A stretch of DNA of 64,000 nucleotides from Obrimoposthia wandeli. Taxonomy: Eukaryota. This document shows, piece by piece, positions 1 through 64,000 of this stretch (position 1 is the stretch's first letter; each line of letters starts with the position of its first letter). The stretch lies in assembly GCA_977020255.1 (NCBI GenBank), contig CDROCS010001334.1, positions 248,001 through 312,000 on the forward strand. The letters are read 5' to 3'. Both the position numbers and the translations under genes were made by a program. The notes under the pieces are model-generated. The model saw only the letters and a list, made by a program, of their open reading frames with translations, was not told the origin of the DNA and did not search any database.

Positions 1-267
1 TTATTTATTATGTTTACCCTCAGCCTCCGAAACAACCATACTGTTGTTATTTGACACTGTAAATGCAATATGCCTTTCATTTTCAAACTTTATAAGGCAA
101 TTAGGGAAAGGTTTTAATCTAAATTTTACATTCTTCGCGCCAATGCTGTCGTTTTAAATGTTGAATTACAATTTCTGGAAAATGAACAAATCAGTAAACC
201 ACTTATTTGTTCTGATTTGTTTATAAAGTTTAGAACCTCATAATAATTCAGTGATGTCAGATATTGA

Positions 268-525
268 CGCAAAGATAAATATCTACCATTTTACAAGTTA
301 ATGTCCCAAGTAGATTTCTGTGATGAATTCGAAACCAAATATCCATTTTTCACGTTTGTTTTAGCCCCTGACTTTGATATCACGCAAAACCAATTAGCAA
401 AACAGGGTAATTTACGCCTTGACATCAAGTTTCACAAGTCATTAACAGTCCCAACAAACGTACTGATTTACGGGATTTTTGATTCTGAGTTTGAAATAAC
501 TAAAGGCCGACGTGTGATTGTATGA
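268..525 (+). pseudogene. C-terminal fragment of Polinton major capsid protein (double jelly-roll)
   Basis: FTFVLAPD...GNLRLDIKF...VLIYGIFDSEFEITKGRRV resembles the Polinton MCP C-terminus; frame closed upstream by stops at 265-267 and 244-246. Confidence 0.65.
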
Positions 526-579
526 AGTGAGTTTTTTAATTTATGTTTTAAGATTTTATTAACAACAAGTACTGTTCAG

Positions 580-903
580 GTGAATGAAATAACTAGTTTG
601 CTGCTCGGACCGCGATTTAAGGGTGTATACCCGTTGGAAAAAATCCCAACATTAACGCCTGGGGGATATATTGTCAATACACATACCTCAAATCTTCCTG
701 GAGAACACTGGATTGCGTTATTCGTGAGACGGAATTCTGTACATGTGTATGACCCTCTTGGAGTATACTATCCGGGAAAACTTATCAAGCATGTAGAGTC
801 TCAAGGAAAACATGTATATTACAACAAAATTCGTTCTCAAAACCCACTGACTACTAATTGCGGTCCACTATGTATCTTATGGTTGTATGATCAAACTATA
901 TAA
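580..903 (+). CDS. Adenain-like (C5-type) cysteine maturation protease
   Basis: FKGVYP, IVNT...PGEHWIALF (His), YDPLG (Asp), Q...CGPLC (Cys); starts at GTG right after an acceptor-like TTCAG; AATAAA motifs follow. Confidence 0.85.
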   Translation: MNEITSLLLGPRFKGVYPLEKIPTLTPGGYIVNTHTSNLPGEHWIALFVRRNSVHVYDPLGVYYPGKLIKHVESQGKHVYYNKIRSQNPLTTNCGPLCILWLYDQTI

Positions 904-1151
904 ATGTCAAACCTTTTTATTTGTGTTGATTGGTAATAAAATTTGTATTCAAAATCGTATTTGTTTTATAAATAGCTGTCCCATCGAAATTAAATTTTTT
1001 TTTGAGTTTTGATAAATTAAAAAATAGATTTAAAATCTACTAATTAAGAGAAAATTAATGGTGTTAATTATTTTTAAAAATTTAAAGTTTAACGGTGTGA
1101 ATATCGGTTATGAAAATATTCATAATTGATTGACCGTAATTAACCTTTATG

Positions 1152-1279
1152 ATCACGTGTGTAGCAACTAGGGAATAAAGAGTCTTTATTACGCATTCCT
1201 AGTTTGTAAGTACACACGTGATGTGTGACGTGTACATCTAGGGCAGCAACTACAATTGTGATTGTGAACCATATATAAA
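1152..1279 (+). promoter_or_regulatory. Putative promoter of the Ubl/PolB gene: imperfect palindrome with two CACGTG boxes plus TATA box
   Basis: ATCACGTGTGTA (1152) ... TACACACGTGAT (1222) with nested inverted pairs; TATATAAA at 1272-1279 upstream of a 5'-UTR intron. Confidence 0.5.
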
Positions 1280-1363
1280 CAATCAGTGTAGTGTCATTTA
1301 TCAATTTCCACACAATTTCGAAAAGTAAGTATTTTTATTATTTTTATTTAATTTTTTTTTTAG

Positions 1364-2623
1364 ATGTCAAAAATTATTTTCGCGTACAATGCTAAGAAAA
1401 GATGGACGATGAAGCCTGTAGTGGCTGATGATGATGATGATGATGTCGACTTGGATGCGACACCTGTGAAGAAAAGTAATTTTGATTATTATTATTATTT
1501 TTAATTTAATTTAGCAATGCAGAGTGTCACACCACTGCCAATATCAATCGCACCATGGCTTTCAACAGAATATGATGCTCCTACTAAGAAAAGAAGCCGA
1601 AAGCAGAAAATGTCAACAACAACAACAACAATATATGATGATGATGATGAAAAGAAGAAAATGTCAAAAGTTTTTTTATCTCCTGAGAAATCTTCTCACT
1701 CTCAACTTCCTTCTTCTTCTTCATCTTCTCATTCTCATTCTCCATATGATAATCATTTATATAAACTTTTTGGGGATATAAGGGATATAAAATCTTATTC
1801 TCCCGACTGCGATAGCTGCCCGGTAACGCGGGGCAGTCTAACTCCTGGAATGGGGTCGCAGAATAAGTTAATTAAATCAAGAGGTTACCCCTTACTTTTT
1901 AAACCAGGAACACCTGTTGGGTCACCTGTTAATTCAGTAGAAAATTTCAACGTAAATGAGATATACTCGGGTTTTGAAAATATCCCGTTTAAAAAATATT
2001 TTAATCAATTAAAGAAAGTAAAAAATCAAAATATTGATTTAAGTAAACTTAAAACAGAAGGTAGGAAAGGTAAAAGATTTCGTCAGAAGCTGCGTAGATT
2101 GAGAAAACTACCAGCAGATATAACAATATTTGCAAATTTATTAGGGTCTTGCAAACCCATTAATATTAGTCCAGGTCTGAAAATTACAGATCTGGCAAAT
2201 AAATTATATGAAGTCTTTGAGACTGATCAAATTTATTTTAACCGTAATGGCATGCCCTTTGAAAGGGAAGCTATTATCGGTGATGTTTTACATGAGGGGG
2301 CTATTATCCATGTATACCCTAAACTTCGTGGAGGAAGTAACTTATGTACATTGTACAAGTATTGCACAAACGCTAATCATGGAATAGAATGTCATAGTGT
2401 AATGCTTAAATATTATAAATTTAAAAGCGGTTTTATTTGTCCACATTGTGATGTGTTATATTGTATTGACTATCAAACATTTTATAATGATCATAAGGAT
2501 CATCTGACGTATTTTAAGTCTAAAAAGTCAGCATACAAACGTAAAGTAATGAGAGTACCAACAATAGACAACAATAAAATAGCAAAAAAACTAATAATTT
2601 TACTGAAGAGTTTGATGTGGTAG
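1364..2623 (+). CDS. Spliced Polinton gene (exons 1364-1475, 1515-2623): low-complexity N-terminus, ubiquitin-like domain ending LRGG, Cys/His-rich domain
   Basis: 39-nt GT-AG intron 1476-1514 joins MSKIIFAY...PVKK in frame to the 368-aa ORF. 2120-2335 aligns by eye to ubiquitin (IF..G..I..P..I..K..DQ..G..D..IH..LRGG). Confidence 0.75.
1807..1861 (+). ncRNA. Candidate 55-nt structured RNA element, copy 1 (inside the Ubl ORF)
   Basis: CTGCGA/TCGCAG closing stem with two internal hairpins; 51/55 identical to 6710-6764; TATAAA at 1786. Confidence 0.4.
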
Positions 2624-2768
2624 ACTCGTGGGAACCGGATAGTGTTGTAGAAATTGATACTTATCCTGAAGTTGTAGAAATTATTGAGCCTTTAAGCCCT
2701 AATGAAATCTTAAATAATAATAATATTGATGAACTTATAGATCAGGACGAGTTTATAACAGAAAATGA

Positions 2769-5700
2769 TTTTTCGACTCACTCCTAACTATTACGGATGA
2801 TGACTTTGATAATATTGTTACAATTAATTCAGATAATACATTAACTTTTAACAATCAAATAGGAGGTGCAATTCAATCAAACCTTGTTTTTGATGTTAGT
2901 GGATTAAACATGCTTAAACTATACATTAACGATACTATGCTAACTGAACTTACTAGCAGTATAGATGTGTTTGGTCCCTGTAAAATACAGTTTGGTGTTG
3001 AAACCGAATTTGTCAATAACGAGGGTCAACATAAAACATGGCATGTAAGCTGTAAAGCAAATATTTTTGAACAAGATTTTATCACTACAAGAACAGTTGA
3101 GCTCAACAATAAAATTGAAATTTATAAGGATATGAGTTCGGGATGGTCAGTATTTAAAATTCTGTTGGTATCCTTTAAATTTACCGCACTTTCAAACGTA
3201 GCAGGATCATCATTTATAAAAACCCCGGTTGCGCTTGCTAAAACACTATCTATAGTGAACGTAAATAATACTGATGATCAGTGTTTTAAATACGCTGTTC
3301 TCAGTATCCTACACTATAAAGATTTCAATCGAAACAGACAAAGAGTTGAAAACTATAATGATTATTTAAATGAACTTATATGTGAGCCTGGTCCTATGAG
3401 GATAGACGGTATCAAGGCGTTTGAAAAACTCAATAATATAGCGATAACAGTATTCTCCTATAAACCTACAAAGGTAGAGCCTCATAGTAGTCATCTAGTG
3501 TTTAAAAACCCAGATGTTAATGTTATTTATAGAACGAGTCTTAAACAGTGCAAAAAAGTAGTAAACTTGTTGCTGTTGGAACAGAGCGGTAATTATCACT
3601 ATACAGGGATTACAAACCTGAATAGACTTTTAAATACTCAAAAATATAATGTGCGTCTCTTTTGGTGTGAGAAATGTCTTTTTGGATTTCGAACCACGAT
3701 TTCATATGACAAACACAGGGCACATTGTAATATTAATACAGATTTAACAACCTTGTTTACAATGCCTAAAGAGATCAAGTGTCAATTTTCCGACTGGTCT
3801 AAATCTATTGTGCCACCATTTGTTGTATATGCCGACTTTGAGTCAATACTCGAGCCACATAATACTTTCAAACACCGATATTCATAAACCGATATCTATA
3901 GGGATGATTTTGAAAAACAACACTAATAATTCAATACAATATTTCAGTTATTACGGTCTGCAGTGTGCTAAAAACTTTGTAGATAAATTAACTGAGTTGA
4001 TAAATGGTGAAGTGGCAGATTTTTGGGTAAATAGTATTAATGTTCCTATGGTTTTTACTAATAATGACATGTTAAACTTTAGAGATTGCACTAATTGCTA
4101 TCTTTGTAAAAAATTAAACGATCGTATGGTTAGAGATCATGATCATATCACGGGTAAATACTTGGGTGCGGCATGCAACAAATGCAATTTAAGTCGCAAG
4201 TTTGCAAAGAGACCGGTTTTACCTGTGGTGTTTCATAACCTTATGGGTTATGATATACATCATATTTTAAAATATGCCGACTTGAAAGGTAAATCCTTTT
4301 CAATTATCCCTAAATCAAGTGAAAAGTTCATGTCCCTCCGTATAGAGATGAAGAGGGGGACATTGAAATTCATTGATTCATACCTTTTTACAACGTCAAG
4401 TCTTGAATCCTTAGTTTCATACTTGCCAAGTTGCCCTTATACTACACAATACCTAAACCCTAATATTGCAACAAGTAAGGCGGTATTTCCATATGAATAT
4501 ATTAGTGGTGTTGATAGGCTTATGGAGACGCAGTTACCCGCTAAATCTGAGTTTCCTTCTCGAGTCACTGATCAACAATATAATGAAGCCCTAATGATGT
4601 GGACCGTATTAGGGTGTAATACTATTAAAGACTACATGCTTGAGTATATGAAACTTGACGTGTATCTCTTATGTGATGTTTTTGAGGCCTTTAGACAGAA
4701 AGTAAGGGATGATGATAATCTAGAGGCGCTCAATTTCTTTAGTATCCCTGGTCTCAGTTGGGCTAGCGCATTAAAAACATTAGAGTATGATGTGGATTTA
4801 TTGCATGATCCCGAAATGTATAACATGTTTGAGACAGGGATACGGGGAGGGATGACTTTCATCAATAAACATTACGTTAAAACAACAGATGAAACATTCC
4901 TCCTATATATTGACATAAATAACTTATATGGCTGGGCCTTGAGTCAACCGTTACCACATACAGATTTTACATGGGTATATGACGGTTTTGAAGCGATAAT
5001 TGAGCTTATAACTGAGAGGGATATTCACGGTAATATGCAGGACTTGAGTCTTAAAGAACATGGATACTTGTTGGAAATTGATTTAGGCATACCCATCAGT
5101 ATTCATGATAAACTTGATGACTTACCGATTGCGCCTAATAGAGAAATCCCTCCCGGCTCAAAAGCTATTGATGACCCATGAGGATAAAAATAATTACATC
5201 ATACACTCACAACTATTACAATTTTACTTGTTTCTGGGTGCAGAAATTAAACAAGTGCATAGAGCAATAAAGTTTCATCAAGCTCCTATATTTAAAACAT
5301 ATATTGATATCAATAGCCGGAAACGGGCAGAGGGTACTACTACATTTGATAAAGAGTTTTATAAACTCAAAAATAATTCAATATATGGTAAGACAGTGGA
5401 AAATCTTAAAAAGCGTAAAGATATCCGTCTTACCAAGAATGATCGTCAGTTTACTAAACTTGTTTCAAGCCCTTGGTTTAAGAAGCATACCCAAATAACC
5501 GACAATCTCAATCTTTTATTTATGCAAAAGAAAGAAATTTGTCTGGATCGCCCATCATATATTGGTCAAGCTGTGTTGGACTTATCTAAACTACGTATGT
5601 ACCAACTACAGTATAGTGATCTTGACCGGTATCGTAAGCAATATCATTGTGATATCAACATAGTTGCAATGGATACAGACTCGTTTTTCTTAGAGTGTAA

Positions 5701-6130
5701 GCATATAGATAAAGATGTCCTCTTAAAACAAATGATTAAAGATCAGATGTTAGATACGAGTAATTACCCGATCACACATGAGTTATTTAACGATTCTCTT
5801 CGAAATGTGATTGGAAAGTTTAAAGATGAAAGCAAGGGGACAGTGCTTTATGATGAATGGGTATTTCTGAAACCTAAATGCTACTCATTGAAAACGAGTA
5901 TGAGGGCTAAGGGTATCTCCCTTAAACAAACCGAAATCAGACATGAGCATTACATAAAGTGTTATGTTGATGATGAAATTATAACTGCCGGTCAGACACG
6001 TATTTTATCTCGCAATCATCAATTATTTACAATGTATAATGATAAAATTGCGTTAAGGTGTTATGACGATAAAAGGGTTTGGCTTGAGAAAAACAAATCC
6101 GTCGCATATGGACACTATAGTCTAAGATAG
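2769..6130 (+). CDS. polB: Protein-primed family B DNA polymerase, frameshifted at ~3866 and ~5161
   Basis: Exo I YADFES, Exo II FHNLMGYD, Exo III YMKLDV, Pol A YIDINNLYG, Pol B KLKNNSIYGK, Pol C DTDS; EndoVII-like CYLC..RDHDHITGKY.GAAC..CNL; N-terminal SGW..GSSFI..N.DDQCF region. Frame is open from 2769. Confidence 0.93.
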
Positions 6131-6410
6131 GTGTATATAAAATCTGGGGTAACCTCTTGAAAGTATTAACTAATATCCTCTTATTTTTAATGTGATAGTA
6201 TGTATCTTTTTAAATGCAATAGTATGTATATATTTTTAATGCTATAGTATGTATATATTTTTATTGATGTTTATTTTTAATACATTGTATGTATCATAAC
6301 CATGTCTTGACTTCCTACTAGCTACTCATTGGATAATTTCATTGGATAATTTTAACAAATTCTCTATAAATATAAACACATTTCAATCAACCAATTTCTC
6401 ATTATTTCAA

Positions 6411-6650
6411 ATGACTACTTCTAAAGAAAAATTGCAAGCTCTCTATGATAACCTGAGTCCTACCTTGATGACTCAGTATACTGAAAAGTACTTTAGTTTA
6501 TTTGTTGCACCAGAACTTTTTGTCTCAAGGATTGAAGAACTTTATATGTATCACCTGTTTAATGGAGACTTTAAACCTAAAGTTGCAACAATCATTAAAA
6601 TAGAAGAAAAAGAAAGCATGGATTGTGACAATGAATATAATTATGTATAA
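6411..6650 (+). CDS. Small Polinton orphan protein (79 aa, MTTSKEKLQ...)
   Basis: ATG at 6411 about 45 nt after TATAAATATAAA; coding-like composition; no recognised motif. Confidence 0.45.
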   Translation: MTTSKEKLQALYDNLSPTLMTQYTEKYFSLFVAPELFVSRIEELYMYHLFNGDFKPKVATIIKIEEKESMDCDNEYNYV

Positions 6651-6709
6651 ACATAGACTTTTTTTTTACTAAACTCCTACTATAAACAATAACGTTTCTT
6701 ATGATAAAA

Positions 6710-6764
6710 CTGCGATAGCTGTCCGGTTATGCGGGGCAGTCTAACTCCTGGAATGAGGTCGCAG
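6710..6764 (+). ncRNA. Candidate 55-nt structured RNA element, copy 2 (intergenic)
   Basis: Same fold; the four differences fall in a loop or keep pairing through G-U; TATAAA at 6681, AATAAA near 6788. Confidence 0.45.
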
Positions 6765-7030
6765 TACTAAGTAAATTAAATAGTTGCAAATAAAATTTGG
6801 GACGGTCAATTGTGTTTAATTTCAAAATTTTAATTTTTAATTTTCATATTTAATTTTCATATTTAATTTACGAATTAAAATTTTAATTTTTTAATTTTCA
6901 TATTTAATTTGAATTAAAATTTTTTAATTTCCATATTTAATTTTTAAATTTTTGAACTATATACTTAATGTTACAAAATATTAACCTACATAATCGTAAG
7001 TGACGCATAAGACCAAACAAATTTCGAGAC

Positions 7031-7208
7031 GTAAAGTGTCGGTTCTAAAACAATAGCACACAAAGCCCCCCCCCCCCCCGAACAAGGCACAAGGCACAAG
7101 GAACAAAGCACATCTGTATGACTAAACAAATTTCAGATGTGCTTTGTTCCTTGTGCCTTGTTTGGGGGGGGGGCTTTGTGTGCTATTGTTTTAGAACCGA
7201 CACTTTAC
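7031..7208. repeat. Long inverted repeat (86/75-bp arms, 17-nt spacer) with C-run and G-run
   Basis: 7031-7116 is the reverse complement of 7134-7208 except for one extra AGGCACA unit and homopolymer length. Confidence 0.92.
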
Positions 7209-7417
7209 ACTTCTAATATAGAATCACCACTGGGGTCAACAGTTAACCAACGAGACGGTAATCTACGCCCTGATACATTCATAGGATTATCGTCGACGTA
7301 GATTAATTCCGGCTTGGTTTTGCTTATTTCTAGTCTTGGTTTTACCAGATTAGAGAGATGTGTCCCCTTCCGGCCACCCCCCCCCCTAGCGAAAACCGAT
7401 AATTTTTTTTTTGGGCG

Positions 7418-7917
7418 GTCACTTTATACTATAATACGGCTGTTATTAGGTGATTTTGGTCTAAATTTATATGTTTTTGTTTAAACACATCAATTTTTAT
7501 GCCCACAAATTTAAAAACATACTACAACACGTATATTTTTCAAGATAATTATTAATGAAGGTCACATTTTGTTATAATACACATGATTTTGAGGGTTAAA
7601 TTCATATTTATGTCACTTTATACTATAATACGGCTGTTATTAGGTGATTTTGGTTTAAATTTATATTTTTTTGTTTAAACACATCAATTTTTATGCCCAC
7701 AAATTTAAAAACATACTACAACACGTATATTTTTCAAGATAATTATTAATGAAGGTCACATTTTGTTATAATACACATGATTTTAAGGGTTAAATTCATA
7801 TTTATATCACTTTATACTATAATACTTCTGTTTTTAGCGGATTTTACTCTAAAATAAGATGTTTTTGTTTAAACACATCAATTTTTATGCCCGCAAATTT
7901 CAAAACATACTATAACA
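7418..7917 (+). repeat. Tandem repeat, 194-bp unit x ~2.6
   Basis: (G/A)TCACTTTATACTATAATAC recurs at 7418, 7612 and 7806. Confidence 0.9.
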
Positions 7918-8172
7918 CTAGAACTCAATCACTTGATATTAATCAAAATGTGTTAATCTTTATTAAATCCAGAACTCAATAACTCGACTTTAGTCAAAAT
8001 ATGTTAATCCATATTAATTCTAGAACTCAATCACTCAATATTAATCAAAATATGTTATTCTTTATTAATTACAGGACTCAATCACTCGATTAAAATTCAA
8101 ATATGTTAATCCATATTAATTTCAGAATTCAATCATTCGATTGAAAATCAAAATATGTTAATCCATATTAAT
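7918..8172 (+). repeat. Diverged ~51-bp tandem repeat x5
   Basis: GAACTCAATCAC...AAAATATGTTAATC recurs five times. Confidence 0.75.
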
Positions 8173-8189
8173 TCCCCGCAGTGACTTGA

Positions 8190-8752
8190 TGATCTTCAGA
8201 TTGTTCTTTCTTCGATGAAGTTATTTTGACTCAATAACAAGCTCCAAGACTGAATTTGGATTGGACCTATGAGTCTATGAATCTCGAGTCCGGAACTGGT
8301 GTCTATACGCCGAAGATTCTCTTTTTGATGGACTTTAGGCTTCCTGTCTTTGTTGATTATTCTATCAATGTGTTCTCGGACAGGTTTCCGTATACTGACA
8401 TCATTGAATTCTATATAAGTGATATGATTGAATGCTTTTAAAAACATATATTTTCTGAGTTAGGGCTAATATGATAGAGGAAATTGAGGATTAGGGTTAG
8501 GTTTAGGGAAACATATTATAGAGAAAAAATCGGGTTACGGTACTAAATTATTGAGATTAGGGGAAAGAGGTGAGTATATTATGGAAATAACTTAGAGTCA
8601 TTTGTAATAAACGAGTGAACAACTTTGACTAACATGAAATCTATTATTCTTTTCAATATACGGATCAATAAATAAGTTATTGAAAGTGGGTCATTCCACG
8701 GTCATTCCAGCTATACAATATTCATACTTTTCATGATTATATGGAGAAATTA
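8190..8752. repeat. ~565-bp direct repeat, copy A
   Basis: Near-identical to 9471-10036; carries overlapping 61-aa (+) and 83-aa (-) ORFs. Confidence 0.92.
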
Positions 8753-9470
8753 GGGTTGGGTTAACAGGATCAAAATCCGATACTGACAGATATGGCTCAA
8801 TTTCTCGGATATTTTTGGAACCTGATATATTCTAATATTTTTCATTTTAATATAATTTTAATAAAATAATCACCTTTTCTTATCTTATTCGTGTACAAAT
8901 ACTTATTTTAATACTCATTTCATGCTTCAATCAAGGTCTCATTGAGCTCAAATAATATTCTTAATTATGACTTTTAATCGAATGATTTAGTTCGGATTTC
9001 TTATAGATTAATATATTTAGTCCCGGGGAACAAGCATTTACTATTGTATTTACTATAAATAAAACAATTTACTTGGATATTTTAATAATGTTTAATAACG
9101 ATGATGTTGATGATGATAGTGCAAGCACAATTATTGCTTCAGGGAGTCACATGTATGTGAAAATGGAGTATAATAGAGGTAATCATAAAGAAAATATAGA
9201 CTCAAACATTAACTTCCCCAACAAGAATGTCATCTAACTCCACTCCATTTCAAGACCAGGTGAATACTCAATAAATCCGTCTTCTATATTAGTTGTTGTC
9301 GATTTCATAATTCTCATAATAATCTCTTTTGATCATATAGTTGATGTGAATTTAGTCACGTTGACTTCCTTTTATGTTGTTGTTGTTGTCATCGTCACTG
9401 TCCGTGTTGAGTGTATATTGATGTAGATAAATTCGTCAGGCAAGTCTTCCATCTCGTCAACAAAATATGC

Positions 9471-10036
9471 TGATCTTCAGATTGTTCTTTCTTCGATGAA
9501 GTTATTTTGACTCAATAACAAGCTCCAAGACTGAATTTGGGTTGGACCTATGAGTCTATGAATCTCGAGTCCGGAACTGGTGTCTATACGCCGAAGATTC
9601 TCTTTTTGATGGACTTTAGGCTTCCTGTCTTTGTTGATTATTCTATCAATGTGTTCTCGGACAGGTTTCCGTATACTGACATCATTGAATTCTATATAAG
9701 TGATATGATTGAATGCTTTTAAAAACATATATTTTCTGAGTTAGGGTTAATATGATAGAGGAAATTGAGGATTAGGGAATTTAGGTTTAGGGAAACATAT
9801 TATAGAGAAAAAATCGGGTTACGGTACTAAATTATTGAGATTAGGGGAAAGAGGTGAGTATATTATGGAAATAACTTAGAGTCATTCGTAATAAAGGAGT
9901 GAACAACTTTGACTAACATGAAATCTATTATTCTTTTCAATATACGGATCAATAAATAAGTTATTGAAAGTGGGTCATTCCATGGTCATTCCAGCTATAC
10001 AATATTCATACTTTTCATGATTATATGGAGAAATTA
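9471..10036. repeat. ~565-bp direct repeat, copy B
   Basis: Near-identical to 8190-8752. Confidence 0.92.
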
Positions 10037-10305
10037 TATGAATACATTTGATGAGTGAATTAGGGTTTGGGGGAACATAGTATGGAAATATGTTAGAGAT
10101 AATTAGGGTTTGGGGGAAGATATTTCTTCTTCAACAGAATCCTCTTCTCTGGAATCAGTCTCTTCTCCAGAATCAGTCTCTTCACCGACACTAGTCTCTT
10201 CTCTAGAATAAGTCTCCGACACTAGTCTCTGACACCAGAGCTCATCCAGGACCCATAAATGTAGTGAGATAACCAATCAGATACTAGGTTTGATATAAAC
10301 TAAAG

Positions 10306-10833
10306 ATGTTTAGTCATATATCAACGATGACAAATATTAAAATCTCCAAGAACATCCCTGAAAAAGCTGCTCCAACATTAGCAAGAAACAAGAAGAATAT
10401 TAGCAAACAACTATTTCCTGATGTATCGAATATTAACTTGAAACCGGAAATTGTATTGAAGGAACTAGAGAAACCCGAATATCAACCAAGTTATCAATAT
10501 TTGGGATGGGAGATGAATTTTCTCAAGAGTCCAGTAATATATCTATTATCCGATTCTGTCAAGTTATCAAAGTCAAAATTCGATTATATAATCAATGATA
10601 TTAGTGAACAAGATATTGAACAACTCAATCATATCTTACATGAATCAGGTACTGGGTATAAGATCCATACTAATTCAATGATGATGCGAGCAGATGAAAG
10701 GATTTTTACTGAATACTATAAAGCTAACCAAGAAAAATGGTATATCTCAATTTCAATTCAAGGATACAAGATAAAACGAGATGGATGTTTAAAACCAATT
10801 TGGAAATTTACAGAAGGAACTATTATGTCGTAA
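10306..10833 (+). CDS. Orphan protein (175 aa), homologous to 24416-24820
   Basis: Uninterrupted ORF, TATAAA just upstream, AATAAA just after the stop; shares YQP..Y.G..M.FLK and I.IQGYKI...G...PIWK with the second ORF. Confidence 0.7.
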   Translation: MFSHISTMTNIKISKNIPEKAAPTLARNKKNISKQLFPDVSNINLKPEIVLKELEKPEYQPSYQYLGWEMNFLKSPVIYLLSDSVKLSKSKFDYIINDISEQDIEQLNHILHESGTGYKIHTNSMMMRADERIFTEYYKANQEKWYISISIQGYKIKRDGCLKPIWKFTEGTIMS

Positions 10834-11249
10834 AATAATAAAATTTATATTCTGTCACATATTTTTAATGCTTCAGGGATAGATGGTCTTTATTAATTTA
10901 GGGATTTAAAGTGATTGACCAATCAGATGAGGGTATATTCAAGTGAATATTCAAACAGGTTCGGGGAAATATGAACAATGACGAAAAATATCAAACTCTG
11001 CTTCTTCAATTGCTTTCGAGCAACTCGACGATTGAAACCATTATACTTTGTCTCAATATGATGATGATAAGGTTTCTTATATTTCCCATTAACCCTAACA
11101 TATATTCCCCCCTCACCTTAAAATACAGATAAAACATCGATATCCAAAAGAGATGAGTTTTCACGGTCAAATCTGGGAATTCGACCTATCAGTTTTTATA
11201 AAATATCCCATAAAGTTGCTCTATAAATGATATTTCCCCTAATTGAATC

Positions 11250-12830
11250 AAAATTACTATAGTCAACGTACATCGATATCCGTAAATTACCTGAGAACCT
11301 CTATGAATATCATATTAGTCTACGTACACCAACGTATTCCTGAATTATTAAATATGTCTGTTAAACTTTGTCTGTACACCAATATTCCTTAATTATTCAA
11401 TATTAATCACCTAAATTATTCAGCGTACATTGATATTCTCTAATTATTTCTTATTCTGCCTTATATTTTATGAAGCTTCGAGTTAAGATATTGATGTGAG
11501 TGTTCCCTATTATTATTATATGGCTTCACCATCAGGTTCTGACTAGCTCTATTTTACCTTCGGGTTCTGGCTCTAAGACTAGCTTTAGAAACGGTAACAG
11601 AATTCTCACTGTACTGTGAATGCATAGAATACCGTTCCACTTTGCTTAATTGATATTATTTAAACTATATTCGTTCAAAGTCAACTGGATATAAGTCAAT
11701 ATGATAGTCTGTACACCAATATTTCCTAATTATTAACTATCTGAAAGACATTGTAAAATAATTTCATTAAAGTCTCCACACTAATATTGCTAACTATCTG
11801 AAAGACATCGTAAATTAATTGTTATTAACGGTTTGAAAAATATTGAAACTTAATTTCATGATAGTCTGTACACCAATATTAACTATCTGAAAGACACCGT
11901 AACTTAATTAATATTATTCTCATAATAGTTAGTATACACCAATAATTTCCTAAACATTCAGTAAATATCCCTAAATTATATCATAATAGTCTGCGTACAT
12001 CAATAATTTCCTAAACATTCAGTAAATATCCATAATTTCAATAATTTCCTAAAACCATAGAAAATATCCATAATAGTGTACGTACATCAATATTCTCTTC
12101 TTATGCGACATTAATTATCTAAAGACCACGTAAATTATCGGCGTACACTATCGATAATTTTCCTAAGACCGTGTAATATTTCCCAAATTGATCTAATAAT
12201 AGTTAGTGTACAGCAATATTTCCTATGACCACGTTAATATTTCCTCAAATTACTACTCTGTGTACATTAATATTTCTCCAAATTAATACTCTCTGTAAAT
12301 CAATATTATTGAATTTTTCAACATTGAATTCCTAAGACCAGGGAAATATTTCCCAAATTAATACTCTGAGTACACAAATATTATAGAATGGTCCAACATT
12401 GAACCCAAAGACCATGTAAATATATACCAAATTAATCTCATAATACTCTATGTACACCAAATTAATATCAAAATAGTCTGCGTACACCAATAATAGCAAG
12501 TTATTGAACATTTATTTCCTTAGACCACGTAAATGACCATCAAATTACTCTGTGTACACCAAATTAGTAAATTATTGAACATTGAAATCCAGAGACCATG
12601 TAAATTTACCCTAAATGAATAACAAATTATACTGTATACATCAAAATATCAAATTTAGAACATTTATTTCCTTAGACCATGAAAATATTATTAAAATTAA
12701 TATCATAATACTTTGAATATTTATTTCCTAAGACCACGTAAATTTACCCCAAATGAATAACAAAATAGACTGTGTACACCAATAATCATTAATTATTAAC
12801 TACCCAATACCACGTAAATTCTCCCTATGT
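11250..12830 (+). repeat. Degenerate motif-dense array (GTACAC/TCAATA and GACCACGTAAAT motifs)
   Basis: Many irregularly spaced copies of the two motifs; no ORF of 60 aa or more. Confidence 0.65.
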
Positions 12831-14339
12831 ACTCCTTATTTACTGGAGAACCTATATTAATTATTAGTTTACATACATAGATATTTACATATTAATTAAA
12901 CTTAAGTAAAACTTGAATGAAAATTAATAAGTAATTCCAAAAAAAAAAAATTTAAAAAAATATTTATCATTTCTTTAGTAATTTTAAATATTTTCATGGT
13001 CTAAATTGCATAAAGAATTGTTTTAATTTAATAGCATTAACATATTCTATGCCGCTTTTATTAAAATATATTTATGGAAAAAGGAATATTCTAAAAAGGT
13101 ATATTTTTTATTGATAATTTTGTAATATATATCTTTAGCCTCAAATTGTTCACTATGATGAAATACAGATCAAATTATCTGGGAAGATGAATGGAAGGCA
13201 GACGAGGTAGGTACAGAAATATATATATAATTGTTCAGATATTCAAAAGGTAGCCTGCAAACTATTTATAGAAGATTTAGTTTAGCATCTACCAGCAAGA
13301 TAAGTGATATGCCCACTTCAGGTAGCTCTGCTATAGAAGAATTATGGATATATTTTTAGGTATGTTAATTATTTATTTGGGTTGAGGGTTAGGGGAACAT
13401 ATTTTTCATAAAGGAGTGCCTTCTTGGGAATAATTAACATTTATTGGGAACACTTATTACTTTTTGGGAACAATTAACATTTATTGGGAATAATTATCAT
13501 TTATTGGGAATAATTATCATTTCTTGGGAGTAACTTTATCATCTTTAGTGTGTTCATACTCAACAATTATTGGGAAATTGGGGTCAGGGACGCATATTTC
13601 TCTCAAAGGAGTGACGTTTTGGGATCAATTATTGGGTTAGGGGAGTATATTTTTTACAAAGGAGTGACTTCTTGGGAATAATTATCATTTCCTGGAAGCG
13701 TCATCAGAAGTGACTTCATCGAGAGTTACTTTCATCTTCATCCTTCTTAGGGTGACTACCTCGGGACTGATTTCATCGGGAGATAGATCTTCATCCTTCT
13801 TAGGGTGACTTCCTCGACACTGATTTCATCGGGAGATAGATCTTCAGGAGATAGATCAGCATTCCCTATTTCCCTATCTATTATTTTTTCAAGGGGCCCC
13901 ATATGTGATAAGCCCTAAGAGGGCTGGTTCTCTGTTAATCTCTGGTTCTCTATTTTCTTTTTGATTTACCCTCACATCCCTTTTCCCATCCTACATTCCA
14001 TACATATATTATTTTAGGATTAGAATTAAGAGGGTTCAGTTATATTTACAATGCAGATTTCAGTAAGTTATTCAAGTAATATATAAGATATTGTTTATTT
14101 TTCCTTGGCTTCCTCGGCATTTAGTCATGCTGGAGAGTGAAATACGATCTTCCTTGTATGCGATCAACGGAAGGTTAGTCTTCCGGGAGTTCGTAAACTC
14201 CGTGAGTTTAAACTCCAGAAAATACAAACAATATATATTATTTTACTTATATAACTTATGGGAGTTAAATAGGATGTACATCCACTTACTATACTTTTTT
14301 CAAATAATGTAAAGCAAACTTGCACCTTCAAACATGAAA

Positions 14340-14702
14340 AATTAATTTCAATATCAACTTTTTGAAAAATTCAACTTTTCGAAAAATGAAATTTCAACTT
14401 TTTCGAAAATAAAAAACACAAGTTTTTGAAAAATAAAGTTTCAACTTTTTCGAAAATAAAAAACACAACTTTTTCGAAAATAAAAAACACAAGTTTTTGA
14501 AATAAAAAAAAAAATTCAAATTTCAAAAAATCACTTCAGTAAAACAAAAATTCAAATTTTAAAAAATCACTTCAGTAAAACAAAACAGGGGGTATGACCT
14601 TGACCTCATTGACCTTGTGCTTGATACCTCACACCAAAAAAAAAAAAAACAGGGGGGTATGACCTTGACTACTTTGTGCTTGAGACCTCACATCCCACTA
14701 CT
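14340..14702 (+). repeat. Polinton subterminal repeats and terminal-inverted-repeat-like end
   Basis: AT-rich CAACTTTTTCGAAAA repeats, then two ~65-bp units (CAGGGGGTATGACCTTGAC...TTGTGCTTGA.ACCTCACA), then ACTACT. Confidence 0.65.
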
Positions 14703-14958
14703 TACCAGGCCATTTTTAAATTAAAATCCAATTCGGCCTAACCGACTTATTAGATCAAACCTACACAACACAACAATAGCTTTAACAATTTATTTTAAAC
14801 ACAGACTCTACTACACAAAGCAACAAACCTTCAGACAATAAGAAAAACCTCAGATATTAAAAAAGGTACGCCAGATCCATATGTAAGCCATATCGCTACA
14901 GAACTCACATTGGGGACCTCTATACGAGGATTCTAAGTTTCAATAGAATACCCTAACA
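14703..14958 (+). mobile_element. 3' fragment of an LTR (local LTR family), interrupted on the left by the Polinton
   Basis: GAACTCACATTGGGG...GAGG...CCCTAACA end is homologous to the ends at 17351, 32327 and 34892. Confidence 0.75.
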
Positions 14959-15060
14959 CTACTAAATTATCGAAAGTATGACACGAACTACTTGATAATA
15001 TATAATTCACACTAAAACAGGTAGACACAATTAATTATAAAAAAATGATTAGATTTCTTT

Positions 15061-17351
15061 TGTTAGGATTAGGTTTTGGGTAAATTTAAATAATTAATCA
15101 AATTTATAGTAAAATAAAAATCCTTGAAAGCAAGGTTATAATTAAATAAATGTTATATCAAAATTAAAATTGTTGAGATTAAAATTGTATTTAAATATTT
15201 AAGGACCACGAAGGTCATGTATGATGTGTGATATATAAGAAGATTAAAGCTACTGAAAAGGGCCCCAAGAAAGAAGATTAATTAGAAATTGAGAATTAAG
15301 AAGAAGAGAAATCAATTAAGATTTAAAGAAAAGAAGAAGCACTTAATTTCATATCATTTCATATCAGAAGTTATTGTCAAGCAGAGAGAAGGGCCGCCTC
15401 GAATCCAGCCAAGAATTTGGGACTAAGTGCACGATAAGCAATTTAAGTGCTAATTCCATTAACTCTAATTCAGAATCTAGGAAGTACAGACCGAAACCAC
15501 TTAGTCGACGAAGCAGACGACTGTCAGACAAGAATTCGGGCAACAGCGATAACCGCTGAGAAAAGACAGCCGTCAATAGTAAGCATTTTGGTTAAGTGCT
15601 TTATTGAATTGTTACAGGAGAAGAAACTATAAAAATCGAATTGGGAATCGGCGCGAGGCAGTAGATTGAAAAAACTAAAAGAGATTGGAAAAACTAGAAG
15701 AGATTAAAACTCAGAAAAAACAGAAGGTAAAAAGAAATTTTCAGGAAAACAATATTTAATAGTCATTAAAGGAACCACGCTCAGCTACCAATCTCGAATA
15801 AGGAACCGAGCCAGAATCATTCACTCGGGACCATCCACCTGTTCCTGGAGAGAGAGATCGAACAAGGGACTGCAGACGCACGGAATCTAACCGTGCCTGG
15901 AAGGAGCAACCAACGCGAATCGCCGGACTATTCTTGTGATCTCGAAGAGAGGCTTCTCGAAAAGAGATCACGGTAAGTTCAGAAGTGGAGCGCGCATAAA
16001 AATATATAAGGAACCCCAAGACAAAGTAGAATTATTTGAAGTCATAAAAGTATTAATTTGAATATTTTGAATTGTAGTATCATTTACTTGAACTCATAAA
16101 GGTGTTAATTGAATATTTTGAAATCATTTACTTGAAATCATAAAGTGTTGATTTGAATATTTTGAATTGTAAAATCAATTGCTTGAAAGTCATGAAAGTA
16201 TTAATTTAATATTTTGAATTGTAGTATCATTTACTTGAACTCATAAAGTTGTTAATTGAATATTTTGAATTGTAAAATCAATTGCTTGAAAGTCATGAAA
16301 GTATTAATTTAATATTTTGAATTGTAGTATCATTTACTTGAACTCATAAAGTTGTTAATTGAATATTTTGAAATCATTTACTTGAAATCATAAAGTGTTG
16401 ATTTGAATATTTTGAATTGTAAAATCAATTGCTTGAAAGTCATGAAAGTATTAATTGAATATTTTGAATTGTAGTATCATTTACTTGAACTCATAAAGTT
16501 GTTAATTGAATATTTTGAATTGTAAAATCAATTGCTTGAAAGTCATGAAAGTATTAATTTAATATTTTGAATTGTAGTATCATTTACTTGAACTCATAAA
16601 GTTGTTAATTGAATATTTTGAAATCATTTACTTGAAATCATAAAGTGTTGATTTGAATATTTTGAATTGTAAAATCAATTGCTTGAAAGTCATAAAAGTA
16701 TTAATCGAATATTTTGAATTGTAGTATCGTTTACTTGAAATCATAAAAGTTGTAAATTGAATATTTTGAATTGTAAAATCAATTACTTGAAGTCATAAAA
16801 GTATTAATTTGAATACTTTGAATTTTAGAGTGTTTACTCCGTATAAAACAAATAAACGAACCGCCATATTTTTAGAGCAACAGCTCTGTAAACTCATTCC
16901 CTATTTTAGAGCAACAGCTCTGTAAACTCATTCCCTATTTTAGAGCAACAGCTCTGTAAAATCTATAAACTAAAATTGTCCGCATTTTTAGAGTTAAGAC
17001 TCTAGCGCCCAAGCAAACCTAAACTTAAAATCGATACGTGGATCATCCCCACTTGTGTAGAGACTTACGGAAGTCTTAGGAATTTTACTGTAACTTTTTA
17101 GAAATACGTACGTAAACGTATTGATTCGTGTTAGTCTAGTGTGTTAATAAATAAACGATTTCCTACAACTATAAAGCATTGTTCTAAACCCTTCAGATTA
17201 AGAAACATCAAAAAACCTTCAGATAAGAATTGAGACAGGCAAGCATAACATTAAGTAGGCCACAACCATCTACAAGTCCTGCTTCTATAGAACTCACGTT
17301 GGGGCCCTCCGCAGTCAGAGGATCTATAAGTTTCATATAGAAACCCCAACA
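15061..17351 (+). mobile_element. Solo LTR (Ty3/gypsy-like), 2291 bp, TSD CTTT
   Basis: TGTTAGG...CCCAACA termini flanked by CTTT on both sides; AATAAA near 17147; both ends homologous to 32915-34892. Confidence 0.85.
16030..16820 (+). repeat. Minisatellite within the LTR: 44-52-bp monomers in a 250-bp higher-order repeat
   Basis: AAATCATTTACTTGAAATC recurs at 16121, 16371 and 16621; monomers 44+52+51+52+51. Confidence 0.9.
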
Positions 17352-18629
17352 CTTTGTGCAATGGGTAATGGCGCAGTCGAGGCTTGTGCGATTCACTTGC
17401 CTGTATTGTACATTGGATTGAGACAGCTTCTGTGGAATTGATGCTGACCTCTCCTTGAAAGCTTATCTTTTGTCGTTAGAAATCTTAGTTTTCTCTTGTT
17501 AGTCTTATGTTACCGGTTAGAAGTCTTTCGTTATTTCCTTATGTAGTTTAAATCATTTTCTTTTTGTTGTACATGCTCAAGAATTTGTGTTTTGTGTTCT
17601 CCCTTGTCTTTTCTTTTATAATCTCTCCTTATGGTTCCTGGTTCGCTGGAAATTTATATGGAGAATTCTCCCTCGTTCGCTGGTTATTGCCTAGTTTCTG
17701 CTGTATTTTTTCTTTTTATTCTCGTCACGATTTTTCTATGTGTCGTGTTCTCGTCTGTTACGGTGTATCGTCACTATTTTAGTTAGATAGTCACCTGATG
17801 ATATGACTAACTTATAGTCACATCTGGTGACCTCACTGGATTAATTAGTAAGTTAATTAATTTTCTAAAATCTGGGTTTAAAGTTATTTAATTCCTAATC
17901 TTCGTTTAAGTTAGTTTCATTTTAATTCGAAGTCCCTGAAATGTCTTTGGCCAGGACTATAAATATAGCCAATTTAATTTAATAATTTTAATAAAATTGT
18001 CCGTTTCTGGACCTTAACATACCTATTGGAGAACGACATTATATGTGTTAAATGTTTTATTTTTATTTCTGCTATTACTAAACCACTTCTGCATCTTTTA
18101 TATTCTTCTTCCTAAGTTTTCAGATATTTTTTTAATTATTTTAACATATATATCATTAGTAGAATGATTATAAACTGTAGCTGCATATATAAATCCAGCA
18201 TCAGTTATATGTCCTTCTATGGATAAGATACAGTTATACATATTTGAAAATTAAACGTTTTTAATTATTTTAATAATAACGATTGTATAATCTGGAATTG
18301 TTAAAACATCATTTTGAAAATATTTAGTATATTTAACGTTAGATGTGCTTTAGATATTTGGTGATTTACCAGAGCAGATAAAGTTTTAAATTGTAATTGC
18401 ATATTTCCCAATAGTATCGAGTTTGGGATCAGTTTGACATTTTCTTGTATATTGTTGATAGATTTAATTTAGTCTTTTTTATTTTGAATATGTTTGAAAA
18501 TCCAAGAAATCTAAGAAATCAGGAACTTTTTGAATAATGGTGTTTTGAATGGACCAGATTAAGACCCTAACTTTTTATTTGATTTTAGGGCACCTGAAAT
18601 TGTATATGGTCTTGATTTGGCCTATTCAA

Positions 18630-20050
18630 AAGACCATTACTAGTGTCAGTCGCCAGAATTTAGCCGGATTCAATACTAGCTGCTGTACAAGATGCTATCA
18701 AGTCCGTGAATTACATCAGGACACCTATATTAAATCAGACTATTTAAACAGTTATGTATTGAATTTGGAATCGAATACGAATTTTTATTATACTTTTGAC
18801 ATGTGCGTTGGTGTTTCCATTTTACAGAAAGATGTTGTTGGGTTCTCGGTGGTGCAAAAAAAGAAACACGGACTGGCTGCAAATTTCAATGACAAAACAT
18901 GGCCTTAATGTTTGGATATATTAATGATATATTTAATCAGACCAATGAACCCAATCACACGATGCATGGTAAACAATGCACGGTCAATGCATCAGATAAG
19001 CCAATACTGTATCCAATTGAGCTAACTGCCTGAAACAAAGTTAAAGATATAAGCGGCGCCTCTAGTAAAAAACATTTGGAACACTATATGAATCAAAATA
19101 AGCACGTATTTTGCGATCTTCAGAAAACCGGTACAACGCGTATGTTTAAAAAAACGTTTTGATTTGAAATAAATAATTTAACAAAAATCGTCTAATCTAA
19201 AATGAACACATTGTCTTATCATCGCTCCTCTATTTACATAGAACTAGTAACATCGATCAGTTTTTTTAACATTATAACAAAGCTTTTTCTTTTACGTTTA
19301 GAAATAAAAATTAAAGATATGAGCGGCCCCTTTTGTAAAAAAAACGTGTATAGATAATACTGGTAACTTTAATTCAAATTTAGCACAATGGGTATGTTAA
19401 AAAGTCTTCACATGAATGTTATAGATGCATGTCAGTTTCTTTGATTTATGTTTTTATTGAAAAATCATATTTTCCCGTTTTTTTGCCTTAAAATAAAACT
19501 TCCGACTACGGCATTGTTACGATGACATCACTCTACAGGAAAAAAAACTTGTGACTGTCCCATATCGAGTCTGGTTTATTTTTTATCTTCACTACTACTA
19601 CTTATATTTCCTCCGATGAAGGAATCAAGATTGATCCTAATCTGAAAGACTATATTAATGTATTAGACTGTAAGAACACCTTATATATCGATGAAAAAAC
19701 GCAAGTCACTATTTTACAACAATTGTATCTAGCAACGTGCACAAAGTAATGAAGAATCAATTTGCAGATTCAACATATTCAACATATTCAACATATTCAA
19801 CATATCTTCTGTACAAGAGCAATTTGTTGACATGGAGAATGACTCCTCCAACAACCTGCATCCCACTTCATCAATTCTGGTGCAAAATGGTGAAGCAATG
19901 TCCATTGGTTGCGAAATTTTCTCCACCACATATCAATTTGAAACAGGATTTTCCACATTAATGACAATAAGATCCAGAGGAAATTGTCTTAATGTATAAC
20001 ACGACCTCCGTCTTCATGGTTTCTCAGAAACAACACCATATTCGCATTAG
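18630..20050 (+). pseudogene. Degenerate hAT (Buster/ZBED-like) transposase remnants, interrupted by other insertions
   Basis: Frameshifted AVQDAIKSVNYIR and FWCKM...TYQFETGFSTLMTIR...DLRL motifs. Confidence 0.55.
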
Positions 20051-20229
20051 GGATAAATTGTTCTATCCGGATTTGGTAGCATTATGACTACGTTGTGCTC
20101 TTGTCTTTTTTTATTATAATTGTTAACTTCATAAATTAAGGTGTATTTTGATGTAGGTAATGTAAAGTGTTTTAGTTGTATCAATATAAAATCCAAATAA
20201 ATTAGAAAATAGAATACGATTCCGTTTGC

Positions 20230-20450
20230 CGGTGTTTGGGGAAAATGATGGAACATTTTCACAACATACTGTGGACAGATTAGGTATATTTTACACTGAG
20301 TGGGATAGTTTAAACGAGAAATGCTTACGTCTGGAGCCATATGTTATAGCAGAGAAAAGTATTCATTTCCAAAACTCTGTGTGGATAGCATTTTCGAGAA
20401 ATGCAAAAATTCTTTCATTGTAAATTCATCTTTTTTACCATCAACTTATT
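20230..20450 (+). pseudogene. Tc1/mariner transposase remnant
   Basis: ILWTD*.YFTLSG.V.TRNAYVWS and PKLCV/VWIAF motifs with stops. Confidence 0.5.
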
Positions 20451-21049
20451 TATTCAAAAACACTAGCTGGACAACTTATTATTGCAATCTCCAATCGGAA
20501 TCATTTGTCTGACTATTACAGATCCCTGTAAACATTTCACACAAAAGTATTTGCAACAACAAAGCACTTAGAAGTGCCTAAAGATATTTTGGCCCACTTG
20601 AGTTAATTGCTAATTAAAATAAAAAATTCCTTAAAAATAAGTCGTGAAATTTTTTGTTAAATGAAAAAATAACAGAGGTGCACATAACCAATAGTGATAG
20701 AAGATTTGAACAATCTTATCAAATCACAGAAGACAACCAAATAGTCTAGACGAATACAAAAGTAGGAGAAATACGTACAAAAAAGTTACATATAATTTTT
20801 TTGATGGTTTGAAACTATTAAAACTAAAAGTAAAGAACTTATTTAAATTTATGACTCAAATAAGCCGAAATTTGGCTAAGTTATTTCATAAAGCTTAATG
20901 GATCTAAGAGATTTTGGGTGAGTAAGAATGATATTTGATTTTTTTTCCTGACTAAATATTATTTCAACCTTTATTGGTATGTTTATGCAAAGATTGGTCA
21001 TATATTATAGTTTATTTTATTCGTAAACAGCAGTGATCAACTTTTATTG

Positions 21050-21950
21050 TTAATACGTAAAATTTAAAATATTTCAGTTTGGCTGCAGCACCTGAATTAT
21101 GTTTGACATAATTATAACTCATTAAATTAAAAATGGTAGTTCTTCAAAATTCCTAATTAATAATGAAATTTTCATAAATTAAACAGAAATTGATTCTAAC
21201 CTTGGGAAAGGATTATATATTATATCTCACTTACAGTGGCAACTGGGGAACGAAACTTTTCGAAGTTTAAGCTAATTAAAATCTTCCTACGATCTACTAT
21301 GTTGCAAGGCCTCTTAAATGGATTGGCTTCTTTATCAAATGAAAAATATATAATAGATAAAAAAATTGTATAATGAATTGTTAAATGAAGAAAATTTTAC
21401 TTATTATTGCTTAATATATGTATGCGTAAATTTACATGTGGTTTCATTTTCTCCTTCGACTCAATTATTTCCTTATTTCGACCATTTACAACTGCTTTAT
21501 CTTCAATATTGATTGCTGCTAATGCTTGTGAAAATTTCAGCCGTTTGAGTCTGGAATACATTTGATAAACGATTAATTGTTATAAATTACTGTTTTCTAT
21601 AATATTCTTTGAAGTACTGTGATTGGTGAAGAGTACAATTGACAAATCATGGGTATATATGGGCATATGAATAAATTGGGACTTCCCACGCACCATCGGG
21701 GAATCAGAAATGGTAGAGAAAGCAGAAAAATAATACTAAAGTTTTATAATAAAATATTTTTAAGTATATGTAGGTCATTGTCGATAACATTTATCTCCAA
21801 GATAGTCTTTTATCCATACTTGGATGAAATTGAATTTTCACATTTAACTTATCTTCAACCAAAGAAAAGAAATTCATTAAAAATTGATGAACATGGTGAT
21901 CTGAGACTCAAATTGATAAATCCAATCCAACCAAATATTCATGCTTAAGC
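21050..21950 (+). pseudogene. hAT transposase C-terminal remnants
   Basis: LTVATGERNFSKFKLIKIFLRSTM..LNGLA (~21230-21340) and KKRNSL..GDLRLKL..IQPNI (~21860-21945). Confidence 0.6.
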
Positions 21951-23034
21951 AGGTAATCATCAACCACAAAGATCACATAAAAAATACATGGATATATTTA
22001 TATATTTATTTTGAATAATAAGCATTCGAGGAACATTTGGGAAGCCTTAAATTGGGATGAAATATTAATTTGTTACAAAATGTGGCCTGCCATACAAAAG
22101 CTACTAAAATTAATACAATTTTGTTGTAAATTTATGGATTGACTTTAAATTCGATATACATGGTAAGAACAAATGTTTTACATTACGATGTAAAAGTTCA
22201 TATGTTAAAGTTTTTCCCTTTTTAGAATATTGAATTTTGTAACTAAATTTCGATAAGGGTTAATTTACCTTATTAAAAACAATGCTTTGAAAATAATAAA
22301 CAAGCATCGCTTTTATAACCTCATTTGTTGATTAAAATGACAATGAACGGTACTTATTGACGCCCGAACTGGGTCATTGTAATTTTGAAGAGTTGTCTGA
22401 GTACGGAGTGTTCAGATATAAAGGTGTAAATGTATGTTATGTTTGTTAGATGTGAGGTTCTGATTTACAATGTTGATTATGATTTCCTCACAGATGACAG
22501 CATGTACCCCAATCAAAATTTCTAGTAGGGATATCCGAAATTAAATAATTAAACCTATTAAATAACAACTAAACTAAATTGGGTTTTAGGTTAAATTAAA
22601 CGGTTTCATTTTTTATCATTATCTAGAGAACCTTCTCTAATGTGGGCACTTTTATTGACTACTAAAGCGTGAATTTTTGTTTTTCAAACGTAATTGTATC
22701 AATTTGTTCGGAAAATATTTGCATATTTAACTGAAATTTTATAAGTCATTAAAAGATAAAGGCTATAGTCAGAGTATCTTTAAAACTGGGGGAATGTAAA
22801 GTGTAAGCTTACATACGTAAGATATGGTTATTTGTTCTTTAATGGGTACGAATGAAATAAACAATGAATATTTAGTCTAGCAATCATAATGCTCTCTTAA
22901 TTTCACAATAATTAAAATACATCGGGAAAAATTAGATTTCTAAAACTTTTTCAAAGTACCTAAGAACAGTTGTACACTAATTTGAAATAAACAAATTTTT
23001 AAATTGGCATTCAAACAAATATAAAATATCTCAC

Positions 23035-23215
23035 CATCGCCCATATGACCAAATAGTGATAACTTTATATTATCTCTCTTCCAATCTTCTGGCAAATTTT
23101 CTTTCAATTTCATAAACTCTCGCATCGTTTCGATGGTCATAGATACATCATCAAAATACCATCCAGAAAGTTTCTCAAACGACAAAATAATGTTTTCTCG
23201 AAGTTCCCAAAATTT
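23035..23215 (-). CDS. D2HGDH: D2HGDH-like exon 6 (divergent substrate-binding segment)
   Basis: TAG acceptor, phase-0 start matching exon 5, KFWELRENII...YFDDVS...FGHMGD(G), GTGAGA donor. Linkage across the 15.5-kb intron is inferred. Confidence 0.65.
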
Positions 23216-23659
23216 CTATATAAAGTTATTTTTGTTAAAAATTATTAAAAATGTCGAAGAATGAATTTACTAATTATTAAATAATTCAAATATTCATATA
23301 TAAGATAAACTAAGGCCTTTGAGAGTTTAATCAGAATATAAAGTGTTCCTAATTAAGCCAAATTAGTAAAACACTAATAAATATGAACTTTCAAAAATTA
23401 TGCAAGGATTTTTCCAAGGTACAAAAATATCCATAATCATGGATGAAAATGCATTGAGGAATTTACACCAAAATATAGATGAATTAAATTAATCACATCT
23501 AAAATCTAAATCAATATGATAATACATCATTAAGTCAAAACTTTAACAAAATATTGTGAATAAGTAGTGTTGCATAATCTTAAACCCAGCACAATTACTT
23601 CTGATAGTTCTTAATATCTTTTAACTAATGTAGTTTGTAATTTAGAAAATCTAATATAC

Positions 23660-25485
23660 CAAAAGGAAAATATATAGTGAAAGGCGACAACTGCCAGACG
23701 TCTCGATCCTCAACGTAAGTGCTTTCTTCTAAAAAATCAATTAGCCTAATTGATTTATTTGCAGGTTACATATAAAGGAAGAAGCAGGATTTCGACACAC
23801 AAAAGAAAGTGAATATTGAAATTCCAAAGGAGAAAGTATCGAATTACATAAAGAAAGTGAATATTGAAATTCTAAAGGAGGAAGTATCAATATACACAAA
23901 AGTGAACGTTGAAATTAAAAAAAACGGAATTCGATTCCGAAATTGTCAACCGGATTCCGCACAAGAGATGGAGAGGTAACTAAATATTAAAGTCGCGGCA
24001 TTGTTAATTCAAGCTAATTGCTCGGGACACAGAGAGAACGAATACCTACAGCTAAGACGAGTTCCGAAATACGTGAATACCAACACATCAGCGAGAAAGT
24101 CCAACCACTTTCGATAGACCCTTCAATTTAAAGTAAAATTGAAACGATTTAATTCATTTTTAAAGTAAAGATTGACGTTCGAAAGAAACGAATTAGTTCA
24201 TTTACAAAGTAAAGATTAACGTTCAAAAGAAACGATTTAGTTAATTTTTAAAGTAAAGATTAACGTTCAAAAGAAACGATTTAGTTCATTTGTAAAGTAA
24301 AGATTGACATTCGAATTGACTAATACGAAGCGATTTACATAAACAAAATTATCAGCCAATTAGAATCGAGCTTCAAAGGATAAACACTTGAATATTTGAA
24401 CTTTTAATTGTAAATATGAATTTCGAGAATCCGAATTTGGAAAAGCTATATCAGCCTATGCATAAATACCATGGATATGATATGCATTTTTTGAAGAAAT
24501 GTCACAAATATAATTTTATTTTTCCTGTCAACATAGAGCCGATTAGATTTGATTTTCAGGTATCAAATTTGACTTCAGTGGTTAAAGAGAGAATCAATAT
24601 TCTCTTCAAGCAATTCGGAATCAAATATGAGCTTCAGGAAAACAAAATCATAATCCAGGGGCAAAATGCCACTTTCAAGCATGAGAATGGAACAATATTC
24701 GATGGACCTCCTCCTAGATTAGAATGGATTCTCGAAATCAGAATTCAAGGATACAAGATCGGACCCTCTGGATTGATAACACCTATATGGAAAATAATTG
24801 AAGCAGTTATAGTTGATTAATAAATTTTTATGTATATCTTTGTTTTCTTCTCCTTTATAAACATTAATAATACTTTAATACTTTATAAGAAAAGGAGTGA
24901 AAAAGCTACTACTACTAAATCAATAAAGACTAAAAAGGGTAAATGTATTCTTTTTATGATAGATAATATTTTAAGTATATGATTTGGTGGGGTTAATACT
25001 AGTGCTATAAAATTGAAAAAGAATATGGATTATATTGCAGGTGTACAAAAGGGGAATGGTATACTTGATATGTTTGTAGGGATACATAAAGCATTCACTG
25101 CAATTCAAAATAATCCTAGCGCATATCTTGGTTCAAAGTTTTACACTAAACAAACCGGCTTCGCTAAATAAAAAACATGAAATTAGCACTTGGTATATAA
25201 ATTTTATGTTTTTCTAAATTTAACGTTTTTTGAAATTTTAAGTTTTTTGAAATTTTAAGTTTTTTTTAAATTAAAGTTTTTGAAATTTAAGGTTTTTGAA
25301 AATTTAAACAAAAATTATTTTTAAAAAAATATTTTGAAAATCTCATAAAAATAATTTTTGACTTTGAAAACTTGAATTTGGCGTGCACAAATATTGATGC
25401 GTTTAAACAAAAATGACCTTGACGCGTTTAAACAAAAGAATGACCTTAAATTTCCTTGAAGTAACTTTAAAATGACCTTGACGTA
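23660..25485 (+). mobile_element. Second Polinton-like fragment
   Basis: Carries the homolog of ORF 10306, a 50-nt intron-like segment (~23715-23764), ~51-bp tandem repeats (24130-24320), a QKGNGIL-containing ORF remnant (24983-25171), AT-rich subterminal repeats and TGACCTTG motifs like the 14600 end. Boundaries approximate. Confidence 0.45.
24416..24820 (+). CDS. Orphan protein (134 aa), homologous to 10306-10833
   Basis: Uninterrupted ORF with AATAAA overlapping the stop; shared motifs with ORF 10306. Confidence 0.7.
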   Translation: MNFENPNLEKLYQPMHKYHGYDMHFLKKCHKYNFIFPVNIEPIRFDFQVSNLTSVVKERINILFKQFGIKYELQENKIIIQGQNATFKHENGTIFDGPPPRLEWILEIRIQGYKIGPSGLITPIWKIIEAVIVD

Positions 25486-25493
25486 CTCGGGAG

Positions 25494-25565
25494 AATTGGT
25501 TGTCATGGGAACACACACACGGCGTCTATTGGTTGACATGGCAAGCAACACGTTTCCATGGCAAC
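25494..25565. promoter_or_regulatory. Cluster of RFX X-box-like palindromes
   Basis: GTTGTCATGGGAAC (25499), GTTGACATGGCAAG (25532), GTTTCCATGGCAAC (25552); the first two overlap ATTGG. Confidence 0.45.
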
Positions 25566-28500
25566 GCCAACGTACTCGGTCGATGATCAAGACAAACACT
25601 GAGCACCACACGTAATCTGTAACTACAGCTGCTAAACTCTTGCAAGTTGATATAAAGATCCCTGTGTTTTGGTATACCCTGTATCTGGCATGAGTCCCTA
25701 GACCATCTCCCTGACATTTACTTTTCAATTAATTAATGATAATTATTGTGAAAAGTTATAAATACATTTAATTCCGCGATTGATGGGAAATGATAGTATG
25801 AACAGTTATATGAACCGGTATTATGATAGTTCAAGTCCATTATTACAAAACGCCAGAAAAATTTAGTAAGAAACTTTCGGAATGATAGAAAATTAGAGTT
25901 TTCTTAAATTTCTATATACTTTAGGGATGAGTCTAAAACTCGAAACTGTCGAGTATATCTCTTTGAAAGTTTATATATATAAAAAAGGTAATTTTAGCTG
26001 TTTTGTTAAAACTGTATCAAGTAAAAATTTCAAATTCGGCAAGGTATATTATAACTCGGGGAATAATTGAAAATAGTAAATGATATTCATATGAATCATT
26101 CTAAATAAAACTTACAAATATATTACTTTATATATAATAAATACACTTTGTAAATAACATGTATCAAAAATACAAAGACTACATGCATTTATAGTTAAAA
26201 GTTAAAAATTACCAAGCGTCTATAAAATGACTGTCAGTCACCGGAGGCTTAGCACGGCTAATTAAATGTCGGTCATCTCACGGATGTTGCTATTTTTAAT
26301 TCTGGAAAACTCCAATCGCTCGTGTCTGGCAGTTTGGTTAGCTAATTAACAAAATCACTAATTGCCTGGAACAGTTAAAATATAATTATAAAAAGTTATT
26401 TATTTGCACTTTAAAACCTATTCATCCAATAACATTAAATTAAGATTAGTAATATATTAATTGTTAATATATGGTAAAAGCATTTTAGTAATTCACTAAA
26501 AGTTAAATTAAAGAAAATAATTGGTTAATAGTAATATTAATATTACATACTGCCACCAATAAGCCTTCAAAAGAAAAAGACCGTATTAGGAATTCCCAAT
26601 TGCACTTTTAAACCCTTATAAAATAATATTTTCTCCACATTTAAACACAGTTTTCATATTTTATTTTGACCTGATTTGTGATTTAACCCTTCTTGTACAA
26701 ATTTATGAGTATAGTTGCAGTATTTTAGTTTTATTTACAGTGTATGTATCGGTGCCAAAGATATATCATACGAAACAGAATTTTTTAAAGGAGTAAAATG
26801 AAGATTCTGCAATTATTGCAACACATATTTCCTATACAGGCAACCTCATAAATTTTTTCAACGTAGTTATCCAGAAAAATAAAACAATTAATTTTATTTA
26901 ATCATTTCCTATTTTAGTTTTATCTCTAAAAAACTTAGCAAGAAATGCTTAAAACTTTAGAATTTTTAAATTATAAATAAATCTGAAGAATATTCTTCAT
27001 ATATAAATAACTTGATGATTGAAAATATACGTATTTGATTCTCAAAAAATCAAGCTTGAAATCCCAAATAAGCAAAACATAAAACTGACAAAATGAATTC
27101 CAAGACTGAACGTAGAAATTTAGAAATAATAAAGAATTTATGAGTAGCAAAATCTTGAAAAAGAAAGAAATCAGAGCATGTATGAAATTAATCGAAGTAT
27201 CATATTTAAACTAATTAAGATAAACCATCATATACTCCAACTAATAGATCTGGGAAACGTTGGAATCTGAATTTCATATTCAGAAACCAATAAAAAATTA
27301 ATAAAACCAATAAAAAATATATACGTTAATGAAACTAGAGATAAAATTCCTCAAAGTTGTAAATTATCTTATAATAAATAAGATATATTATTTTAAAATT
27401 ATTTAGTAAAGAAGCAATAAAACTTAATGAAAGAATTTTAACTGTAGTAAGAGAATTAGATTTTTTCCGTTGATAAAAAATTATTCCGATATACAAAAAG
27501 AATTTTAAATTCAAAATTTTAAGCAGGATATGTTATTAAATTTACATAGATATGGTAGAATTTTATATGATTTAGTTTAGATTCAATGATAGTGCAAACA
27601 CATGACTCAACAATATATTTCCAAATCTTCTGAAATAATAGTCCCTCGGTCATCTACAATGCCCATGAAATAGAGTTCTAGAGAAACTCCAAATAGAAGA
27701 TTAATTTACTCCTATAAACAGTTGAGTGGTTCAAATATATTAATGGGTTGTTTTATTGTGCTGTGATGCGTCAACATGATAGAATATAATAAACTTTGCT
27801 TACTCATGATTGGAACTTGGAATTGGACACGAGCACCCCAGAACCTTGGGCCACTGATACAACCACTTCATCAGTAGCAATCATGCAGCTCAAACCTCAG
27901 AAAATCATACACCTAGCGCTGAAAATAACTGAGAAAAAAAACAAGAAGCAAAAGCGCTTCTCTGGGCTATTTGGATGGTAGCACCAGAATCAACAATCCT
28001 CAGCAATAATCTAGGCCTAGTCTGAACAACACTGCTCAAGAGAATACCAATAAAGATGGATGACTGGTGGATCCTCATATCCATTCAATTACTGATAACA
28101 TCCAAAAGAATACATGTACAATTCATCCTCTCGGAACAGATTCCAGCAGACAAGCCCTCGCAGGATGTACTGGGACCACAGTATCAAGAAGAAGATTGGG
28201 CAATATATTTTCAGACTATGACATACCTTGATACACTTGAACAGTAAAATTCCACTTGGAATAATATTTTATGTCTATTTTCCGTCAAGTTTTTATTGCT
28301 CGTTCTGTGTCTCATCGGTCACATCACCTACTGCCTACCATTGACAATTCCAGGCGTGATGTGATTGGTGAGAGTTTTGTATATATTGAGTTGGCCAAAT
28401 ACAAGTTTAACAATCTAATATAACTTATTTATATTCAAAAGATTTTTAAGGGATCCTCATGCACCAAATCATATAAAAGTACAACTTAAATATAACTTTA

Positions 28501-29618
28501 TTTGAGTTAGGTAAGGAATTCGTAAGTAAGAATAATAATAAACAAATTTAGTTGATTTAATATATATAACTGATCTGAAAATAATTTTTTTTAATTAAAA
28601 TTTTAAAACGGAATCAAATCATAATTTTCGAAAGTGCAAATAGAAATACGACCTTCAAGTTGTTTAGTTAACTATTGTAAAAATTAATATAAATGTAATG
28701 GCTTATTCGACGAGTTACAAGGACAAGTTAAGTCGATTACAAGCGAGAAACCAATTTATCAGTGGCGACTGATAGTTCAGCACGATTCACTATCAACTGA
28801 AGGCTACCATATATCTGCAGTACCTACTGACAATTGAACAGGTGATGTAGACTCGCATGTATCGACAAAAATATTTACGAAGTATAAAAATTTCTTTACG
28901 ACTAACATTTATGTATTTGAGCATGTTTCACATACTAAAATATATCAATAATGTACATCAATTCAATTACTATTATAAAACTGATGAACTACCATTGTGC
29001 TGAAAGCAAAAAAAGTGTAAATGCAAATCATCTCAATGGTACAACCAAAGTCACTATACTAGTCAGGATGTAAGGGTTGATAGCAAGATAAGTAAGGCAA
29101 ATAAATCGGATAGAAAACATGGACATTGTGTTGGAATGGTGTAGTCACCGTTATCGATTCGTTGCATCTGAAAAGTCTTCATATATTGCGGTGTGGTCCT
29201 CGGATTTTCCAGACAAAGTGCGAGACTTCACTCGATTTTGTTGATCTATGCGTATTCAATTCGATTTAAGTACCTCAATGCAAAAAAAGTCTAATAGCTT
29301 TAAAAGGAAATATTGAAAGACTTTCATAAATAAAATATAGTGACGTTCAAAAATACATATTTTATTGAATATAGAGTTTAATTTTAAGTTCTAATAACTA
29401 AAGTAAAAGTCAAAATAATTTTCAAGAAAACATCAGGTGATATCAGCTATCAGACATTGTCTTTAAATCTAATCTTATATTGAATCAAAAAATCATCTTT
29501 CAATAATTTTAGAAGTGGCTTTTGATGGCGAGTTTGATTTGTGAGCAGAAAGGACCTTTGTAAGGTCGTTCGACGATTCTCTTGGAAAAGAGAGCCTCGA
29601 CACATACATTGATGTGTG

Positions 29619-30420
29619 CTAATTCGATTTCATCTGTGATTCTGCGCTTGGGTTGTCGTGAGGCTTTGATGTTTGCGTAAGGTGCATAACCGTTGACTTC
29701 GAAAGAGAATATCTGGGCGTCGAGATCGACGCTGTCCCCGTCATTTTCCAGTACTGTGAAACAACCCTCTGGCAGACTACGTCGATAGGCTTGGCTTCCA
29801 CCAGCGTCGGTTGATGCGGTTTCTTGGATATCTCTCTTTTGTCCGTGTGAAAAAAATCCAAACGTTTAAATCATTAAAATAGGCCAGCAAAGTGCTTTGA
29901 GAACTGTCAGTTGGTGCTTCGCTGATAGGTGATAATTGTGTGACATATGGAATGTAACTTTGGTGTTGTCTGAAATATTCTTCGATCATACCGGCATTAA
30001 GGATAAGCAAAGGCAGTTTTTTGTACACATCGGCGGACATGATTGTTATTAACATGTAATCTTTCCATCATTGGAGGTATGCCGGATTTATGTAGGACGC
30101 CAGCGCCTATAGAAATTGGCGCGCGTCTATAGCCTCTGCGCGTGTTGAAACCACGATCTGGAAACTTTCCTTTATTGCGGTAGTCGACGCAATTCGAATT
30201 TGTTTATATCTTCCGCTGATAAGTCATTAATTCGCGTGAGGTTAGATATTTTTGCTTCTGCGGCTGTCCATCCAACTCTTGTTGTACTGTACAGCATTCC
30301 AATTCTTGTGGAAATCTGCAGCTGAGCAGCTTCAAGGAGTACATATCCGATGTATTTGCTGAGTTTGTACAGGTCCTCTGTATCATGTAACGATCTTTTT
30401 TGTTTTGATTATGACTGATA
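29619..30420 (-). pseudogene. Degenerate intronless ORF of unknown origin
   Basis: GC-richer stretch whose coding-like frames link across stops and frameshifts (LHDTEDLYKLSKYIG...; ALASYINPAY...; VVSQYWKMTG...PHDNPSAE). Confidence 0.4.
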
Positions 30421-30637
30421 TTTTTCAGCAAAAAAATTTAAAATTTAAAGAAAATTATGTTTTAAAAAGAAATTGATTTTTCCCTTTCTGTCCATTTTTC
30501 CGGTTGTCTGGAGACAGAGTGGATTTCGCGATGTGTATGGCGAATTAATGCAGTTTCCCCAGTACCTACATACGGGGAAGAATATAGTATCTTCGCGCAT
30601 GAAACATTACACACAACAAAACAAAAATATTAATATA

Positions 30638-32324
30638 TGTTAGAATTAGGAAAAATAAAAAATTGAAAATAAAATTCTAACTATTTATATTAAAAAATCC
30701 AACTTTATAATCAAGGTTAAAAGTAAATTTAATATTAACAAATTAAAAATAAAATGTTTTTTTTTTAATTAAAAATAATTTATGACCTTGAAGAGGTAAT
30801 AAGTGAGTGCATATTACGGTGCATATAAGTGAGTTTAAGAGGTGGTATAGGGCAAGAAATCCCCACAAATTAATTAAGAATAAACCGAGAAAAAATAAAT
30901 TAAGAATATTGTAAATTGCGAAGAAATTGAAATTGATCCTTACCAAAGAAGCCACGCTGAGAAGAATCCCAGCTGTCTACAAGTAATTTTGCCTAAGAGA
31001 AATTAGAGTGGATTTCACTATCTCTTACTTTCCAGAAACGAATCTAATCTCGCTGGGAACAAAACCAGCCAGCAGAAAATCAACGACAGAGATAAGTGAT
31101 GTCTGAGGATCCCTGCGAACTAGCTATCCAGACTCACGGTAAGTAGCACTTAGCGTAAATTGAATTAAAGTAATTGTTGTTTTCAGGAAAGCTATATAAA
31201 CAAATTTCTTAGAGAAATTTGTAGAAGTGAAAGACAAAATTATAAAAATTACTGGAAACAAATAAATCATCGATTTCTGAATTATTTGAACAAAACTAAG
31301 TCACGGAATTAACAAGATAAATCATCCAATTCAATCCAAGAATAAATCAAACCAAGATCACCAGAGGTGAGAGTAGGATCTACTAAAAAACGGAAGGAAC
31401 CGTCGTCTACAAGTTACAAGTCGTTAATACCAATTGTCCAAGACGAACGCCGGACAACAGGAGTAAGCAACCAGAGGAAACCGCCCAGAATTGGACGGGA
31501 TAACCTAGAATGAGGACAACCAGGACGCCTGCAATTCGACTTGGAAGAAAAGGTGAAAGAGCGATTTGAATTTCAAATTTTGAGTTCTGAGTATTGAAGT
31601 GTTATTGAAATAAAAAACGTATAGTAATTTGAATTTCGAATAATTGAAGCTTTATTATAATCAAGTTATTGTAATCAAGAAGTAATTTAAAAACGTATAG
31701 TAATTTGAATTTAGAATATTTGAAGTGTTATTGTAATTAAGAAGTAATTTTAAACGGATAGTAATTGGAATTTTGAGTTAGGATTTTAATCTGGAATTGG
31801 AAATAAAAGTTGTTTACCAAGAGAAAGAACTTTATAAAATAAGTTGACTAGATAAGGGAAGTTCATTTGACGGTCAGTAACTATTAAGAAAAATTGAACG
31901 TTCCATTTACTAGGTAAACATATTAAAATCAATACATTAGGCTAAGGTCATCCTTGTTTACCGTGTGTTGAAGCGAGTGTAATAAGACAAATTGTTGTCA
32001 ACTGTAGAACCCTTTTTAGCAAAGTGTGAATATAATATAGTGTTTTCCTACAAATCAAGTAGAGTTAATTCAGTTAATCCAATATAGGAATACCTAAATA
32101 CGAATCCCTTTACACACGACACTACATTAGCAGAAACCCCTTTTTTGGAGTATTGTGAACACAACTCTTCATACTTCCCGCAACACATTATCACAAAAAA
32201 ACTTCAGAACTGAGACTAAGTGAAATAAACTCAAAGATAGGTCAAATACATATGTAAGCCCTATTGCTACAGAACTCACGTTGGGGGCCTCCGTAAGAGG
32301 ATCTAGTTTCAAATAGAAACCCCA

Positions 32325-32327
<3 letters not shown>
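30638..32327 (+). mobile_element. Solo LTR, 1690 bp, TSD TATA
   Basis: TGTTAGAATTAGG...CCCCAGCA flanked by TATA; same 3' module as the other LTRs; short internal array ~31580-31790. Confidence 0.75.
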
Positions 32328-32371
<44 letters not shown>

Positions 32372-32374
<3 letters not shown>

Positions 32375-32585
32375 TCAGACCTCTACATAACGAACACTCT
32401 ACATAACGAACACTTTTTTTTAACGAACGGTAAACCAAAATTCCCTGGATTTTTATTGCTTTTTATTGGTTAGGAAAAAATAAATACATGTCTTATTGTA
32501 AAAGTTTATTAAATTGTTCGTTCCTTTTTTTAACGAACATGGAATTTTTTGAAAAGTTGGTGTTCGTTATGTAGAGGTCTGACTG
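32372..32585. mobile_element. pogo/Tigger-like MITE, copy 1
   Basis: TIR CAGTCAGACCTCTACATAACGAACAC; sits in (TA)n. Confidence 0.88.
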
Positions 32586-32605
32586 TATATATATATATAT
32601 ATATA

Positions 32606-32809
32606 CAGTCAGACCTCTACATAACGAACACTCTACATAACGAACACTTTTTTTTTAACGAACGGTAAACCAAAATTCCCTGGATTTTTATTGCTTTTTT
32701 GAACTTTACATGGATTTATAAATAAAAGTTTATTAAATTGTTCGTTCCTTTTTTTAACGAACATGGAATTTTTTGAAAAGTTGGTGTTCGTTATGTAGAG
32801 GTCTGACTG
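32606..32809. mobile_element. pogo/Tigger-like MITE, copy 2
   Basis: Same TIRs; separated from copy 1 by (TA)10. Confidence 0.88.
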
Positions 32810-32914
32810 TATATATATATATATGATGCAACAAAAAATCATTATTATTATTATGTTAGATCAACACACCAAATAAATTTATAATTATTATTGCCAAAAG
32901 AAATTGATTATTAT

Positions 32915-34892
32915 TGTTAGGATTAGGTTTTGGTAAAATTAAATAATTAATCGAATTTATAGTAGAATAAAATCCTTGAAAACAAGGTCATAATTAAAAT
33001 AAAGTTTAGATTAGAAATTAAATTATTGAAAATTAAAATGGTAATTTAAATATTAAGGACCACGAAGGTCATGTATGATGTGTAAGTATATAAGGATTTT
33101 AAAAAGAATATTAAAGGCCCCACAAATAATAATCAGCGAAAAACAGAAGATATAAATTAAGATTAGAAAAAAAACAGAAGAAATCAATTAGGATCATTAT
33201 TCGCGAGAACAAGGCCAGAAATCCCTAGAAATCGGAGACATCGTAATCTCTTGTAGGACACACGCTGGGAGCCAAAACAGCCGACGCCACTCATTCCAGC
33301 TATGGAGCCATTAGAGCGTGGGAGCAAAGCCAGCTGTCAATCAATTCCGAGGTATGCACTTAAAATTAAGTGCAGGACTAATTGAACTTAATTTCAGAAG
33401 TTGGGATTCGTGCACAGTATGAGAAAAGGACAGCAGTTCGGCAATCGAGTCTCGGGAATATAAAAGAAGAAGTGAGACACAAAAACACACAAATTATAAT
33501 TTCGCAAGAAGGAAAAAAGGATTTCTCAACAAATTGCAGCGTCTATCGACAAGTCTCACCAGTGCATAACGATCGAGACCGGACGCCAAGCCGATCGAAA
33601 TTTGAGGTGAGAACCCAGATTAAAAACGAGCTCTCTGAAATACATACGTGCAGACCAGAACCAGAGGATCGAGTAGGACACCGTACCCATTGCACCGGAC
33701 AACCGTGGAGATATCAGACGTTTCCAAAATCAACGTAAGAGAGCCAGTAACTTTGAATAATTGTTTTTACGAAAGTATTGTAAAGATGTTTGAGGGAGTC
33801 AGTAACTTTGAATAATAACATTGAATAATTGTTTTTACGAAAGTATTGTAAAGAAGTTTGAGAGAGCCAGTAACTTTGAATAATAACTTTGAATAATTGT
33901 TTTTACGAAAGTATTGTAAGGAAGTTTGAGAGAGCCAGTAACCTTGAATAATAACTTTGAATAATTGTTTTTACGAAAGTATTGTAAAGAAGTTTGAGGG
34001 AGCCAGTAACTTTGAATAATAACATTGAATAATTGTTTTTACGAAAGTATTGTAAAGAAGTTTGAGAGAGCCAGTAACTTTGAATAATAACTTTGAATAA
34101 TTGTTTTTACGAAAGTATTGTAAGGAAGTTTGAGAGAGCCAGTAACTTTGAATAATTGTTTTTACGAAAGTATTGTAAAGAAGTTTGAGGGAGCCAGTAA
34201 CCTTGAATAATAACTTTGAATAATTGTTTTTACAAAAGTATTGTAAAGAAGTTTGAGGGAGCCAGTAACTTTGAATAATGACATTGAATAATTGTTTTTA
34301 CGAAAGTATTGTAAAGAAGTTTGAGAGAGCCAGTAACTTTGAATAATAACATTGAATAATTGTTTTTACGAAAGTATTGTAAAGAAGTTTGAGAGAGCCA
34401 GTAACTTTGAATAATAACATTGAATAATTATTTTTACGAATTTTGAGAAGAGTACCTTAAATTAAATTATATAATTCTGTTGAGTAAATTTAGAGCAACC
34501 AGCTCTCCCAGAAAACCTAGCACATTAGAGTAAAGACACTAGCGATCAACCAACCCTAACCTTAAAATCGATAGGTGGTTCATCCCCACTTGTGTAGAGA
34601 CTTACAGAAGTCTTAGGAATTCTATTGTAACTTTTTAGAACGTATTTAGACGTGTTAATTCGTGTGAGTTTAGTGTGCTTAGTAATAAACGATTTCCTAC
34701 AACTAGAAAGCGTTGTTCTAAACCCTTCAGATTAAGAAACAACAAACCTTCAGATAAGAATTGAGACAGGCAAGCATAACATTAAGTAGACCACAACCAT
34801 CTACAAGTCCTGCTTCTATAGAACTCACGTTGGGGCCCTCCACTAAAGAGGATCTATATTAGAATCAGTGTTTTCGTATAGAAACCCCAACA
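32915..34892 (+). mobile_element. Solo LTR, 1978 bp, TSD TTAT
   Basis: TGTTAGG...CCCAACA flanked by TTAT; 5' and 3' parts homologous to 15061-17351. Confidence 0.85.
33744..34440 (+). repeat. Minisatellite within the LTR, ~68-bp unit x ~10
   Basis: GAGAGCCAGTAACTTTGAATAAT...GAAAGTATTGTAAAGAAGTTT tandem units. Confidence 0.92.
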
Positions 34893-37800
34893 TTATTGTC
34901 AAAAGAAATTGATTGTTATTGCCAAAAGAAATTGTTGGTTTTTACCAAAATTGTTGTCTTGATACTATCTTCTTTATATCATTCACAAATATATTATTGA
35001 ATTTATTTTGTCAAAATGTACCTTTCAATATTACCTATAACATATATACAACTACACATATGGTTAGTTACATGTATTAATGTTACAGTCATTATTGTTA
35101 CATGTTTTAAAAGATTTATGTTTTCTAAAAGTTTGTTTCGTAACATAAATATAAAAGTTTATGTATTTTCGTTTACAATAAACGGAGAAATGAATACAAA
35201 CATTAAAACCTACTCAGTAGAGCTGCTCCAGATGAGAAATAATTTTTAATAATATTGAGCAGCACATTTACATCAGCTAAAAAATACATTTGAGATAATA
35301 TTTATAAAGTATATATTGAATACAGTAATATTTCTATAACGAAGCGACCAGTAAGTTACATCAAAGTCCCATTAATGCGAATATTTGTTAAGCAAGTGTT
35401 ATTAAGAAAGAAATATGTATTCAACAAAAAACTATTTTAATGTGGTTAGAAAAGACAATTTTCAATATTTAACCTTTACTCCTATTTAGATTTCCAATCG
35501 TAAAAGGAAGTGTTTGTGATTCATGACTGGGGTGAACGGTAAGACAAGACACTTTTTCCACTTCGATCATGAAATTATGTAAGAAACGTTACTCATTTTA
35601 AATATAATTAAATATAATAAAAAGATAATTATCAATCATTTGTATTTTCATATTTATTTATCTAATTAGGTATACGTTTAGATTCGCACCAAATATTTCA
35701 GAGCTACATATAGAATTGTGAACGTTAATTGGATGCATTGCACAGACCTAAATGCATATAAACATGTTAATGTAATAAAGTAAGGATTGGGTAGCTCTGA
35801 ATCATAAATAAATGTTTAGAAAATATTTTAGTCATTTTCAAAACCTGACACAAAATTGTTATATAGCTCTCTAGTCGTTAAGATTAATTAGAGGCGCTTG
35901 AAAAAAAGAAACTCATTATTTTCAAATTTCGTAGAATTTCCTAAACATACTCATCTTCTTTTGTAAATATAATTGTTTATTTATTTTATGATATCGATAC
36001 TTTATTAATTAGTAAAAACCTTGAATAGATGGTTAAGTTCTGTTTGAATGTATCAATGTTTCTGGAGTTTCTAATGCTCAAAGTGTATATTTATTTATGA
36101 TTTATCAGTTTAGGCTAAACAACAACAAAAATTGAGTAAAGATTAATTTTTAAGTTAGAAATATTTTTTTGACTATTTTAAATTTCTTAAGTCGAAAATT
36201 CGAATAAGTTGGTTATATTTGGGGTTTTCGGACAAGAATAAGGTTATTCTGAAATGTAATGGTGTTTTGTGTGTGTCGAACACACATTAAACAGACTCCT
36301 TGAACCAACAGGTCCTTTTATACTGGAATTGGCATGGTTAGGAAAAATCCCTATCTAAGAAAGTGCTTTGTAATTATTTAAAGAATAAAAGAGGTTATGA
36401 CTTAAAATATAAACATAAACATAAATTAAGCCAAAAGATCGACATAACGATGTAAGATGCAACTATTTCTTACAAAAGTGCTTTGAAGTTGATGGAAAGA
36501 TAAAATTTGAAATAACTGTGGGTAGCATTATACAGATACAGGTCAATGAAGCGTTTTAATTTTATCGCAATAAAAAAATTAATTAAGATTCATTTTTAAA
36601 TCAGAAATCATATTTTGATTAGTTTAAATTTTCTAAATGAAAAATCGATTAAGTTGTGTTATGTGTGGTTTTTGGATAAGAATCGGTCCAGTTTAACAAG
36701 TGGTAGTTCATCGTCTATTATGTCTTCTCTGCCTTCAGGTCAGCAAGAAATGGAACAGTCAGACCTCGACGCAGCACCAGAATTCAAATAACCATACCAA
36801 GGTTGAGATGTTGATTCGCTGTCTGTCTGTTTCAATACTCTATGTACTCATCAATTTTTTTTCAATACTCATCGTGTAATATATTTTCTGTTTCTTTTCT
36901 TTTTTTCAGGTAGATCCAAATTTAAGTAATCTAAATTTAACATGATTAGTAAATGATTATTTTTTATCCGAAAAGTGTTGTTTTAATAAGATTTGCGCTT
37001 TTGGGACATATATATAGAAAAACTGATTGGTAATTCGATTAATTATATGTTTACAAGTATTGTAATAGTACTTTGCAAAATTCGGGTATTCAATTTCATT
37101 TTGAAATTATCAAAAATATTAAATTACTGTTTAAATTTTACATAAGGTTTTCTGATATCATTAAATATTGGATTATTATATTCAATTTCCTTGGTAAATA
37201 ACTTTATTTTTAAATATAAATCGCAGAATGATCCACTTCATCAATAAAATATCCTTGTTTGAAAGTTGTAACTATCTTGCTTAGGTAATTCAGATCGAAT
37301 AGTTCATATGTCTGTTGAATAAAATATTAAATGAAAGGTTATTAAAAGAAACACATTAAAACATATGTGAACATGTTTGAACATGTACGTCTTTATGCAG
37401 ATTCCAAATTCTAAAAAATATACAATTTGATATTGAGACTCAAACCTGTTAGGACAATTACCTTAACGTTTCCTTACCTCAACGTGTAAAGTTTTATCTT
37501 ACTTAGGCTAACTAATTATGTAAAGTTCATTTTTTAGTATCAGATCACAATAAAAGTTTTTAAAAATAACAGTATATTTGTAGGATGTGAAACGAAAAAT
37601 ATACTATGTATATTGAAATGAATCAAGAATATATTAAAATTAATTATTTAAAATACAAATATATAAATTAAAATGTAGTTAACTTTAGCACAAAAAACGT
37701 ATAAATTGCTATGTCAAGATATTCAAGATATTCATGTTAAAATAAACTACGTTTGAAATGGCAAGATAATTGTATTTCTTGAACAAATGCTATCACCTGG

Positions 37801-38761
37801 ACACTGAAAACTTAATAAGACGGTTTTATATATATATTAATTGATTTTTATTTAAATTTTAGCTTAATTGCTTAAGTTTTAATAATTTTTCAATACTGTT
37901 AAATGAAAATTTTATAATATATACTGTGTTTCACGCTATTATGCAAGTATGCTTTTTTAACAATGCCTTATTCAATATTGGATCAGATTCGATAAAATGT
38001 TAAATAATTAATAAGGTTTAAGTAGTAAATATAAATAAATGAGATTAAAAATAAATTAATTACTCTGTTATTATTGATAATATTCAAGATTTTACGTGTT
38101 TCACGCTATTATGCAAATTATTTAATTGAACTAAAAACAATATTTTTTGACCACATATTTGAAAAATTAAGATATTCTCTTTTGTATTTCGTAAAGTAAG
38201 TTTCGTTATTAATTTTATTAAAACATATTAGTCATGGGCAAGAAAAATGATATGACCAAAGAAGAATAACCAAATATTGTAAAGTTTCTCACTGATAGTA
38301 TAAAAACGAAGGAAATTGCAAAGGTTGCATGATCATCGAACGATTTAGAGTGTGCTCAGATATATGTGAACGCCGTACAAATAGTGATAAAAATATATTT
38401 AAGACAATAGAAAGGCGTAATACCACATATCTGAAAAGACCCAAAATTATTTCAGAACGTTCAGATATATATTTCAAAAAGCTTGTATTTCAGGAATTTC
38501 AAGATCTACTCGATGGCACATTTCGCAAACTATTTTGTCTGTTAGAAAATCACCTTTAAGACCACGATTAACATCTGAACATAAGATACAAAGATTGCAG
38601 TGGGCTGTTAAATATATGAAAGTGGTTGCTAAAAAATGAAATGATAGAACTATAAACTCCTAAATATAAATGAACTTAACAATTGTCTGTCATATCAGAT
38701 ACTGTGGTAATGAAAGGGTTTAATTTTATTGGCAATATTTTCCCAAATGAAGCAGACTCAC

Positions 38762-38964
38762 CGCAATCTGTGTTTGATCTTGAGCAACGGTTCCATCTAG
38801 CACATGACCCTCTTCCATCACTGCAGTCAGAAAATCCGTGAGCTTCTGCTGATCATGCTCTTCATTGCTGCCCGATGTCTCTACCAACACATAGAAATCA
38901 TGCTCACTCTCGAGCGGACTCAAATAGTTCAGTTGCCGTCCGACATTGGCCACCGACTCCTGGT
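38762..38964 (-). CDS. D2HGDH: D2HGDH-like exon 5
   Basis: CAG acceptor, (D)QESVANV...[19 protein letters not shown]...[18 protein letters not shown] donor; phases 1 and 0. Confidence 0.9.
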
Positions 38965-40340
38965 CTGAATACGCAGTGGACACTCAATCTTCTCTGTGTC
39001 ATTTCAATTTTATCAATCATCATCCGTTCTCACATTGTTATATATTATCAGAACGTCAGAGAGGAAGAATGTCCCGTTGTTACTACATTTTTGGGCTAAG
39101 ACTTAATCAATTTAATTAAAGTTTCAAGGAACGTTCATGGGTTTTGTTTGTCAGTTTCAGAATAAAAATATTTGAAATGTTTTAATTTAAGAATGTAAAG
39201 TATGAAAAAGTGGACCTTCGTTTAATAAAACTTTGATATTTTTTCAAGTTTCAGACCATTTCAGGCTTTAATTAAATGACGTAGAAATTACGAAATATGA
39301 CTCATTTTTGTTGACAGGCCGAGCTAATTGGAGGATTGGCCAATCATCCCGTTTGAGATTGGTGTGTTGCACTTTATGGTGCGTATTGTTTGTCTGGCTA
39401 TATAATAGACATTTTGTAAATGTTTATTATAGATGTGAAGTGCGAAGTTGTCAGTTTTTTTGTGAAAAAAATTTTGATAGTACACCAGGGTTGTGAATTT
39501 GAAAATATTTTGTTAAAAATAAAAATTGCAAGACATTATATGTCCAGTTTTTATTGTCAGAAAATAAGTTGTGATTATGATGTTAAGTAAAGAAGATAAG
39601 AATTTATGCACAATGTCAAAACACATAAAATAGTTGATTAAACCGTCATTCACAAGTAATACTGTCAGTTCTTCACAGGCTAATAATCCTACATATAACA
39701 CCGATACATTAACTTTGCCATATCAACATTTTGATATTAAAAAGAAATGGTTACAGAAAGAAAGTATAACGAACAGTATTTGTCATTGGGTTGTACTCAT
39801 ATGGATAATAGTTTGTCTGCAATTTGTAACTAGTTATTTGTGTGAAACTTGCTTCTCTCATTACACTAGAATAAACAATTGGTTACATACTCTTATCTGC
39901 GACTATAGTTCAGATGTTTTAACAGAAATATACAACTAAATAAAATTGTAAAATAATAAAAAGTTGTATTATATCTACAAAAAATGCAATTATTAAACAC
40001 CTTACACAGTGAATTTCAAATGGGGTCCCCATTTTGTAAGATAGATGTATTCGTTCCTCTGCACCCTGACGACATATTTTTCCAGGTTGATCACAAGATA
40101 TCATACAAAATTATCTGGTTATTGGAGCTCTGAGATCAACAAAAGTAAGTGGATGAGTCTTGTACACAAACTCTTTGAGGTATCATAATAGTTGTAAACT
40201 ATTTTCATACATGAATGCCATTCAAAATTTTCACTTTGTCGAATATCTCGAAAGCTACAAAATATATAGAAATAATTCACATTCTGCATCTTCTACAAAA
40301 TAAACAAAGCACAACTTACTCAAGTTTACATACTCTAGAG

Positions 40341-40647
40341 CAGGGGTTCCCAAAGTGGGTTCCGTATACAAAATCAGGGGTTCCGCAAGCCGAAATTTAA
40401 TTGAAAATAAATTTACAAAAATTGGCATTAACGTTACTCGCCTCTAGATACCATAGGCCCACTAACTACTTAATAAATACTTCATTAGTTTAACTTACAT
40501 TTTTATCTTCTCATTTTTCAATTTAAAAAAGATTTATTTTTATTCTTCACTTTATGGTTTTAAGTATTTTTTTAATAGGTAGGGGTTCCCATATTTTTTA
40601 TATAATACCAAAGGGTCCCACAGTCAAAAAGGTTGCGGCACCCCCTG
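40341..40647. mobile_element. hAT-type MITE
   Basis: CAGGGGTTCCCAA...CCCCCTG ends; flanks CTCTAGAG and CTCTAAGG resemble an 8-bp TSD. Confidence 0.65.
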
Positions 40648-40740
40648 CTCTAAGGAGCCTTTTTTGGAAATATAAACACTTAAAATCCATATATTAAATT
40701 TATACCTCAAAAATGTTTTGTAATCATATAAAATACTCAC

Positions 40741-40827
40741 CCATTAATTCAAAAGCTGACAGAATTTCACCCAATTTGGATTTGGCGATTTTGTATGTTT
40801 CTAAGACTTTTTCGAAAGACTTTAATC
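40741..40827 (-). CDS. D2HGDH: D2HGDH-like exon 4 (not in the ORF track)
   Basis: CAG acceptor, LKSFEKVLETYKIAKSKLGEILSAFELM, GTGAGT donor; 87 nt, phase 1/1. Confidence 0.9.
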
Positions 40828-41796
40828 CTGAAAAAATACAATTATATTCAATATATATATTAACAGTCATAACTAAAGCTTTACAACTTCAAATTAATAA
40901 CTTAGTTTTTTATAGAACCAAAATCCACAGTATATAAAGAGTACATGTATATATTACAATGTTCAAATTATGTTCCATCGGCAATAAAGCATTATACAAT
41001 GCGATTTCTCAAAGAATTACACAAATTACAGCATATTTGATTAGATATCATATTAAAAGAACTTGTAATTTCGTAGTTTAAGTACACTACCAGTAGAATT
41101 AAATTTGTTAAAGATTGCATTTATTGTTGGTTAGCTTGACAGAGAAGTTTTAATTTCTTTCCTTCAAAACTCTTTGGATCATAACTGGTGAATTAAATTT
41201 TTATTTGTATTCTTGAACTTTAATTTTCTGTTGTATTGTTCAATGTTCAACACAAGAAAGCCTTGGCATTATTTGTGCCTCAATGTGGCAACAAATAATT
41301 TGGATTAAAGCCAAATATATATTCCAAAGTGATGAATACATTATTAAAATTCAAAGTTGTAAAGCCACTTATTGAACACTGAGTATACAAGTCAATAATG
41401 ATACAATAACGAGTGAAAATTAAGAAATAATTCAAAGTAAATTTGCTTTCTTTCGAAATTAAAGTAGTGAATTTTTTGCCCATCAACTTTATATTTAGTC
41501 ATTTGCAATTTTTGCATTGTTTTTCTATAATTTTTTTTAAATTTCTAAAACTTTATTTCTAGTTGGTCAAAACCTAAATATGACTAAAGCTTTCTCATGA
41601 ATACAAATTAATTTTTTAGTTCAAAAGAAAATCATTAATATAGGAATTTAAAGACAGTATAATCCCTTTATAATAAACCAAGGGCTGCCAATTTAATTCG
41701 TTATAACTGAAGATTTTAAAAAAATTAAAAACATTAGGAATTGAAAACAAAACTGTTTTTAATTATAATAATTGTTATATTGATCATTTCTTGGTA

Positions 41797-41994
41797 CAGT
41801 CAGACCTCTACATAACGAACACTTTTTTTTAAAGAACGGTAAACCAAAATTCCCTGGATTTTTATTGCTTTTTATTGGTTAGGAAAAAATAAATACATGT
41901 CTTATTGTAAAAGTTTATTAAATTGTTCGTTCCTTTTTTTAACGAACATGGAATTTTTTGAAAAGTTGGTGTTCGTTATGTAGAGGTCTGACTG
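41797..41994. mobile_element. pogo/Tigger-like MITE, copy 3
   Basis: Same TIR as 32372; TA on both sides. Confidence 0.9.
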
Positions 41995-43259
41995 TATAGT
42001 GCATCATCAATTATATCTAAACAGAAATAACATGCTCGTTTATCTAAATTAATCTGCTTCCATATATATATATATATATATTCGTCATTTCTCTCTTCAT
42101 TAGATATATAAGTAAAAACATAATTGCTTTCTACCCTTTCACATAATGGTTCTCGAATTCTTTTCATTTTCAATCCATAGTTTGGAATGGTATTCATATA
42201 TTTATTATTACTTCAAATAACAGACTGTTGATTTATATAGATTACTGGATTTTACAATATGCGATTGAACATTTTTCAGCTAATATTTGTATTGTTTAAA
42301 CAAAACTTTATTATAAACGGTAAAAAATAATCAAAATCTTTAAAAGTACTTCATAATAACTAATTGTTCGTTATAAACAGTTCGTTGTAAAGAATTTATT
42401 TGAGACTAAAAACTAAAATTTAAAGGAACTTTAGTTAAACGGGATTATACTATATTCGAAAAACATTTATTACAGACGGAAATTGGATGAATATGGTGAT
42501 ATGTACAACTACATTAGATTAAAAATGCGCTTGCTCCGTAATCATATTACTCATACAGACAGACATATATCTAAATACCGATAACATAGTACTTGGTGCC
42601 GATAAAAATCGCTTAAAAATAAGCCATTGCAATTTTAATCATAAACTTTTTAACATTGTAGTAACACTTCCCTTTTACAATACACAAATATTAAAATGGG
42701 GATGCAAAAGGTGGAAAGGGATTTTATTCTCTATAGTCCCATGAAAAAGAATGTATATTTTGAAAACCATTTCGAATAAGTTAAAATATGCAATATATAG
42801 ACAAAATGAATATGAACTACTTCGCCCAACGATACTGTTCGAAAATACATCAAGAGTTTGCCTTTTAATTAAATTATTTTATCCATGTCATTCTTAGACA
42901 AATGGTTATCATAAAAGTCTTGAAGAACCTTATACTTGTCAATTAACCCTTTATCTACTAGATTAAATTTTCTATGTCATTATCTATTACGTTACTACGT
43001 CTCCCTTTGAGAAAGATCTAATATTGGCGCCACCCCTATATTTAATGAAGTATCACAGGCACAATTTTAAATTGTAAAATATTTATTAATACAAAAATGA
43101 GGCAAAAAAGGTCTTAACATAATAATAACAAGGTTTTACCCTATATATTAATATTTAAAACTCTTGCGAATCGAAAATTACATTTAAGTTAAACTTCTCG
43201 CGCCTCCTTTTGTACGCACCTCACCAAAGAGGAGCGCCTCCCAGTTTGGAAATTACTGA

Positions 43260-43977
43260 TCTATGGTTTGCTGCCATATTTCTGCTAAATGTCTGATTCC
43301 ACGAAAATATTAGTCCTTGGATTTAGCCGCGAAAACTTCAGACAGCTCTTTTCTACACCATCAAGAATCATTGAAGCGACTGCATTTCAGAAAAAAATGC
43401 CATCGATCTAAACATGTGGTAATCTGAAGAAGCTAAGTCTGGGCTATAAACTATAAATGTGGTTCATTTTTTTGACATTTCGTATGGTTCAACATTACAC
43501 TTTTTCTCATTTCCGTAGCCGCCTGTGTATGATATATTTAGAAATCCCTAAATTAGAACCTAAATGTCTTGTAGACATTCTTGGATCAACTTCAACTATT
43601 TTACGGTGATCTTTATAATCGTACGACAAAGACCTTCCTAAGCTAGGCCTAACTTGAAGGTTTAAATCTCTTGACTTAAATCTCTTGTACCAATTTTGAG
43701 GTGTACGTAATGAAAGTACATGTTCTCCTTTGTATTTGCATATAAATCTTGTAGCTTCAGAAGCCTTCACACCTTGCTTGAAATAATGTCTTTAAGCTGA
43801 AAAAAAACAATGTTTGTATCACTCATTATAATAAAGCTCAAAGTATAGTATTTTAAATAAAATAATTTGCACTTTCCAATGATTTATAGTTTGAATATAT
43901 TCTAACAAACGTCTCTCAGTATATGAGATTTGAAGAATGGTCATGAAAAACGAAAATACTTATGAGACATCCTAATA
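43260..43977 (-). pseudogene. Internally deleted mariner element
   Basis: N-terminal HTH-like QNWYKRFKSRD...RP..GR and C-terminal PDLASSDYHMFRSM; TIR-like TATTAGGATGTCTCATAAGT at the right end. Confidence 0.7.
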
Positions 43978-44561
43978 TAAGCGGTTTGACGAAATAACCG
44001 ATGTTTAACATGTACAATATACTTACAAATGGCAAGGGAATGTAAATAAGGATGATTTAACCGATGACAATATTAGTGAAGTTTAATGTATAATGTTTGT
44101 ATTGTTACTCCATCATAAACCGAAATGATGTCATTTAAAAATTCGGCTTCACATATAAATTAGTAAAAGATCTAACTTTATTTTAAATTTCTGGAATACT
44201 TTCAAACCATTAACAGAAGTTGATCACCTCCTAAACCACTCAAACACATTTAAAGCTGAATAAATTGAAATTCAGTATTTGTTGAATTATATACAAAGGT
44301 AATTTTAAAACTTTACTCTCAAATAATCCGTTATATACTGTAAATCCTTAGACGCTGATTTGTAAACTACAGACTAGGTTGTTAGTTTAGATGTAACTTC
44401 TAAATAATTCATTTGTCAACAATCAATACAAAGCGACGATATCGTTGTCCTCAAGACAAAAATATGAATGAACAAGTTTATTAAGTATCATTTGCCCTCA
44501 ATTGAAAAATTCAATAAATTACAGATTGTCTTGGGAACAACGATGTTTTACTGCCACACAC

Positions 44562-44930
44562 CGAGGAAGGCGGCATTGACAGCAGTGGGTCGGACAGGAC
44601 AGTGCAGACAGATGTCGGTGACGATGCCCAGAGTTCCCTCGGCCCCGATAAAGAGCTGCTTGAGGTCGAGTCCCGTGTTGTCCTTGCGCAGCGCGGTGAG
44701 GCAGTCCAGCACGCGCCCGTCTTGCGGTAACACAGCCCGTAGACCAAGTAGCGAACCGCGCAATGAGCCGTATCGCAGTAGCCGAATGCCACCAGCATTG
44801 GTGGACACGTTGCCACCTAACTGACAACTGCCTTTGGCGCCCAGATCAAGAGGAACACAGAGACCGTGATCCTTGGCCAGGGTCTGGCTCAGCTGCTCTA
44901 GCACCACACCGGCTTGCACTACCACTGCGC
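44562..44930 (-). CDS. D2HGDH: D2HGDH-like exon 3 (FAD-binding domain)
   Basis: QAGVVLE...[33 protein letters not shown]...[25 protein letters not shown]; TAG/GT boundaries, 369 nt. Confidence 0.95.
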
Positions 44931-45453
44931 CTATTGCGCGCGTGTTCCCAATCAGTAGAGCTCATCGTTGGAAATTTTATATTCTAAAATATGCCAGTTT
45001 TACATTTTAAAATGTGCCAAATTACGTGAATTTTACTGCATTTACTTTACATAAATTTATCAAATAAAAAAAAATTAAAATGAACAATATGTTTTGCTTG
45101 CTTTGGAAGAATAAAAAAATGCACTGATTAAACGATATGCGATATGGTACAGTAAAATATTGTTTAAATTAAATCTATTTAAGAAGCATTATGAAAAGTT
45201 CTTCTGATAACTAGTTCAAGCTACAAAAAAGTGTCATCAGGTCTCCGAGATTCTGTATAACAATGTTTAATGTACCTTTGAATAATGCGTTTTCATTAGA
45301 TTCTGGTGCAATTTACATGTATGTATTTTTCTCTTATATTATAGTAATGATGGATAATATCATGCTCTACATTTATATTATATTTTATAGGATAATCTGA
45401 AATGGAAAATTATTATCTTACAGATTGTATCATAAAAAGGCGGACCAACATAC

Positions 45454-45651
45454 CAGAAAGCGCATCCACAGAAGTGATGCTGTTCATGAGGCTCATAGAG
45501 ATGATCACCTCATCGAAGACGGGTACGCTGCCTCCCACAAGGCCCGTGTTTCCTCCCTGGGGCACCACGGCTATTCTTTCCCGGTTACAGTGCGCAAGCA
45601 GCTGCGAAATTTCATCTACTGAGCGGGGCCGCAGTACTACGCGTGACTGTC
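45454..45651 (-). CDS. D2HGDH: D2HGDH-like exon 2
   Basis: VVLRP...[30 protein letters not shown]; CAG/GT boundaries, 198 nt. Confidence 0.95.
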
Positions 45652-46663
45652 CTGCATACAGATGAGTAAGCAGTAAAAGCACAATGATACCATCTATACT
45701 ACCCCTGGAAAAGTCAGTTTAACAGTATGTTGAAATTTTCTGTTGATTTTTATTATTAATTCATAACACTTCCGATATATGTCTAAATTATCCATCACTA
45801 ATTCTGAAATTTCAACCAGATAGTTCTAACATTTTGTGAATTATTAAGTAAGTTATTCAAATTTTTAAATACTATTTTTGAGTCACCTTTGCAGTTGTCG
45901 AATACATTTATATAATATTTGTATTTTTCTAATAAAGTGAATGATTTAATTTCAAGCGTTTAAATACTGAATCTTGCTTTATATGTTATTCTGAGTGTTT
46001 ATAAGAAATGATTTGTATTTTCTTGTTATTTCAGTCCTATCATCTGGGACTTTCGAAGTTATTTCTAATATGTATTTCAGTGATTTAGATTTTTAAAATT
46101 TAAATTAAAGATATAAATCAAAATTAATTAATTGTGATCTGATATTATATACTGATCCCCAACAGAAACATTCATTAGTGGAAATTAGATTCATCGGTAA
46201 TCAATAATACCATGACATGTCCCCTGATTTGTATTGGAGAATGAATATAATTCTTGAAATTGAATATATTTAAAACAGACATAAATACTATTGTACTTTT
46301 CATGGTATCGACACCCATTTGAATATTAAAAACTTGTATAATTAATACAGTATCTTTCTTTGATTAAATACATTTTATGAAATCCTAAAATTAATCAAAA
46401 GTGCTAACTGACAGCGATGGTGATCTGAATATTATAATGAGTAATAAGAGATTATTTGTAAAAAAATTGGAAGCCCTTCGCTTTTTAATTTGCGCTACAA
46501 ACGCTATCAGTGCTGTACATCAACGTCCTCATTTGCCAAAAATAGGATTGAACCAGTTACAAATTATAGCGGGAATTATATATACAATTAATCGATCTAG
46601 GCCAACCTTCACAACGCAAAATGGGTTTGGTAACTAGATCCACTGAATATATACTTTATACTA

Positions 46664-47420
46664 CATCTGACTCCACTGAACGATGATGTGAGTCAGGTGA
46701 ACAGTGATGGCCAATTCATACAGTTGAGTTGAGCTAGGTTATTGATACAGCTAACTGTATTTTGTAGCTTATTTTTCGTTCGTGATTAATTGTGATCTTT
46801 ATAATCACGTTAAGAAACGAAAACATAAATATTTTGCGAAGGGGCTTTTAAGCCTAATATGAACAGTCATTGAATACGGTATATAAAGAAAAAGTAAGAT
46901 TTTTTTTTAAAAGACCATTAATCCCTAAAATAAATTCCTAATCCATTTTTCTTCAATTAAGCGTTTCACATAATCTCGATGTAAGCCTTTTGCTCTTTCC
47001 AATTTTTTTGAATCAGATCAAACGATTTTGAAGCTGTAAAGCTTACCCTTTATATATTTCGCCACAAGTTTGGACCTTGAGAATATTTGTCAGTTTATCG
47101 GTAAATTATGTCTTCGTCAGTTTCATATGCTCTTATTAAGTGAGCTTTATCAGACAGAAGAACCCTGATTTTAAAATTAAATTTTAAAAATAAATAACTT
47201 ACATTTGAATCTTATTTTTCTTACATGGCATGGTTTCTTCAAAATTTACAGATACATTTTCTATGAAGGAATAGTATCATTTTCATTGTCAGATGATACT
47301 GTCAAAATAAAAGCTAGTAACTTACAGTTCAACGTTATTTGAGGTCCCCGGAACATAAACTTCTTGTAAAATAGTATCATGGTTCATTTTCCTTATCACA
47401 GTTAGAATGAAAATACTTTC
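46664..47420 (-). mobile_element. Diverged internally deleted copy (A) of the DD30E transposon
   Basis: Starts TA-CATCTGACTCCACTGAACG; contains patches homologous to the transposase gene; right end replaced by copy B. Confidence 0.75.
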
Positions 47421-47422
47421 TA

Positions 47423-48241
47423 CACCTGACTCAACTGAACGGTGATGTGAGTCAGGTGAACAGTGATGTAGTGACTGTATTTTTGTAGCATATTTATCAG
47501 CTACATATTTTTGTTTTCGTTTGTGATTAATTGTGATCTATATGATCACGTTATGAAACGAAAACTTAAATATTTCGATAATGATATATAATTAGTTTTC
47601 GTTTGTGATTAATTGTGATCTTTATGATCACGTTATGAAACGAAAACTTAAGTATTTTGCGAAGTGGCTTTTAAGCCTAATATGAAGAGTCATTGAATAC
47701 GGAATAAAAAGAAAAAGTAAGATTTATTATTAATTTTTTAAATACCATTTATTCCTAAATTATATTTTTTATCCATTCTTCAATTAAGCGTTTCACCTTT
47801 TGCTCTTTCCGGGTTTTTTTAAAATTTCGGTATCGATAAATTATGTCTTCGCCAGTTTCATATGCTCTTATTAAGTGAGCTTTATCAGACAGAGGAAACC
47901 TGATTTTAAAATTAAATTGAAAAAATAAATAACTTACAATTGAATTTTATTTTCCTTACATTGTATGTAAAATAGTATCACGGTTCATTTTCCTTATCAC
48001 GGTTGAAATGAAATTACTTTCTATAGTATAAGATATACATGAAATCACATACAGTACCTTGTCTGTATGTGTATGTGTGTTTCTATGTTTGTATCACCGT
48101 TGATTTTCCTTATCACGGTTCATTTTGAAGTTAGTGTGCGGATTCCTATACTAAGTATTATTTATTTTACCTAAAATTGAATTAATTTATTATAGGTAAT
48201 TCAAAACTCTGACGATTATCACCGTTGAGTTGTACTAGGTG
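47423..48241 (-). mobile_element. Non-autonomous copy (B) of the DD30E transposon
   Basis: TA-CACCTGACTCAACTGAACGGTGAT ... ACCGTTGAGTTGTACTAGGTG-TA. Confidence 0.88.
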
Positions 48242-48597
48242 TATAGTACACCTGACTCAACTGAACGGTGATATGAGTCAGGTGAATTATGATGCATGCA
48301 ATATTTGCATACACATAATCAATAAATGAGTTGAAATTCTAGTGTATTACAGTTTTTGTATACTGTATTTGTAGCTATGTATGGTTTCGTACATGATTAA
48401 TTGTGATCTTTATGATCACATTATGAAACGAAATCATATATAATCTCATAATTATATTTATTTATAATGATATAGTTTTTGTTTGTGATTAATTGTGATC
48501 TGTATGATCACGTTATGAAACAAAAACATCGCAATGGAATGGAATGGAAAGTAAAAAAGTAAATGTAAGTCTTTTATTATTTATTAATTTATTTGTA

Positions 48598-49335
48598 CAC
48601 CTAGTACAACTCAACGATGATAATCGTCAGAGTTTTGAATTACCTATAATAAATTAATTCAATTTTAGGTAAAATAAATAATACTTAGTATAGGAATCCG
48701 CACACTAACTTCAAAATGAACCGTGATAAGGAAAATCAACGGTGATACAAACATAGAAACACACATACACATACAGACAAGGTACTGTATGTGATTTCAT
48801 GTATATTTTATACTATAGAAAGTAATTTCATTTCAACCGTGATAAGAAAAATGAACAATGATACTATTTTACATACAATGTAAGGAAAATAAAATTCAAT
48901 TGTAAGTTATTTATTTTTTCAATTTAATTTTAAAATCAGGGTTCTTTTGTCTGATAAAGCTCACTTAATAAGAGCATATGAAACTGGCGAAGACATAATT
49001 TATCGATACCGAAATTTTAAAAAAAACCCGGAAAGAGCAAAAGGTGAAACGCTTAATTGAAGAATGGATAAAGAATATAATTTAGAAATAAATGGTATTT
49101 AAAAAATTAATAATAAATCTTACTTTTTCTTTTTATTCCGTATTCAATGACTTTTCATATTAGGCTTAAAAACCACTTCGCAAAATACTTAAGTTTTCCT
49201 TTCATAACGTGATCATATAGATTACAATTAATCACAAACGAAAACAAAAATATGTAGCTGATAAATATGCTACAAAAATACAGTCACTACATCACTGTTC
49301 ACCTGACTCACATCACCGTTCAGTTGAGTCAGGTG
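48598..49335 (+). mobile_element. Non-autonomous copy (D), inverted, nested in the full-length element
   Basis: Reverse complement of copy B apart from a ~90-bp duplication in B; TA duplicated at 48596-48597 and 49336-49337. Confidence 0.88.
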
Positions 49336-49346
49336 TAAATAAAACA

Positions 49347-50410
49347 TCAATCTCCTAAAATATCCTCTTTATCTAGGCTTCTTATAAAAAATTCTTGAAT
49401 ATGCTTATAATAATTCTTGAGGTTGGCATACTCTTTTTTTCCTATTTCTTCACTTATAACTGTCTGCATCGCTTCAATTCTTCCTGATATTGTCTCTTGC
49501 AGTCCAGAACTATTCATCTGCCTTCTTATGTGTGATTTCAGCTTTGAAAACACTGATTCTATTGGATTGAGGAAGGGACTGTATGGAGGTAGATTAACGA
49601 TCTTCTTGTTTTCATTTGGTAGAGTTATACCTCTGTGGATTGAAGCATTATCATGAATTAAATAGTGCTTTAAATGAGGCTCGAGCTTCTCACAAACCTC
49701 CTGAAGAAAAGCAATATATTTCTCTTTATTGAAGGAGCCCTTCACAATCTTAAAGTGAACAGGTCCGGCCTTTTGAATGGCCAAAACCAGGCTTATGTTA
49801 GGTCCTCTGCTGGTGGGAATCATCGAATATAGCCTTTCTCCTCGTGGTCCCCATCCTCTTTGACTTCTCATCCATATGTTGAAGCCACATTCGTCAATAT
49901 AAATGCATTGTTTCGTGGTCCATTTTTCTTCAATTAGGCGTTTCACATAATCTCGACGCAAGCCTTTTACTCTTTCTGAATTTTTCTCTGCAACACAAGT
50001 TCGAACAATTTTGAAGCTGTAAAGCTTACCCTTCAAATAATTTGCCACAGTATTCTTTGTACAAGTTATTGCAAATTTCTGGCCCAGAATTTGCGCCATA
50101 TGATTGAGGGTTAGGAACGGATTTTGATCTATTTCTCTCATCAAGTCTTCTCCAGCTGTATCGGTAATTTTATGAAAAGAACCACCTTTTGGACCTTGAG
50201 AATATTTGCCGGTTTTTCGGTATCGGTAAATAATGTTTCTTACGGTGTTGGGCTTTATTCTTAGGATTTTACCGAGCATAACATAATCTTCGCCAGCTTC
50301 ATAGGCTCTTATTAGGTGAGCTTTATCAGACAGAGGAACCCTGATTAAAACATTAAATAACTTAAAACATCAATAACTTACATTTGAATCCTATTTTCCT
50401 TACATGGCAT
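49347..50410 (-). CDS. Transposase, 340 aa, two exons (50410-50382, 50340-49347), DD30E triad
   Basis: 41-nt GT-AG intron 50341-50381 gives MPCKENRIQMVPLSDK...; IYIDECGFN, IHDNASIH and LPPYSPFLNPIE; no stops or frameshifts. Confidence 0.9.
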
Positions 50411-50852
50411 GGTTTCTTCAGAATTAAAAGAAAAATTTTCTCTGAAAGGAATTGTATTATTTTCACTGTCAGAGGATACATCTATCCTAAAACATTAATA
50501 GACTAAAATAAAAGTTATTAACTTACAGTTCAACGTTATTTGAGGTCCCCGGAACATTAACTTCTTGTAAAATAGCATCACGGTTCATTTTCCTTATCAC
50601 GGTTGAAATGAAATTACTTTCTATAGTATAAGATATACATGAAATCACATACAGTACCTTGTCTGTATGTGTATGTGTGTTTCTATGTTTATATCGCCGT
50701 TGATTTTCCTTATCACGGTTCATTTTGAAGTTAGTGTGCGGATTCCTATAGTAAGTATTATTTATTTGACCTAAAATTGCATTAATTTATTATAGGTAAT
50801 TCAAAACCATGACTATTATCACCGTTGAGTTGTACTAGGTGTATAAGCTTTT

Positions 50853-51037
50853 CATGAAATCACATACATTACCTTGTTTGTGTGTGTATGTGTCTATGTT
50901 TATATCACCGTTGATTTGAGTTATCAAGGTTCATTTTGAAGTTAGTGTGCGGAATCTTTATTTGAACTAAAATCGCATTAATTTATTATAGGTGATTCAC
51001 AACTCTGACGATTATCACCGTTGAGTTGAGCTAGGTG
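50853..51037 (-). mobile_element. Additional terminal fragment of the DD30E transposon
   Basis: Diverged repeat of 50640-50841 ending GTTGAGCTAGGTG. Confidence 0.75.
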
Positions 51038-51366
51038 TTTTAAAAATAGTCTAGTAAATTTCCATGATGAATCAACAAATATATCGAACATTCAATAACA
51101 ACTTAGAGGTTTAAGCTTATGTCACAGCATCCTTCCAATCAATAATTAAAAAACTTTAAAATACAATGGTCAAAACACTAATTCTATTTTATTAAAAACT
51201 GCTTAAAGTTATTCTCTTTATACTCAATCCAAAATTAATTAAACCAAACGTTAACTACAAAGTCATAAAGATAAGTTTTTAATCTGAGTAGATATAATTA
51301 AAAAATAAGCCTCAATGATTGAATTATTGATAAATATTGAAGGAAAAATCAAAATTAAATACGAAC

Positions 51367-51586
51367 CTTGATAAAAATTCATCCAATCGATATTGTACGA
51401 TAAAACATCTTCACTATTTGTTATGATGCGTTTTTTGCCCAAAATGGACTCAAAATATTTCAAGTCGGTATCTGTTATACTTTTAAATGGCAATCTGGAA
51501 AGTTTCTTGTAAGTTTCTGTTGTCAATGGAACATTTGATAATCTGCGTATGCTCCCTAGAACACCTATCCTACAGTACTGAAACAT
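51367..51586 (-). CDS. D2HGDH: D2HGDH-like exon 1 (start codon, mitochondrial-presequence-like N-terminus)
   Basis: MFQYCRIGVLGSIRRLS...DLKYFESILG...YNIDWM; GT donor at 51366, phase 1 fits exon 2. Confidence 0.88.
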
Positions 51587-54500
51587 ATTTATTTTGGAAT
51601 AAAAAATAGTTTCAAAAAGTTTGGCACCTGGGAAAATACTTTGAGAATATCCTTTAAAATTCAGTAATTTATTAGAATATCATATGGTATTTAAATAAAA
51701 ATACATGACATTTTAACATAAATTCAGTTCAGTTCTTTATTATTTTTAACTGTAGAGTTATAATATATCAGTTTAAGAAGTAAAATAACAAAATTTAATT
51801 AACATAGAAACTCAACAAAAAACAGATTAATAATGGAAAGTATCGTAAAAAAGTAAATACTTAACAGAGAAAAACTTGTTATCAATGGAAATTAGATAAT
51901 CAGATTAATAATGTTTAAAATTAAGTTTGAGTACTTTGTAATATTTAAAGCTATCGGTGTGTCTTTTTCAATTATAGCTTATTGTCATTCAAATGAAAAA
52001 CTTTGTTCGTAGAGACATTTAAATTTTCGAATGTAGTGGGTTCGAGGTTTTTAAGCTAGTTAGGCCAGCCTCCGATTTGTGAGTTCTTCCCAGATAGAAC
52101 TTACTGAATTATTTCAAACCTGAAGGTTATTTATATTCATAACTTCTTGTTTAAATACCATATACACGATTATATTTAGAGGAATTTCACACATGTGGTA
52201 GCACTTGATTTTAGAGGTTCAATCTCTTCGGTAAATGTAAATCATTGGTGTATTCCTACTTCTTATGTTCCTCAAAGCAAGTCTTATTGAAACAATTTAT
52301 TACACAAAATACATTACAAGTTAATCAAGTGTATGATCTATAATATTCGACCTAAACATTCGATGACGAAAATCGGTCGGTAGCTAAAGAATTGATCATG
52401 ACCACAAAAGGAAGTTATTCATAGTGGCTTCATCTGGAACTATGAAAATTTTGTATTTTAAATTAATTATGTTATGGAAAATTTTCATATTAGAATTAAT
52501 CATTTTAAAAGATTGAAAAAATAGTAGTAGTAGTAGTTTCCAATTAAAATCAGTTTAGACTCATGTTGCATTACATAAAATATCCAAAATATTGAAACGG
52601 AAAAATTTACTGAAAATAAAATTCTAACATACAGCAGCTATTTTTCTAACAGCACGTACATCGGAAGAAGATTTCTGAAATTATTTATCTAAGAAAAAAT
52701 TGAAGAATTTTAAAATGTGCTGTGAATCAATACATTAATATTTCTGCTCAACTTGTGTCGATCGGCTTTTTCTTGTTTGAATCATTTCAAGATCAAAAAA
52801 CGTTCATTGTGAAATGATTCACATTTGGGTGATTCCCTGAAACTGATTTTGTTAGAGTATACGCCAGACTGAAAATTGGGGAAAGAAACTGAATTAACTT
52901 TAATAATTACTGTTTTTAACCTTTTAAAAATAAAATTATACAAGTTTTTTAGGTTTTTTTAATCTTGATAAATACAAAATAATTTTTAAAAAGATTGGTG
53001 TCTTGTCATTGTGTTTGGTAAATGCACCAAAGTTTTTTAAATGTATGGGATAAGACGTCTGATTATTCTTTAACATGTTTATTCGATAAATAATTTGTTA
53101 TATAAAAATTGCACAATAAAAATTGTACTTTTAATTCAATTTTTATATTTTTTTCACCAATCAACTTTTCTTATTATCATTGTGTGTATTAATTGTAAAG
53201 CGAAAGCTCTAGATATTTAGGTCATTGCTCAAATAGCTGGAAATAACATTTAACTTTTTTAAGGTCTACGCGGAACGATAAATTCATGAAAGTCTACTGG
53301 ACCAAAAAATTATATTTATCATTATTATTTTAAATCACCTAATAAAAAGTCTCTAGGATTTAAAATCTACTATACTGAAAGCACTCTAATTTGAATTGTT
53401 AACCGTATCTAATGATGTCAGACTAAACCTATCAACATCATCCACTTATAATTTACATTGATAAAAATTATCATCTATGTATCGGAAAGAGGTTTCTGGA
53501 ATGATATATGTAATTTTCTAGGCTTTAAATGTACATTTTGCCATATATATATATTTAATAGTGATTTTCTAGCGGGTTTCTAACTTCAGCCCCTTAATAA
53601 AAAGCTACTATTTAATAATTTAATTTAACTTTTTAAATATTAAAAAATATAAATAAATTAGTATATATTCATTTTATAATTTGTTCATATTTAGCATATG
53701 ATTGTTATTTTATAATAATAAAAATAGTATGACCTTGAATTTAAATATATTAATTTTTATTTACATTCTTGTTATACTTGAATAATAAGAAATGTCATGA
53801 CATTTTATTCTTATTTAGATCTAAAAATTTTAATTAAAGAAAATCTCTAACTTATTTCTAACATTATATTTATAATAATGTAAAAATAAAAAATTAAAAT
53901 AAGTGAAGTTGTTCCAGATAAACTTCAATACAATATCGGTATTAATGCTTTTGAAATAACCAATATATCTTCAATTAAAAAATTCTTCACTAATAATGTA
54001 ATATATTTTTAGTAGTTCCATTCCAAAAAACAAAATTTGATGAAATTACTTAAATTTATATTTTTATAGTTTTTAAAATAAATATATGAACTAATTTTTT
54101 TAATATACTCCATTGTTATTCAACAAATCCCTTACATTTTCTGTAATTTATTATCTCTTTAAATTGACAGCTATAAATTAATTATATTTTTTTAGAGAGT
54201 AGTATAAGGAGGATCTTAATTCTAATATAATTGAAATTTAATACACAAAAGAAGAAGAAAAATACATCAGTAATTATACAGGTAATGCTTTAAAATTAAA
54301 AGTGGTTAATTTTATGACTATTAATTTAGCTTATTGTCTGTATACCTTATTAATTTTATTAACTAGTCTTTGTTAGTTATGAATTAACTTCTGTCTAACA
54401 TTTGCGTAAAAAATTAAATTTAGGTTAAAAAATTATCTAATTCTATTCGAGTGGTAAAGGTAAAAATTAATAAAAATTCCTTAAATATTATGTACACATC

Positions 54501-55039
54501 AACATGCTTTTTTAAATAATTAAAATTTGTTAAGTAATTATTATTTTTCTTTATTAGCCAGGTTTGAATTTATTGTACTTTATCACATTTTGATAATACA
54601 GTTAATTTTTGTATCATTAACTTTCAAATGCAAAATATACAGAGAACAAATTGTCACTTTTTAAATTTAAATTCAGTAAAAGGTACTGTGTAATTTTAAG
54701 TGAATTACGAGCGTATCAAAAATTTATTCATATGATTAAATTATTAATGACATGAAAATTTTAAATACAATATGATTTCGATATAACGTGAACAAAGGGA
54801 GCAGAATTTTAGTACGTTATAATGAGAGTATAATGTATGTATTGTAGATTATAAGCAAAGTAATTGAAATAACGTGTTAAACAATTAAGATTATAATGAA
54901 AACAATAATATATTCACTTCAATTCAAAACGTAAAAGTAGTCATTTGAAAATATTCGTTTTATTACTGAGAATCATTAAAAATAGTCAGTTTTAACATCA
55001 TTATTTTCGAAATTTTTAATTTTAAATCTCCGTCGTTTA

Positions 55040-55260
55040 GTACCTCATTTAGTTTCTCACCAGCTTTGCCACTTAGAACTCTAAAAGTAATTTCAAGACG
55101 TCACTTATATCTATCTAACCATTTATCACTAGCTTAGAAACCTTGATTCCCAAAATTTTCATTGAACATGATAGCTTTTGGTTTGAGTAATGGTCCATAA
55201 ATGGAAGCACTAATACTTAGAACTGGTATCCTGGTTCTAGTAACATTCTCAAAATTAGAA
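55040..55260 (-). pseudogene. pogo/Tigger (CENP-B-like HTH) transposase remnant
   Basis: IYGPLLKPKA...GF*ASDKWLDRYK*RLEITFRVLSG resembles GPLLQEKA...FKASNGWLDRFK.R. Confidence 0.65.
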
Positions 55261-55559
55261 CATTTTATAACAACCTTAATATCCAATAATCAAAACTCTA
55301 TAATTATTGAATAAAACTTTATTTTGAAAAAAACTTTTTATCCGTATAAAATAGGAAAAACCAAAATTGTTATTTATTTTAATTAAAAAAATAGCAAAAG
55401 CATAAATTAAGTTTTAAGGCGCGAAACTTTACAAAACGAAGCTATAAGAAATATTACGGAAGAAAGATTGAGAGTATTTATGAATTCTCCTAAATCAAAA
55501 TCTATATCACTTAACAATAAAAGTATTGAATTAGAAAAGGTATAAAAAATACTATCTCA

Positions 55560-55990
55560 AAAAAAATAGAAAGAAGGTGGAATATTTCCACGTGTACCAA
55601 TAATTCAGGCAACAACTGCAGCAGTTGGTACTGCAGGAGGTTAAGCTGATGGTGTTGCAACAGCTGTTCAAATAAGTTAAAAAAAAGTTGCAAAACAGAT
55701 GCAGAGAAAAAATAAATAAAATTAGAAGCACAAAAAGTAAAAAAAAAGGATTGAATGATATGCGAGCCGCAGGATCTAGCAGCTTAGCTGCAAAGAAAAC
55801 AGTATCAGGGCTTTATATGAATCCTCATCAAAGTAAACGTGTAGTTAAAAAATTAATTCATCAAGATGGAGATTTACCACCTGAAACTAACATGTTAAAG
55901 TTTGAAGAAAGAATGTATTTGTACAGTTAAAGAAAATAAACATAGACTTGGAATATATTTAAAACATTTCTCTAACAAGTCCTTAACAAG
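55560..55990 (+). pseudogene. Degenerate Polinton core/structural-protein remnant
   Basis: EGGIFPRVPIIQATTAAVGTAGG*ADGVATAV followed by SGLYMNP and LGIYLKH motifs. Confidence 0.5.
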
Positions 55991-57419
55991 TCCTTCGTTG
56001 TGCAAGACTAAAATCACTTTTATTCTTAAGAAATGGTTCTCGAAGATAGATTAGCTTTATTGAAAAGGTTAGTTCAAGCATAAGATAAATATGATATCAG
56101 AGAAATTAAAGAAAAGATGAGTTTTATTATTTTAAATGAACAAATTTTAAAATGACAAGAACCATTTTATAACAGATACAGAAATTAATAAGAATACTTG
56201 ATCTAATACTGCAAAACCAAAATTTTCTATATAGTCAATGTATGATAAATAACATCAAATTATAAATATTAATGACGTTAAGGTCTAGAATTTGGTCGAA
56301 ATAAATTAGAAAATATTCAATTAAATGGCTTTATTTATAGTCCTTAATAATAAAAAAGAAGACAAAATACAGAAATTAATTATTCCACAATTATTATGAA
56401 TCCTTTTATTTTTTTGACTTACAACAAATTTTACATTTGCATGAACACTGACATTTTTATTCTAATTATGTGCCATATTCTGAGGACCATTCATAGTGTT
56501 GTAAGACATATTCTAATTTTTTTGCTTACGAATGTAATGTGTATTATTATTATTTATACAATTTAAGTTTGAATGTAAAGAGTAATTTTCATTTAACTAT
56601 GACACTTTTATGATTTTATTACTTCAACTTCAGAGGCCTGACTTTTTTCCCCCATAGTATAGTTGGGAATTGAAATATGCCAATTTAAAGTTTATATTAA
56701 TTTATCGAAGTGCCCACAGTCAAACAGCGATTTTTTAAGATAGCGATTGCCAGTTTTTATCTTCTGCTTTGCGGTGGGAAAATTTCCCGTGAAGAAGAAG
56801 TTAACACCGAAGGAATTACTGAATTATTTATCGATTTTTCTGTCTTCCCATTTTTAGATGCACCACATACACACACCTGTTATTTTGTTGCTTATATCTA
56901 TGTAGTGGTGCCGATTTACGTGTGTGTGTGTCGGCAAATTTATTTAATGTCACTTACGACAAATATATTTATATAAAAATTGTTTAGCATAGAGAGATTT
57001 GATATAATTTCTACTAAAAGTAAACAGAGATTATGGCTGAGCATAACTATTACTGTTATTACAGAATACAGAAAATATTGCTTACCATATTTATTCCTAT
57101 TATTACAGAAAACATAAATTATTGCTGACCATATTTATTACTGTTATTACAGAAAACCAAAATTAAGATTGCTCAATTTCAAATATAGTTTACTTGGTAC
57201 GTAATTCCAAAATTTTCTACAATTAATAATAATCCTGTTACATCGTTTATTCTACAGCCACTAATGGTTTTTCCGTATTAGTTGTCTGTGATTACTGGGA
57301 GTGCGCTAATTGGCTTTTTTTCGAGATATCCTGGTTAAGTTCGCACAATCAAAACTCCACTTACTATTTTCCGATTTTAGATATTCTAATGGGTTTTCTT
57401 CGCGACTTCTATATTTTAA

Positions 57420-58478
57420 AAACTATAAAAATATAAATTTAAGTAAGATTAAATTAAATTAAAATTACTAAAAAGGGAACAATTTAAGAAAATTTCCAAA
57501 AATTGGAAATTAATCAATCTCATGTGACCGCTGATTCAACAGCATAAATAGAGTCACATGAGACACCACAACTTGTAAATAAATCAGTAATTAAGTAAGT
57601 AAGTAAGCAGTCAAGAAAAGTACAAGGAGTGGATTTGGACAAGAAGAGTCCCAGCGAATCGTGATCGCATAATTTTGGAAATTCCTAAAAGAGCTCATTA
57701 CCGGACTGTAGTTATTTAACAGAAAAAAAAGCAGGAATAAAAACACAAAATTTCCGACAGAATTCAAAGAAATCCAGCCAGACCGAGCTTTCCCACGATA
57801 AGAAACTTGAATCGCGACAAGAATATTCAAGCAGAGATACCGACTTTTCCCACGAGAGGAAAATTTGAAGGATCAATCAACAAGAGAACAAATTTGCAAC
57901 TGGAGCAAGCTTCGAGAATTTTACGGTGAGTGAATTTAAACATTTTAATTATTAAAATCCAAAATCAAATTTGTTATTAGTTGTCCTGAACACGGACTAT
58001 TTTGTTTTGATGAATTAAAATCAGGGGAAAATATATCAAGCTTGTATTAGGCCGAAGCCTTTATAATATCAATTTTTCCACCATAAAATTAACTTGAACA
58101 CGGCACAATATTTCCAGGACATTTCTGGATAACTTGGACAGAGAGCACGAGACTCTTTTTAGTATTTATACTGTAAGTTCGATTTGATTTGAATAAATTA
58201 TTTGTTTGAATAAAATTGTATTTTTCGAAAGAGTTTGACCATAGACGATAAGAGAATAGAGAGAGTATCCCCTCGTTTAACTGAAAGCATACAGTTTCTA
58301 GAAGTCATAGACTCATAGAGTAAGCGAACATTTGTAATTAGAATTGAGGCAAATAAAAACATACACCTTCAGATAACTTTTGAGATTAAAACGTTAGGCC
58401 GTCCATACAAGACCTATCACTCTAAAGAACTCACGCACCAGAGGCTTCCATAAAAGTATTTCAACTCTGGTCCCAACA
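57420..58478 (+). mobile_element. Diverged LTR of the same superfamily (5' end uncertain)
   Basis: AATAAA, CCTTCAGATAA, GAACTCACG and CCCAACA end, as in the other LTRs. Confidence 0.55.
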
Positions 58479-59379
58479 CTTGTCTAAAGTAGTTGGACAA
58501 ATTTTTAGTTGTGTTTCATAAATAAAGTGTTTCCTAAAAAACCGACTAGTTGATCTACGAGTCATCACCCACGTAGACGTAAGCACCACTAATATATAGG
58601 TCGGCCGAGGGACAACTACGTGACGATGTTTCAAGCATTGGGGTACTTGAGGATTGTTGTGTCCCAATATTACCGGAAGAACATTGTTATCGTCGCTTGG
58701 TTCCCGCTCTTTGCCATCTATTCGGTCTAGGTTTCTAACCAGACTTACTCTAAAATAAATTCCATAATACTCTAGACCTACACCACAGTACATTAGTTTT
58801 AGGGTCATCCCAGGTATATTGCACACAACTCTCTACACACTACACCAATTACAAAACTCAATACGAATACTACTTCAGGTTTCTTTGGATTCCCATAAAA
58901 AGGCATAAACTTATCTAGCTGAGAAACTCAAGTTCTGCTACAATACACGAATTTAATGACACTCGTAACAAGCGATCGTATCACATGATTTTAAATAAAA
59001 GATAGTTGATGAACACGTTTTATTGTCATTCAATTAAGAAAAACATTTTAAAAATACTGAGATTTTGACGAATATCCGTTATTTTTATAATTTCTATAGT
59101 TTTATTATGTATATAAGAATACAGGTTTTTAGTGAGAGAAATATCGATTAATGTTTCATTCCTAATGAATTATACTTCTTTTTTCATACTTTTTAATGGC
59201 CTTTATTCTTTGACGGATTTGAGCAGTAGTTTTCAATTCTGGTTCTCCTTCTAAATCCTAAGAAAGTTCTTTAGCAGTTTGGAGCATTGATTTATAGCTA
59301 ATATCTATGCGGTAGTTAGAAAAAAAAACTTCAAATTCTGAATGGATGTTAAAGCAATGGTTAAATCTCCATTTGACTT

Positions 59380-60520
59380 TCGAAGAATTTTACTAACGGG
59401 ATTAATGTGATTTATCAGATTTAACGAGAGAAACAAAAAATTGAAAATCTTTCAATCTCGACAACAAAACCTGCGCTTCATATTTTGTATCTTTATCAAA
59501 CTTTGTGTCTGTATACATTTCATATAGGGAATCATATATTTCTCCAGTTTGATGTCTGATCGGTCTAAGAGCATCAATGCGACTTTCCCACCGTGTTTCT
59601 GAAAGCAACATTTGTGTTAGAGAAGAAACATGTTTCTTTAAAACCGCCTGACGCTTCGTTGATGTCGAGAAGAAATTATATATTGTTTGTACTATTCCAA
59701 AAAAAACTTATTATTTCACTAAGTTCAAACTGTGAGTTGCACATGGCACAAAGAACGTTTTGGGGAATTCTATCCGTTATGGCTTTACCTAATAGTTAAA
59801 TTATTTCATTTTGAATGTCTTTGCTCAAAAATTGAGCATTGGATTTTGATTTTAGTGTTTTCTCTATGTGCCTCCGCCATAACATTATCAGATTTTCTAA
59901 ATAGTTAAATTAATTTCAGAAAATTACCATTACTTTTGTTATAAGGGTTATCAGAAGAGCCCCGAAGCGCTAGGCATTCACCTGCTAAGAATTTAATAAT
60001 TTCCATATATCTCGAAATTACATCTGACCAGTGCTTTTTCTATTTAATATATTCGTTGGTTTTGAGAATCAACTGTAATCATGTTTTTAAGACTTTTTTC
60101 CATCGTACCATATTTTTAAGCGTTTTCTATGCACCAAACTTGTTTCATGTACATGAATTACTTTGGAAAGGCTTCTCCTTTGATTATAACAATAATTACA
60201 TAATTAAATAATTGTACAATATTTATTATACTGATATAAATTATTAAAATATACTGATTATTTATTTAAGAAATACTGATAATTTAATTAAAATTTTAAA
60301 TATTTTAAGTTGGAAAAAAGAAAGTGATAAGCTTTAGTGGACTAACAAGTGCTTAATCTACTTGGAACCGTGGTTTAATTCTCGTCTAAAGGAAGTGCCA
60401 CTTGTCAATGATGTATGCTTTGAGCTCACGAGGAATGTTCTGGAACCGAAATAAAATATTCAACATGGATTCTTTGGCGTGGACAATAAAACTCACCATG
60501 ATTATTTTTATATCAATTTT
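59380..60520 (-). pseudogene. hAT (ZMYM1-like) transposase remnant
   Basis: IIKFLAGECLALRG...NGNFL, FVPCATHSLNLV and LSETRWESRIDAL, with stops and frameshifts. Confidence 0.8.
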
Positions 60521-61329
60521 ACGCCACTTTATAAATTGTAAATTTGTATTTTTCTCTGTCGGTTTTTAAGCTCTGTTAAAGCTACATATTTAATAAAGGC
60601 TATTTCATTGAATAAAACTCTTTTTATATGTTGTTTATGATTGGTGGTGAATCTTCTGGAATTTACGAGCAGGTTGAGAAAAGTTTGTTTTAACTCTACA
60701 CATCCATTCATGTTCCTTTAGAATCTTATTATGTTTCCTAAAAGCCATTAGAAGTCCCTTTAATAATATATTCTTCACTGTACTATCCCGCATATTTTAA
60801 GACCACTGAACCTCAAAATCAAACTTTAGAAACTACACATTAATTGTAAAAATAACAAGTCCAAATTTATTTTCTGACTAAAACAAAACTGTAAAATCAC
60901 ATATTGTATGGATATTTAAAAACAACACGCACTCTAAAATGCAACCATTTAATGAGGCGTTAAATGGTCAATCCTTCGACCGGTAACAAAGAATGCTAAG
61001 TGACGCCATAGGTGTACAGAAAATACGTGTTATAATTTGAATTTCAAACAATGATACATGTTTTAGAATATCCGGTTAAACAGTATTACTCACTTTACAT
61101 TATTACAATTTGATGCAGTGCTTTCCATTCTTTACGTTACTGCGCCTCATTTGAGAAAGATCTAATATTGGCGTCTCACCCTATATTTAATAAAGTATCA
61201 AAGGCACAGTTTTAATTCCTCGCCTAACAATTTTTTACCCAAAAAATTGTGCCTAAAATTTGTGTTTAGCTAATTGCGCTTCTAAAATTTGTTTGTTTCT
61301 TTTAAATATTTGCGCTCAAACAATGCGAA

Positions 61330-61819
61330 ATGGTCACTTTTATAGTTAGTCCAGACGTCGTCCACTGCCGATTCGGTGACCATTCCCGAGGGCGGATAAT
61401 TAGTCAATACCGGATGCCGCCACAATGTGATTCCCACACGACTTGTGGAATCACGAATTTAATTGTGGCTTGATATCGGACGTGATTATTCCAAGGTCAG
61501 ATCATTGGCGGGGTAATCGCGGTCAGTGACTGGTGACCAAGTTTGGCGCAATGACCCGTTATTCATGTAAAGTTTTCATTTAATGTAAATTTCATGAATT
61601 TTCTTTAAATAATTTTTCTCGCTTCTTTTTTAATTCTTCTACAGCCTTTTTTACAATTTTATAATAAAAACACACTCTCATGACCTTCAAGGTCTTCTAA
61701 TTAATTAGTTTTTTAATTAAAAATATTAATTTAATTTTTTAAAATCTTTAATTTAGAAGAATATTTATTATTATAAATACCTTTATTATCTATTTAATTT
61801 CATTTTTCCTAATCTAACA
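61330..61819 (-). mobile_element. 5' part of an LTR on the minus strand (truncated)
   Basis: Minus strand starts TGTTAGATTAGG and has GACCTTGAAGGTCATG, like GACCACGAAGGTCATG in the LTRs at 15061 and 32915. Confidence 0.55.
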
Positions 61820-62129
61820 ATTGTAACGTTAAACATGTAAATTATATTAAATTAAAAGTTCAAACATCAAATTGGCGAAAGAAGAAATTAATGTGATATA
61901 AAGGCTATTGAATAACAATTCAGATTTCTTCCATAATCATAACAGTAAATCAACTAATTGTACCAGTATTTTAGATGCTTAAAATTTGATCTCTTGTCAT
62001 TTAAGTACATAGTTTAGTAAATATGTGTTTGGCATGACGAATTATACATTAAAAGAACGAGTATAATTATTTTTTTACTACGAAACACAAAGTGCTATCA
62101 AACTTCGGTAGTCTTTTTTTTTTTTCTGT

Positions 62130-62400
62130 TCATGTATTTCATCAATCAACAGTATCTCGGTTTGAAGAACGATTTTTGTCACGTGAAGTATCACAGACTA
62201 AACCCGTAGAAGATTACCAAAATCATACACTAGGGGAAAAAACAACTGAACAAGTTAAAGCTGATAAGTTAATAATCAGTGAGATTAATAGCGGCTCAAG
62301 TCACAGAATTCAGTTTTTTGAGTGGTTTCAGCAGAAAACGTGTACAAATCCAGATTTTGTAAAGGAACTGTTGTTTAATGGTGTAACGAATAGACGTTAA
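62130..62400 (+). pseudogene. Tc1/mariner transposase remnant
   Basis: HQSTVSRF and RIQFFEWF...NPDFVKELLF motifs. Confidence 0.45.
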
Positions 62401-63063
62401 TGTGCCTTTCGACCAAAGAAAAATCCACACTAGTGTGAAGACAAGAAATAAACCACAAGTCAGAAAAACACTGTCCTACTAAATTGCCAGCTAAATTAAC
62501 AGATAACAACCAACTTGATTTCAGGATATGAGTTTATTTAAATGATAAAACTTTCAAGACAAGGTCGGGGAGTTAAAAGCGCTAGAAAGTAAGAAAGGCC
62601 TAATATTCCTGGTCATATGTACCGAAATATTTCAAAACATGTTTCACATCAGTAGTGTGGTGTACTTATTAGCTTAGAAGCTCAACAGACCCCATGGCTG
62701 AGCTGATGAGCCAGACAATACACAGTTTTAGCAGACATGAGATCAAATATTAAATCTTGGCCATACTGTTTGGACATGTAAAATAATACACAATTTTTCT
62801 GAATACTATTTATGTTACAATTGAAACTCCCTCTGTAAAATGTTACTAAATTGACATAAATAAATTAGTTATATTAGTAGTAAATTTAAATTTATTAAAT
62901 CAAATTAATATTAAAGCCAAAAATCTACAAATCCATGTTTACTTGAAAAGTCAAATGAAAAATAAAAAATTAAATCTGAAGATGGTGAATTAAGAATCAA
63001 CATAAGAAAATAGAGGGGAATGTAAAGATATTAAGAAGTAAGAAGTAAACCAAATTGATAGTG

Positions 63064-63291
63064 TCACTGATCGGTAATGGGTCGCATTGTTGAAATCCAG
63101 GAGTTGATTTCAGGATAGGTCTTCATCATTTGAAGCTTTACTGTTTCTAGTTTCTTACCTTTTATGAAGTAGTCTTTGGCAGCTCGCATTTCGGCATAGT
63201 CTAATAGCACTAGTACGTATACATCGGCCAAGGACGTCGTTTTCCCGACCATGTAGCCTGTGTTTGTGACTTCAGCCAGCTTATTCAGCGA
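63064..63291 (-). CDS. Last exon of a glutathione S-transferase-like gene
   Basis: CAG acceptor, GYMVGKTTSLADVYVLVLLDY...YPEINSW resembles the GST C-terminal domain; upstream exons not seen. Confidence 0.6.
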   Translation of the reverse strand, partial: SLNKLAEVTNTGYMVGKTTSLADVYVLVLLDYAEMRAAKDYFIKGKKLETVKLQMMKTYPEINSWISTMRPITDQ

Positions 63292-63628
63292 CTGGTGAAT
63301 ATAATCAGAAAATATACATTAAGATATTCTATATCCTAAGCATAATTTATAGAACCTGGAAAAATAGTAATGTGTATATACAGCATTGACAAAATTATTT
63401 ACAAATTTATAATTTTGATTTTTGATTCATTCAACTCAACTCAACAGAACGAGGACAGCGGATTTGGTGTTTAATACAATTTGAATTATTATACAGACTT
63501 AACACCGTTTTTGATCTTAAATTACTGATTTTTCAATGTCATTTATTTGCTTAAAAATACGTTTTACAGCTATCGCCAAACATGTATTAGAAAACATCAA
63601 TCTCACTACTCAAAAAATCAAAATTAAA

Positions 63629-64000
63629 TAGGCCATGGAAAAGGGAAAAATAACGTTTATCTCGAAAAATCGCACAGTATAACTCCGATCACGTTGCAGT
63701 GATATAAAAGTCAAATCAAAAGATTCAAATTTCGCGAAAGTCGTCCGGTGACAGAAGCGCATAAAGTCTAGTGGCGTGGGTGATGTTGATGTTACACTAT
63801 TTCGCTAGTTGATGACCACAGAGAAAGCTGTTCACAATCATCGCTCAAGAATAAGATTTACATGATTTCAAACCAAACAATTGAGAAGCGATTCGAAAAT
63901 ATTTTCACAAGGATGAATTCATTCATGGCTATACAGCTGAATCTTAGGCCATGGAAAAGGGAAAAATAACGTTTATCTCGAAAAATCGCACAGTATAACT
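63629..64000 (+). repeat. Direct repeat, 316-bp period, cut by the window end
   Basis: TAGGCCATGGAAAAGGG...CAGTATAACT at 63629 and 63945. Confidence 0.8.

What the first reader, a model, noticed from the sequence alone, without database searches (positions are those of the whole stretch)
1807..6764. Two copies of a TATA-preceded 55-nt three-way-junction element: candidate Polinton non-coding RNA
Seen: 1807-1861 and 6710-6764 are 51/55 identical in unrelated contexts (inside an ORF versus intergenic). Fold by eye: P1 CTGCGA/TCGCAG, P2 TAGCTG(C/T)CCG/CGGGGCAGTCTA, P3 CTC/G(G/A)G. All four differences are in the P2 loop or swap Watson-Crick for G-U pairs. Both copies have TATAAA 21-29 nt upstream and a shared TAAGT(T/A)AATTAAAT tail. 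Inference: a small structured RNA (VA-RNA analogue, ribozyme, or translational/5'-leader element). It fits no hammerhead, HDV, twister or tRNA consensus I could map.
Basis: partly seen in the sequence, partly recalled or inferred. Interest (0 to 1): 0.7.

Follow-up and report, generated by a model that had tools for sequence, protein, structure and literature searches.

The report
Structured RNA at Polinton ends
A virus-like jumping element (Polinton) of an animal keeps a 55-letter folded sequence right behind its own promoter at both ends and once inside its polymerase gene, and two other Polinton families in the same genome keep relatives of it with matched base-pair changes, so it is likely a small RNA of a kind we found in neither the RNA library nor the papers searched, which would serve as a docking site for one of the element's proteins.

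Summary
Observation confirmed; reading partly supported. The two copies (51/55 identical) belong to a ~15-kb, high-copy Polinton (3,325 exact half-matches genome-wide). Copy 2 is not merely intergenic: it lies at the inner edge of the terminal inverted repeat (TIR), so full elements carry three copies. Copy 1 is in frame inside the spliced pPolB gene. I found diverged relatives at the same TIR position in two other Polinton families of this genome. Five of six P1 pairs and one P2 pair change between families and stay paired; loops L2 and L3 vary. In all three families TATAAACAA, the word that precedes the element's protein genes (it also encodes a TBP-like protein), sits 29-33 nt before P1, so transcription would start at P1 and give a short non-coding RNA. 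No Rfam family, ribozyme core, tRNA or Pol III box fits; there are no homologs in viral or metagenome collections, and no RNA data. Best reading: a promoter-proximal structured RNA that likely binds an element-encoded protein, with the pol-gene copy as a feedback site (0.42). 'Recent duplication without function' is refuted. The third family's homology and the mechanism are inferred, not shown.

The parts
322..7214 (+). Right-hand part of a 5'-truncated copy of a ~15-kb high-copy Polinton (family 1): end of major capsid gene, protease-like ORF, pPolB gene, small ORF, right TIR
   Evidence: Sister copies align from 322 to about 7214 at 93-98%; capsid residues 254-320 at 98.5%; DNA_pol_B_2 E 3e-19; the protease label is read by eye from the sequence
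1274..1282 (+). TATAAACAA promoter word ahead of the pPolB gene
   Evidence: Sequence; the same word precedes other genes of a full copy
1364..6130 (+). pPolB gene with two predicted 39-nt introns (1325-1363, 1476-1514); broken into four ORFs in this copy (1517-2623, 2910-3887, 3829-5181, 5105-6130)
   Evidence: ORF list; GT..AG borders; one sister copy has a single 1508-codon ORF through the element; splicing is inferred
1777..1791 (+). TATA-like words before copy 1: TATAAG at -30, TATAAA at -21
   Evidence: at -30, 45 of 60 copies read ATATAA, 14 read ACATAA, 1 other
1807..1861 (+). Element copy 1 (internal), in frame within the pPolB coding region; an in-frame ATG lies in loop L3 at 1850
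1862..1878 (+). 3' tail of copy 1, partly shared with copy 2; can pair with L2 (4 pairs), not established
6411..6647 (+). Small 78-codon outward ORF of unknown function, ending 62 nt before copy 2; no AATAAA between its stop and the element
   Evidence: Sequence; no Pfam match
6670..7214 (.). Right terminal inverted repeat (about 545 bp); its inner edge lies 11 nt before the TATA word
6681..6689 (+). TATAAACAA, 29 nt before P1: predicted promoter of the RNA
6710..6764 (+). Element copy 2 (TIR copy): P1 = 1-6/50-55, P2 core = 12-15/25-28 (10-15/25-30 in families 1 and 2) capped by 17-23 and 18.22 pairs and a variable triloop, P3 = 36-38/46-48 with variable loop, one purine at 49
6765..6794 (+). 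3' tail and poly(A) words ATTAAA (6775) and AATAAA (6789): predicted 3' end of an RNA of about 100 nt
   Evidence: AATAAA or ATTAAA within 30 nt in 11 of 11 family-1 TIR copies, but not at a fixed place in family 2
7031..7208 (.). Terminal palindrome of the TIR (context, not part of the RNA)

Best explanation
The element is a conserved three-stem fold placed 29-33 nt behind the Polinton's own TATAAACAA promoter word at the inner edge of each terminal repeat, where it is predicted to form the 5' end of a short non-coding RNA that likely serves as a binding site for an element-encoded protein. Shown: position, copy number, conservation across families, compensatory pairs, spacing to the TATA word, no ORF behind it in the TIR, and the in-frame copy in the pPolB gene. 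Inferred: (1) RNA polymerase II starts at P1, as it would about 30 nt behind the same word at the protein genes; (2) the RNA folds as predicted, with P1, the P2 core and its cap, and P3 as the conserved face and L2/L3 as free loops; (3) a protein of the element binds it, the pPolB precursor being the first candidate, so that nascent RNA at the TIR would hold the protein near the replication origins; (4) the copy in the pPolB mRNA would be a second site for the same protein and give feedback on polymerase supply.
For: Selection on the sequence: among 61 internal copies, 1 of 55 core columns carries a substitution shared by 4 or more copies (a CpG site), against 20 of 67, 9 of 82, 16 of 140 and 15 of 240 columns in the flanking coding DNA. 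Selection on the fold: the family-1 TIR copy and a family-2 copy differ at 12 of 48 alignable positions, 6 of them three double changes in P1, none breaking P1, P2 (10-15/25-30) or P3. Family K adds three more P1 pair types and a C-G at 13-27 where family 2 has U-A. On 27 distinct rows of families 1 and 2, 88.1% of cells pair and 18 cells show double changes; 0 of 500 shuffles reach either value. Orthologous place: family-2 copies lie about 70-90 nt behind homologs (31-42% identical) of the same outward ORF. Promoter: TATAAACA occurs 14 times in one full copy against 2.4 expected; 9 of 17 listed sites have the next ATG at +35 to +46; the word lies 30-33 nt before P1 in 23 of 43 family-2 matches, at 32-33 nt in 24 of 24 K rows and at 32 nt in 19 of 22 K2 rows, while the spacer sequence is not conserved with family 1 (4-5 of 20). 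The element encodes a TBP-like protein (PF00352, E 2.8e-13). No ORF over 26 codons starts in the TIR-type copies tested (6 of 6). The internal copy is coding: 16 of 16 young copies in which the splice acceptor was found keep frame without stops over lengths of 298-343 nt. Precedents read: a parvoviral small RNA next to the terminal hairpin recruits polymerases to the origin (PMC11194592), and a family-B polymerase binds a hairpin in its own mRNA (PMC3014915).
Against: No transcript, start site or binding partner was observed; steps 1-4 are inference. Only four lineage states were compared, all from one genome, so the covariation counts are few events; alignment A6 was fitted to the structure, and 30 of the 61 copies had been picked for identity over the core. 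RNAalifold on the decayed rows did not recover P1 or P2 and proposed another hairpin (7-11/16-20), which pairs as well (91.0%). Strand asymmetry of changes in family 2 is not significant (33 C>T against 21 G>A, p 0.13). Model R2 scores family K only weakly (best E 0.15; 8 of 20 K2 loci under E 5, no K1 element), and K was picked afterwards from 561 TATA-followed windows. 18 of 43 family-2 matches have no TATAAA within 60 nt, including the paralogous upstream copies. No such element was found behind pol or the left-ORF homolog in copies of five other families, so it is not needed by all Polintons. Positions 9-11 are kept in K2 although unpaired there, which a DNA-level signal could also explain.
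Confidence: 0.42

Rival explanations
1. It is a stand-alone decoy RNA in the manner of adenovirus VA RNA that ties up a host defence or RNA-processing factor; the pol-gene copy is a captured duplicate.
For: Own promoter, no ORF, junction fold, two copies per element and over a thousand elements. Polintons are targets of piRNA silencing in a planarian (PMC8532177, passages); that this host is a planarian is another agent's guess, not tested here.
Against: No box A, box B or fixed T-run; helices are at most 6-7 pairs, far from a dsRNA mimic; a decoy does not explain why the in-frame copy is held unchanged at synonymous sites.
Confidence: 0.15
2. It acts at the DNA level: positions 9-18 are a downstream promoter word, and the stems fold in the single strand displaced during protein-primed replication.
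For: The 10-nt word at 9-18 is the most conserved part in all three families, even where 9-11 are unpaired; fixed distance to the TATA word; location in the TIR.
Against: A double-stranded DNA site does not need paired P1 arms, yet 5 of 6 P1 pairs change and stay paired; lineage states use G-U type pairs on the + strand only, and one K subfamily caps L2 with a UUCG loop, typical of RNA (established knowledge).
Confidence: 0.13
3. It is a cis element in the 3' UTR of the two outward genes (and in the pol mRNA) for export, stability or termination; the TATA word is secondary.
For: In families 1 and 2 it follows the stops of both outward ORFs by 60-90 nt, with no AATAAA in between in the window; internal and paralogous copies persist with a weak or lost TATA.
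Against: The TATA word keeps a 29-33-nt spacing in three families while the spacer diverges, which a 3' UTR element does not need.
Confidence: 0.13
4. It is a self-cleaving ribozyme of an undescribed class that trims or ends the outward transcripts.
For: Compact junction with invariant junction bases (UAA in J2/3 of families 1 and 2, purine in J3/1); words reminiscent of twister loop L4 (resemblance recalled).
Against: No Rfam ribozyme hit at E up to 10 and no core motif; an efficient cutter would destroy the polymerase mRNA; J2/3 is replaced by an extra hairpin in family K.
Confidence: 0.1
5. It is a recent duplication of a TIR piece into the pol gene with no function.
For: The two copies are 93% identical; after insertion the core decays as fast as its flanks (0.0128 against 0.0093-0.0118 private changes per site).
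Against: Kept at the orthologous place in diverged families with compensatory pairs; no subfamily-level change in the core.
Confidence: 0.03

Closest known systems
Adenovirus VA RNA I/II (PMC7589676, passages read)
   Same: Small structured RNA with a terminal stem and a junction, from a protein-primed linear dsDNA virus of the same broad lineage as Polintons (lineage from established knowledge)
   Different: VA RNAs are about 160 nt, made by Pol III from boxes A and B, end at four or more T and mimic dsRNA; this element is 52-68 nt, has no such boxes or fixed T-run, has short helices, and sits behind the element's mRNA-type TATA word
BocaSR of human bocavirus 1, and EBER2 as described there (PMC11194592, passages read)
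   Same: Small viral RNA encoded next to the genome end and proposed to bring replication proteins to the terminal origin
   Different: BocaSR is a 140-nt Pol III RNA with A and B boxes that recruits host polymerases; here the promoter is TATA-type and no partner is known
HIV-1 TAR
   Same: Structure at the very 5' end of transcripts from a TATA promoter in a terminal repeat, acting as a protein-binding site in nascent RNA
   Different: TAR is a single bulged hairpin ahead of long coding transcripts; this is a three- or four-way junction ahead of a poly(A) word and the element's end
T4/RB69 gp43 translational operator (PMC3014915, passages read)
   Same: A family-B DNA polymerase binds a structured site in its own mRNA; a UAAC word matters there and is kept in J2/3 of families 1 and 2
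   Different: The operator is a 16-18-nt hairpin at a bacterial ribosome binding site; the shared word is short, absent from family K and may be chance
Twister ribozyme (PMC6154101 section 2 part 1; PMC10085705 passages)
   Same: Similar size; a GC..CCGGU..GC run resembling L2/P4/L4 (resemblance recalled)
   Different: No L4 core word, no U-A cleavage loop opposite the general-base strand, no second pseudoknot, no Rfam hit; block order fits no permutation I could map
PKI domain of type II dicistrovirus IGR IRES (PMC4132737, passages read)
   Same: Three-helix junction with a possible loop-to-tail pseudoknot
   Different: No ribosome-binding domains upstream, no ORF behind the TIR copies, and the loop-tail pairing is lost in family K

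Membership tests
Any Rfam 15 family | Covariance-model match at or near the gathering score | tested here: not met
   No match over either copy among 14 at E up to 10 in 1-8000; one partial minus-strand match at E 8.4; family 2: tracrRNA 24.6 bits against 70, E 3.5; family K: none
VA RNA / Pol III viral small RNA | Intragenic box A and box B | tested here: not met
   0 of 7 representative copies match either box (motifs recalled)
VA RNA / Pol III viral small RNA | Run of four or more T at a fixed 3' end | tested here: not met
   First TTTT at +56 to +84 (family-1 TIR), from +11 to absent within 200 nt (family 2), +24 to +26 (K)
VA RNA / Pol III viral small RNA | Long apical dsRNA stem and GGGU-ACCC central pairing; inhibition of a host dsRNA sensor | tested here: not met
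   Stems of at most 6-7 pairs; GGGT..ACCC in 1 of 7 copies only; sensor inhibition not testable
Hammerhead ribozyme (all permutations) | CUGANGA and GAAA core blocks | tested here: not met
   Neither block within the core of 7 copies
Twister ribozyme | L4 core, double pseudoknot T1/T2, U-A cleavage site in L1 | tested here: not met
   No L4 word, no Rfam hit; loop-tail pairing barely above controls
HDV-like ribozyme | Nested double pseudoknot with conserved L3 and catalytic C in J4/2 | tested here: not met
   No L3 word in 7 copies; L3 varies freely between families; J3/1 is one purine
Self-cleaving ribozyme of any class | Site-specific self-cleavage | not testable with these tools
   Needs an in vitro assay
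tRNA or tRNA-derived element | Cloverleaf with T-loop and anticodon stem | tested here: not met
   ARAGORN finds 0 genes in 9 of 9 loci; no TTCRA in any core
Spliced-leader RNA | Splice donor plus downstream Sm site | tested here: not met
   GGU at 16-18 is kept, but no Sm word within 40 nt in 7 of 7 copies (motif recalled)
TAR-like promoter-proximal RNA element | Structure begins at the start site about 30 nt behind a TATA box | tested here: inconclusive
   Spacing met in three families; the start site itself is not mapped
TAR-like promoter-proximal RNA element | Bound by a viral protein in nascent RNA | not testable with these tools
   No protein-RNA tool or data
Polinton/Maverick (the carrier) | TIRs, pPolB, integrase, packaging ATPase, double jelly-roll capsid | tested here: met
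   TIRs; DNA_pol_B_2; rve E 9e-12, Pox_A32 E 6e-7, DJR-like E 0.006 below cutoff

The most novel reading that the evidence does not exclude
Polintons encode their own small RNA: an aptamer made from a TATA promoter in each terminal repeat that tethers the protein-primed polymerase precursor to the origins, while a captured copy in the polymerase mRNA lets the same protein limit its own synthesis. It would be the first non-coding RNA gene of Polintons that our searches could find, a new RNA family evolving between three- and four-way junctions, and an RNA role in protein-primed DNA replication of a eukaryotic virus-like transposon.
Probability: 0.15. Interest if true: 0.87.

Novelty: new variant of a known kind. 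Interest (0 to 1): 0.62.

Why it matters
Polintons are widespread virus-like elements related to adenoviruses (established knowledge), yet six paper searches listed no non-coding RNA for them (titles and abstract starts seen). A conserved RNA with its own promoter at both ends gives a directly testable handle on how these elements are transcribed, regulate their polymerase and possibly evade host small-RNA silencing, and it would add a new structured RNA family. Even without the mechanism, the motif, its boundaries and its natural variants are now defined well enough for one probing and 5'-mapping experiment.

Tried and rejected
No RNA holder listed for window 1000-7000; this blank says nothing on expression. 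The four listed runs are contigs of one sample, possibly the source of the assembly; within the TIR element they show common variants only at positions 13, 24 and 47, not counted as independent support. Outside homologs: protein scan of viral contigs none; exact patterns 0 and 2 hits in viral contigs, 0 in metagenomes; the gapped pattern gave 1 viral and 49 metagenome loci, none with more than 4 of 6 pairs in P1 or P2, and model R2 on 23 of these 50 loci (one or more per distinct sequence) gave at best E 0.71: chance. A double change in P1 of one old family-1 copy (L150) was rejected as covariation: it is a singleton at two CpG sites. An outer stem P0 and a conserved ATTAAA were rejected: older subfamilies lose both. 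A T-loop in L3 was rejected: family 2 has a 4-nt loop. The L2-tail pseudoknot is unproven: pair types change in step at 19 and 21 between lineages, but mean pairs are 4.0 against 3.71/3.75 in controls (TIR), 4.0 against 3.12/2.73 (internal) and 3.69 against 3.65/3.12 (family 2a), and K has no complement. A wider pattern for a further family gave 47 matches against 35 in the reversed control and no new family. A recalled likeness to tRNA-Val words was not tested against host tRNAs and fails the cloverleaf. The atlas look-up of the left ORF gave no answer; Pfam names neither outward ORF. Left-ORF homologs also occur in families without the element, so that protein is not a tight partner. Supplements of the papers were not opened; the figure of twister permutations in PMC10085705 could bear on the twister comparison.


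Full report
1. The observation. The copies at 1807-1861 and 6710-6764 are 51/55 identical and differ at element positions 13, 19, 21 and 47. They are the only 2 matches in the window, against 0.01 expected. Both + strands fold into P1/P2/P3 (z -3.37, -2.17), the - strands less well (z -2.68, -1.47); with flanks the signal weakens. Rfam has nothing over either copy at E up to 10.

2. The carrier. Window 322-7214 is the right part of a Polinton of about 15 kb. Searches of the own genome gave 897 and 1275 first-look candidates for the two copies, 40 scored each; exact patterns for the 3' and 5' halves match 3,325 and 3,160 times, with 0 in the reversed controls. Full copies have TIRs of about 545 bp, and window 6670-7214 is the right TIR. 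Two of three long stretches (C242, C223) carry three elements: left TIR, internal, right TIR; the third lacks its right end. The TIR's inner edge is 11 nt before TATAAACAA in two full copies and one cross-copy comparison. A sister copy encodes a TBP-like protein, a BIR-RING protein, an A32-type ATPase, an integrase and a weakly scoring jelly-roll capsid; the window's pol pieces match DNA_pol_B_2.

3. The internal copy is coding. One sister copy has a 1508-codon ORF through the element into pPolB. In 16 of 30 young copies the second splice acceptor was found; all 16 keep the frame without stops although the distance to P1 varies from 298 to 343 nt; older copies are mostly frameshifted. Among 61 internal copies, 1 of 55 core columns has a substitution shared by 4 or more copies (a CpG), against 20/67 upstream, 3/17 in the tail and 9/82, 16/140, 15/240 downstream, while private decay is the same in core and flanks. 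Caveat: 30 of the 61 had been selected for identity over the core, so the signal rests on the 31 others. Of 20 stretches fetched at the right ends of older copies, 11 held the TIR element, with scattered private changes.

4. Family 2. Model R1, run over 70 loci of other families (648,639 bases), found one diverged match at E 6.5e-4. It belongs to an old family: 146 candidates, 40 scored, 76-84% identical to it; R1 matched 24 times in 30 loci; a gapped pattern gave 41 matches, 0 in control, all family 2 or family 1 with an indel. These copies lie about 70-90 nt behind homologs (31-42%) of family 1's left outward ORF, or behind weak homologs of the small ORF, that is, at the same place; the pol pieces next to some are 44-57% identical, but nesting makes the assignment uncertain. 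The family-1 TIR copy and natural copy L293 differ at 12 of 48 alignable positions: three double changes in P1, one change keeping pair 13-27, and five outside P1, P2 (10-15/25-30) and P3. On alignment A6 (27 distinct rows) 88.1% of cells pair, 18 cells have double changes, 0 of 500 shuffles reach this, and slid structures pair 28-43%; the alignment was fitted to the structure and relatedness inflates the test. Against: RNAalifold on the same rows gave only a 7-11/16-20 hairpin plus P3 at -1.43 kcal/mol; a structure using that hairpin pairs 91.0%; C>T against G>A in stems is 33 to 21 (p 0.13). Four loci hold two copies 530-1200 nt apart in the same direction; in three the upstream copy has lost the TATA word.

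5. Family K. Folding 561 windows behind TATA words in other families brought up a GC-rich element behind pol in the nearest relative (pol 61-68% identical in most segments). It is abundant (2518 and 2008 candidates, overlapping) and lies inside inverted repeats in two pairs examined, one of which is a 1.8-kb inverted duplication rather than a clean TIR. Variant K2 (63 nt) folds by itself into the same P1, P2 core (12-15/25-28, 9-nt cap) and P3 with one extra hairpin. It matches family 2 at 17 of 22 positions in 7-28 (0 of 200,000 shuffles); the five differences are position 7, the pair 13-27 and loop bases 19-20. Across the lineages 5 of 6 P1 pairs take different, always Watson-Crick, forms. 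Variant K1 (68 nt) extends the L2 loop with a UUCG-capped stem. Model R2 scores K only weakly (best E 0.15; 8 of 20 K2 loci under E 5; no K1), so homology rests on register, place and fold; I put it at about 0.85. In the copies of five other families examined no element was found.

6. The promoter. TATAAACA occurs 14 times in one full family-1 copy against 2.4 expected; 9 of 17 listed TATAAAYA sites have the next ATG at +35 to +46, some lying inside the upstream ORF, which marks them as promoters rather than poly(A) words. The same word is 29-30 nt before P1 in both family-1 TIRs; TATAAA is 30-33 nt before P1 in 23 of 43 family-2 matches, absent within 60 nt in 18, elsewhere in 2 (10 family-1 rows of the 53 set aside); it is at 32-33 in 24 of 24 rows and at 32 in 19 of 22 rows of family K. 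The spacer is not conserved with family 1 (4-5 of 20). With the usual TATA-to-start distance of about 30 nt (established knowledge) transcription would begin at P1. Behind it the TIR copies hold only ORFs of 26 codons or fewer; family 1 has poly(A) words at +10 and +24, family 2 none at a fixed place. The internal copy has a weaker word at -30, broken by a synonymous change in 14 of 60 copies, so it more likely works inside the pol mRNA.

7. Mechanism. Shown: a fold under selection, at a start-site position, repeated in a coding region. The simplest single function that works at the 5' end of a nascent non-coding RNA and inside an mRNA is binding of a protein. I commit to an element-encoded partner, first the pPolB precursor, because the TIR holds the origins and the captured copy lies in the pol mRNA; precedents are BocaSR (PMC11194592, passages) and the T4 gp43 operator (PMC3014915, passages). 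Odds: selected fold 0.9; RNA starting at P1 in the TIR 0.7; binding site for an element protein 0.42; pPolB tether plus feedback 0.15. Rivals: decoy 0.15, DNA-level 0.13, 3' UTR element 0.13, ribozyme 0.10, neutral 0.03.

8. Known families. It fails the motif tests for hammerhead, twister, HDV-like, tRNA, SL RNA and Pol III viral RNAs (motifs recalled) and all Rfam models. Papers seen: PMC7589676, PMC11194592, PMC3014915, PMC10085705, PMC4132737 and PMC8532177 as passages; PMC6154101 as outline and the first part of section 2; all others as search listings only. Searches for a Polinton RNA: polinton + ribozyme, 13 papers; adintovirus + VA RNA, 0; four further searches; no listed title or abstract start describes one, and subscription papers are not covered. 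TAR is recalled.

9. Earlier notes of this scan. Found only at the end: e1-8591962 reports the same motif in another piece of this genome with the same promoter reading; it is a repeat, not independent support. I saw a few lines of it, which do not mention other families. e1-8586816 describes a TATA word and a TBP-like gene in another genome's Polinton. e1-9133770 and e1-9220336 describe spliced pPolB leaders, and e1-8577180 calls the host a probable planarian.

10. Verdict. A real, conserved structured element of three Polinton families, probably a TIR-encoded small RNA; not a member of any family tested; function inferred. Interest 0.62.

Noticed in passing
window 1823-1861: From the GT at element position 17 to the AG at 54-55 is 39 nt, the length of the two predicted pol introns and a multiple of three, with a CTAAC word inside; families 2 and K lack the AG, so probably chance, but RNA data could show it.
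   Followed up: partly
window 1850-1852: An in-frame ATG with purines at -3 and +4 lies in loop L3 of the internal copy; the G at +4 is one of the four differences from the TIR copy. It could start a shorter pPolB.
   Followed up: partly
window 2100-2340: The pPolB leader holds a segment ending in LRGG followed by a Cys/His-rich stretch, which looks ubiquitin-like by eye; Pfam finds no ubiquitin match; similar segments occur in several other families.
   Followed up: partly
L037:3109-4355: Family 1 encodes a single-repeat TBP-like protein (E 2.8e-13) and a BIR-RING apoptosis-inhibitor-like protein.
   Followed up: partly
G000, whole genome: A pPolB motif pattern that excludes family 1 matches 13,240 times: the genome is extremely rich in Polintons of many families, often nested.
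   Followed up: partly
L149:3809-3918 and 10 other loci: Family C has a TATAAATAG-preceded GC-rich multi-stem stretch in the 5' part of its pol gene; it may be an unrelated structured element or plain coding sequence.
   Followed up: no
L299:148-199: Type I hammerhead-like match (32.4 bits, gathering 34, E 1e-4) about 1.3 kb from a family-2 element.
   Followed up: no
window 7031-7208: Near-perfect palindrome of about 178 nt at the TIR end; other agents have reported similar hairpins.
   Followed up: no
L065, L045, L363: Some family-1 copies have tandem duplications of the TIR segment with two elements 220, 1922 or 568 nt apart.
   Followed up: no
window 1-321: The stretch before the truncation point does not match family 1 although it reads like capsid-gene DNA by eye; possibly a junction with another Polinton.
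   Followed up: partly
window 46600-51100: Cluster of long inverted and direct repeats (arms up to 438 nt at 97%) around a 310-codon ORF at 49347-50279.
   Followed up: no
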